64,000 nt of DNA from Octopus sinensis (lineage: Eukaryota), in NCBI RefSeq assembly GCF_006345805.1, contig NC_043023.1:18228001-18292000 (forward strand), in the 5' to 3' direction. Shown here piece by piece: positions 1 through 64,000 of the stretch (position 1 is its first letter; each line of letters opens with the position of its first letter). The translations under genes and the position numbers were made by a program. The notes beneath the pieces are model-generated. The model saw only the letters and a list, made by a program, of their open reading frames with translations. It ran no database searches and was not told the DNA's origin.

Positions 1-236
1 TCTTCTTCTTCTTCTTCTTCTTCTTCTTCTTCTTCTTCTTCTTCTTCCAATTCATCTTCTTCTCCTTCCAATTCTTTTTCTACTTGATCCGCTTATCTTA
101 TAACATTTTCGAATATATTTCCGTAAGGATTTGACACAGATATCTCTCTCTGACCTCTCATGTTAGGAAAGTCAAAGGGGGCCCGCCACGTCAAAACTGT
201 AGAGGAATAGGACCGAGACCAGATATGGTTCCTCCT

Positions 237-336
237 NNNNNNNNNNNNNNNNNNNNNNNNNNNNNNNNNNNNNNNNNNNNNNNNNNNNNNNNNNNNNNNN
301 NNNNNNNNNNNNNNNNNNNNNNNNNNNNNNNNNNNN
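237..336. other. Assembly gap (100 N)
   Basis: Run of 100 N characters; continuity across it cannot be assumed. Confidence 0.99.
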
Positions 337-358
337 AGGGCGCATTTATTATTTAAAA

Positions 359-495
359 AGGCAGCGAGCTGGCAAATCCGTTAGCACGCCGGGCGAAATG
401 CGTAGCCGTATTTCTTCTGCCGTTACGTTCTGAGTTCAAATTCCGGCGAGGTCGACTTTGCCTTTCATCCTTTCTGGGTCGATAAATTAAGCACC
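359..495 (+). mobile_element. tRNA-derived SINE fragment with Nin/Deu-like domain
   Basis: GGCAGCGAGCTGGCA...GAGTTCAAATTCC (pol III B-box-like), followed by GCCTTTCATCCTTTCTGGGTCGATAAATTAAG, which resembles the Nin domain. Confidence 0.6.
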
Positions 496-599
496 TACGT
501 CATAACCTTTGTCTGTTATAGTTTGTTTGTCCTCTCTGTGTTTAGCCCCTTGTGAGTAGGAAAGAAATAGGTATCAAAAGGCTTCAGGACTAGTTATAT

Positions 600-1460
600 T
601 TAATAGATAAAAAATTATGTATTTACAAAGGTTTTAACATCATCCCCTTCGAAATAGTTACCTTGCGCAGCAATACAAGTGCCGGGTCCCAGCGTTCCTG
701 CCACTCATGGAATCAGGCCTTCTGTTACTCGATCTGGATCTTGACAGCAGTGTTAAAACGGCGACCTTTCAGCTAAACTTTCATGTTGGGGAAGAGGTGA
801 CAGTCCGCAGGTGCTGAATCTAGCGAATAGGGCGCCTGTAGGAGCGATACCATGTTGGTTTTAGCAAGTAACTTAGAAGTGAGGTGATCTCGAGTGACAG
901 GGTGGATTGTCCACGTGAAGAACCAATTCTTCGTGATCCACAGAATTTCGATTTCACTGAAAGTCCTCTTTCAAACACTTCAAAACATCGAAGTAGAATT
1001 TTCGATTGACGGTCAAGCCCTGGGAGATGAATTTTCGATTCACAATAGCACGTTGTGATATATCGTGGAAGGTTTTTCAGATTTCTCATTGTCTTACAGG
1101 GAGGTTCTCCTGCTTTTGAAGCGCCCGTGACACTAGAAACATTGCATGTGACCCGTTGCCTCGTCCCCGTAAACTTGCCAAATTATGCTCAATGTCTCTG
1201 TAACAGACGTTGCAAGATTAATGCAAAAGTTCACGTTAGTTCATTGTTCCTGTCCATGACAAAATCTCAAGCTACAGAATATACGATATTATATGCTGTA
1301 GTTCGCCAGTTGTCACACAAATGTCACAACTAACGAAACACACACATCGATTTAACTCAGCATCCTACCTCATGAAGGTCGCACCTCGCTCTCACTGGGA
1401 ACGCAACCCTGTGCTGCCATCTGTTGGTGCACTACGGAACTAGTTCTAGAAAGTTTTTGA
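600..1460 (-). mobile_element. Decayed mariner transposon remnant
   Basis: Minus strand near 635-685 reads CIAAQGNYFEGDDV, a typical mariner transposase C-terminus; the rest is heavily disrupted. Confidence 0.6.
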
Positions 1461-1465
1461 TTCTG

Positions 1466-1788
1466 AGACCCCCTTCGGCCACGACACAGACCATGGGATT
1501 ACACCTAGAAAGTTACCCTCCCAGGCACAAGTCCGGGCAAGGTTGTTTATGGAAGACCAACAGTCGCCCATGCATAACAACCTCCCCTCTCCACGCCACC
1601 AGTTTTATCCAAGAAAAGGGCAAAGGGGCCGATGCAGCTTGGCATCTGTGACGTCGCAACTCATTTCTACAGCTGAGTGAACTGGAGCAACGTGAAATAA
1701 AGTGTCTTGCTCAAGAACACAACACGCAGCCCGGTCAGGGATTCGAGCTCACAACCTCACGCTCTAACCACTGATCCATGCGCCTTCA
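1466..1788 (-). mobile_element. tRNA-derived SINE (head related to family B)
   Basis: Reverse complement has a tRNA-like head, then TCTTGAGCAAGACACTTTATTTCACGTTGCTCCAG..CACTCAGCTG as in the copy at 34314; the 3' half differs. Confidence 0.7.
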
Positions 1789-1864
1789 GATAACTTTTTG
1801 ATAACATTACATATTAGACTCTTCTCTTGAAGGAATTTGTTTATTTAATGACTTCTATTTTCAG

Positions 1865-1993
1865 GTAAAACAAAATTCCAGCGCCAAAGCAAATACTACA
1901 ATTATCAGCAATATTATTGCCGCAAATGTTCCCAACGTTCAAATAATGGACCTTGACCAACCAGTAACCATATCGGTCGGCTTAACAGAAAAG
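1865..1993 (+). CDS. Adhesion GPCR exon (GAIN domain; first exon visible, gene is 5'-incomplete)
   Basis: ttttcAG acceptor and AAG|GT donor; 43 codons VKQNSSAKANTTIISNIIAANVPNVQIMDLDQPVTISVGLTEK, GAIN subdomain B-like; phase 0/0. Confidence 0.85.
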
Positions 1994-2159
1994 GTAACAG
2001 TTATGTGTTTATTATGACCTTTGTTGTTGATATTTCATTTCAAAGTCATATCTAATTCCTCTCGAAAGAAACAAGGTACTAATAGCAGCGGTAGCAGTAG
2101 AAGCAACAGTTGCAGCAGTAACAGTAGTAATAGTAGTAGTGACTGTTGTGTTTGTTGTT

Positions 2160-2298
2160 CCTTTTTCTCTTCTTCTTCTTTTCTTCTTCTTTGTCTTTTT
2201 CTTCTTTTTCTTCTTCTTCTTCTTCTTGGTCTTCTTCTTCTTCTCCTTCTTCTTTTCTTCTTCTTCTTCTTCTTCTTTTCTTCTTCTTCTTCTTCTTC
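2160..2298. repeat. (TTC)n microsatellite
   Basis: Imperfect TTC repeat; source of the spurious poly-K/F/L ORFs. Confidence 0.95.
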
Positions 2299-2827
2299 TA
2301 GCTGTTTCTCTGTTGAGAGTTATAACTTGTATGATTATAATGTAAACGTCGTGTAGCGATCGAAGTATTTTTTTAAATTCCAAGATATGCTTCAAGTTTC
2401 TTGTGTTGTATTTTCTGATCACCAACATAACGTTTTTATATATCTCCGTATTAACGCCATTGTTTGTGTCTATATTTTAAGTGTGAATTATTTTGAAGTT
2501 TCATATACTGACATTTGTTGCTGTTTATTTCCATGCCCCCCTTGACCCAGTAAATCTATCATGAAACACATCCCAACCATGAATATCTCATCAACTTATA
2601 TATCATTAAATATTTCTACAACTAAACCGTCCGATGTATTCTTCCATTTCTATGGCGATGGTGGTAAATTATGAGAATATACATACATTTATAAAAGAGA
2701 CGAAATGGTCAATTAAGTTATGCCACAACCAGTAATGTTGGATTCAAAATGCCTATACCAGTCAAATTATGTTGGCCATTATCTGTTTTGATGTTTTGTC
2801 AATGAAATTAGCACATATTCATTATAT

Positions 2828-3186
2828 ATGGTTCCAGGTTCAGTCCCACTGCGTGGCACCTTGGGCAAGTGTCTTTTACTATAGCCTCGGGTCGACCAAA
2901 GCCTTGTGAGTGGATTTGATAGACGGAAACTGAAAGAATCCCGTAGTATATATGTATGTGTGTGTGTGTGTGTATGTGTTTGTGTGTCTGTGTTTGTCCC
3001 CCCAACATCACTTGACAACTGACGCTGGTGTGTTTACGTCCCAGTAACTTAGCGGTTCGGCAAAAGTGACCGATAGAATAAGTACTAGGCTTACAAAGAA
3101 TAAGTCCTGGGGTCGATTTGCTCGACTAAAGGTGGTGCTCCAGCATGGCCACTGTCAAATGACTGAAACAAGTAAAAAGATAAAAA
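2828..3186 (+). mobile_element. SINE family A (5'-truncated)
   Basis: GGTTCAGTCCCACTGCGTGGCACCTTGGGCAAGTG..., internal TA/TG tract, ...CAAATGACTGAAACAAGTAAAA; more than 10 copies in the window. Confidence 0.85.
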
Positions 3187-3243
3187 AAATATATTTTAAT
3201 TACAAAGTAATTCGTATAAATTACCAAAATCTAATCTTTTCAG

Positions 3244-3393
3244 AATCCTGGCAACTTACGGTGTGTTTATTGGGATGAAACTCTTGGACAGGAACCCCAT
3301 TGGTCAACAAAAGGCTGTAATACATCCACATATGTACCTGCAGAGAAAATGATTTGCTCCTGTGACCATCTGACAAGTTTTGCCGTTTTAATG
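3244..3393 (+). CDS. Adhesion GPCR exon encoding the GPS autoproteolysis motif and tethered agonist
   Basis: NPGNLRCVYWDETLGQEPHWSTKGCNTSTYVPAEKMICSCDHL|TSFAVLM matches the canonical GPS C-x2-W...W-x3-GC...CxC-x-HL|T; AG/GT boundaries; 150 bp. Confidence 0.97.
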
Positions 3394-3645
3394 GTTGGTG
3401 AGATTAGGACAACTTGTTAATTGCCGGTAATTCGGCTGCTTACATCTATGCATTAATAATTTCAACACCCACTCATCTAACATGCAATGTAAGATGGTCC
3501 ACTGACATATTGTCTCGAATGCACTTTACTATAGTCCTCAACTTCTATATCAACATTTTAAACACTCATAATTTTTATAATTATTGACCGACATAAAAAG
3601 GAATGGGAGGTGGAGTTAATACGTTGTTGTTTGTTTCTGTTACAG

Positions 3646-3767
3646 GAAATCTACGCGATTCCGGCACATGGAAACATTAGCCACCTCTTATATAAAACAT
3701 CTTACATTGGCTGCGGAATATCATTAGCCTGTCTATTACTCACAGTAATATTTTATGTTTGTTCCAA
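3646..3767 (+). CDS. Adhesion GPCR exon (TM1)
   Basis: EIYAIPAHGNISHLLYKTSYIGCGISLACLLLTVIFYVCS; SYIGCGIS is typical of family-B2 TM1; donor GTAAG; phase 2. Confidence 0.95.
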
Positions 3768-4083
3768 GTAAGAATTTCAATTTCTATTTTCTTTCATAAA
3801 CTCTTTAAATACAGAAAAGCAACATCTATCAGTTTATAGAATTCTTGCAGATTAGTGAGATCGATATGGTTGATGTCTGTGGGTAACGCCATCGATGAGG
3901 AGAAAATTCCAGAATGTTGTCACATTTATGAGTGATTGAAGAAATATTTTAGGACATATTTTCTCCCACATTAAGGATGATAAAAGATAAAGAGAGAAGG
4001 GACAGGAAGCGCTATCCCGTGTTTGAGTAGAGTCAGTTTATAGCTTGTTTATTCAGAAACGTAATAACTAATATAGTAGTTAT

Positions 4084-4540
4084 TAGGCTGTCAAATATGA
4101 AATTTGTAGTAAGCTGTATGGTAAATTTTGACAGCTACTCATTTTGCGCCATTATTATATTCTGACAATCTTTATGTTTTGTTAGTAAGCTGACACATCT
4201 ATTTCTTTGTTCTAACTCATTTTGCGCTTTATAAACTATTTATAAATAGTCTTTTGCTATGTTTGTTTAGAGGTGGATAAGTCAGAAATTTGTACAGTTT
4301 TAAAATATGAGTTCTTTCTTGGAAATACAGCTCGGAATATTAATGGAATATTTCATTCTAATGTTATTACACAGTATCAAATTGGTTTGCAAAATCTCGT
4401 TCTGGTAACTTTGACCTCACAAATGAGCAACACGGTCGACCAGAAACAAAGGTAGATAATGACGAACTGAAAGCCACCGTCGAGTCAGATCCATCTCAAA
4501 TTGCCCGTGAATTATCATTGTTGTTTGGTGTTAGCAAATT
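4084..4540 (+). mobile_element. Mariner 5' fragment (TIR plus N-terminal HTH)
   Basis: TA|TTAGGCTGTCAAATATGAAAT end; translated pieces DKSEICTVLKYEF and WFAKSRSGNFDLTNEQHGRPETKVDNDELKATVESDP. Confidence 0.75.
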
Positions 4541-5369
4541 TTACAAACCATCTTATGAAAGTTTCTTCATTCAGACACGCTTCTCCATAAGATGAGTGAA
4601 CATTTCCAGTCACCTCAGCTGCAGAGTTCCCTTTTTTAAGCTCATGCTCCTTAGATAATTCCATGTTTGAAGAGCTGTAATTAGTGAGGCATTAATTAGA
4701 TTATCATGCAACATATAATGTATATGTGAATTAGCTTCCGAGAAGACACTCTATATGCAAATCCGTCAGGCATATATTCTCGAAGATGGTTTATAAGCTG
4801 CATCTCGGTTCAGAGTTATTGAGAGTACACAGCCGCAGATGGAACTCCAACAAGGAATTGTAATTAATCCAGCTGGTCTTTTCTTTTTTGTCAAAGAAAG
4901 CGGTGTACATAACGACTAGCCTATTACACTTGACTATTCAGTACAGTTGATTGAAAAACAGATATTGTACATAGCGTTGGTGTTAATGCAGCGACAACGA
5001 ATATATTGCGAGCGTCCTACCATTCTACGTTTAACATTTCATCACATGTTCCTAAACTACATGGAATTACTGTCATAACCAATGAAACTTACCCTATGAA
5101 TGCAGGAGGTAATAAATAATGCTTTATATCTCATTCAGGTCATTATACACATATTTTGCACTACATCCATACACAAATTATACTTATATAAAAAAATATA
5201 TATAATTTGTTTTCGTAATGATATTAAAAAAAACAAGGCTGAGTAGATTTTAAAACATTTATAGATAGGTCTTACAGCTGTTTCCATGATAATTATTATA
5301 CCCCTTCATCGGAGATAGCGTGAGAGGATAGTTAAGATATATACATACATATATATATATATATATTAT

Positions 5370-5414
<45 letters not shown>

Positions 5415-5469
5415 ATATATATATATATATTATATATATATATATATGTATATATGTATATGTATATGT

Positions 5470-5505
<36 letters not shown>

Positions 5506-5539
5506 GTATGTATATATGTATATATGTATATGTATATGT

Positions 5540-5597
<58 letters not shown>

Positions 5598-5727
5598 GTA
5601 TAACATCATTTCTATTCAAATAATCATCACCTATTCACATAGTTGTTATCATTTATCTACTGAAATTATTTTTTCAGTTATACTTCATTGAATGCATTAC
5701 TTTTTATTCCGTTTCCCATTATTTCAG

Positions 5728-5848
5728 ATGTCTTAGGAAATTAATGCCTTCAAAGATTTTAATAAACATGTGTATTTCTTTGGCTATCACTAACGTTATC
5801 TTTCTTGCTGGGATGCGGCCATATGACTCAGAAAAAGCTGCTTGTAAG
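5728..5848 (+). CDS. Adhesion GPCR exon (ICL1-TM2-ECL1)
   Basis: (K)CLRKLMPSKILINMCISLAITNVIFLAGMRPYDSEKAACK; phase 2 in and phase 0 out, matching its neighbours. Confidence 0.95.
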
Positions 5849-6145
5849 GTAGGTGAAAACATGTTTTAGCCAGTGAAAATTTTTTTTTATATGGAACATT
5901 ACGGACGTATTTGAGGGAATATTATTCCTAACTTACAGGGAATAATTAAATTAAGAAATACTAAATAAAATTTCACAACATAAAATATTATATATAAAAA
6001 TTAGAAAAAAAAACACCTTTTTTCAATTCAAAATGAACAATTAAATTACACTTACCAAATATATACGTTTTTATTATTATTTTGTAATTTACTTAATCGT
6101 CGGTATATTATTGTTATTTTATTTTTAATATTTCTATTATATGTA

Positions 6146-6233
<88 letters not shown>

Positions 6234-6300
6234 GTACATATATATATATCTGAGACTATATCAAAACTCATTATTGTTATTGTTACTGTTATCATTGTAG

Positions 6301-6421
6301 GCAGTGGCTGCTCTGTTACACTTCTTCATTTTGACATCTCTTATGTGGACGGCTGTTGAAGCCCTTCATATCTTCTTGCGTATGCCATCTTTTATGATAA
6401 AGAGTTCAATCGCGGCGTGGG
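6301..6421 (+). CDS. Adhesion GPCR exon (TM3-ICL2-start of TM4)
   Basis: AVAALLHFFILTSLMWTAVEALHIFLRMPSFMIKSSIAAW(G); LHFF..S..W...EA is the aGPCR TM3 signature; donor GTAAGT. Confidence 0.95.
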
Positions 6422-6507
6422 GTAAGTAGCTGAAATGAGTTGGATATATGTTGATGCAAAAGGTGTGACAAATCTAATAGTTTTATATAGGAAATTTGAT
6501 AGTTATT

Positions 6508-6575
<68 letters not shown>

Positions 6576-6819
6576 AATTTAACAGTTATATATAGACGAT
6601 AAACGTAGATTATAAAGAAATTGATTCTCAGGGTTAGCCATTAGGGGGCACATAAATTTACTTTCAGTTTCATGCAAATATTTCCAGTCTGATCTCATCT
6701 CTAGACAAAACATATGAGTTAATCATTTTGCCCTTTTCCCTGACGCAGTAATTTCTGGAGAGGTTAACGATAGCGAACTTTTGAGGTTTTTCTCATCTAA
6801 TTAGTAATTTAATATTCGT

Positions 6820-7130
6820 GAAGGCGTTTCGTGAAGTGATTAAAGTATTCGAATCGCGATCGTGCGGTTGTGAGTTCGCATCCCGCTGATGCATTGTATC
6901 CTCGAGTAGAACACTTTATTTCACCGCTCCAGTCTACTCAGCTGAAAGAAATGAGTAGTATCTGTAGTTGAAAGGACCAACCTTCTTTGTATGTCACTCT
7001 GACTATCCCTGTGAACTACATTAAAAGTACGTGTCTGCGGAGTGCTCAGCCACTTGCACATTGATTTCATAGACAGTCTGTTCCTTTGATCGTATCTACT
7101 GGAACATTTGTCGCCGTAACCGACGAACTG
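6820..7130 (+). mobile_element. SINE family B, diverged copy
   Basis: Collinear with the copies at 11326 and 34314. Confidence 0.75.
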
Positions 7131-7414
7131 CCATTTAATTTTAGCCTTCATATCGTTGTCCAAGACTTCCGGTAATTTTTAATTTTTGTTGCCTTCTGAA
7201 ACATATAGTTGATAGAATCGAAGATATATACAAGTCGTACCTATTTCTAGAATAAGTTAGTATGTCAAAATAAATATTGATTTCTTTTGAACTAAACACA
7301 TTTTCTTGTAAACCGATTCAAAAGTAAACCGATTCAAAATGTCACATATTTCTGTTTTTAGATAATAATTATTGTCTATATATATTTATTCGTCTTTGTA
7401 AATGTCGTCGTCAG

Positions 7415-7487
7415 GTCTTCCAGCTGTCATTGTCGCAATTACTCTGGCAATTAACCACACAAACAATTACATCAGAATTGCGGACGT
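7415..7487 (+). CDS. Adhesion GPCR exon (TM4-ECL2)
   Basis: (G)LPAVIVAITLAINHTNNYIRIAD(V); completes the WG-LP motif; donor GTAAGT; phases 1/2 consistent. Confidence 0.93.
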
Positions 7488-7734
7488 GTAAGTATTTCTG
7501 AGTTTTACCCACTTAATTTCCTCTGCTCTTCACCATTTCTATTTTGCTAGGCTTATCAATAGTTTCAATGTTGCCATCAAGCTTTCATTCATGCTGAGCA
7601 TAATATACACTAAAATAACACTCCACCGTGATGTATGAATTTGATAATATAAATTCAATCTACCCACCTGAAAGCAATGGAACTTTTAATTCCTTTTTAT
7701 TATATATATATATGTGTGTGTGTATGTGTGTGTG

Positions 7735-7766
<32 letters not shown>

Positions 7767-7799
7767 GTGTGTGTGTGTGTGGTGTGTGTGTGTGTGCGT

Positions 7800-8097
7800 G
7801 GAGGCGCAATGGCCCAGTGGTTAGGGCAGTGGGCTCACGGTTGTAGGAACGCGGTTTCGATTCCCAGACCGGGCGTTGTGAGTGTTTATTGAGTGAAAAC
7901 ACCTAAAGCTCCACGAGGCTCCGGCAGGGGGTGGCGACCCCTGATCTACTCTTTCGCCACAACTTTCTCTCACTCTTTCTTCTGTTGGCCTGCTCGCTTA
8001 GCCAGCGGTGTGGCATCATTTGGAGGCTAAAACAATGCGAAGCGCATTGTGACCAGTGATGTGTAGCAACATCTGATAGCCTGGTCGGTCATGGTGA
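7800..8097 (+). mobile_element. tRNA-derived SINE family C
   Basis: A-box TGGCCCAGTGG and B-box GTTTCGATTCC; first ~180 bp shared with the SINE at 39521. Confidence 0.8.
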
Positions 8098-8636
8098 TAT
8101 ATATAGTATTGTTGTTATACATACATACATACAAGCATATGTAACGATAATAATAAGTGGATGTAAACACATGAACAAAATAAGAATAAACAAAAACAAC
8201 AACAAAAACAAATTACATGCACGTATATAAACAGAAGATACAAATATTACAGGCATCCCCCCCACACACTAAATAAACATAGACGCACATAGAGATATAA
8301 GCATGCGCAAATGAAGACATACAATAAAAATACAAAATGGCTGACGGTTAGTAAGGAGAGACACAAATAAGAAAGAAGAAAACAAAGGACCACTGATGCG
8401 GTCACAGGAGTGTGACGAAAGAACTCTGGCAGAAATAAGATTAAGATTAATGTAAAAAATAAATAACACTGAAGCGAAATAACACCGAATATATAGTGCG
8501 TGTGTTTCTATTGGCTAAACTGGCAAAATGACCATTCCGAAATATAACAATATCTGTTTCAACAGACGACCTCACATAAAAAAATCTTGCACAACAAATA
8601 TACAAACGTATATATATATCTATATATATATATATA

Positions 8637-8684
<48 letters not shown>

Positions 8685-8914
8685 CATACATTTATATAAA
8701 GTGGTTTCTGTAGGCACTATGTGACAATATGTGTTTGTGTGCGTTTTAAATTGTCTTGATACTGAAGTTTTTTTTTTATGAATACCTTAGTTAATGTGAA
8801 ATACGGCAAGATTGCGCATGATATTTCGTTTTGTTTCAGATCAAAATCATCTCATTTTATTAACTGGACATTTGTTAAATTTCCGTTGTTAATTAATTCC
8901 CTATCTCTTTTTAG

Positions 8915-9273
8915 CTGCTGGCTATCCAAGGTGTCTTTCTACGTCGCTTTCCTGGCTCCTGTGGTGGCCATTCTCCTCTTCAACTTTATCGTGATTTTTC
9001 TCGCTATCTGTCGACGTAGCTCAAAGAAAAGTGACGAGCAGTCTGAACACGAAATAAAGAAAATGCGTGTTTTTGGCATCTTTAGTGTGACCATCTTGTT
9101 CGTGTTATCTTGGGTCATAGCATTCATCGCTGAGGAAGAAGGAGTTGGAGTGTTTCACATACTCTTCATTATCTTCAATATCCTTCTCGGAATGTTTATC
9201 TTCATATTCTACTGTATATACAAGAAAGATGCCAGAGATGCCATTTCCTCATATGCAATGAGAGCCAATAAAA
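8915..9273 (+). CDS. Adhesion GPCR exon (ECL2 CWL, TM5-TM7, helix 8)
   Basis: CWLSKVSFYVAFLAPVVAILLFNFIVIFLAI...FSVTILFVLSWVIAF...FIIFNILLGMFIFIFYCIYKKDARDAI; lies within ORF 8778-9344; donor GTGAGT at 9274. Confidence 0.96.
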
Positions 9274-9388
9274 GTGAGTGCAATTTTATATTTCTTATTT
9301 CTACCACTACCATAACCAAAACCGATATGTCACATTGGGGCTAATCACAAACACCAACATAAACCATTGTCAACATCGTAATCATCTG

Positions 9389-9457
<69 letters not shown>

Positions 9458-9494
9458 TAGAAGTATTTGGGGTGATGTACAGATTTAGTACATT

Positions 9495-9694
9495 TGAAAG
9501 AAAAAAGGTGTTCAGAATGCTGGATGGTTAGAAAAATATATATTTATTTACATATCACATATTATTTCTTCATATTAGCGCTTCCAACTACTCCTGTAGT
9601 TTCACCAGCGCTAATATGAAGAAATAATATATGATATGTAAATAAATATATATTTTTTACAAACATCAAGCATTCTGAACACCTTTTTCTTTCA
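9495..9694. repeat. Inverted repeat (arms ~9495-9582 and 9607-9694)
   Basis: TGAAAGAAAAAAGGTGTTCAGAATGC...ATTAGCGCT is mirrored by AGCGCTAAT...GCATTCTGAACACCTTTTTCTTTCA. Confidence 0.9.
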
Positions 9695-9730
9695 TATACA
9701 CACACACACATATATACATACATATATATA

Positions 9731-9810
<80 letters not shown>

Positions 9811-10033
9811 GTGTGTGTATGTATATATGTAAATTATAAATTAGGGTATCTACGAGATACCAGCATGCTGAAAGTAGCAGCTATGATCTGACTCTAAAAC
9901 CACCTTAACTGTCCATATAATTATCACCTTTGAAGGTTATTTTTTCCAAGCTGGCTACTTGATAAAATCGTTATTTTATTATGTATATATATGTATGTTT
10001 ATATGTATGTGTGAGTGTGTATGTATGTGCATA

Positions 10034-10804
10034 CAGGTTGAGATGTTTAAGCTATCTTCTAAATTAGGCAAAAATGAAAATAATACGGACACATCATTTT
10101 AACTGATAATCACCAGAATTACATACAAATATTTTGAAAGACCCAATCTATTCAACAAATTCGCCATTGGCTTCAACGACGGTCTCCAGATGACTTCAAA
10201 ATCGCCTGCAACTCTTCTGGACGGTCGCCTTGTTAAGTTGGTGAATGCTGCCATAATCCTTGCCTTCAGTTCATCTTTGGTGTGACAGGGAGTTTTGTTG
10301 ATCCGTCACTCAACTGCGCCCCACACATAATAATCAAGTGGGCTGCAATCTGGGACGTTAGACGGCCAGATGGTAGGGGTGATGTGGTCGCATAAATTTC
10401 CTGACATCCATTACTGGGTTCTGTTTGTGCGACAAGATGCAGAGTCCTGTTGCCAGACATGGAGAGTCTTCCAGCAACTGCGCTTTTTACACAAGGTATC
10501 ACTAACTTCTACAGATACTTGAGGCCGTGCCAGAAGACAAATGGAGGCATAACTTCGCCATCACTAGTGATCACTCCAAACACCATGATGTTGACTGAAT
10601 GACAACTCTGGGTAAATGTTACTACTGGAACTTCCGGGGCGAATGCCAGGCAGAACAGCATGTCGTTTCCAAAGTTCCCGGGTGCGTGAATTGTGTTGTA
10701 ATCACTAACTGAACCTACTTTAATGCTCAGTCGACAAAATCTAGGACAAAAATGCGCTAAATTAGAAAAATATAAAACGCCGAGAATTCAACCCTTGCAC
10801 CCTG
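10034..10804 (-). mobile_element. Internally deleted Tc1/mariner element, maT/DD37D-like
   Basis: TA|CAGG...CCTG|TA ends; minus strand gives IMVFGVITSDGEVMPP and WQQDSASCRTNRTQ*WMSGNLCDHITPTIWPSNVPDCSPLDYYVWG (36 residues between the last two Asp). Confidence 0.8.
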
Positions 10805-10806
10805 TA

Positions 10807-10843
<37 letters not shown>

Positions 10844-10847
10844 TTTT

Positions 10848-11250
10848 TTTTACTTCTTTCAGTCATTTGACTACGGCCATGTTAGAGCACCGCCTTTAGT
10901 CGTGCAAATCGACCCCGGGACTTACTCTTTGTAAGCCCAGTACTTATTCTATCGGTCTCTTTTGCCGAACCGCTAAGTGACGGGGACGTAAACACACCAG
11001 CATCGGTTGTCAAGCAATGCTAGGGGGACAAACACAGACACACAAACGCACACACACACACACATATATATATATATACATATATACGACAGGCTTCTTT
11101 CAGTTTCCGTCTACCAAATCCACTCACAAAGCATTGGTCGGCCCGGGGCTATAGCAGAAGACACTTGCCCTTAGATGCCATGCAGTGGGACAGAACCCGG
11201 AACCATGTGGTTGGTTAGCAAGCTACATACCACACAGCCACTCCTGCACC
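10848..11250 (-). mobile_element. SINE family A, full length
   Basis: Reverse complement of the family A consensus from GCAGGAGTGGCTGTGTGG to the tail. Confidence 0.9.
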
Positions 11251-11325
11251 TGTATACATATATATATATAGATAGAGAGAGAGAGAGAGAGGGAAAGAGA
11301 GAGAGATAGAGTGGGGGAGATAGAA

Positions 11326-11640
11326 GACGCGTGGCTTAGTGGTTTGGGTACTTTGCTCACGATCGTAAGGACATGAGTTCAATCCCTGGCGAGGCGTTGC
11401 GACCTTGAGCAAGATTTTATTCCATGTTGCCCCAGTCCAATCAGCTGACAAAAATCAGTTGTACCTGTATTTCAAAGGGGCCGGATTTGTCACATTCTGT
11501 GTAAGGCTGAATCTCCCTAAGAACTGCGTTAATGTTTACAAGTGTCTGTGTAGTCCTCAGCCACTTGCACATTAATTTCACGAGCAAGCTGTTCCGTTGA
11601 TCGTATCAGCTGGGACCCTCGTCGTCGTAACCGACGGAGT
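11326..11640 (+). mobile_element. SINE family B
   Basis: GCGTGGCTTAGTGG A-box and GAGTTCAATCCC B-box; ends GTCGTCGTAACCGACGGAG like the 34314 copy. Confidence 0.85.
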
Positions 11641-12056
11641 GCTCCCCCGTTATATTTCTATAGATAATTGTGCATGAAATTTAAACACAGCCATAAACAG
11701 AACAATGTAAAGTCTTCACTGTGCCATAGATAGATATATGTAAAACATACATCCACAGAATAGAACTAAGAAGTTTCTCATATTTTCCCTCTCAACTTGC
11801 CCAGTTTTTCTGGAAGATATTCCTGAACCAATATTGTCAGGATTGTACATCATATTCCTCATAATTAAATTCTCAATACTAGTTTCTGTAATTAATGTAA
11901 ATTATGTCTTTGAATATAAATTGTGTATGATTCTTCTATAATTCATATGTTTAACGTATGGGGAAATAGCAGATGACAATTGGGGTTATATATAAAACAT
12001 AAGGGCTTGGGTTATTTTACTTTATTTTATACAAGTTTTTCTCATTGTGTTTCCAG

Positions 12057-12109
12057 GTTCAAATTCTGGTAATAAAACAGATGTTGGAACAGCAGAGAAG
12101 AGAACATAA
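12057..12109 (+). CDS. Adhesion GPCR probable terminal exon
   Basis: Pyrimidine-rich ttccAG acceptor; phase 1 matches the previous exon; (S)SNSGNKTDVGTAEKRT-stop. Support is splice signal and phase only. Confidence 0.65.
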
Positions 12110-12684
12110 TTAAGAATATAAAAAATTTATGTCTTTGAGAATCTTCTTTTCTTCATATATTACATTAAACATGCTTGCATAAAAGAGAACTTCATTTTTA
12201 TCTATCAATACAACACTACGAAACTTAAACACTTTATAAACTGAAATGTACTTTAAACCTTCTTATTTTCTGTAACTCACAAAATCTAACATCATATGGT
12301 TTGATTTGTAATTCTATAGATAATTTCTAACTGCCAATTTTCACTACTAATTTTCAATATAATCTTTAACTTTTATTAACGAAGAAGTAAATGTGGTTTC
12401 TTAATACAATATGTTTTGTTTTTATTTGAAACATCGTTATATTCTACTGTAAGTTCAAATAACGCATGGGGAGAGAGAGAGAGAGAGACAGACAGTCAGA
12501 CAGACAGACAGAGTGATTTCGTCAGTTACTAATTACTCCACTAAAATCCACGTCACCATCTCTTCAGTTATCCGTTGGCCGTATAACTGAATAGATGGTA
12601 GCGTGGAATTCCACCTCGGCATCCGAAATTCGGAGTTTTATCTTGGCTACCGAATACTTGTCACATATTACATTTACAGATGTA

Positions 12685-14384
12685 TCTCTCTATATATGAA
12701 ACTTAGAATGTGTGTCTGTCTGTCTGTCTGTCTGTGTGTTTCCCTAAAACTTGAGAACTACACAACCAATTTCATTCAAATTTTACACATGCCTTACTTA
12801 GGGTACGGGGAGTGTCATCGGCAAAAATTCTTAACTTTTTCCCTAGGGCGACCCCACAGCAATATCATATCTTCTCCACTGCGATTCCCAAAAATTTGAG
12901 AACTACAGAACCAATTTCATTCACATTTTACACATGCCTTACTTAGGGTCCATGTAGTTTCATGGGCAAAAAAAGTTCAACTTCTTGCCTAGAGCGAGCC
13001 CATAGCAATACCATATTTTCTCCACTATTTCAGTATTACGTGTTAAAAGTGAAACAAAAACATTTCTCTATTTTCTGTCAGATACTTTCACTTTAACAAT
13101 GAAAATAATAATAACCATTGAATTATATGTAGTAAGTAATACTTAAAATCAAACTAAAGTATAATATAATCGTAACATAACAAAAGTAAAATAGCAATTG
13201 GTATAAAATTGCATCAATGACTTGAACTTGAATAAGTGGTTTCACATGAATAGGAATAAATTAAAAATAAAATTAGCGTGCAGAAATGGAATAGTCCAGA
13301 TGGAGCTGTGCTTTTTTTTAGATTATCTGCTAATTAGCTAGCATTAAGTATCTATATGAAGTTTGGCTGTATGTAATATCTGTTTTCTGGAACAGCCACT
13401 CCTACAGAGTACTGCTATTGGTTTATTTCTTATACATAAAGGACCAAAGCTTCAACTGCTTACTGCTTTCTGTTTCATCGTAAAGTTTGTTGTTATTATT
13501 ATTACTGTTTAACTATTGTTATCACGTTTGTTGGTTCCTCGTAAAGGAAACATTGTTGTGTTGCATTTGTTAAATAATTGTAAACTGGGAGAAGGAGCTT
13601 TGGTCATTGTTTAAAAATTGAATTGTGTCCCTGCTTGGGGAAATTGACAATACTTTCTCCGTTTACACGGAAGCATTTTTGTTAGAATGCCTTCGATAGA
13701 AGAAAGTCCAAAAGTGAATTTCGCTGCAGCCGTCGGTGGGCGCGAAGTCATTGAAATTAAAATGGAAGAAATATGGATTAATTACCGACAAAGACGGTGT
13801 ATCTAGGATAACACCACCAAATGAAATACGAAATTAAATTAAAGAAAAGACTATTGTCTATAAAGTATACAATGTAGAGAAAAAAAAAGATTTGGATACC
13901 TGGAGGAAAGCACCATCCAAAGTGTCTTGCTGCGACTATGAAAGATATCTAACTAGAGGCGGTAAGTTCGCCACAGTAGAAGCAAGGTTCGAGTCAACGG
14001 AGCGTGCAAGGGAGTACTCGACTTGAACCTTGCAAAGTGGAAATATTTTATTTTTGCCTTTATATCTGGGAAGTAGTACGTCCCGGATAAAATTTTAAAA
14101 TGCCCCCCCCCCAGAAGTAGAGGTAGGCTGGATTGTAGCCACACTTCTATACAAGAGGGAGATCAAGATATAATTGATCGAAATTGCAAGAGACGGGCCT
14201 ACAATTCCAGTTTGTTATATATTTTGAGTACTGTTATCACTAGCGATATAAAGATATAACTTTGTATTTTGTATTTTATGTGTATATGTATATGTATAGA
14301 TGTACATGTAATATGTACACATATATATACACATATATACAAGTACTAGCACTATGACCGGGCAACGACGGGTCATTATGCTAG
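12685..14384 (+). mobile_element. Non-autonomous Helitron
   Basis: Starts A|TC(TCTCTATATAT); ends with a GC hairpin ATGACCGGGCAACGACGGGTCAT then CTAG|T; subterminal (CTGT)n; internal ~140 bp duplication; shares blocks with the adjacent element. Confidence 0.9.
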
Positions 14385-14444
14385 TATTATAATATATATA
14401 ATATATTTAATATAACATATTATAATAATATATATCATATGTTA

Positions 14445-15623
14445 TCTCTCTATATATAAAACTGAGTATGTGTGTCTGTCTGTCTGTCTGTGTGTTTCCC
14501 TTAAACTTCAGATCTACACAACCAATTTCAATCAAATTTTACACATGCCTTACTTAAGGTCCGGGGAGTGCCATCGGCAAAATATCTTAACTTTTTCCCT
14601 AGGGTGACCCCACAGCAATATCATATCTTCTCCATTATTTCAGTATTACGTGTTAAAAGGGAAACAAAGACGTCTCTCTTTTGTAATGCAGGCACTTTCA
14701 TTATAATACTGAAACTATTAAAGTGAAAGTATTATACAACAGGGATGAACCATTGATAGTGGTCAACCTTTTTGCTAGACGAAGATCCGCTATGGTCCTA
14801 TATGCTACACCACTGGTTTTCAATTCATATTAATCAAATTAATATTTAATTTTTCACCCTTATTATGTGTGTGTGTGTGTATTAGCAATTCGTATAAAAT
14901 TGCATCAATGACTTGAACTTGAATAAGTGGTTTCACATAAATGAGGATAAAATTAAAAGGTTTATTGTTATTATTATTACTGTTTGACTATTGTAATCAC
15001 GTTTGTTGGTTCCTCGTCAGGGAAACGTTGTTGCGTGGCATTTGTTAAATAATTGTAAACCTTAACCCTCGCCTTTTCGGAGAAGGGGCTTTGGTTATGG
15101 TTTAAAAACTGAATTGTGTCCCTGTTTGGGGAAATTGACAATATTTTCACCGTCTTTGCCGAAGCATTTTTGTTAAAATGCCTTCGATAGAAGAAATGAA
15201 TTTCGCTGCAGCCGTACACTTCTATACAAGAGGGAGGACAAGATCCAATTGATCGAAATTGCAAGAGACGGGCCTACAATACCAGTCTGTTATATATATT
15301 GAGTACTGTTATCACTAGCGATATCAAGATATAACTTTGTATTTTGTATTTTATGTGTAGATGTATATACATATATAGATGTACATGTAATATGTACACA
15401 TATATATATATACATATACATGCATACTATATCTACCCATACACACATACGCACGCACACACACACACATACATAGGGGCAGGTGTGGCTGTGTGGTAAC
15501 AAACTACGTTCGAAACACATGGTCCTGGGTTCAGTCCCACTGTGTGGTGACTTGGCATGTGTCTTCTGCTGTAGCCTCAGACCAACAAAAGCATTCTCAG
15601 AGGATTTTGTACATATATACAGG

Positions 15624-15665
<42 letters not shown>

Positions 15666-18600
15666 CTTGTATACGTACATATTCGGCATAAACACTCTAC
15701 CACTACAACTAATAACTGTTGGGAACACTTTCAAACCTGCCTTACATTTGAACCGGAATCTCAACGCCTGAGTTTTCCATCTGAAGTTAATCTCTCTCAT
15801 AGGCCTCATACAAAAAGGGCAAGTCTTGGGCCCTATACAATGTGACATGTACACAATCGAGTGGCAAAAAAGGGGCCTTCCACATGCTCATATCCTGCTG
15901 TGGCTCTCAGCGAAGATCAATTCCAATGACATCGACAAGATAATCTCTGCAGAGCTTCATGATCCAGCTTTAGACAAAGAGCTGTACGAAATAGTTAAAG
16001 CAAACATGGTGCATGGTCCATGTGGGCGTGGATTCAACATAAACACACCATGCTTGAAGGACAGCATATGTTCAAAAAGATTACCAAGGAGGTTCCTACA
16101 AGAAACTCAGACAGGTGCTGATGGGTATCCATCATATAGACGCAGAAAACCAGAAGACGGAGGTTTCACAGCAACTATCGGACAGCACGATATTGATAAT
16201 AGATGGATTGTTCCATACTGCCCACTCCTGTCAAAGACTTTCAATGCCCACATCAACGTTGAGTTTTCCAACTCCGTTAAATCCATCAAGTACGTTTGAA
16301 AATATGTAAACAAGGGTTCCGACGCTGCAATGTTTGGACTTCAACAAGAATACTGCAAGGATGAGGCGACGCATTATCAGGTGGGACGGTACATAAGTAG
16401 CAACGAGGCTTTCTGGCGCATCTTTGGATTTCCAATTCACCAACGACACCCCGCCATTCAACAGCTTGCTGTGCACCTGGAAAATGGTCAAAGAGTGTTC
16501 TTCACCGATGCTAATGCTTCCCTGTTGGCAGAGGAACCAAGGGATAGTACACTCACTGCATTCTTCAAGCTTTGTCAAGTGGATCCATTCGCTCAAACTT
16601 TGCTGTATCCACAGATTCCATCGTGCTACACTTGGAATAGAAAAAAATGGCCCCACGGAAAGCAGGTCAAATGTTCATGGATACCCTGGCATTAAGTTTC
16701 ACACTTGCCTTGGGCAAGTATACACAGTGCATCCCACTCAACAAGAGTGCTTCTACGTTCTTCTACTACTGCATGAGGTCAGAGCGCCAACGTTCTGGAT
16801 ATGTCTGCACAACATACAGAGAAGCCTGTTATCGACAAGGTCTGTTAGAAAATGGTGCACAATGGGATGCAACTTTAGGAAAGGCTGCTTTATCACAATC
16901 ACCTAAAAGTCTCAGGGCACTATTTGCAGTATTACTACAGGCATGCGAACTGTGTGATCCGGCCACTCTATGGCTCAAATATAGAGACAATCTGGCTGAA
17001 GACTTTCAGCGCCAAGCTCAACTGTTCTATCCTGACATGCAGGGTATCAGCAATGAAATCTATAACAAAACACTCATTGACATTGAATACAGAATTGCTA
17101 AACTGGGTGGAAAGGAATTGTCGACGTATGGCCTGCCATAAGCATTCAGGTCAGGGTCAAATAGCCTTCCCACTGCTGTCATTCGTGAAACAACCTACGA
17201 CACTCAAGCGCTTTCAAAGTACATTGTTGAAAATGAGCCTTAACTACTTCCGGACCAGCTGCAGGCCTACAGAATTATTCTTAACAGTGTACGCCAACGC
17301 GAGGGACGAATCTTCTTCCTCGATGCTCCTGAAGGGACAGGAAAAAACATTTATTAGAAAGCTTTTCCTTGCAGAGGTTAGGCAGCATCAGGACATTGCA
17401 GTAGCTGTAGCCTCCTCTGGCATTGCAGCTACTTTGTTACCCGGTGGCAGGACAGCACACTCAACTTTTAAACTCCCTATCAATTTAGCAGCATCCGAAA
17501 TGTCTTCAACCAAAACATCAACAAAAGCTCAGATCAGGGACAAGTACTTAAAATGTGTCATCTAATTGTCTGGGATGAGTGCACTATGGCTAACAAGGGA
17601 GCTTTGGAAGCATTAGATAGAGCTCTGAAAGACATCTGAGACTGTCAGGCTCCAATGGGAGGTGTAACGCTGCTGTTGTCAGGTGATTTCAGGCAAACGC
17701 TTCCTGTCATTCCGAAAGGCACTAGAGCAGGTGAAGTCCAAGCATGCCTAAAGTCCTCAACCCTGTCGCATCATGTTACAATCCTCAGTCTCACCACTAA
17801 CATGAGAGCTCAGCTACACGGCGACAAAATGTCCACAAAGTTTGCACAGAATTGTTTGACGCTTGGTGAAGGCAAGATGCCTCTCGATGCTGCAGGACAA
17901 ATGGAAGTGTGGTCATTTTCCTCTGTTGTTAATTTAGATGACCTCAAAAACAAAGCCTTTTCCCAACTTCACACAAAACTAACAAAATCACAATTGGCTG
18001 TGTGAAAGAGCAATATTAGCTCCAAAAAACGTCGCTGTTAACAAAATTAATCAACAGCTAATGTATTCTCTTCCCGACACTATACACACTTACAAGGCTG
18101 TTGATACAATTCCAGATATAAATGAAGTTGTGAACTATCCTCCTGAATTTCTCAATTCACTGGAGCCTCCTGGACTTCCTCCACACATATTAGCACTTAA
18201 AGCTGGAACTCCTGTAATGCTACTCCGCAATCTGAAACCACTAAGACTTTGCATGGAACGCGACTGGTGATAAAGAAAATGATGTCACACGTTATCGAGG
18301 CGATCATTCTTTCTGGATGTGGAAAATGTGATGACGTCTTTATTCCAAGAATTCCTCTTACTCCATCAGGAGCAGAAATTCCATTTACATTCAGAAGACT
18401 GCAATTCCCCCTTCGTGTCAGCTTTGCCATGTCCATTAACAAATCTCAGGGTCAAACCCTCTCTGTCGCTGGTCTTGTCTTGGAAGAGCCCTGCCTCTCG
18501 CATGGGCAACTGTATGTTGGCTGCTCAAGAGTAGGAACCAAAAGAAAACTTTTTGTATATGCTCCACAAGGAAAAAACAATGAACAAGGTTTACAACATG

Positions 18601-18792
18601 GTGTTATAATCTCAAAAGCCAGGAGGTATATATTTGATTCCCCTTTTTTTAACAAGCTTCATGTACTTTCATGTATTTATATTAATATACATATATGTGT
18701 GCCTGCGTGTGTGTGTGTATCCATATATATGTAACAGAAAAATCTAATTCTTCAATTGAATGAAACCGGGCAACGCCGGGTATCTCTGTTAG
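14445..18792 (+). mobile_element. Helitron, internally deleted and formerly autonomous
   Basis: Same 5' end A|TCTCTCTATATAT; 3' hairpin ACCGGGCAACGCCGGGT then TTAG|T (CTAG variant); encloses the RepHel remnant. Confidence 0.9.
15826..18590 (+). pseudogene. Helitron Rep/PIF1-type helicase (RepHel) pseudogene
   Basis: HUH motif IEWQKRGLPHAHILLW; Y2 motif KYV*KYVNKG; Walker A FFLDAPEGTGKTF; ASSGIAATLLPGGRTAHSTF; IVWDECTM; GDFRQTLPVI; QFPLRVSFAMSINKSQGQTL; HGQLYVGCSRV. Multiple stops and frameshifts; N-terminus missing. Confidence 0.95.
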
Positions 18793-18794
18793 TA

Positions 18795-18883
<89 letters not shown>

Positions 18884-19284
18884 GTATGAATATATATGTA
18901 CATATGTATGCCTGTATGTATGTATTTGTGTATCCATCATCGCTTGCCACCGATCTTAGTGTGTTTACGTCCCCGTAACTTAGCGGTTCGGCAAAAGGAC
19001 CCGATAGAATAAGTACTAGGATTAGAAAGCATAAACCCTAGGGTCAATTTGTTTGACTTAAGCCGGTGCTCCAGCCTGGTCGCTGTCAAATAGCTGAAAC
19101 AAGTAAAAGAATAAGGGAATATATATGTATAATGTTGAAAAGTGACACACGAGTTGATGTGTTCAAGGAAAATAAGACAACGAAAAAAATTCTAAAAAAT
19201 GTTATCATGAAATTCATTTTGTAACAGTTAGTACTTGTTTCTGTCTTTTCGACTTATTTTGACTAAGAGTAAAATATAGGTTCT

Positions 19285-19493
19285 CTTATTCTTTAAATTG
19301 TTTCAGTCATTTGGCTGCGGCCGTGCTGGAGCACCTTTAGTCGAGCAAATCGATCCTAGCACTTAACCTTTGTTATCCTAGTACATATTCTATCAGATTC
19401 TATTGCCGAACCACTAAGTTACGGGGACGAAAACACACCAATATCGGTTGTCAATCGATGTTGGAGGTAGAAACAAACAAACACACACAAACA

Positions 19494-19555
<62 letters not shown>

Positions 19556-19677
19556 CGGCAGGCTTCTTTCAGCTTACGTCCACCAAATCCACTCACAAGG
19601 CCTTGGTCGGCATGAGGCTATAGTAGAAGTCACTTGCCCAAGGTGCCACGCAGTGGGACTGAACCCGGAACCATGTG
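19285..19677 (-). mobile_element. SINE family A
   Basis: Reverse-strand copy; paralog at 42240-42686. Confidence 0.85.
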
Positions 19678-20051
19678 TTGTTAGGGTATAAATGAAGAAG
19701 AAAAAATTAAATTGAAGCAAAAATTAAGTTAAATTAAATGAAGAGAAAGTGAGAGAAAAAAGGAAATGTCTTACCTATTTGAAGATTATGAAAATATTTG
19801 CAAAACATTTCATTTAATTTTTCTTTGATTTAATTGGCTTTCTTGATTAATATTCACCTATTTCTACTCTTAGCTGAAAAAGTCGAAAAGACAGAAAGCG
19901 GTGCTACCCGTTACAAAATGTATTTCATGATAAAGTTATTCTTTGCATTTTCTACCTTATCTTATTTTCCTTATGTCTGTGTCTGTCTGTCTGTCTCTCT
20001 CTCTCTGTATATATATATCTATCTATATAAATAAATATATATATATATATG

Positions 20052-20091
<40 letters not shown>

Positions 20092-23000
20092 CTGTCGTGT
20101 CCAGATGAATCGTATTGTTTTGATACCTTATATTCTAACACACACACAGGTTTGATTCCACTCATTCATTATTTATAATTTTTCTTCTAAAATTTTCTTT
20201 GCTTTTGCAACATTGTCAACATCCATTGCCAAGGTTGCAAAAGCAACGAAAATTATAGAATTAATGGCTATTAATTAAATAGAATGAATTCTAGGTTCCG
20301 CGTGGTCACAAAGAATATTTAACTTCAGTTCTTTTCTTTTCCTTTCATCTATAATCTTTCACTCTTTCTTAAAAGTTCACAAGCAGAAATAATCTTTTTA
20401 ATTGTTACTTTTTAATATTTAGTTCTTAATTTTTCACATTTAATTTTCAAATTATTCTCTTAACTTACGTATCTGTTTCTGACGTTTTATTTCTCCTTAC
20501 TGACAACTGAACTAGAGAATACAGAGAGGAGTATAATGTTCACAGCACAACCTTTTTGAGAGGGTAGGGACGTAAGTTCGCACTTCGATGAAGTACTTGA
20601 GATACCCTCGCTGCCTTGATTTGTGTTGTCCTTTTTCTTCTAATTAATATAGACCAGCTAACTCAGAAGCCTAACACGGATCCCTAGCTCCAGCCTCAGA
20701 TGTGAAATTGGAAAGTAACGGTAATCGAATATAGCACTTTGTCAGCGTATCTATTCGTTTAGATCACCAAGGAATTACAGACATATATACATATATATTA
20801 ATATTATATCTATGTATATGCATGTGTATACATTTATACCCACGCACATGTATGAAGCTTGCTACCCAAACGCATAGTTTTGGGTTCAGTCCCACTGCGT
20901 CGCAACATGGACGAGAATCTCCCGCTATAACCTCCGGCCGACCTGGGACTTTTGAGTGAATTCGATAGCCGGAAACTGAAAGAAATACCTCATCTCACTA
21001 TATGTGCGGATAAGCGTGTATGTGTGTGTGTTTGTGTTTGTGTGTTTGCGTGTTCTAAATGTTAAGTCAAATGGAAAAAACAACATCCCTTCCTTTCTCA
21101 AAGTATTATATATTACTCTCTTTCTTTCACTTTCTCTAGCTTTCTCTCTAAACGATAAGCATTATTTTGCTTTTGTGATGTGATGCCTCAACAAATCACA
21201 CTCACACACACACATAAAGATTCATAATACATACATACATATATAGTGAGAACCCACACGATAGTAGAAGCTATAGTCGCTAATAAGAAGGAGTATTTTT
21301 GAAATGTCCCAGTGAAATCCTCAATAAAATGTGACCATAATCGACGTGACAGAGAAGAATTGACTCAGGGAAGACAATCTGTGTACAGCTGTGGAAATGA
21401 GCTGACCAGCGGATGTTAACATAAATCTAAAGATCATAAAAAGAATTCTTGAACTCTTGAGAAATCTACAGTTACACGTCCTATATTATAAGTTAACGTA
21501 TAGACTTGAACTTGTAATCTGTAATTATTGGAGGACTGGGATATGCAACACACTGTCTAATCCCGAGAAATTAAGCTTCCCAAAACTAGAAGGGAAAAAG
21601 CTGATTCGAAATCTACAGATCCAGGTCACCACTGGATCTCTTAAAATCTAAATGTTTTCAGAAATTTATCATTTAAATATATGCATGTGAATACATACAC
21701 AAAACCAAATATACAAATCTGCACGTGTACTAATTTCAAATACGGCTAATATTATCATACATACATGCAAATGTACTCTGTGATGTTGAAATTCCAATGA
21801 AGGAACATTGAATCTAGGTTAGAATCCGGCTCACCCTCTACATATAAAATTTGATAATAACATACATACATACATACATACATACATACATACATACATA
21901 CATACATACATACATACATGGTGGCTGTCTCCTCGTTATCGAGTATGGCCATTGTAAGTGCAGTCGTATTATACTATTTCAGTTTTGTGCAGAGACCAGC
22001 CTGGTGTTTTGTATTTTTCCAGCATTTTCCCGTCATTCTTTGCCCTTCACATCTGCATCTGCGAGGTTTCTTCAATCACTTCTCAAAGTCTGTTTAAGCA
22101 TTTGGCATGCTTTTTTACATTGCCAACTTTTAATAAAAGTTTTTTTTTTGGAGGAGGAGGAATTCCTCATCTTGAAAATGTTGCCCGAGTAGACCCGAAT
22201 GAAATCGGTTCATAATATCGAAACAATGCTATTTTAATCCCGAGCAAAGGTGGCTTTCTCTGCTAGTGTATCATATAAGAATAGTATTTCTATGTAATAT
22301 ACGATGTGTCTATGGATGTTTCTATTTGTTCTGCAGTGATTTAATGCAGGTTTTCCCAATGTGGCAATGGTTGCATGTTCTTTATTTTATATTCTACCTT
22401 TATGATCATTGTTACTCAATAGTTATTTTAGATTTTAAGCAAAACGTCAAACTTCACCATTGTACATATAAAAATCCATAAATTTAAATTTTGAAAATTT
22501 AGTGAAACGCAACTCGTAAGTATTGTCCAATTGTTATTGGATTCTTACGTGATACGGGTGAACAAACCTGATTATTTTGAAATTTAACATAAAATTATTT
22601 AAATTACGCCATCTTTATTTCATAAATTGATAAGCAATTATTATTAGAAATTATTGGTTTAGAAACAAATTATATGGTATCATACTTTGGACAAATTATT
22701 TTGAATAAATTGCTGACATATCTTACTAATTTTTAGCTCCATAAACTTGGAATGAACTAATATTCAAACATTATATGTGATGTAAAAACACAACAAAAAT
22801 ATAATAAACATGATCTTTCTTCCTGAAAGTTGTACAAAACAATAAGTCGCCGATTATGTAAACTAAGAGGAACATATTCAAATTTAAATTTAATTTGTAA
22901 CAATAAACTTATTTATAAAAAGGACGTTTTGAAAAAACAGAGAAGAGAGAACTATATCACTGACTCTCTGAAACCAAAAGAATAACTTTCAAATGTGATG

Positions 23001-23749
23001 AGTGAGATCTTCATCTTGTTCTGCTCAAAGACTGTGATAGTAATAAGCATATTGTAATTAAAGACAAAATATATTCTCTATAGAGAAATTGTCAAATCTA
23101 TCGAGGAATAAACTGCAGAAAGTAACGACAATGATATAACTGTGGAGAGTGAAGAACTTGAAAGAGTGTCATGAATTCAGAAATAAGTAATTCTCTCAGA
23201 ACGACAAAACGTCCTGTTAAAATAATGATTCTTTTCTGCAACAATTTATTCAAAAGCAACAAATATACTTCAAAATAAAGACCAAACGCACTGCACGAAC
23301 TTTTTCCTCAACTTAATAAATAAATTTTGAAGCAATTAAAGAAATAAGAGGTTTCATTTAGTATGCGACGTTTGACTGCTATTTCTAGCAGCTGCATCCA
23401 CAATAGGTGCAGGGTGCAGTGTGAAGATTACGAGGAGGAATTTAAGGGATAAGAATTGCAATATTAAAAGAAGCGAAACGAAAACGAATCAGTGATATAG
23501 AAAAGTGTTCGATATTTATTGATATTGTGTTATAAACACTTCGATCTATTATTTACATTAAATCATTTTTGGAAATCATCAAATTCTGCGCAAGAAAAAA
23601 ATACAATTTAAAGCGAAAAGGGATTCAATAAGAGTTATTGTTCTTACGCTTTGACACCTCCCACCAAGTTGTAAAGTGTCGAATGACTCCGCCCATTTTG
23701 CGTTGTTTATTAACTCATACCCTTCCCCTATTACTAAATCCTCCAATAA

Positions 23750-26289
23750 GCGCGCTCTCCCTCTTTGTCTGTCACTTTCTCTTCGCTTCCGTCTCCCACC
23801 TCCTCATATATTACCCAATGCTTCCCCCTCCCTTGCTTGTAGTCCTAATTCCATCTGTCTGTACCTCTCTAAGGGATTTTCATACTCTTTCTCCCCCTCC
23901 TCTACGAAACATATCCTCCCACTTCTCCCTCTTTGTCTCCTTTCTCTCAGAACCTCATTATATATTCATTTTAACCAACCCCGCCTCCCTTGCTATATCG
24001 TTCACCTCATCCTCTCCCTCACTTCCTAAACGTATATATCAATTCCCCCCTCTCTCACACACACACTCTTTCTCTTTCTTTCTCTGCCATTTCATACATT
24101 AACATACCCCTCCCCTTCCCTAGATTTCCCTATCTCTCTTTCTCTCTTCCTTTCTCTCTCTCTCTCACTCTTTCTTCCTTTCTTTCTCTCTCTACCTCCC
24201 CCACCTCCTTATATCTTACCCTCTCCCTCTTCCTCTCCTTTTATTCCTAAGAAACCTTATTTTCTTACAAATAAATTATATTTTCAGATTTACCTTAAAA
24301 TTTCTCTCTCGCTAATTATTTTACCAGAAGCTAATTATTTAACTAACGATTAATTACTAAATTACTGTGTAGTTCTTAATTGAGGAAATTAAATAGTCGA
24401 GGCATTGACGGACAATTTAAGAAGCATTTATTCAAAGAATCGTCCTACACGTGGTTTGACATCATGCTAGAAATAACAGCCCACTACACTCAAAGTTGCT
24501 TTGTTTTTCATACGAAATTGAAAGACAATTTAAGAAGCATTTATAAAACTTTTTCCCGGATCTGGTCAGACTTCTTCCTCGAAGGAGAAACCAAGTGAAG
24601 AAGCGTCTATAAAACGTATTGGTGGTCTGTTATCTTGCTAGAAATAACAGCCCACCACACTATACTTTATATCGTTTTTATGAATGTCACTTTAAGGAGA
24701 TTCTAAGGAAATATAGTCCAGTTGGGGATCAAATGTGATGCTAGAAATAACAGCCAAGTATGTTAAAGTTTGGTTTTGTGTTTCATATGAAAATGAAGGA
24801 CACTTCGAAACTCCTCTCTCTCCTTCCTCATTCTGTATTAATACCTCATCCTTCCCCTCTTCCTTTCCCTAATACATGATAGACTCCCTCTCATATCACA
24901 CACATCAGTCCCTCTCCTTCTCTACTCCTCTCTCTGTCACTTATTTATGTTATTGTTTAACCCCGCCTCCCGCCTCCCTCGTTTTCTCTCAACTCTTACT
25001 CTCCCTTCCTCACAAAGCATATATCTCATACATCATCTCTGTTTCCTTCCCCCTCCCTCACTTTTTGTCTCTCTCCCTCCTTCTTTACCACCTCATATCT
25101 CATACTATCCCTCTACCTCTTTTGCGCTCCGCCCCACGTCACACTCTCCCTCTCTTTCTAAACCTATGTATCATTCTCTCTCTCCCTCCACCTCCTTATA
25201 TAATATTCTCTCATTCTCTTACCTCTTTCTTTCCTTCCCTTTCTCCTCCCTTTCCATCTCCCTCTCTTTCTATATGTCTGTCTTTCTCTCTCTTTGCTCT
25301 CTTCGTTTCTCTATTTCAGTCTCACTCTTTCGCCCTCTCGCTTCTTATGTCTCCCTCTGTCTCCGTGTCTCTGGTTGTCTGTCTCTCTCTTTCTCCCTCT
25401 CTCCCTTTCCCTCTCTCTATTACATTATATATTAATGCTCCGCCTTTTTACTCTTTGTCTCTCATCTCATACTTCTCCTCTCTTCTTAACATTAATTTCT
25501 CTAAACCCTCCTCCTTCCTCCCCCTCTCTCCCTCTTTCTTCTCATCATTTTTACAGAATTACGTCGCCTTCCTCTCTATCTCTCTCTCATTCTTTCTTTC
25601 TCTCTTTCTTTTTTCTTTCTTTCCTCTTTTCTTATTCTTTCATTCTTTCTTTCCTACTTTCTTTCGTACATTCTTTCTTTTTTCTTTCTTCATTTCTTTC
25701 TTACTTTCTTCCTTTCTTTCTTTCTTCCTTTCTTTCTTTCTTCATTTCTTTCATAATTTCTTTCTTTCCTTCTTTCATTTTCGTTATTTCTTTGTTTTTC
25801 ATTCAGTTTTTCATTTCCTTCTTCTTACCCTTCATTCTATTTTCTTTACTCGTTCTTAGCTTTCCTTCTTCTTTCCTTCTTTCCTTTTTCTTCCTTTCTT
25901 TTTTTGTTGTTGCTTCGTTTCCTTCCCTTTTCTCCTTTTTCTCTCTCTCCCTCTCACCCTGCTCCTATCTTTCTCACTTTCTTTCCTTTTTTTCCTTCTT
26001 TCTTTCTTTTTTCTTTATTTCCCTTCATGCTTTCTATCTTTCCCTCTTTCTCCTTCTGTCCTTCTTTCTTTCCTTTCTCCCTTTCTTTCTTACTTTCTCC
26101 CTTTCTTTCTTTCTTTCTGTCTTTCCTTTTTACCTTCTTTCTTTCTTTCTTTCTGCCTTTCTTTCCTTCTTTCTTTCCTTACTGCCTTTCTTTCCTTCCT
26201 TCTTTCCTTCATTATTTCCTTCTTTCCTTCCTTCCTTTCTTTCTTTCTTCCCTTTCTTTTTTACTTCCTTTATTTCTCTCATTCTTTCC

Positions 26290-26320
<31 letters not shown>

Positions 26321-26820
26321 CTTTCTGTCTTTCTTTCTTCCTTCATTTATCTCATTCCTTCTTTCTTTCATTCTTCCTTTCATTCATTCATTTTCGTTAT
26401 TTCTTTGCCTTTCTTTCTGTTTTTCATTTCCTTCTGCTTACCCTTCATTCTTTTTTCTTTCATCGCTCTTATCTTTCCTTCTCCTTTGCTTCTTTTCTTC
26501 TTCTTTCTTCCTTTTATTGTCCTTGTTTCGTTTCGTTTCCTTTTCTCCTTTTTCTCTCTCTCCCTCTCGCCCTACTCTTATCTTTCTCTCCTTCTTTCCT
26601 TCATTTCCCTTCTTTCTTTCTTTCTATCCTTCTCTCCCCCGCTCTCATTTCTTGCATTAATACAGAATCATGATACTTTATTCCTTCCCTGCTCTTTTCT
26701 TTCATTCCTTCTTTTTTTCTCTTTTCATTCTTCCTTTCTCTCTCTCTCTCACTCTCTTTCTTTTTTTCCTTCCTTTTACTCTCTCTCTGTCTCACTCTCT
26801 TTCTTTCCCTTAATCTCATT
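23750..26820. repeat. Long polypyrimidine (CT-rich) low-complexity tract
   Basis: About 3 kb that is mostly C/T on the + strand, interrupted at ~24250-24810; source of the F/L/S-rich pseudo-ORFs. Confidence 0.9.
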
Positions 26821-27649
26821 GTTTCCCTCCCAAAACCATTTCGACTTTTATAAAAGAATCTCACCTCTATTGTCCTTCATCATTCGTGAAACAGCAACCA
26901 AACACCTTGAAATTTATAAAGTTTTTGTTGTATAAAAGCAGGACACTTGACGAAGCGTCTCTCAAATATATTATCCTACAGGTGGTCGGGTAATATGCTA
27001 GAAATAACAGTTCAGTACACTATATTCCGCATTGCTTTTCATGAAAGATTGAAAGAGACTTTAAGAAGCATCCGGAGGAATTTTATCCAATTGGTGGTCA
27101 TACGTGATGCTAGAAATAACAGCCAAGTATATCAAAGTTTTGTGTTGTCACTCATATAAAAAATTAAGGGTACTTAGAAAATCCTCTCTCTTCCACCTCA
27201 GCATATATTAATATATCACCCCAAATCTAACCCGAATACCCCTAACCTCTAAGCCACTTGCCTTCACTCCAGCGACCACGCAAACTGTGTGATGATTGCA
27301 GGCAGAGCGAAAGGAAAAGTAAAGAATTGGAAATGTGAAAAAGCGAAATAAAAAACGAATCAGTGACGTGCAGTCGCAAACTGTACTAATTCCATTGATC
27401 AATGTTCGATATTTATCAATAATGTGTTATAAACACTATTTTATATTATTCTCACTCTTTTTAATAATAGGCATCATTCGCCATCGCTCCGTCCCTTTCT
27501 CTCCCTCCACATCCCGCTCGATGCTCTCTGAAGCGGCGTTCCATACAGATGTCCTCACATACGTTTCTCTCCTGAATAGGCAAACCATTGTTCCATCCGT
27601 CTCTTTGCCATTGCCGACCGACTTGTGTGTGTGTTTGTGTGTCCATATA

Positions 27650-27895
27650 TTGGGTTGGTGCATAATTATTGTTGCTTTTCTCAACAAATTTTATTCAACA
27701 ACATCAATAACATGTAACAAAAACATCTTTCAGTGATTATTCCGGAGCATATTCACCATCTACTTCAATAACTGCTTCCCGTTCGCTTGACAGACGGTCA
27801 GACCGTCATGTAAAGATGTTTTTGATAAGTATTTTTATTGTTTTTGTTGTATAATATTTGTTGAAAGAAGCCGCAATATTTATGCACCAACCCAA
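27650..27895. mobile_element. Mariner-derived MITE
   Basis: TA|TTGGGTTGGTGCATAA...TTATGCACCAACCCAA|TA terminal inverted repeats; 246 bp. Confidence 0.9.
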
Positions 27896-28706
27896 TATTT
27901 TACCTGACCCTTGAACTGAGCGTGACATGGATTAAAGTGAGGGAAGGTTGCACAATAGCATCTGGCTCACTCTCTCGTCCCTTCCTCTGTGATTTCAGTG
28001 GAAGGATGAAGTTAAGAAAACAACAGACAGGTGGCAGTTCACCCTCCACAAAGTTTGCGAGTCCTTTGAGCCTGTCTAGTGGTTCCCTCAGCACACTCCA
28101 CCGGTTCACATCCTTAGATAGACAAGCCCTAGTCCACCAATGGTTAAAGGCCGTGTGCTACCCTTACCATGGTTTAGCCAGCCTGTGGAAGCCGTGAGCC
28201 TGGGTGTGGATAATGTTGCATGCAGATAGCATTGATGAACCACAGGTGAGAGGTGGGAGTCACGGGAGGACCAAAGCGGACGGACTACTCCAAGGAGTTC
28301 TACATATGCTTTAACGTTTCAAGCAACGATTTTTCTTCAGAAACAGAAGAAAGTTTAATAGAAATGAAGACAGAGGAATAGAATCGCCAACGATTCACAT
28401 GTGGTTACATTTTGAAGAAATATACTATATATATATATATATATATAATGAAGGGTGAAATTAATTAATTTGAAAAATTATCAATTACACCAAGTAGTCT
28501 TCGGCAGTAAAAGCCTCATTCGAGGAAATTTAAGTATATAAGCAATAAGGGGTTAGCAACGAGTTGCTTACACATACCGAATTTAGAAATAGCAGTCAAA
28601 GGGTTATAGCTATTTCTTCTATAAAAAAGGGGATCTCAGTAAAAACAGCATTTAGGCACAAACACAGAGAATGAATTGACTGCAATCTATCATACATTTT
28701 TTTAGA

Positions 28707-28816
28707 TCCACGACGTACGTTTCGAAATCAAGTTTAGGAAAGCATACGATATTAATATTAAATATTAAATAATAAATAATTCTATCTTACCGAAACTTCT
28801 TTCTCTTCAGCGTAGA
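28707..28816 (-). ncRNA. Type I hammerhead ribozyme motif (minimal palindromic helix III)
   Basis: Minus strand TCTACG-CTGAAGA-[GAAA...TTTC]-GAAAC-GTAC-GTC-GTGGA; stem I needs one extra C, which is present in the sister copy. Confidence 0.7.
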
Positions 28817-29312
28817 ATACTATAATCATAAATGATTATATAGAATTTTGAGATCAGAAGGACTCCACTCAGTATCAGAGCGAGCTAGACGCAACTGTAT
28901 CAGAATTAATTTGTGAATGAAACGATTGTGCCAACAGCCCCTCCCCACCGCGTGTAGAAACAAGATGCTATGTCATCTATGAGATAAAATAGTATCGTAT
29001 ATATGAATGTGTAATTAATTTGGATTATCAATTACACCAAGTAGTCTTGGCATGTAAAAGCCTCATTCGAAAATTTAAGTAATGACGCAATAAGGGTTTG
29101 CAACGAGTTGCCTACCACATACCGAATTTAGAAATAGCAGTCAAGGGTAGCTAAAGGGTTTTTATCTCAGTAGATGACATAGCACTGGCTACACTGGGAA
29201 GGGGCTGTTGGCACAAGTTACAAATTGATTCTGTGATACCAGTTGCGGGTTCTAGCTCGTGATAAGATGCCTTCTATTCAAAAGTCAATATTATAATCAT
29301 TATGTATAGTAT

Positions 29313-29416
29313 TCTACGCTGAAGAGAAAAGAGTTTCGGTAGATAGAATTAGTATTATTTAATATTTAATATTTATTCGTAGCTTAAAACTTGATTTCGA
29401 AACGTACGTCCGGGAC
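29313..29416 (+). ncRNA. Type I hammerhead ribozyme motif
   Basis: TCTACG-CTGAAGA(29319-25)-long stem II-GAAAC(29399-403)-GTAC-GTC-CGGGA; stem I imperfect in this copy. Confidence 0.7.
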
Positions 29417-29590
29417 ATGTATGATAGATTGCAGTCAATTCACTAGTCCAAATGTGTTTTACTAGATCTCCTAGTAGAAGATAGCTATAACCTTGACTGC
29501 ATTTCTAAATTCGGTATGTGGTAAGGCAACTTGAAACCCTTATTCTTAGTATTACTTAATATATATATATTATATATATCTATATATATA

Positions 29591-30855
29591 CGAGGGGCGT
29601 GCAATAAGTAATGCCCCTGACCCACTTCCCATAGCAGTAGAGCAACGACACTTGGCACAGTTATTAGTCTTTTCCTACATAGGAACTACCCAGAGTTATG
29701 CATTTCTCACATCGTTTGATACAGCTCTGTAGACCATTTTTGTAGAAGACCCCAGCTTTGTCCTCTAACCACGACGTGACTTCAGAAATCAAGGCTGCAT
29801 CATCTGGGAAACGCTTTCCTTTCAAAATCAACTTCATGGCTGGGAAGAGGTGAAAATGAGAGGGTGCAAGGGGAGGAGTTCATAGCTGCACGCCTGTGCT
29901 TCTGATCTGGCGACACGCGAGTTGTGGACCGGAGCGTTGTCCTGCAGGAGGAGGATGCCTTTGCTGATCTTGCACCGCTTCTCGATTTTGATAGCTTCTC
30001 TTAATTTCCTCAAAAGGGAAGCATAATAGGCTCCTGTAATTGTGGTACCCTTTGCCAGGAAATCTGTCATCACTACTCCGTCCTGGTCCCAGAAGACTGT
30101 GAGCATAACCTTGTCAGCGGAGGGCTGCACCCTTGCCTTCTTTGGAGGAGGTGAGTCACGGTGCTTTCACTGCATTGACTGGGCTTTGGTCTATGGATCA
30201 TAGTGATAGACCCAGGTTTTATCCTGTGTGATCAGTCTTTTGAAAAATTTTGACTCATCTACTTGGCACATCTCCAAATTCATCCTCGAGCACTCAACGC
30301 GTTCTTGCTTCTGGAAAGGTGTGAGCAACCTTGAAATCCATCTGGCAGACACCTTTTGCATATGCAAATGGTCATGAATGATAGTTTCCACAGACCCGGT
30401 ACTAATCTTGACCTTATGGGCTATTAGGCGAATAGTTATGCGTTGACCTTCCAAAATGGCAGCCTCAACTTGACGGACAGGCGTTTCATCAACGGCAGAA
30501 GGGGGCGACCAGATCTGGGAGCTGTTTCCACAGAGTTCCGACTATGTTTGAATTCACAATGCCAGCGTTTTACAAGGTCATATGATGGGGCATCATCACC
30601 AAAAGTTCATTTCATATCATCAAAAGTCTCACGTGGTGTGCGTCCTTTCAAATACAAAAACCAGATCACTGCTCGACACTCAACAGGCTCCATTTCACAC
30701 TTGTCTCAGTTCAAACACCTGTAAATCAGAAACCACAATTAGTTCAGAGCTGTAATTCGCCACTTGATCTATAGAGGTATAAATAAGTGCACATGCAAAT
30801 TTTAGATCAAACAATTGCAAGTGAGTCAGGGGCATTACTTATTGAACGCACCTCG
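29591..30855 (-). mobile_element. Full-length mariner with disrupted transposase
   Basis: 31 bp TIRs CGAGGGGCGTGCAATAAGTAATGCCCCTGAC; TA flanks; 1265 bp. Transposase 30693->29664: MEPVECRAVI, YGDDAPSY, ARWISRLLT, ITQDKTWVYHYDP, LQDNAPVH, KCITLGSSYVGKD; frameshifted and the YSPDLAP motif is lost. Confidence 0.95.
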
Positions 30856-30980
30856 TATATATATATATAATATATATATATATAATATATATATATATAT
30901 AATATATATATATATATTATATATATATATAGATATATATATATATATATATATAGATAGATAGATATATATATTTATAG

Positions 30981-31051
<71 letters not shown>

Positions 31052-31535
31052 TAAGCAATAAAGGGTTTAGCAACGAATTGCCTTACCACATACCGAATTT
31101 AGAAATAGCAGTCAAAGAGTTATAGCTATTTCTTCTACTAAAAAGGGGGAGATCTCAGTAAAAACAGCAATTTTTTACTGAGATCCCCCTTTTTAGTAGA
31201 AGAAATAGCTATAACTCTTTGACTGCTATTTCTAAATTCGGTATGTGGTAAGGCAATTCGTTGCTAAACCCTTTATTGCTTAGTATTACTTAAATTTTCC
31301 TCGAATGAGGCTTTTACATGCCGAAGACTACTTGGTGTAATTGATAATTATTCCAAATTAATTAATTTCACCTTCATTATATATATATATATATATATAT
31401 ATAGTTGAATATCCTAAACTATGAATATTATTATTGTTGGTGGTGGTGGTGGTGTTGTTGCTGTTGTTGTTATTATTATTATCTATAATAATTTCTATCT
31501 GTATGCCTCTCTCTCCCAATCGTTCTCCCTCTCTA

Positions 31536-31640
<105 letters not shown>

Positions 31641-31805
31641 AAATCAAATTGCGATAAAATAAAAAATAATTATAATCGCTGGTATTACTAACACAAGCCA
31701 TATATTTTTCATATATCAGTACATTAAGGCGAAATATGTGCTAGGAATACAGAAGCTTGATAAATTAAGTGAAATGAAGATAAAAACATTTACTAAACCG
31801 GTAAT

Positions 31806-31877
31806 TCTCAGACTGCAGTTTCTTTCTTTTCAGCAATAAAGATAATTTATTTGCTCAGGGAGAATTCTTCAGTGAGA
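31806..31877 (-). ncRNA. Type I hammerhead ribozyme, copy 1
   Basis: Minus strand TCTCA-CTGAAGA-[stem II]-GAAAC-TGCA-GTC^TGAGA; stem I TCTCA/TGAGA is perfect; predicted cut at 31811/31810. Confidence 0.85.
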
Positions 31878-32202
31878 CCCTGTTTTTCTGGGATCCTAAC
31901 TCACTAGAAGCATGTGCGTCTAATGATTTACTCTCCCTAACTAATCATATCACTGCGCAGACTCCGAACGTCCCGACAAAACTAGGGAATTCTGGTATAT
32001 CGCCTGGCGCTCGTAATTTATCGAGAAATATGTAAACAAATCAAATTGCGATAAAATAAAAAATAATTATAATCGCTGGTATTACTAACACAAGCCATAT
32101 ATTTTTCATATATCAGTACATTAAGGCGAAATATGTGCTAGGAATACAGAAGCTTGATAAATTAAGTGAAATGAAGATAAAAACATTTACTAAACCGGTA
32201 AT

Positions 32203-32274
32203 TCTCAGACTGCAGTTTCTTTCTTTTCAGCAATAAAGATAATTTATTTGCTCAGGGAGAATTCTTCAGTGAGA
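32203..32274 (-). ncRNA. Type I hammerhead ribozyme, copy 2
   Basis: Identical motif 397 bp from copy 1; predicted cut at 32208/32207. Confidence 0.85.
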
Positions 32275-32597
32275 CCCTGTTTTTCTGGGATCCTAACTCA
32301 CTAGAAGCATGTGCGTCTAATGATTTACTCTCCTAACTAATCATATCACTGCGCAGACTCCGAACGTCCCGACAACACTAGGGAATTCTGGTATATCGCC
32401 TGGCGCTCATAATTTATCGAGAAATATGTAAACAAATCAAATTGCGATAAAATAAAAATAATTATAATCGCTGGTATTACTAACAGAAGCCATATATTTT
32501 TCATATATCAGTACATTAAGGCGAAATATGTGCTAGGAATACAGAAGCTTGATAAATTAAGTGAAATGAAGATAAAAACATTTACTAAACCGGTAAT

Positions 32598-32669
32598 TCT
32601 CAGACTGCAGTTTCTTTCTTTTCAGCAATAAAGATAATTTATTTGCTCAGGGAGAATTCTTCAGTGAGA
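32598..32669 (-). ncRNA. Type I hammerhead ribozyme, copy 3
   Basis: Identical motif; predicted cut at 32603/32602. Confidence 0.85.
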
Positions 32670-33107
32670 CCCTGTTTTTCTGGGATCCTAACTCACTAGA
32701 AGCATGTGCGTCTAATGATTTACTCTCCCTAACTAATCATATCACTGCGCAGACTCCGAACGTCCCGACAACACTAGGGAATTCTGGTATATCGCCTGGC
32801 GCTCGTAATTTATCGAGAAATATGTAAACAAATCAAATTGCGATAAAATAAAAATAATTATAATCGCTGGTATTACTAACACAAGCCATATATTTTTCAT
32901 ATATCAGTACATTAAGGCGAAATATGTGCTAGGAATACAGAGGCTTGATAAATTAAGTGAAATGAAGATATATATATATATAGGGAGAGAGATAGTTAGG
33001 AAAGTAGGTAGGTACATAGACAGATAGACAAATAGACAGATAGACATTGATAGACAGATTGATAGATAGATAGATAGATATATATAGATAGATGGATAGA
33101 TGTATAG

Positions 33108-33142
<35 letters not shown>

Positions 33143-33143
33143 T

Positions 33144-33191
<48 letters not shown>

Positions 33192-33299
33192 GAAGAATAA
33201 AGACAAGTAGTGTGTATGTTCATGCATTTCTTGTGATCCTGTATAAATAGCAGGCAATAAGAAAAGAAAATCCAAAAAGAAGAAAAACAAACACAAAAA

Positions 33300-36200
33300 A
33301 AGACAACACTGCGAGGACGTGGTACCGGTGTCTGAGGTGTGTTGTTGGGCTGCTGATGGGTGGTTGGTGCCCGTTGGGGTGTTGATTCTGTGGGTGTTGT
33401 CACCGATGCAAAATGTGTTGTACACGTTGTCCTCGACAGCTTTGGTGTTGGGCGGATGTGGGCCCTGTTGCGTCTCAGCTGCCTACCAGATTCCGTTTCT
33501 ATTATATACGGTCTTGGGTTTTCAGCTCTACTGACAACCTGTGCTGGGATCCATGTTTTAGTTATGGCATCTTGAGAATGCACATGTTGTCCTCCAAGTA
33601 TCTCAGGTAAGTATTGTGCATGTTTGTTGTAATATTTCTGTGATTGTTCTTGAGTGGCAGCTAGCTTTGCTCTTGTCTCATCCTGGTCAATAGGAGGTTA
33701 GATTAGATCTTGGTCGGCAGAGTAGTTTTGTACTTCCTGCCATTCAGCAATTCTGCTGGGGATTTCATGTCAGCTCTGAGTGGTGTCGCTCGTAGGGACA
33801 GAAATGCCAGGTGTGAGTATTCCTTAGTCTCTCCGTATTTGACTAGTGTTCTCTTCACTGTCTGCACCTGTCTTGCTATAAACCCATGACCTTTGGGGTA
33901 GTGTGGAAATGAGGTTGTAATATTGAACCCATACTCATCGGCTAGCTTTTTGAATTCTTGCGATGTGAACTGGGTTCCATTGTCACATATGATCTGCACT
34001 GGTATTCCTTGCTCTGCTAGAATTCCTCGAGCCACTGTAGTGATTGTTTTGGCTCTCAGGTCTTTCACTTTTCTCGGAAATGGAAATTTGGAGTGGTAGT
34101 ATTCTTGGCTTCCCGTGAACAGATCTACTCCAATAGTGGCCATGGCCTTCTTGGGATGTCACTAGATATCATTTCCTCCTTTTGTTGGGATTTTCTGTAC
34201 TTTTGACAGATATGGCATGTAGAAACTGTCTTTTCTATGTCTTTGTACATGCCTACCCAATATACTGCTGACTTGGCTCGGAGCTTGCATTTCTCCCTTC
34301 CTAGATGCCCTTGCGGGTGAGGGCGCGTGGCTTAGTGGTTAGGGCATTCGGCTCATGATCGTAAGGTTGTGAGTTCGATTCCCGGCGACGCGTTGTGTCC
34401 TTGAGCAAGACACTTTATTTCACGTTGCTCCAGTCCACTCAGCTGGCAAAAATGAGTTGTACTTGTATTTCAAAGGGTCAGCCTTGTCACTCTCTGTGTC
34501 ACGCTGATTATCCCCGAGAACTACGTTAAGGATACACGTGTCTGTGGAATGCTCAGCCATTTGCACGTTAATTTCACGAGCAAGCTGTTCCGTTGATCGT
34601 ATCAGCTGGGACCCTCGTCGTCGTAACCGGCGGAGTAGTAGAGAGAAGATGCCCTTGGTGGATCTTGTCAAGAATCTCTTTTTGCATTAACTTGGGTATG
34701 ATTATTCGGGATCCAGCCATCAGGATTCCATTCTCCACTGATATATCTTCATGGATGGCCCAATATTCACGAATGAGGGGCTGCACCTGGCGTCTCTTTT
34801 CTGGCCACCCCTGAATCACCATCTGAGTAAGGAGCTGGTGTTCCTCATCTTTGCTGGTCCTCTCTTTGATTTCTGCTAGCTTTGTAGTTGTTACATTTAC
34901 AATGTGGTGGACCTTTATGCTTAGTCCTTCCATCTCCTGTTTATCATGTGAGGATAGTCTGGAAAGAGCATCCGCCAATATCAGGACTTTTCCTGGCTTT
35001 ACCTGATATCGTAGTCGTATGTTTGAAGCCTTAACAGTAATCTTTGCAGTCTGGCTGGTGCTTTCGTGAGGTTTTTTCTATGTATTTGTTTTAGCGGGCG
35101 ATCGTCTGATTCAATATTTAAACGTCTGCCATACAGGTATGTATGGAACTTTCCACATCCATATACTACTGCCAGTAGTTCCTTTCAATATTTGCGTACC
35201 TTGTCTCTGTGGGTGAGAAAGCTTTCGAGGCATATGCAATGGGTTTACCTTCCTGTACCAGTGCTGCCCAACTCCTAACATAGAAGCGTCGACTTGGAGT
35301 ATTACTGGTTTGCGTCTGTCATAGTATTGCAGAGTCGTCTCCTTACTGATGAGCTTTTTGATTGCTTTGAAATCCTGTGTGTGTGAAGCACACCAATCAA
35401 ACTCTACGTCATCTTTGTTTAGTTCTCGGAGATTTGCAGTGTGATCGGCCAGCTTGGGTATGAAGGCTCCCATCTAGTAGATGAATCCCAGGAAGCTCCT
35501 GAGTTCCTTTTTGTCTTTGGGTTCTTTGATGTCTCTGATGGCTTCCACTTTAGCTGGGTCTGGTTTAACTCCCTCTGCAGAGTATATACTTCCAAAGAAT
35601 TTGCACCCCTTTGCTTTTATCACACACTTGCCTGCATTGAGTTTGATACCTGCTTGTCGGGTTTTTCTAGATAGTTTCATGTAAATGGAAGTCACGTGTG
35701 GTCTCATCCTTGCCATGCACTTGGATGTCATCTGCTATCCCAATTGCTCCCTTGCAGCCTTGGTAGGTCTCATCTATTTGGCGCAGGAAAACATCTTGGC
35801 TCACCTTCAATCCAAATGGGAGTCTGTTGAATCGATATCTGCCAAATGTTGTGTTGAAGGTAGTGAGCATGGATGACTCTTTGTCTATCTTTACATTCCA
35901 GTACCCATTACTGGCATCCAGTTAGCTGAATAATTTGGATCCAGCCAATGAGGGTGTGATTTCTTCAAGGGTTGGAATTGGATGGTACTTGGGTCGAGGC
36001 ATATCCGTAGGGTACCATTGGGGTTTTCCTTGATTACAATTGAATTCACCCTGTCTGTTGGTCGTGTCACTTTGGTGATTACTTCTTTTTCTTCCATTCT
36101 GTCGAACTCTGCCTTCAGCTTCTCTTTTGGTTCTAGAGCGACGCGGCGAGGTGGGTGAACAATTGGTTTGATATTAGGGTCGACTGTTATATGGTATCGA

Positions 36201-37948
36201 CATTTCGCAAAGCACCCGACTGTATCATCAAAGCATTCAGGGTACATGCTTATCAGTTCCTCTTTGTTTGTGATTGGCGGTCGGTCTTTGATAGGAATAT
36301 CTTTGTCAATCCTGCTTGGAGCTGCCTTCATTTCACCATTGATTGACACAATATTTAGCTTTTTGCAGGTATTGAGTCCAAAAATTGCTGGTCCCTCTGT
36401 TCTTGTGACATAAAAAGAACACTTGATTGTTTTTCCTTTGTGTGTCCCTGTGATTGTTGTTTTACCCAGTTGTGGAATCCTGGTACCTCCGTACGCAGTG
36501 AGGATTACATCACTTGGTGTGAGAATTCCTTCTTTGACTTTATCATCTTGTGTTCTGGGAACATCTTTTTGTAGAGGTTGACAGGCAAGGTATCACTCTG
36601 GGCTCCAGTGTCAATCTTTAGCCTTAAGTCAATGTTTATTCGTTTCTTGCCAGTCTTCTTTTGTATTCGTATCGTTGTGTATGCCTTATTTTTTTTCTGG
36701 TCGTCATTCCAATCTCATGCACATTTATTTTGCCGATTGCCAAGAATTCCTCTTCTGATGTGTTTTGTTCTTGTTGTTGGGCATGTATAGCTCTTTGTTT
36801 TCTATTTCCGCTCCCCTTTGAATATTGGGGCTTGTTTTTCAGGGATTTTGTTATCCTACACATTTTTTCCCAGTGGTTGCGTTTTCCACTGTGCTTTGCA
36901 GTGTGCACCGAATGCAGGACATTTCTTCCGGTTATTGAACTCATGCTCCATACCACAGTACTGGCATGTTCTTTGTTTGCGGGTATGTTTCGTCCTATGC
37001 CTAGATACAATATCTACACTGCTGCCTAGTGCGCTTGTTTGTAAAGTAAGTGAGGCCATTTGTTTGGTAGTGGCTTCGAATGTTCTTGCAGTGTCTACTG
37101 TTTCTATCAACTTGAGAGCGTCCTTACCTTTGAGGGATTTCTGAACTTCTTTATGAGCACACCCTCATATTAATTGATCAACAATTCTTTCATCCTTATC
37201 TTTGAATTTGCATTTTTCGGCAACATTCTTTAGTCTGGACAGGAAATTGTCAATCGTTTCTTGTGGATCTTGTTTCAGGCCCGGGAATTCGTATCTGTGA
37301 ATTCTATGATTTGATCTGGGCTCTAGGTGCCTTTCAAATTTCTCTAAAAGTGTGTCTGAGTTACTGCAAACCCATTCTGACATGTCCCAGCTATTGAATA
37401 GGTCTAAGCCCTCTCTCTCGTCCATAAACGGATGTAGCTTACCTTTTCATCGGCGGTTGTACATATCAGGAAACTTTTGAAAGCCAGTTGAGTTTTCTGT
37501 TTGAATTTCTTAAACGCTTCCACGATATCATCGGAGTCCCTGTTCATGGTTGGATGTAAATTCATCTGTACTGTGACGAGTGTCGACATCTTGGAACCTC
37601 GTGTATGTGTGTCCGAAGACGAAGCGATGTTTTGTTTGTTAAATTTCTGGTTCATTGTGTTTCTGTTTTGTTGTAAAGGCACAGTTTCCGATTAATTATT
37701 TACCGATGCCAGCATGTTATGTGTCGTTTCGTTCTAATGGGTGATAGACAACTCAAATGAGGGCATTGTTATCGTTTTACGTGTTTATTTGTTTTACATG
37801 TTACACGAACTGTCCGACATTCAGCGTAGTAATATTTATATACTTTAGACACAGTTCGTACTGTTTACTAATAAAATAGTGCCAAAGTGGGGATGTATTC
37901 TACATACGTATGCCTACGTATACAAATATATATGAATGTGTAACAACA
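33300..37948 (-). mobile_element. Ty3/gypsy LTR retrotransposon, decayed, 3' LTR missing
   Basis: Domain order: gag (CQYCGMEH...CPAFGAHC), protease (KIDTGAQSDTL), RT (FGRYRFNRLPFGL, IADDIQVHG), RNase H (LQVDAS), integrase (IHQGHL, IICDNGTQFTSQEF, LRRNRAHIRP). Many frameshifts. Candidate 5' LTR at 37715-~37948. Confidence 0.95.
34314..34646 (+). mobile_element. SINE family B inserted in the gypsy integrase
   Basis: Intact A and B boxes; 11 bp TSD AGATGCCCTTG at 34303-34313 and 34647-34657. Confidence 0.95.
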
Positions 37949-38219
37949 ATCAATAAGTCTAAATTTATTCGTGCATGGAAACAAATACAACAGTTGTTGA
38001 TAACAGCTTCCCCGCATTATATTTTACATCACTCCATCTATATCTACGTTCTTGAGATAACTTAGTGGAGGGAGGAAGTGAGAGAGTGTGTGACTGTATA
38101 TCTGAAAGGAAGCATTTTGAACAGGAGACAAAGAGAAAAGGAAAAGAATATATATTTCTATGTAGGTGGCTAGAACAGATGCTTACTTTGGTTGGGCCAG
38201 CTCACCAGGGGATGTGAAA

Positions 38220-38680
38220 GAAAAATATTTCCAAAGTGAAAGATCTCGAATCTTCCTTGTCCACATGTTTCCAAGTGTTTACTTAGTAGAATTTTTTGTA
38301 GCTCTCCCTGTTGGATATGTTGTCTGTGAATTCTGGCTCGTTTGCATAAAGAATCACCAGTTTCACCTATATAGTTCTCATTGCACGTGGGTCAGTTTAT
38401 GCAATATATTAAATTCTACGTCTTGCATTTCATGTTTGCATTTTCTTTAAATGTGTGTCCATTCTTAAATTTGATTTGGTTGTTTCTCTCTATATATTTG
38501 TAGATGGCGTTACTGCAGATCCCACATCTACCATCTCCACATTCTTTCACGAAGAATTCGGTTTCATTCTCTGATGAGAATTTTGCTCTTGTCAGTTGGT
38601 TTTTCAGCTTTTTCTCTTGGCGTTTACTGTTTCTTATGCAGTATTTGTTTAATAAGTTTCTTATTTCCTTCCCTTCTATA
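38220..38680 (-). pseudogene. Penelope-like element GIY-YIG endonuclease fragment
   Basis: Minus strand CGDGRCGIC...MKCKT*NLIYCIN*PTCNENYIGETGDSLCKRARIHRQHI...KHLETC: Cys-rich linker plus LIY...YIGET...R...H motif. Confidence 0.88.
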
Positions 38681-38999
38681 AATGCCCAAGGAATGACACC
38701 TTCTTCAGAAAAAATATGGAACAACACTTCATAGCAAAATTCTCCCCGAAATTCAATGGCTGAAAATATGCAAATCACATCAACTTCCTTATAAACCCAT
38801 ATGAATCCCTAAGATATATGCATAAGTGTGTGTGTGTATGTATATACATAAATAGAAACATTCTTGCATCCGGATTTCCAACCCATACCAACTTGGGAAC
38901 CAAGCATTGGACAATGATGATAATGATGATAATAAGTACAGACAATTTTTTGAAAAATAACTTTCATTATTCATAATCAAAACAGACCCCACCTTACAG

Positions 39000-40250
39000 T
39001 AACCACGATTAAGTACTTTCCTCTTTGAAAGCAACCTCATCTCTGTGTGCAAAAGCAGATGTATGTGTTGTGAATCCATATCGATATAAAACTGCTCGAA
39101 TAAACGCCATTTTTTCTGGTCTTGTTTTTATATAATTTACAATCTCAACAGCGTGATTCAAAATTTCGCTTAATTTATCTCCTAATGCTTTTGCCATCAA
39201 TGCTTCTCTATGAAGAAAGCAGTGAGTAATGATGACATTTTTATTTTTAATTTTAAAAAGGATGTCAGGCCCTTAACGCAGCCTACCATTGATGGAACTC
39301 CATCTGTACAAACCCGACACATGGCTTCCATGGTATTTGCCATTTGCACAGGTAACTATTCGAAATGTTGTAAACATCTTCGTCCTTTGTAGTCGCATCT
39401 AATACTCTACAGAAAAGAAATTGATTTACAATTTGATCTTCATCAATAAAAGGAATAAATGCTAAGAGGTGAGCTTTGTGGCGTTGTCTGTTGACTAATC
39501 AATTTGTAATGCAAAATCTGTGGAGGCACATGGCCTAGTGGTTAGAGCAGCGGACTCGCGGTCGAGGGATCGCGGGTTCGAATCTCAGACTGGGTGATGC
39601 GAGTGTTTATGAGCGAAAACACCTAAGCTCCACGCGGCTCCGACAGAAGGTAATGATGGACTTCTGCTGACTCTTCCGCGACAACTTTCTCTCATTCTTT
39701 ACTCCTGCATCTTGCAGCTCACCTGTGACGGACCGGCGTCTCATCCAGGTGGGGAACCTATACGCCAAGAAACCGGGAAACCGGCCCTTATGGCTCAAGA
39801 AGGAACAAACAACAAATGCAAAATCTGAATACTGAAGATTATTACTACAAACGTTTTTTGTTTTCTCGATATTAGATGACATTTCTAGAATACGTCTGAG
39901 AACAGCATCGTTAGAGACAAGGTTCCTATTTACTTCTTTTGCTGCATAATTTCCCAGCATTGTCTTCACAATCTTCTTATACGCAGGCAGAATGAGTGAC
40001 TCGCCTAAAGTATGAGCTTTCATATTTTGTGCTATCGGTTCTGAAACCTCGTAGGAGACGATTTGAGATTTTTTCAGAAATCATCATCGTACTTTCGAAA
40101 GAGTTTCATGCGATCGTCTGCTGTTCTACCTATCTTTTGAAATAACTTATAGATTTACCTTATAAATAAGAGTGCTTGGTTTTTAAATACTTACCCAGTT
40201 TACTAGGAACCAATGATTCATTTCACATTTACATTCACACATGTAATCAA
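39000..40250 (-). mobile_element. hAT (Buster/Charlie, ZBED5/SCAND3-like) transposase remnant
   Basis: KAHTLGESLILPA, SNDAVLRRILEMSSNI, CTDGVPSMVG, HCFLHREALMAK, VEIVNYIKTRP, LLLHTEMRLLSKRKVLNR; frameshifted. Confidence 0.88.
39521..39814 (+). mobile_element. tRNA-derived SINE (family C head, V/Meta-like domain) inserted in the hAT remnant
   Basis: 13 bp TSD AATGCAAAATCTG at 39508-39520 and 39815-39827; contains CCTGTGACGGACCGGCGTCTCATCCAGG; (AAC) tail. Confidence 0.92.
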
Positions 40251-40577
40251 GGAGATCCATGTTGAAATGACCAAGGACGATGGTGAGATGTTTCCTTCGC
40301 AAAGATAAAAGAAGTATCTGTCTACTTCCGAAACTAAACCTACCTGCCTATTTTACATCCCTCTGTGGTCAGTATAGTATAAATCATCCCTCAAGAGTCC
40401 ATAGATACGCGAATAAAATTACTAATAGAGAAACGAAAATAAAACTTTGGAAACAGCAACGCCATCGTAGGTTACATGGAAACGATGAAAGTCATTTTTT
40501 CGACTAAATCCCTTCAAGGCGTTGCCCCAGCACGGCCGCGGTCAAATGATTGAAACAAGTAAAAGAACAAAAGAATG

Positions 40578-40628
<51 letters not shown>

Positions 40629-40797
40629 CGTGTGTGTATGTGTGTGTCTGTGCGTGTGTACGTGTATCTTTCTGTAGAAGAGCGTAGGCTCGAAACATAA
40701 AAGACTTTTCTATTCCTGAGCGCTATACTAATACATCAGTTTGTTTGTACACCACCTGCCTTCGTCTTTTGTTTATTTTCGTAAACGTTCCCTTTAT

Positions 40798-40864
<67 letters not shown>

Positions 40865-40866
<2 letters not shown>

Positions 40867-41229
40867 ATTCCTTTTAATGGAGCACCACCTTTTGTCGAAG
40901 AAATCGACCTCAGGCTTATTCTTTATAACTTAGTCTGTCGGTCTATTTTGCCGAACCGCTAAATTATGGGGACGTAAACATACCAACATCGTTTGTCTAG
41001 TGATGGTGGGAGCACAAACGCAGACACAACCACACAGACACACACACATATATATATATATATATACACGACGGGCGTCTCTCAGTTTCCGCCTACAGAA
41101 TCTACCCACAAGGCTTTGGTGGACTCGAGAGTATAGTAGAAGATACTGGTGTAAGGTGCCACGCAGTGGGACTGAATCCGGGACCCTTTGGTTGGGAGGC
41201 AAGTTTCTTTATGACACAGCCACTCATGC
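40865..41229 (-). mobile_element. SINE family A, diverged
   Basis: Reverse-strand match to family A. Confidence 0.8.
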
Positions 41230-41234
41230 GTGCA

Positions 41235-41289
<55 letters not shown>

Positions 41290-41363
41290 ATATATATATA
41301 TTATATATATATATATATATATATTCGTATTGAGATAAAAAAAACAAGGCTGTGTATAGATTA

Positions 41364-41398
<35 letters not shown>

Positions 41399-42074
41399 GG
41401 CGCAGGTAACAGGTTCAGTCCCACTGTATTGCACCTTGGGCATGTTGGATCGGCCAAATCCTTCTGAGAGGATCTCATAGACGGAAACTGAAAGAGCCCT
41501 GTCATATATTGGTGTGTTTACGTCCCCGTAACTTGGCGGTTCGGCAAAAGGACCCGATAGAATAAGTACTAGACTTACAAAGAATAAGTCCTGGGGTCTA
41601 TTTCTTTGACTTAAGCCGGTGCTCCAACCTGGCCGCTGTCAAATGGCTGAAACAAGTAAAAGAATAAAAGAATATATATGTGCAGGAGTGGCTGTGTGGT
41701 AAGTAGCTTGCTAAACAACCACATGGTTGCGGGTTCAGTCCCACTGCGTGGCATCTTGGGCAAGTGTCTTCTGCTATAGCCCCGGGCCGACCAATGCCTT
41801 GTGAGTGGATTTGGTAGACGGAAACTGAAAGAAGCCTGTCGTATATATATATGTATGTGAGTGTGTTTGTGTGTCTGTGTTTGTCCCCCTAGCATTGCTT
41901 GACAACCGATGCTGGTGTGTTTACGTCCCCGTCACCTAGCGGTTCGGCAAAACAGACCGATAGAATAAGTACTAGGCTTACAAAGAATAAGTCCCGGGGT
42001 CGATTTGTTCGCCTAAAGGCGGTGCTCCAGCCTGGCCGCTGTCAAATGGCTGAAACAAGTAAAAGAATAAAAGA
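41399..42074 (+). mobile_element. Two tandem SINE family A copies (41399-41672 internally deleted; 41681-42074 full length)
   Basis: Both end CTGAAACAAGTAAAAGAATAAAAG; duplication copy A has only one SINE tail at this position. Confidence 0.88.
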
Positions 42075-42239
42075 ATATATATGTATAATGTTGTAAAGTG
42101 ACACACGAGTTGATGTGTTCAAGGAAAATAAGACAACGAAGAAAATTCTAAAACATGTTATCATGAAATTCATTTTGTAACAGTTAGTACTTGTTTCTGT
42201 CTTTTCGACGTATTTTGACTAAGAGTAAAATATAGGTTC

Positions 42240-42507
42240 TCTTATTCTTTAAATTGTTTCAGTCATTTGGCTGCGGCCGTGCTGGAGCACCGCCTTTAGT
42301 CGAGCAAATCGATCCCAGCACTTAACCATTAATAGCCTAGTACTTATTCTATCAGTTTCTTTTGCCAAACCACTAGGTTATGGGGACGTAAACACACCAG
42401 TATCGGATGTCAATCGATATTGGAGGTACAAAACCACAAAGACACACACATATATACACATACGCACGCGCACGGCGCATACACACACGCAAGCACACAC
42501 ACACATA

Positions 42508-42538
<31 letters not shown>

Positions 42539-42686
42539 ATATATATATATATATATATATATATACGACAGGCCTCTTTCAGTTTCTGTCCACTAAATCC
42601 ACTCACAAGGACTTGGTCGGCACGAGGCTATAGTAGAAGACACTTGCCCAAGGTGCCACGCAGTGGGACTGAACGCGGAACCATGG
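42240..42686 (-). mobile_element. SINE family A
   Basis: Paralog of 19285-19677. Confidence 0.85.
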
Positions 42687-43000
42687 GTATAAATTAAGAA
42701 GATAAAAATTAAATCGAAGCAAAATAAAATTTAATGAAGAGTAAGTGAGAGAACAATGGAAATGTCTTACCTATTTGAAGATTATGAAAATATTTGCAAA
42801 AAACATTTCATTTAATTTTTCTTTGATTTAATTGGCTTTCTTGATTAATATTCACCTATTTTTACTCTTAGCTGAAAAAATCGAAAAGACAGAAAGGGGT
42901 GCTACCCGTTACAAAATGTATTTCATGATAAAGTTATTCTTTGCATTTTCTACCTTATCTTATTTTCCTTATGTCTGTCCCCTCTCTCTCTCTCTCTATC

Positions 43001-43041
<41 letters not shown>

Positions 43042-43479
43042 ATGTGTGTGTATACTGTCGTGTCCAGATGAATCGTATTGTTTTGATACCTTATATTCTA
43101 ACACACACACAGGTTTGATTTCCACTCATTCATTATTTATAATTTTTCTTCTAAAATTTTCTTTGCTTTTGCAACATTGTCAACATCCATTGCCAAGGTT
43201 GCAAAAGCAACGAAAATTATAGAATTCATGGCTATTAATTAAATAGAATGAATACTAGGTTCCGCGTGGTGACAGAGAATATTTAACTTCAGTTCTTTTC
43301 TTTTCCTTTCATCTATCAATCTTTGACTCTTTCTTAAAAGTTCACAAGCAGAAATAATCTTTTTAATCGTTACTTTTTAATTTTTAGCTCTTAATTTTTC
43401 ACAGTTAATTTTCAAAGTATTCTCTTAACTTACGCATCTGTTTCTAACATTTTATTTCTCCTTACTGACCACTGAACTA

Positions 43480-44300
43480 AAGTTAGATATTCTTTCTCAC
43501 CATGCTGACCCTAGAATCCATCTAATTAATTACCCCCCTTCTCCACTTTACCAAAACTGGCCCCTCAACCCGGACCAAGAATAATTCACGTCTCTTTCCT
43601 CTTATCTTTATCCTTATTTTTATTTTTCATTTCTCATTTTTGTTTTTACTTTCACTCTCATTCTTTTCAACACGTATCCTCTTCCTTTCTTTTCTTTCTA
43701 TTCTCTCTTCACTCACAACCCTCTTCTCTCTGATCTCTCGCTCTTTCTTTCACACTATACCTTCACGCGGTCCATTTTCCTACAAGCTAACCACTAAGTC
43801 TATTCCTTCAATCTGAACGCAACATTCAAAATACAGTCGGGATTTATCTGGCATTATACTTAAGGACCTATACCTTCACGGAAGTACGGACTAATCTCCA
43901 TACACTCCAGAACAAGATGAGCTCTGAACTTTATTCTCCTGTCTTTATTCTTCTGTCTACAGCTTTATTCTTTTATACACCGTGAATTCCCTGTCTGGAA
44001 CTTTCCAAAATATGCACCTTGTCTCCAATGACAGAATTCCGAGATACTGACACGTCATGTGGGATATCCCTAAAACAGCTGTAAAGCATTAATTACTTCT
44101 ACTTCACCTTATTCTAATTAAAAATTCTAAATGAACTGAGATGCTCGTCCTGCCTCGGTTTTGTTGTCCATTTGACTTTAATATATAACAGCTAACTTGG
44201 AAGCTTACTACGGATCCGTAGCTCCAACCTCAGCAGTGAACTTGGAACCTGACGGATGACCAATTATAGCACTTATACAGCGTAGCTATTCGTTTACGAA
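43480..44300 (+). mobile_element. Non-coding interspersed repeat family D (Penelope pLTR-like), old copy
   Basis: Shares GGATCCxTAGCTCCAxCCTCAG...TTCGTTTA and GGGATATCCC..AAACAGCTGTA blocks with 45470-46020, 52050-52560 and 20514-20785. Confidence 0.65.
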
Positions 44301-44314
44301 CTATACACTATATG

Positions 44315-44378
<64 letters not shown>

Positions 44379-44381
44379 TAT

Positions 44382-44431
<50 letters not shown>

Positions 44432-45114
44432 GCATGCGTATACATGTATTTTTTAAGAAGTGCTGTCGAATTTCATATTTATCCTTCGTAACAACTACGT
44501 AAATAATCTTCCCCAATCTATTAACCCAAAATTGTAATGTTATGAGTGGGATTTTTTGTTATTCATTTTATTCTTCCTTTTAGATTCACGCCTTAACTCC
44601 CACCGCAACTCTTCTTGCTCAATAAAAGATTTACTTTCAAATTTTAATATATTTGAGACATAACTTTCTTTTATGCAATTGCGACTGTCTTTCGTATTTT
44701 ATCAATACATCGACCAACCCACATACACATACATACGTATGTATGAATTTCTGTATGTATGTATGTATGTATGTATGTATGTATGTATGTATGTATGTAT
44801 GTATGTATGTGTGTACGTGTGAGAGTTTGTATGTATATCTGTGTGTATGTTTAAGTGTTCGTGTGTACTTGCCATGACGCAGTTTGTGTATACATAACAT
44901 ACACGCATCAAACCTTTATTGTATTAGAGAACAAACGAAATAGTAACATCTTTCAAACTCTTTCTTTACATCTTGCTTACACACAATTAACCTCCTGCTT
45001 TACACAAACATATGTATACATGTATATATGTGGGTGTATGTATTTAAGTACCTATCTACCTATCTATCTATCTATCTCTATCTATCTATCTATCTATCTG
45101 TCTGTCTATCAATA

Positions 45115-45152
<38 letters not shown>

Positions 45153-45234
45153 CCTACCTATGTATGTATGAATGTATAAATATATACATATATACATATG
45201 TAGTTATGTATATACGTATATAAATATATGTATG

Positions 45235-45272
<38 letters not shown>

Positions 45273-45361
45273 CGATATCTGTGTATCTATCTATCTAACT
45301 ACCTATGTATGTATATATGTATAAATATATACATATATTCATATGTATTTATGTATATACG

Positions 45362-45396
<35 letters not shown>

Positions 45397-45469
45397 TATA
45401 TAATATATATATATATATATTATATATATATATACATACATGTATACATACATATATACATACACACTC

Positions 45470-46020
45470 CTATATTGCCAAAATACCATCTGGATTTATC
45501 TTGAATTATACTTAAGTGCCTATATCCTCACGGAAGTACGAACCAACCTCCATACCGCAAGAAGATGAGTTGTGAACGTTACACTACTATCTGTATTCTT
45601 CTACCTACTGTTTTACTCTTTATTCTTATCTCTGGTATTTTATTTCTTATAAACCGTGAATTCCCAGTGTAGAACATTCATATGTACTCACCTTGACTTT
45701 GATGTACGGTCACGCTAGCCAATCACTTGGGATATCCCAGAAACAGCTGTACGGCATCCAATAGTTAAATACTTAACTATTTAATTGCTTAATTACTTCA
45801 CATTCACCTTGCTCTAATTAAATATTTTAAATGACCTGACATACTCGTCCAGTTTTGGTTTTTGTTGTCATTTTTCCTCTAATATATACCTGCTGAATCG
45901 GAAGCCTAATACGGGTCCCTAGATCCAGCCTCAGCTATGAACGTGGTATCTAACGGATGACAAATTATAGCAATTAATCAGCGTACCTGTTCGTTTAGAT
46001 CATCAGTGAACTAAACACCC
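45470..46020 (+). mobile_element. Repeat family D copy
   Basis: Collinear with 43840-44300. Confidence 0.65.
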
Positions 46021-46161
46021 TTAGTGAATATTCTGTATAAATATTCTGTATACACACGGATATATATATATATATATATAATAAAATATTAGGGAATAAA
46101 TCCAAACTTACAGGGAAAAATCAGATTTAGGATTGAATCCAATTTTATAGTAAAATATTTT

Positions 46162-46370
46162 ATTATATTAAATTAGAGATAAAACCACTATTAGGCAAAT
46201 CATACAATGAAAAACTTAAGCCAATACATAAGATTATTTAACTTATATTTTTTAAATATAAAATTTTGTTATATATTTAAATGATATAAATTAAATAATC
46301 TTATGTATTGGCTTAAGTTTTTCATTGTATGATTTGCCTAATAGTGGTTTTGTCTCTAATTTAATATAAT
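46162..46370. repeat. Inverted repeat (~80 bp arms) in (TA)n
   Basis: 46162-46241 is mirrored by 46291-46370. Confidence 0.9.
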
Positions 46371-47292
46371 ATATATATATATATGAAGTGTCATTCAATA
46401 TGACTGAAGGTGTTACAATACCTATGCCGCTAGAAATAAGAGCTATGGCTCTGTTGCTGCTGTCAACGCACATATGATTTTATACATACATTCCAGCAGC
46501 GACTGTAGATGAAAGCGAGTGACAACTACTGACATCTATATACCGTACGGTTTCATCTCTACACCGGTATATATGTATATATGTAGATCGGTATACATGT
46601 GCATGATAGCAGCAACAGAGCCATTTAGCTCTTATATATAGCACCTTCAGTCAGTTAGCTCTTATTTCTAACACTTTCAGTCATATCTAATGACGTTTAT
46701 TGTTTTCCTTTTAGGTGAAACTCTGCTAACTAGCTGCCTCATTTAATTACACAACTTATACTCTCACACACACATAAATACATTTGTACACCTGTATATA
46801 TGCAACTATCAGTCTATGTCCAATATTTCTGGGTCGTGTGTGTAGAGTCCTGAGTTATCTCCTCCACACGTTCCAATCAGAAGGAACTGGCATTACACTT
46901 TCCGACTGGATTCCCTCGATTGGCAAAATAATATTCTCCAAACAACTCGTTGTTTGTCTACCCCTATAGAGCCTGTCGATTGGTTCGGGTTGAGGAATCC
47001 GTTTTGCACCTCATTTCTTAAACATCCTAATCCCATGACAATCGTACCGGAAGTATATACACCTTGTGGGGAAAACTAATGATTCGACTTGGGGGAATTT
47101 CCATGTATTCGAGCTACGTTCAGTGTCTCGCAAGTATATATATATATATATATATATATATCTGTGTATGTGTGTATATGTGCTTATTTCTCTGCAGATG
47201 AAACATGTAGTATAAATACATACATACATACCTATTTACCTGCATGCATACATATTATACATTATATATATATATATATAGATATAATATAT

Positions 47293-47339
<47 letters not shown>

Positions 47340-47840
47340 TAATATATATATATATATAGTTCAAATTTACATGACACAAAAGTCGAAAGAAGGTGAGGGA
47401 AGAACAATCAAATGTTTTAATTTGGGAAGAATGGAAAAACCTATGACGTGTCGAGCCTACGCTCTTCGATAGAAAATGTTGAGATGAATAAATGGAGAGA
47501 GAACGAAAAGAAAAGGACGGGGATAAAATATGGGTTGGGATCAATGGTTCGACGTAATGTATGCATATATATATATATATATATAAGTTTAACAATTAAG
47601 GATAATCTCTTAATAAGGGATCTTAAGAAGAAAATTATGGGTAGTTAGCGTGAAAACCTCATAAAAGAAAAGAATTCGAAAACAATTTTTTTCTTTGACA
47701 AATTAATTATATCTATATTGTATAGAGGGCATTATTAAACATAAATGCTCACACTAAGAGGGACAAAGTCATTACTACCAAAATTATACTAATCATACCT
47801 AAATGCAGTTTTCAAAGCAAGACATTTAAAAAATGAATTT

Positions 47841-47898
47841 AGTTCTGTATCACCGTGATTTCACATTCAACTTACGTCTTATGATCATCAGCAGAACT
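47841..47898 (-). ncRNA. Type I hammerhead ribozyme
   Basis: Minus strand AGTTCTG-CTGATGA-TCATAAGACGTAAGTTGAATGT-GAAA-TCACGGTGA-TA^CAGAACT; perfect 7 bp stem I. Confidence 0.85.
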
Positions 47899-48607
47899 GA
47901 TTCTGAACACATCATAAATAAACAACCAACCTTACGTAGCGAAGACGAACAGACAACTGCCTACTCCGGCCAAGCACATGGAATGTTATAAATCATATAT
48001 CCGGTAAATGGCGGGCTTTTTACGAACTGCATGTCGGGTAATGAAAAGTATTTCGGAATAAGTTAACAATTAAGGATAATCTCTTAATAAGGGATCTTAA
48101 CAAGAAATTATCGGGTAGTTAGCGTGAAAACCTCATAAAAGAAAAGAATTCGAAAATAATTTTTTTTCTTTTGAACAAATTAATTATATCTATATTGTAT
48201 AGAGGGCATTATTACACATAAATGCCTCACACTAAGATTAATATAATTTTGGTAGTAATGACTTTGTCCCTCTAGTGTGAGGCATTTATGTGTAATAATG
48301 CCCTCTATACAATATAGATATAATTAATTTGTTCAAAAGAAAAAAATTATTTTCGAATTCTTTTCTTTTATGAGGTTTTCACGCTAACTACCCGATAATT
48401 TCTTGTTAAGATCCCTTATTAAGAGATTATCCTTAATTGTTAAACTTATTCCGAAATACTTTTCATTACCCGACATGCAGTTCGTAAAAAGCCCGCCATT
48501 TACCGGATATATGATTTATAAACATTCCATGTGCTTGGCGGAGTAGGCAGTTGTCTGTTCGTCTTCGCTACGTAAGGTTGGTTGTTTATTATGATGTGTT
48601 CAGAATC

Positions 48608-48665
48608 AGTTCTACTGATGATCATAAGACGTAAGTTGAATGTGAAATCACGGTGATACAGAACT
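48608..48665 (+). ncRNA. Type I hammerhead ribozyme (one stem I mismatch)
   Basis: AGTTCTA-CTGATGA-...-GAAA-TCACGGTGA-TA^CAGAACT. Confidence 0.78.
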
Positions 48666-49083
48666 AAATCATTTTTTAAATGTCTTGCTTTGAAAAACTG
48701 CATTTAGGTATGATTAGTATAATTTTGGTAGTAATGACTTTGTCCCTCTTAGTGTGAGGCATTTATGTGTAATAATGCCCTCTATACAATATAGATATAA
48801 TTAATTTGTTCAAAAGAAAAAAATATTTTCGAATTCTTTTCTTTTATGAGGTTTTCACGCTAACTACCCGATAATTTCTTGTTAAGATCCTTATTAAGAG
48901 ATTATCCTTAATTGTTAAACTTATTCCGAAATACTTTTCATTACCCGACATGAAGTTCGTAAAAAGCCCGCCATTTACCGGATATATGATTTTAAACATT
49001 CCATGTGCTTGGCCGGAGTAGGCAGTTGTCTGTTCGTCTTCGCTACGTAAGGTTGGTTGTTTATTTATGATGTGTTCAGAATC

Positions 49084-49141
49084 AGTTCTGCTGATGATCA
49101 TAAGACGTAAGTTGAATGTGAAATCACGGTGATACAGAACT
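49084..49141 (+). ncRNA. Type I hammerhead ribozyme
   Basis: AGTTCTG-CTGATGA(49091-97)-stem II with GTAA tetraloop-GAAA(49120-23)-TCACGGTGA-TA^CAGAACT; predicted cut after 49134. Confidence 0.85.
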
Positions 49142-49263
49142 AAATTCATTTTTAAATGTCTTGCTTTGAAAAACTGCATTTAGGTATGATTAGTATAATT
49201 TTGGTAGTAATGACTTTGTCCCTCTAGTGTGAGGCATTTATGTGTAATAATGCCCTCTATACA

Positions 49264-49338
<75 letters not shown>

Positions 49339-49430
49339 GTTACGTAGAAAGTTTACGTCGTCGCAATGATTATGATATATACACCTTTTGCATTCACGTC
49401 TCAACTCCTACCACACACACTATATATATA

Positions 49431-49516
<86 letters not shown>

Positions 49517-51381
49517 CTGTCGCAATGATTATGATATATAATCCTTTTGAATTCACGCCTCAACTCCTACTGCAACACTCGTTGTTGAATAGAATATTTG
49601 CTTGGGTATTTCGATAATTTGGAGACGTAATTCATTGCACAATTGTGAATATCTTTTGTATTTTATCAATATGGTGACCATCCCAAATATAGACACATAT
49701 AAACACTCACACATTCGCAAATATGTGTGTGTGCGTGTGTGTTTGTACATACATATGCGTAGGCATTATGTAATTGTATAAAATCATACACAATATAAAC
49801 CTTTGTAAACTTTATTGCATTTGAGAGCAAATGAAATTAGTGACTTTTCTGCTTAACATCCTAGCTACACCCAAGAAATATCCGCCTCACACTTACTCGC
49901 ACACAAACACACACTCATACACATAGACGTGTGTGTGTGTATGAATATCTCTGTGTGTATATACGAATGTGACCACTTTGTCACTATGCAGCTGCGCCCT
50001 ATTCCGGTATTTGTAGAGATTTCAATGCCAAAGTTTGGTACAAATCCTTCTATGGTCATCCATCCCTATTCTGCCGGACATCTTTTCCGGTGTGTATGAA
50101 AGTGTGTGTATATAAAAGTACACACATATATATTTATATTATTATATTTATGTGTATATGAATGCATTTTTATTTGTGTTTTCCCTATCTTTTCATCTCG
50201 GAACTGTCGTAAACGAGCCTCACCATCACACAAAAGTTGAGATTAATCTTTAACTGCCTGTTTAAAAATATGTCCATCTTTGACAATGTTGTATCTTTCT
50301 CGGAAAGAGGCGATGGCTAGCGAGAGGAAAGGGATTCGTGTGTAGAATATTTGAACAATGAACACCGTTCGACCCAAGCATTATGAACTGAGGGACGATA
50401 CAATCATGACGACGACGACGACGATGATGATGATGATGATGATGGTGATCAACATCATCATCATAGCATTTTGTTCTCTCATTTGCTTCAGTGACCTTGA
50501 AGCTTATTGCTGCAGCAATGTGAATTGTTTTACTCTATGAAACTGAATTCCGTAATTGTTTGAAGCAGTCTAACCAACTCAAAATCATAATTTTATGCTA
50601 AATTTCAGTACAAGTGTGGGATACTGCCAACTGTAAAGAATGACATAACCTTCTAAATAGACGTAATGATGGGACTTCTTTTAATATCTGGAAAACACCA
50701 TTGTTGATTCCTATCATTACTCTAGCCTAGTTGGTTCCTATAGCCAGTAAAAGTTTTATATCTAATTTCGTTTTCACTAATTAAATTTTTAAAACATCTT
50801 CAATGCCATCTACACCACGTATTTCTAAAGATAATATTCTGAAATATGTATGTACCACCGGTGGAGGCGGAGGAGCTGGAAAAGTTCATAACTTAATAAA
50901 GATCCTTATGAAAAATTTTCATTTGAAGCTTCAAGAAAGTGAAAACAAAAATTCAATAATAACCGATTTTACTAAACTTTGGCTATAAGATAAATTAACG
51001 AAAGTAGAAAACGAAGAAAAAGATGAAAAAAGGGTAACTATTGAGATAATGTCATGATCAGAGAAAAATTCAAAATAAAATTTTAAATCTACTATTTTTC
51101 CTGCTAAATGCTGAATTCAAAACTTTTTGCTAAATGCTGAAAAAAAAATGCTAGATCTATCATAAATATGCTAAATTGGCAACCCTGGTGTGAAGCCTTC
51201 TAATTATTCTTTCTCAACTCTTATATGCTAAGTTACTCGCATTGTGTGGTAAGTAGCTTGCTAACCAACCACATGGTTCCGGGTTCAGTTCCACTGCGTT
51301 GGGACTTGCTCGACTAAAAGGCGGTGCTCCAGCATGGCCGCAGTCATATGACTGAAACAAGTAAAAGAGAGTAAAAGAGAG

Positions 51382-51426
<45 letters not shown>

Positions 51427-51586
51427 TTATATATATATATATATATAATATATATAGTGAAAGTAAATAAGTTCTATAATGGTTTTAAAAAAAAACCAAC
51501 AATTATTTACTGGTAGGTTTCGGTATGTAAATTTAGCCGATTAACGGTAGGAACTTCTGTAAAGTTCAGTATATATATTTTATATA

Positions 51587-51838
51587 AATAAGAGGCGCAG
51601 GAAACAGGTTGCTTGGCCGCATACCGAAAAAATTAGAAATAGCAGTCAAGACTGTTTATTTCTATTATCTGCATGTGGGACTCCACACATGACATACCTG
51701 TAATTCACATATGCAAAACAGAAGGAATAAATAACGTGTGTGGAGCCCCACTTGTAGATAATAGAAATAAACAGTCTTCACTGCTATTTCTAATTTTTTC
51801 GGTATGTGAACAAGCAACCTGTTGCCTGCGCCTCTTAT

Positions 51839-51839
<1 letters not shown>
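51587..51839. repeat. Inverted repeat (~100 bp arms) in (TA)n
   Basis: AATAAGAGGCGCAGG...CTCCACAC is mirrored by GTGTGGAG...CCTGCGCCTCTTATT. Confidence 0.9.
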
Positions 51840-51927
<88 letters not shown>

Positions 51928-51932
51928 ACATA

Positions 51933-52012
<80 letters not shown>

Positions 52013-52049
52013 TATACATATACATATATGTGTGTGTGTGTGTATTTGT

Positions 52050-52560
52050 ATATTAATTAAAGGGAAACGGAGAATATAAATCGAAGGCAGGAAGAATATC
52101 TCAAGTCATTTACAATATTTAATTTGAAGTCCTCCAGTCGTTTCTAGGATATCCCAAGTGATAGGCTAGCATGTGCGTACACTGAGTATTCCAACATCAG
52201 AGACTATACGACTAATTGTGAAAGATCTAGACAGGGAATTTCACAAGTTAAAAGGCATGAAATGGGAAATAGAAGAATATCAGTAGATAGAAGAATACAG
52301 AGAGGAGTTTAATGTTCACAGCACATCCTTTTCCAGAGGGTAGGGACGTAAGTTCGCACTTCGATGAAGTACTTGAGATACCCTCGCTGCCTTGATTTGT
52401 GTTGTCCTTTTTCTTTTAATTAATATAGACCAGCTAACTCAGACGCCTAACACGGATCCCTAGCTCCAGCCTCAGATGTGAAATTGGAACGTAACGGATA
52501 ATCGAATATAGCATTTGTCAGCGTATCTATTCGTTTAGATCACCAAGGAATTACAGACAT
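52050..52560. mobile_element. Repeat family D copy with an internal inversion
   Basis: 52050-52350 matches family D in reverse orientation; 52370-52560 matches it in forward orientation. Confidence 0.65.
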
Positions 52561-52574
52561 ATATACATATATAT

Positions 52575-52738
52575 GCGCAGGAGTGGCTGTGTGGTAAGTA
52601 ATTTGCTAACCAACCACATGGTCCCGGATTCAGTCCAACTGAGTGGCATCTTGGGCAAGTGTCTTCTGCTATAGCTCCGAGCCGACCAATATCTTGTGAG
52701 TGGATTTGGTAGACGGAAACTGAAAGAAGCTTGTCGTA

Positions 52739-52787
<49 letters not shown>

Positions 52788-53002
52788 GTGTATGTGTGTG
52801 TTTGTGTGTCTGTGTTTGACACCCTAGCATTGCTTGACAAACGATGCTGGTGTGTTTACGTCCCCGACACTTAGCGGTTCGGCTAAAGACCGATAGAATA
52901 AGCACTGGGCTTACAAAGGATAAGTCCCAGGGTCGATTTGTTCGACTAAAGGCGGTGCTCCAGCATGGCCGCAGTCAAATAGACTGAAAGAAGTAAAAGA
53001 GA
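52575..53002 (+). mobile_element. SINE family A, full length, specific to copy B
   Basis: Absent at the paralogous site (~20795) in copy A. Confidence 0.9.
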
Positions 53003-53411
53003 GAAAGAAAGAGATATATATCAATATTATATCTATGTATATGCATGTGTATACACTTATACCCACAGACATGTATGAAGCTTGTTAACCAAACACATAG
53101 TCTTGGGTTCAGTCCCACTGCGTCGCAACATGGACGGGAATTTCCCGCTATAACCTCCGGCCGACATGCGACTTTTGAGTGAATTCGATAGCCGGAAACT
53201 GAAAGAAATACCTCATCTCAGTATATGTGCGGATAAGCGTGTATGTGTGTGTGTATGTGTGTGTGTATGTGTTTGTGCGTTTGTGTGTTTTAGTGTGCTT
53301 AACAACCGGCGCAGGTGCTTTTATGACCCCTTAATATTACCATTCATTCAATTAAATATTATTCAAGGGGGTGCGCCATCTTGGCCGATTCTACTGACGG
53401 AAACAAAAGAT

Positions 53412-53450
<39 letters not shown>

Positions 53451-55409
53451 TACATACATTCCAATGCAGACAGAAATGTATGCATAGATAGAAAATATAT
53501 ATATATATATATAAATATGGTGTCTGGGTGTCTGGGTGTCTGTCTGTGTATGTATATATAAAGAGCTGTATGTAGACATTATATGTATATATTGTTTATT
53601 ACTAAACAATATATATATTGTTTAGTAATACATGTATATATCTATGTACACACACAAACAAACTCACGCACACATACACACATATGTATGTATGTATAAT
53701 ATTACTTACTACTACATTGCAGTATTGCGTCACCCATTGTTCATTAACATTTCAATACATTGTACTGAACAAAACACACCAAACATTGTTAACATATGTT
53801 CTAAATGTTAAGTCAAATGGAAAAAACAACATCCCTTCCTTTCTCAAAATATCATATACTACTCTCTCTCTCTCTCTATTTCGCTTTCTCTAGCTTTCTC
53901 TCTAAAAGATAAGCATTATTTTGCTTTTGTGATGTGGTGCCTCAACAAATCACACACACACACAAAGATTCATAATACATACATACATATATAGTGAGTA
54001 CCCATAAGATAGTAGAAGCTATAGCCGCTAATAAGAAGGAGTATTTTTGAAATGTCCCAGTGAAACCCTCAATAAAATGTGACCATAATCGACGTGACAG
54101 AGAAGATTTGACTCAGGGAAGACAATCTGTGTACAGCTGTGGAAATGAGCTGACCAGCGGATGTTAACATAAATCTAAAGATCATAAAAAGAATTCTTGA
54201 ACTCTTGAGAAATCTACAGTTACACGTCCTATATTATCAGTTAACGTATAGACTTGAACTTGTAATCTGTAATTAGTGGGACACTGGGATATGCAACACA
54301 CTGTCTAATCCCGAGAAATTAGGCTTCCCAAAACTAGAAGGGAAAATGCTGTTTCGAAATCTACAGATTCAGGCCACGACTGGATCTCTTAAAATCTAAA
54401 TGTTTCCAGAAATTTATCATTTAAAAATATGCATGAGAATACATACACAAAACCAAATATACAAATCTGCACGTGTACTAATTTCAAATGCGGCTAATAT
54501 TCACGTGCATACATGCAAATGTACCCTGTGATGTTGAAATTCCAATGAAGGAACATTGGATCTAGGTTAGAATCCGGTTCACCCTCTACATATATAACTG
54601 GATAATCACATACATACATACATACATACATACATACATACATACATACATACATGGTGGCTGTCTCCTCGTTATCGAGTATGGCCATTGTAAGAGCAGT
54701 CGTATTATACTATTTCAGTTTTGTGCAGAGACCAGACTGGTCTTTTGTATTTTTCCAGCATTTTCCCGTCATTCTTTGCCCTTCACATCTGCATCCGCGA
54801 GGTTTCTTCAATCACTTCTCAAAGACTTTTTAAGCATTTGGCATGCTTTTTTACATTGCCAAAATTTAATTAAAGTTTTCTTTGGGGGGGGTGGGATTCC
54901 TCATCTTGAAAATGTGGCCCGAGTAGACACGAATGAATTCGGTTCATAATATCGAAACAATGCTATTTTAATCCCGAGCAAAGCCGGTTTTCTCTGCTAG
55001 TGTATCATATAGGAATAGTATTTCTATGTAATATACGATGTGTCTATGGATGTTTCTATTTGTTCTGCAGTGATTTAAGGCAGGTTTTCCCAATGTTGCA
55101 ATGGTTGCATGTTCTTTATTTCATATTCTACCATTATGATCATTGTTACTCAATAGTTATTGTAGATTTCCTGCAAAACGTCAAATTTCACCATTGTACA
55201 TATAAAAAAATCTATAAATTAAAAATTTGAAAATTTAGTGAAACGCAACTCGTAAGTATTGTCCAATTGTTATTGGATTTGAACGTGAAACGAGTGAACA
55301 AACCTGATTATTTTGAAATTTAACATAAAATTATTTACATTTTAAGCAATTATTATTAGAAATTATTGGTTTAGAAACAAATTATATGGTATCATACTTT
55401 GGACAAATA

Positions 55410-56480
55410 TTGAAAGAATTCCGGTCAGGTTTATTTGTAAGAATTGTTTGGTGTCTGAAAATATGAAGCCCACAAAAATTAAAAACGTTTTCATTCAAGA
55501 CATTTCTTTATAATAATAAGACTATAGAATTGTCTTGAAAGGCTATCAGTGCACAGAAGCAATCTCTTGAGCAAGTTATTCACTCAATAGACAGAGTGAA
55601 ATACTTAAGGGCATCATTTGAAGCTGCTTATTTAATTGCAAGAGATAAAAGAAACCCCAAACAACATCGGTGAAGAACTTGTATTAGCAGCAGCAATGAA
55701 AACATCAGGAATTATTCACTGAAATAACATGCAGATGAATCAAAGTTCGTCTGCGAAATGATAATGTTGGTATTTGTATTTCAGAAACTAATAATGATTA
55801 ATTGGAGTAAATTATGCGAAGGTTTTTAAACAACGTCTCTAAACATGCAATTCAATTAGATGAAGCAAGTAAAATTACAAACTATAGTAATATAGAATAG
55901 GGGCCAGGAAGATTGGTTCGTTAGATGGAGACTTTGTAGCTAAAAGTAGACGATAGTTTCTCAGAACTAGGCCTTCGATGGTATAAATGTAATGTAGTAT
56001 GTAATAAAGATGCAGAAGCTATGATAAGGAGGGAAATTGGGGTTGAAGTTAAATTTGTAAGATAAAAACCCTATTTCTGTCACTTATTGCAATCTTCACT
56101 GAGAGGTGTTGGTTTCTCAGAAAATATTTCCAGATACTTTTGCAATATTACAAGAAGCGGTTAAAATTATTAACGTTATGAAAATTCTTGTTCTCAATAG
56201 TTTCCTCTTCTGTTAGGAAATGGTATCCAATTTCGGCAAAGTTTATGAAGAACAGAAGTGTGATGAATCTGAAATGGAGAAGCTTTGAAACAATTGATAG
56301 AACTTTAAGAAAATGAAGACATAATATTCCTACTGGGATTAAATTCAGATTTGTTTCACAATGAAGATTCGTTATACAAATTATTCTATTTTTCAGACAT
56401 TTTTGGACAACTTAATAAACGTAATATGTCTGTACAAGAGGGAAAACACTGAAATTTCTTATTTATTCAAGAAAAATGTA
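55410..56480 (+). mobile_element. Highly decayed hAT (Buster/Charlie-like) transposase remnant
   Basis: Fragments SENMKPTKI, ASFEAAYLIARDK, NIGEELVLAAA, AIQLDEAS, YFSDIFGQLNK. Confidence 0.75.
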
Positions 56481-56777
56481 AAACGTGGTTGATTGTAAAG
56501 ACAGAAGCCACTTCCCCGCAGCTGAATTTCGTCGAGATACCTGTGCATCTGTCTCAATCTTCCACCGCCGACCAGATATCTCTACCGTCGACCTCCATGC
56601 TGTTAACAAAGGGAACCGGCTTCTTACACATTTTAAGCCGTTGATGCTTCAAGGAGTCGAGGCTTAGGGTACATGTCAGCTGCAGATGGACAGGTACTTT
56701 CTCTGTCAATGACGCTCTTAGGTCAGATGAGGATGATTCTGATGGTTGGGTAGAGCTGCAACATAACACTCAGAGAG

Positions 56778-56814
<37 letters not shown>

Positions 56815-57327
56815 GTGAGTGAAAGAAAGTGTGAAATATTAGTGAGGAAAAGAGACGACTCAGATGGTGTTTAGATTTGACGGTAATGTCCCACCGACAC
56901 GCACAGATGCAGGAGAGTTGAGCCGGGAAGCTTTCCGACTGGAACAGCGATTTCCAGAAGAAGACCCGTATTGGGAAGGCAGCCTTTCTCACAGATGTGT
57001 GCGACGAACCGAATTTGTTTCCTCATAACTCCCCGCCAAAGGGACAGTATTTAATAATAAGTTTCTGTAAATACGCTTCAGATGGTGATCATTCTGATTA
57101 TATCGGAATTTGTAGCGAAACAAATTTGTCTGTGGGCGGAAAGATGAGTTTCGTAAAATTCACATGAATTGTCTGTGTTTGCTCAAAACCTTAACAAAAA
57201 TGGGTTATTTTCTAATGTAATTTTCTGTAGATACGTTACAGTGTGTGTAAAACGTGATTATATTGGAATTTAATGTGGAAAGAAAACATAATGAGGACAC
57301 ACACACACACACTCTCACACACACACA

Positions 57328-57765
57328 ATAATAATAATGTTCGTCCATCAGTTCGAAGATGACCAACTGACATCATCTGATGGAACTGCCGCCATGAGAC
57401 CGGAGGTGGCCAATCCGAGCAAGGAAGCCCCTCCTACAGGTGGGGCAGAAGTGGGTAGGGGCCGTGCTACTGGTGCAGGCGGCTCTGGCTTTATGCATCT
57501 GACGTTTCTGCTCCGCTGACCGAATCCGTCCCTCCTCGGCTGTCCCTGCTCCCACGTTGATTGCGCTGCGCCAGGATGAGCGGTTGGCAGCAAGTGTCTC
57601 CCAGGTCACTGTTCCGATGGAGAAGTATTTGAGAGAGACCTTGAGACTATCCTTGTAGCGCTTCTTCTGCCCTCCGACTTTGCGCCTGCCCTGGCCGAGT
57701 TCACCGTAGAAGAGCTGTTTTGGGATGCGAGTGTCGGACATGCGGGAGACATGAGTTTCGGACAT
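57328..57765 (-). mobile_element. RTE-clade LINE 3' end
   Basis: HVSRMSDTRIPKQLFYGEL..GRRKVGGQKKRYKDSLK...WETLAANRSSWRS...CPTCRRGFLARIGHLRSH; short (ATT)n tail. Confidence 0.92.
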
Positions 57766-57917
57766 GTGGCACACACACACACATTCACACACACACAATG
57801 ACGCACATCACAATTTTCTTCGAAATTTCAAGTTTCCTTTTGTCGATATGTGACATGTTGTACTATGTATGTGTAGTAATCCATCAAATTAATTTTCTCA
57901 TATTCATTTCCGATATA

Positions 57918-58176
57918 CTTTTTCACGCTGAGAGTTGCTGAAGCATGGAACAAACTGCCGGGATCAGTTGTTAGTTGTCGGAGCACTGCATCCTTCAAAA
58001 CTTCCATGTTTTCTGAGATTCGCCAACACTGCACCTGATTTCCTCCCCTCTATACACACACAAGCTTCCAGACATTTGTACATTACTGCATACACCTTAT
58101 ACGCACTTTCGGACAAGTTGTGTTGCACCTGAGCACTGTATACAATAATTTCATTATTATTTATTATTATTATTAT
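57918..58176 (+). mobile_element. CR1/L2-type LINE 3' end
   Basis: FFTLRVAEAWNKLPGSVVSCRSTASFKT, then a short 3' UTR and an (ATT)n tail. Confidence 0.85.
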
Positions 58177-59449
58177 TTTATAATTGTAATCGACACACTC
58201 TGAAAGGCATTCATAGAAAATTCCATTAAAAATTTACTAATTTTCTGAAAGTTGTGAAAAAAGCCAGACGCCTTGTGTGAATTTTCCAAACTCCTCACAT
58301 CGAAGTACGAAAAATGTTTTCATCAAATAATCCGATATAATCGCAATTGACAGCATCAGAAGGTCAGTTTTAGAAAATATAATTCAAAATCTCCATCTTC
58401 TGGAAGCTCTGGGGCAGGAAATTCGGGTGTGAAACATCTGAAGCAATACCGAAAGGCATTTAATATCTTCACACTGAACTCATTCATAACCGTCGAGATG
58501 CGTCAACTTCCGTCGATTTCCGTTCTCGTAGCTCTTTCCCCGCAACACAGCTCCGTCACACATCCATGAGACCGGCCTGCGATGAGTAAAAACATTGTGT
58601 CGAGATGTTTCGGTTGTAGAGGCGTCGTCACTATGAGCTGAATTGTGCTCCGTTAGATTGCATTCGCTTGTTTCCTGTTCTATTCTCATCACTTCCGGTC
58701 TGATCCCTTTCCTTCTTGAAGTTTACTTTCACAATTTTGCAGCTTAAAATACGACGACAACCGGTGCACGGCTGCACTAAACTGCACTTTCATTGCATAT
58801 TCTTGCTCCCTTCTCTTTGTAGTGGACAGTTAATGGCTAATCTTTGCAGTTTTCTGACCAAATGCCAAATATAAAATAGAAACTATTAGATTGAGGCAAA
58901 TGTCCGTGCGTCGTGTTAAAATAATGATCTTTTTATGCAAGATTTTATTATAAATTAACAAATATTCTTCAAAATAAAGACCAAACGCAAGAACTTTTTC
59001 CTCAACTTAATAAATAAATTTTGAAGCAATTAAAGAAATAAGAGGTTTCATTTAGTATGCGATGTTTGGCTGCTATTTCTAGCAGCTGCATCCACAATAG
59101 GTGCAGGGTGCAGTGTGAAGATTACGAGGAGGAAATTAAAGGGTAAGAATTGCAATATTAAAAAAGCGAAACGAAAAACGAATCAGTGATATAGAAAAGT
59201 GTTCGATATTTATTGATATTGCGTTATAAACACTTCGATCTATTATTTACATTAAATCATTTTTGGAAATCTTCAAATTCTGCGCAAGAAAAAAATACAA
59301 TTTAAAGCGAAAAGGGATTCAATGAGAGTTATTGTTCTTACGCTTTGACACCTCCCACCACATTGTATAATGTAGAATGACTCCGCCCATTTTGCTTTCT
59401 TTATAAACTCATACCCTTCCCCTATTACTAAATATATATCGTCCAATAA

Positions 59450-62370
59450 GCGCGCTCTCCCTCTTTGTCTGTCACTTTCTCTTCCCTTCCGTCTCCCACC
59501 TTCTCATATATTACCCAATGCTTCCCCCTCCCTTGCTTGTAGTCTGAATTCCCTCTGTCTGTACCTCACTAAACCCAAAATGCATTTTCATACTCTTTCT
59601 CCCTCCCCTACAAAACATATCCTCCCACTTCTCCCTCTTTGTCTCCTTTCTCTCAGAACCTCATTATATATTCATTTTAACCAACCCCGCCTCCCTTGCA
59701 AAAGCGTTAACTCATCCTCTTCCTCACTTCCTAAACGTATATACATCAATTTCCCCCCTCTCTCTCTCTGACACACACACTCTTTCTCTTTCTTTCTCTG
59801 CCATTTCATACATTAACATATCCCTCCCCTTCCCTAGATTTCACTATCTCTCTTTCTCTCTTCCTTTCTCTCTCTCTCTTCCACTCTTTCTTCCTTTCTT
59901 TCTCTCTCTATCTCCCCCACCTCCTTATATCTTACCCTCTCCCTCTTCCTCTCCTTTTATTCCTAAGAAACCTTATTTTCTTACAAATAAATTATATTTC
60001 AGATTTACCTTAAATTTCTCTCTCGCTAATATTTTACCAGAAGCTAATTATTTAACTAACGATTAATTACATAATTACTGTGTAGTTCTTAATTGAGGAA
60101 ATTAAATAGTCGAGGCATTGACGGACAATTTAAGAAGCATTTATTCAAAGAATCGTCCTACAGGTGGTTTGACATTATGCTAGAAATAACAGCCCACTAC
60201 ACTCAAAGTTGCTTTGTTTTTCATACGAAATTGAAAGACAATTTAAGAAGCATTTATAAAACTTTTTCCCGGATCTGGTCAGACTTCTCCCTCGAATGAG
60301 AAACCAAGTGAAGAAGCGTCTATAAAACGTATTGGTGGTCTGTTATCTTGCTAGAAATAACAGACTATTACGCTGTACTTTACATTGTTTTCATGAAGGT
60401 CACTTTATGGAGCTTCTGAGGAAATATAGTCCACTTGGGGATCAAATGTGATACTAGAAATAACAGCCAAGTATGTTAAAGTTTGGTTTTGTGTTTCATA
60501 TGAAAATGAAGGACATTTCGAAAATCTTCTCTCTCCTTCCTCATTCTGTATTAATACCTCATCCTTCCCCTCTTCCTTTCTCTAATACATGATAGACTCC
60601 CTCTCTTATCACACACATCATTCCCTCTCCTTCTCTACTCCTCTCTCTGTCACTTATTTATGTTATTGTTTAACCCCGCCTCCCGCATCCCTCGTTTTCT
60701 CTCAACTCTTACTCTCCCTCCCTCACAAAGCATATATCTCATACATCATCTCTGTTTCCTTCCCCCTCCCTCACTTTTTGTCTCTCTCCCTCCTTTTTTA
60801 CCACCTCATATCTCATACTATCCCTCTACCTCTTTTGCGCCCCGCCCGACGTCACACTCTCCCTCTCTTTCTAAACCCATGTATCATTCTCTCTCTTCCT
60901 CCACCTCCTTATATAATACTCTCTCACTCTCTTACCTCATTCTTTCCCTCCCTTTCTCCTCCCTTTCCATCTCCCTCTCTTTCTCTATGTCTGTCTTTCT
61001 CTCTCTTTGCTCTCTCCAATTCTCTATTTCAGTCTCTCTCTTTCGCCCTCTCGCTTCTTATGTTTCTCTGTGTCTCCGTGTCTCTGTTTCTCTGTCTCTC
61101 TCTTTCTCCCTCTCTCCCTCTCCCTCTCTCTACTACCTTATTATATATTAATGCTCCGCCTTTTTACTCTTTGTCTATCATCTCATACTCCTCCTCTCTT
61201 CTTAACATTAATTTCTCTAATCCCTCCTCCTTCCTACTTCCTCTCTCCTTTCCTCTCCCTCTTTCTTCTCATCATTTTTACAGAATTACGTCGCCTTCCT
61301 CTCTATCTCTCTCTCATTCTTTCTTTCTTTTTGTTTCCCTTTAATTTCTTTCTATTTTCTTTCTTTCTTTTTGCATTATTTCTTTCTTTCTCGCCTTTCC
61401 CTCTCTTCCTTTCTTTCTTTCTATCCTTTCCCTATCTTCCTTTCTTTCTTCCTTTCTTTCTTTCTTTACTTTTCCTTTCCTTCTTCTTTCTTTTTTCGTT
61501 CTTTGTTTTTTCCTTCTCACTTCTTTGTTTCTTTGTTTTTTCTTTCTCTCTTCCTTTTTCTTTCTTTCTTTCTTCCCTTTCTTTCTTCCTTCCTTCATTT
61601 CTCGCATTCTTTCTTCTTTCCTTCTTTCTTTCTTTCTTTCTTTCTTTCCTTCCTTCTTTCTTCTTTCTTTCCTTCTTTCTTTCTTCCCTCCTTCCTTCCT
61701 CCCTTCCTTTCATTATTTTCATTATTTCCTTTCTTTTCTTCTTTCTTTCTTTCCTTTCTTTTTTCCTTCTTTCTTTTTTCTTTCTTTCTTCTTTCTTCCC
61801 TTTCTTTCTTCCTTCTTTCATTTCTCTCTTTCTTTCCTTCTTTCTTTCTTTCTTTCTTTCTTCCTTTCTTTCCTTTCTGTCGTCTATCTTCCTTCATTTC
61901 TCTCATTCTTTTTTCTTTCATTCATTCATTTTCGTTATTTCCTTCTTCTTACCCTTCATTTTTTTTCTTTCATCGCTCTTATCTTTCATTCTCCTTTGCT
62001 TCTTTTCTTTTTCTTCCTTCCTTTTATTGTCGTTGTTTCGTTTCCTTTCCTTTTCTCCTTTTTCTCTCTCTCCCTCTCGCCCTGCTCTTATCTTTCTCTC
62101 CTTCTTTCCTTCATTTCCCTTCTTTCTTTCTTTTCTCCTTCTTTTTTCCTTCATTCCTTCTCCCTTTCTTTCTTTCCTTCTCTCCCCCGCTCTCATTTCA
62201 TGCATTATTACAGAATCATGTTACTTTATTCCTTCCCTCCTCTTTCATTCCTTCTTTTTCTCTCTTTTCATTCTTCTTTTCTCTTTCTCTCTCTCTCACT
62301 CTCTTTCATTCTTTCCTTCTTTTTACTCTCTCTCTCACTCTCTTTCTTTCCCTTAATCTCATTGTTTCCC
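59450..62370. repeat. Long polypyrimidine tract, paralog of 23750-26820
   Basis: Same architecture and same flanks as the copy A tract. Confidence 0.9.
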
Positions 62371-63266
62371 TCCCAAAACCATTTCGACTTTTATAAAAGA
62401 ATCTCACCTCTCTATTCTCTCGCATTATTCGTGAAACAGCAACCAAACACCTTGAAATTCCTAATGTTTTTTTTTTATATAAAAGCAGAACACTTGAGGA
62501 GGCGTCTATCAAATATATTGCCCTACTGGTGGTCGGGTAATATGCTAAAAATAATAGTTTATATTATATTGCTTTTCATGAAGGATTAAAGGAGACTTTA
62601 AGAAGCATCCAGAAGAATATTATCCAATTGGTGGTCCTACGTGATGCTAGAAATAACAGTAAATATGTTTTTGATAAATATTTTTATTGGTTTTGTTGAA
62701 TAATATTTGTTGAAAAATAGCCGCAATAATTATGCACCAACCCAATATTTTACCTGACCCTTGAACTGAGCGTGACAAGGATTAAAGTGAGGGAAGGTTG
62801 CACAATAGCATCTGGCTCACTCTCTCGTCCCTTCCTCTGTGATTCCAGTGGAAGGATGAAGTGAAGAAAACTAAAGACACGTTGCAGTTCACCCTCCACA
62901 AAGCATGCTGGTCCGTTGAGCCTATCTATTGGTTTCCTCAGCACACTCCACCGGTTCACATCCTTAGATAGACAAGCCCTAGTCCACCAATGGTTAAAGG
63001 CCGTGTGCTACCCTTACCATGGTTTAGCCAGCCTGTGGAAGCCGTGAGCCTGGGTGTGGATACTGTTGCATGCAGATAGGATTGATGAACCACAGGTGAG
63101 AGGTGGGAGTCACGGGAGGACCAAAGCGGACGGACTACTCCAAGGAGTACTACATATGTTTTAACGTTTCGAGCAACGATTTTTCTTCAGAAACAGAAGA
63201 AATTTTAATAGAAAGGAAGACAGAGGAATAGAATCGCTAACGATTCACATGTGGTTACGTTTTGAA

Positions 63267-63322
<56 letters not shown>

Positions 63323-63524
63323 CTATATATAGTTGATTATCCTAAACTATGAATATTGTTATTGTTGTTCGTGGTGGTGTTGTTGCTGTTGTTGTTATTA
63401 TTATTATCTATAATTATTTCTATCTGTATGTCTCTCTCTCTCAATCTTTCTCTCTCTCTACTCACACACACACACACAATTATATATATCGGGAGAGAGA
63501 TAGTTAGGAAGGTAGGTAGGTACA

Positions 63525-63545
63525 TAGACAGATAGACAGACAGAG

Positions 63546-63609
<64 letters not shown>

Positions 63610-63752
63610 TAGAGAGATAGAAGATAGGTAGATAGATAGATAGATAGATAGATAGACGATATAGAAGACAGATAGATAGATAGATAGATAGATGAGGATG
63701 GATAGATGGAGGATAGATAGATAGATAGATAGATAGATAAGATAGATAGATG

Positions 63753-63783
<31 letters not shown>

Positions 63784-63867
63784 GGATAGATGGATAGATA
63801 GATAGATAGATAGATAGAAGGATGGATAAATGGATAGTAGATAGATAGATAGATAGATAGATAGATG

Positions 63868-63900
<33 letters not shown>

Positions 63901-63908
63901 GATAGATG

Positions 63909-63976
<68 letters not shown>

Positions 63977-64000
63977 TATGATGGATGGATAGATGGATAG
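63525..64000. repeat. (GATA)n microsatellite
   Basis: Long imperfect TAGA/TGGA run extending to the end of the window. Confidence 0.97.

Follow-up and report, generated by a model that had tools for sequence, protein, structure and literature searches.

Introduction

Animal non-LTR retrozymes are described as non-coding, AT-rich tandem units that carry one type I hammerhead each and lie dispersed through genomes as dimers to multimers (Cervera and de la Pena 2020, PMC7229834; Li, Clavereau and Pollet 2026, 10.64898/2026.07.22.740005), with unit lengths of about 300-390 nt given in the main text of the former and 51-972 nt in that of the latter. In the publications compared here, their mobilisation by Penelope-like elements (PLEs) rests on shared hammerheads, co-occurrence and pLTR trees, and pLTR homology to a resident PLE was found for only part of the retrozyme families (Li 2026, 10.64898/2026.07.22.740005). 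Insertions of PLEs, as the main texts present them, are partial tandems with a head-to-head inverted truncated copy and unequal ends, located in AT or (TA)n targets, with palindromes at many junctions and two internal start points (PMC8557442; PMC3846280; PMC11167929). Their tail of 30-40 nt is called 'optional' or 'often at one end' in print. In the case of the PAc protein, both strands of the target are cut and then extended, and the genomic 'tail' is delimited by two internal reverse transcription starts (Frangieh 2024, PMC11167929). PMC4209133 was also part of the comparison literature.

Here we describe a hammerhead repeat family of Octopus sinensis that shares features with both systems. 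The family has a unit of 476-481 nt, and it differs from PLEs by the lack of an ORF, a tail of ~130 nt, and arms that can both contain many units.

Results and Discussion

The window, a stretch of 64,000 nt on contig C27 of the 2.72 Gb host genome (G000), holds one insertion of this dispersed, non-coding 476-nt family, and the locus is ordinary for its family. Units are numbered from u1, the first base 3′ of the predicted cut (window position 48659), to u476. The locus is built up as follows.

47565..47585, no strand: left (TA)n target flank, read from sequence
47583..48237, minus strand: arm A, u89-476 + u1-266, 655 nt, 1.38 units; 5′-truncated partial tandem ending at fixed site A (BLASTN)
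47583..47712, minus strand: ~130-nt 'tail' u136-266 on the arm A end, absent from the arm B end; inner limit approximate
47841..47898, minus strand (runs 47898-47841): type I hammerhead motif, intact, predicted cut after 47848
48236..48241, no strand: head-to-head junction, 2-nt overlap or 4-nt filler, read from sequence
48236..49268, plus strand: arm B, u51/54-476 + u1-476 + u1-135, ~1,033 nt, 2.17 units; 5′-truncated tandem ending at fixed site B (BLASTN)
48608..48665, plus strand: type I hammerhead motif with G>A at 48614 in stem I, predicted cut after 48658
49084..49141, plus strand: type I hammerhead motif, intact, predicted cut after 49134
49264..49337, no strand: right (TA)n target flank, from sequence and TRF

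A preliminary description of this DNA had proposed a two-armed inverted array of ~475-nt units with its junction at ~48238-48243. BLASTN and TRF bear out the array, with a unit of 476 nt and arms of 1.38 and 2.17 units; the junction, read from sequence, lies slightly to the left, at 48236-48241. TRF reports period 476, 2.2 copies and 97% matches for the plus-strand array, and both arms are 95-100% alike to the unit when the latter is searched against the window by BLASTN. The outer end of arm B is ambiguous within 49264-49268, site B being a TA-like decamer at u131-141, and a target site duplication is not readable inside the (TA)n flanks. No stop-to-stop frame of at least 120 aa overlaps 47583-49268. 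L031, a second assembled copy of the locus in the same assembly, has the identical junction. The array was also correctly separated from a 396-nt hammerhead family represented in the same window: the best BLASTN match between the two units has E 1.1. The 396-nt array lies at 31631-32970 on the minus strand; its family has (TA)n flanks and one fixed end ~179 nt past the predicted cut.

Elsewhere in the window, a plus-strand frame at 8766-9344 matches Pfam 7tm_2 (E 2e-8) and is probably an exon of a secretin/adhesion-type receptor. Two broken frames presumably resemble, by their motifs, a Helitron helicase (15772-18734, plus strand) and an LTR-retrotransposon pol (33143-37013, minus strand). Further inverted-arm structures lie beside (TA)n at 51570-51856, 46161-46371 and ~28450-29400, the first and third of which share a ~40-nt stretch by eye; they are possibly mini-insertions of other Penelope-type families.

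The hammerhead motif

The core and stems I-III are present in all three cut-site copies, in line with the unit pattern given in the preliminary description, except that the copy at 48608 reads AGUUCUA instead of AGUUCUG. This G>A exchange breaks the inner pair of stem I and is found in 1 of 191 hammerhead copies of the family; L031 carries it as well. The cut positions predicted earlier, 48658 and 49134, are right by motif, and a third predicted cut after 47848 on the minus strand can be added. The stem II loop had been given as GUAA, which does occur, but across the family it is GUAA or GUAAA, and helix II opens with a U.U mismatch. Such a U.U at the helix II base has a precedent in the retrozyme hammerhead HHR_Amex2 of the axolotl, whose cleavage is weak in monomeric form but good in dimeric form (PMC7229834).

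Rfam returned no hammerhead match, neither at gathering threshold for the whole window nor down to E 10 for 47500-49400, and its miRNA matches were rejected as being the junction hairpin. For the isolated motif (folding z = -1.8 to -2.2), the minimum-energy fold is not the hammerhead, at -13.3 versus -8.7 kcal/mol for the hammerhead. Two motif copies fold into a double hammerhead of -30.9 kcal/mol, and helices I and III persist in the unconstrained two-strand fold of -32.9 kcal/mol. By prediction, the motif prefers the double-hammerhead form, which the window locus supports poorly.

The best evidence for a real hammerhead motif, and thereby a predicted ribozyme, is the pattern of variation across the family. 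Position 7 of the core, at which CUGANGA allows any base, is occupied by C/U/G/A in 78/77/24/1 of 180 matched copies, and it is the sole column of 339 scored in which three alleles each exceed 10%. Otherwise, the motif commonly varies only in a single base pair of helix II and in an additional base of the loop. Because position 7 is free and the other core positions hardly vary, the motif reads as that of a genuine, if so far predicted, ribozyme. Older relatives of the unit, ~86% alike, were seen at L034 (5802-6211), L040 (1132-1262) and L171; one is inverted likewise and one has a different helix II. A motif with a variant helix II, left as a loose end in run X1, was dropped after giving 0 matches in G000, a similar older variant being present in L171.

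Inversion as the normal insertion form

An exact 21-mer spanning the predicted cut occurs 1,181 times in G000 and its reversed control 0 times, so that the family comprises at least 1,181 hammerhead copies. A search with the unit found 1,290 candidates, and the 40 that were scored yielded 226 matches. Our sample of 58 loci consists of 38 distinct places out of these 40 plus 20 new ones from a hammerhead-only search; L031 and L036 were left out as duplicates of L070 and L035, respectively. In this sample, which favours long or similar copies, 41 of 58 loci are inverted, invariably head-to-head, and the remaining 17 are single-armed (11 A, 6 B). Head-to-tail units are dispersed across many loci, with arms that reach 10.2 units among the fetched loci, and the outer ends meet (TA)n at nearly all printed loci of the family. 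The 396-nt family served as a control: only 1 of 20 loci, taken from 40 scored in a family of 762 candidates, is inverted (Fisher p 2e-7). These 20 loci have one fixed end, at v178-180 in 18 of them; one match overran into TA and one was cut short.

All inverted loci with both ends visible combine one A and one B end (40/40; 28 and 12 in two sample sets). A ends lie at u259-267, ~266 nt past the predicted cut, and B ends at u108-147, mostly in the TA-like stretch u131-141, ~135 nt past the cut. Site B is the only near-perfect TA decamer of the unit; site A (u264-266) has almost no TA homology, and the TA-like decamers of the 396-nt unit are all poorer than site B. Exact end patterns detect 255 A ends and 313 B ends genome-wide. 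Pairing was checked for the first 100 places of each end, which share a span with 84 A and 100 B ends. Within 10 kb in this span, outward-facing pairs are A+B in 44 of 44 cases, with A+A and B+B at 0, and the sole other close pair is one inward-facing A/A; 8 of the 44 pairs had been fetched before, 5 of these among the 58 loci. The one-sided end offset of ~130 nt recurs in all 44 pairs. Seventeen loci at which an A or B end lacks a partner, together with three long pairs, show only short arms, arrays or interrupted arrays and have no adjoining PLE ORF.

Arm B is often far longer than arm A (219/3896 nt for A and B in L066; A stubs of 15-20 nt in L168 and L177), and arm A is far longer than B at other loci. 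Because either arm can be far the longer, both ends appear to act as starts. What the preliminary description chiefly missed is that this family normally inserts in inverted form, with two ends that are fixed and paired. Its suggestion of a Penelope-type partial tandem with an inverted segment is supported by the family loci together with Craig 2021 (PMC8557442) and Arkhipova 2013 (PMC3846280). Read from sequence, the loci carry a Penelope-type insertion signature. Their putative tail is unusually long, at ~130 nt, and strictly one-sided, in that A and B occur together in every inverted case.

Among the retrozyme publications, the main text of PMC7229834 contains 'inverted' 0 times, and that of 10.64898/2026.07.22.740005 contains it once, in a reference title, and 'tail' 0 times. 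Literature searches, covering the best 20 hits where there were more, turned up no retrozyme described as having paired fixed ends; supplements may show inverted retrozyme loci. The two-armed inverted form may not be confined to the 476-nt family, because hammerhead-bearing head-to-head inverted repeats unrelated to it in sequence were observed at L107 (6264-7375) and L103 (6286-7228).

The template

Units differ by 0.81% within an arm, by 1.05% between the arms of one locus and by 1.85% between loci. In 28 long loci, the arm majorities of one locus differ at 52 of 7,112 sites (0.73%) versus 1.66% after shuffling (p<=2e-4). Passage through the predicted cut is letter-perfect in 174 of 179 cases. 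Because haplotypes are shared and the cut site is passed seamlessly, each insertion seems to have come from one RNA or one homogeneous source, either uncut or re-ligated. Inner arm ends fall within 5 nt of the predicted cut in 6 of 172 cases with 4 expected, hence no sharp pile-up is seen; with neither a seam nor such a pile-up at the cut, template jumping between cut monomers was rejected as the main route. A mild excess at u1-25 (20/172 versus 9 expected), which is sampling-sensitive and amounts to 8/86 with p 0.08 in the pattern-picked set alone, hints that cut linear RNA was used too. In a single case, L048 (2456-5720), a T/C variant at u53 alternates over six successive units with C in both terminal units, a pattern that a dimer template would give.

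How the inversion may form

With its cleavage and circular RNA as predictions, the family qualifies on sequence as a non-LTR retrozyme, and it was very probably inserted by Penelope-type machinery. Our main reading, to which we assign a probability of roughly 0.55, is that this retrozyme was put into (TA)n by a Penelope-like RT/GIY-YIG protein that primed both target ends on one RNA. The template would be either a multimer of the unit that has not been cut or a circle closed by ligation, and the protein would nick both strands of (TA)n. One target 3′ end would then start cDNA at site A, which is probably chosen by the protein because it has almost no TA homology, and the other would start at site B, probably aided by annealing because this is the unit's only near-perfect TA decamer. 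Each cDNA would extend over 15 nt to ~10 units, and the cDNA 3′ ends would join via 1-7 nt of microhomology or a short filler, often at the same template position, resulting in the head-to-head inversion. The presence of ribozymes on both strands, like the long hairpin, would be a side effect of the insertion and not a device.

L1 elements form 5′ inversions by twin priming, in which the second target end primes on the same RNA and the junction shows microhomology. Here, by comparison, the second start is fixed, the first arm has no stop at that start and the arms overlap in sequence. An L1-type variant in which the first arm stops at B is unsupported, as inner ends of arm A fall at u121-141 in 4 of 83 loci, about chance.

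The strongest competitor of two-ended priming involves the same element and enzyme with a single priming event. A cDNA begun at A would stall, fold on a short palindrome and continue with itself as template, until annealing of the TA-like site B to the second (TA)n end; asymmetric loci would arise from later central deletion or template switching. Junctions were obtained for all 44 pattern-picked pairs (36 newly, two as junction only), 40 of them with both arms typed and a tight junction. Inner ends lie at most 20 nt apart in 20 of these 40, versus 5.3 by shuffling (p 5e-5), so that A exceeds B by ~131 nt, often at short palindromes of 4-8 nt with overlaps of 1-7 nt. A fold-back predicts this symmetry directly, whereas two primers need the extra assumption of the same stop point. 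These near-symmetric loci are short, with a median longer arm of 262 nt versus 1,006 nt, and the excess emerges only once short loci are included; in the 28 long loci, symmetry is at chance (6 within 50 nt, 5.9 expected). It also suits a fold-back that B is the only TA-like decamer of its kind in the unit and that the 396-nt unit, which is seldom inverted, lacks a decamer of this quality. Shared haplotypes are accounted for as well, though a homogeneous source array fits these too, and self-priming on an antisense template has been proposed for a rotifer Penelope (PMC3846280).

Several observations nevertheless speak against a fold-back as the general route. The arm lengths of 14 of 83 loci are impossible for one folded-back cDNA, and a B arm much longer than A is impossible unless the copy also stops exactly at A, a site without TA homology. 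Among 28 near-symmetric junctions with A longer, B extends at least 5 nt further than A in 8, the reverse being true of 3, and by itself a fold-back leaves the absence of A+A and B+B unexplained. Because of the 14/83 forbidden lengths, the B overshoots, the A stubs and the missing A+A and B+B pairs, either both arms were read from RNA or an extra trimming step took place. Granted Penelope-type insertion, two RNA-primed arms are somewhat preferred over the fold-back, which we regard as a possible but less probable general explanation; it may account for the short symmetric class of loci, and both mechanisms may operate.

Tandem arrays and palindromes are unstable DNA, and some loci (L137, L140 and L178) do carry secondary changes, such that the inversion could be a rearrangement of an ordinary satellite array after insertion, by recombination or break repair. 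This is highly improbable, as rearrangement would not place the outer ends, in 40/40 and 44/44 cases, at two fixed and paired sites that each lead into (TA)n, and inversion affects only 1 of 20 loci of the 396-nt family in this genome. Long-read assemblies can produce false palindromes, and the window junction itself was not seen among the listed read-derived contig pieces; a fold-back or chimeric read artefact is nevertheless scarcely credible in view of the unequal arms with distinct fixed ends, the same junction in the L031 contig (same assembly, not fully independent), minus-to-plus arm joints at other positions in contigs of two runs from different studies (X1 and X18), and the rarity of inversion in the neighbouring 396-nt family.

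Within our main reading of two-ended priming, we tentatively propose a further step, namely that a dimer of the Penelope-like protein performs rolling-circle reverse transcription of a circular retrozyme RNA from two fixed starts at once, one per target end. Such a mechanism would fit the strict A+B rule, the identical units across arms, the seamless cut sites and the alternation in L048.

The putative mobilising partner

The window locus was rejected as an autonomous PLE: it has no RT/GIY-YIG ORF, and tblastn matches in family loci lie outside the arrays. We infer a mobilising PLE in trans, and elements combining RT and GIY-YIG are indeed abundant in G000 (147 matches, 5,029 candidates), with frames of 775-883 aa and a CxxxxCxxC-type motif before the endonuclease. 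Such a motif is given for Neptune/Nematis (Craig 2021, PMC8557442), and we read the elements of G000 as probably Neptune-like. One of their families ends in (TA)n. BLASTN of the unit against 50 GIY-YIG loci from these 147 matches, a small share of the 5,029 candidates, revealed no similarity, pLTR homology included. This counts against our main reading, as does the difference between the ~130-nt tail and the published 30-40 nt.

A young RT+GIY-YIG family was observed at L105 (1174-5960; also L106-L109, L112 and L113), with a frame of 781 aa, copies 97-99% alike and an upstream 479-aa frame without Pfam match. It ends in (TA)n ~75 nt past a hammerhead-like motif, the core of which looks altered in the printed copies. 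L035 and L036, ~68 kb apart on G000:C23, present the same array and a GC-rich Penelope-like ORF twice in opposite orientation, either as segmental duplication or as assembly duplicate. This ORF, ~1.2 kb from the L035 array, was dismissed as a chance neighbour, being GC-rich, separated by (TA)n and without any shared sequence.

Read-through RNA and host use

Folding of 47583-49264 gives ~670-690 long-range pairs on either strand, 47583 pairing with 48924. The read-through hairpin of more than 600 bp anticipated in the preliminary description thus comes to a predicted ~650 bp. The accompanying claim that transcription in either direction meets a ribozyme holds for the geometry only. In either direction transcription reaches the antisense arm first, and in the predicted fold this arm pairs with the hammerhead core closest to it. 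For the minus strand the paired core at 47898 is the only sense ribozyme, and on the plus strand the core at 48608 is paired and only the one at 49084 lies outside the duplex. The hairpin is predicted to trap the nearest hammerheads.

Use of the hairpin by ADAR or siRNA pathways is possible, and the host could keep the locus as a bidirectional RNA-processing or dsRNA device, for which a 650-bp hairpin predicted on either strand and family sequence at low depth in contigs of two runs guessed to be RNA might be quoted. Such a role is very unlikely given hundreds of similar young loci, the stem I mutation of the window copy and the predicted trapping of its ribozymes. Contigs of the presumed RNA runs held no locus-specific transcript or editing signal, and A>G differences in the two runs were mostly at family polymorphisms or shared with DNA runs.

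Conclusion

Beyond shared hammerheads, co-occurrence and pLTR trees, the probable mechanical footprint of Penelope-type mobilisation itself is visible in this octopus family, at hundreds of loci. The unit offers a small, defined template with two predicted starts, 135 and 266 nt past the cut, that is usable in the existing in vitro Penelope assay. Such an assay could settle the origin of the inverted copies and tails as well as the question of a circular RNA template. If the circular-template reading is true, the family would be a fossil record of circRNA retrotransposition and, at the same time, a source of hundreds of long dsRNA-forming loci.
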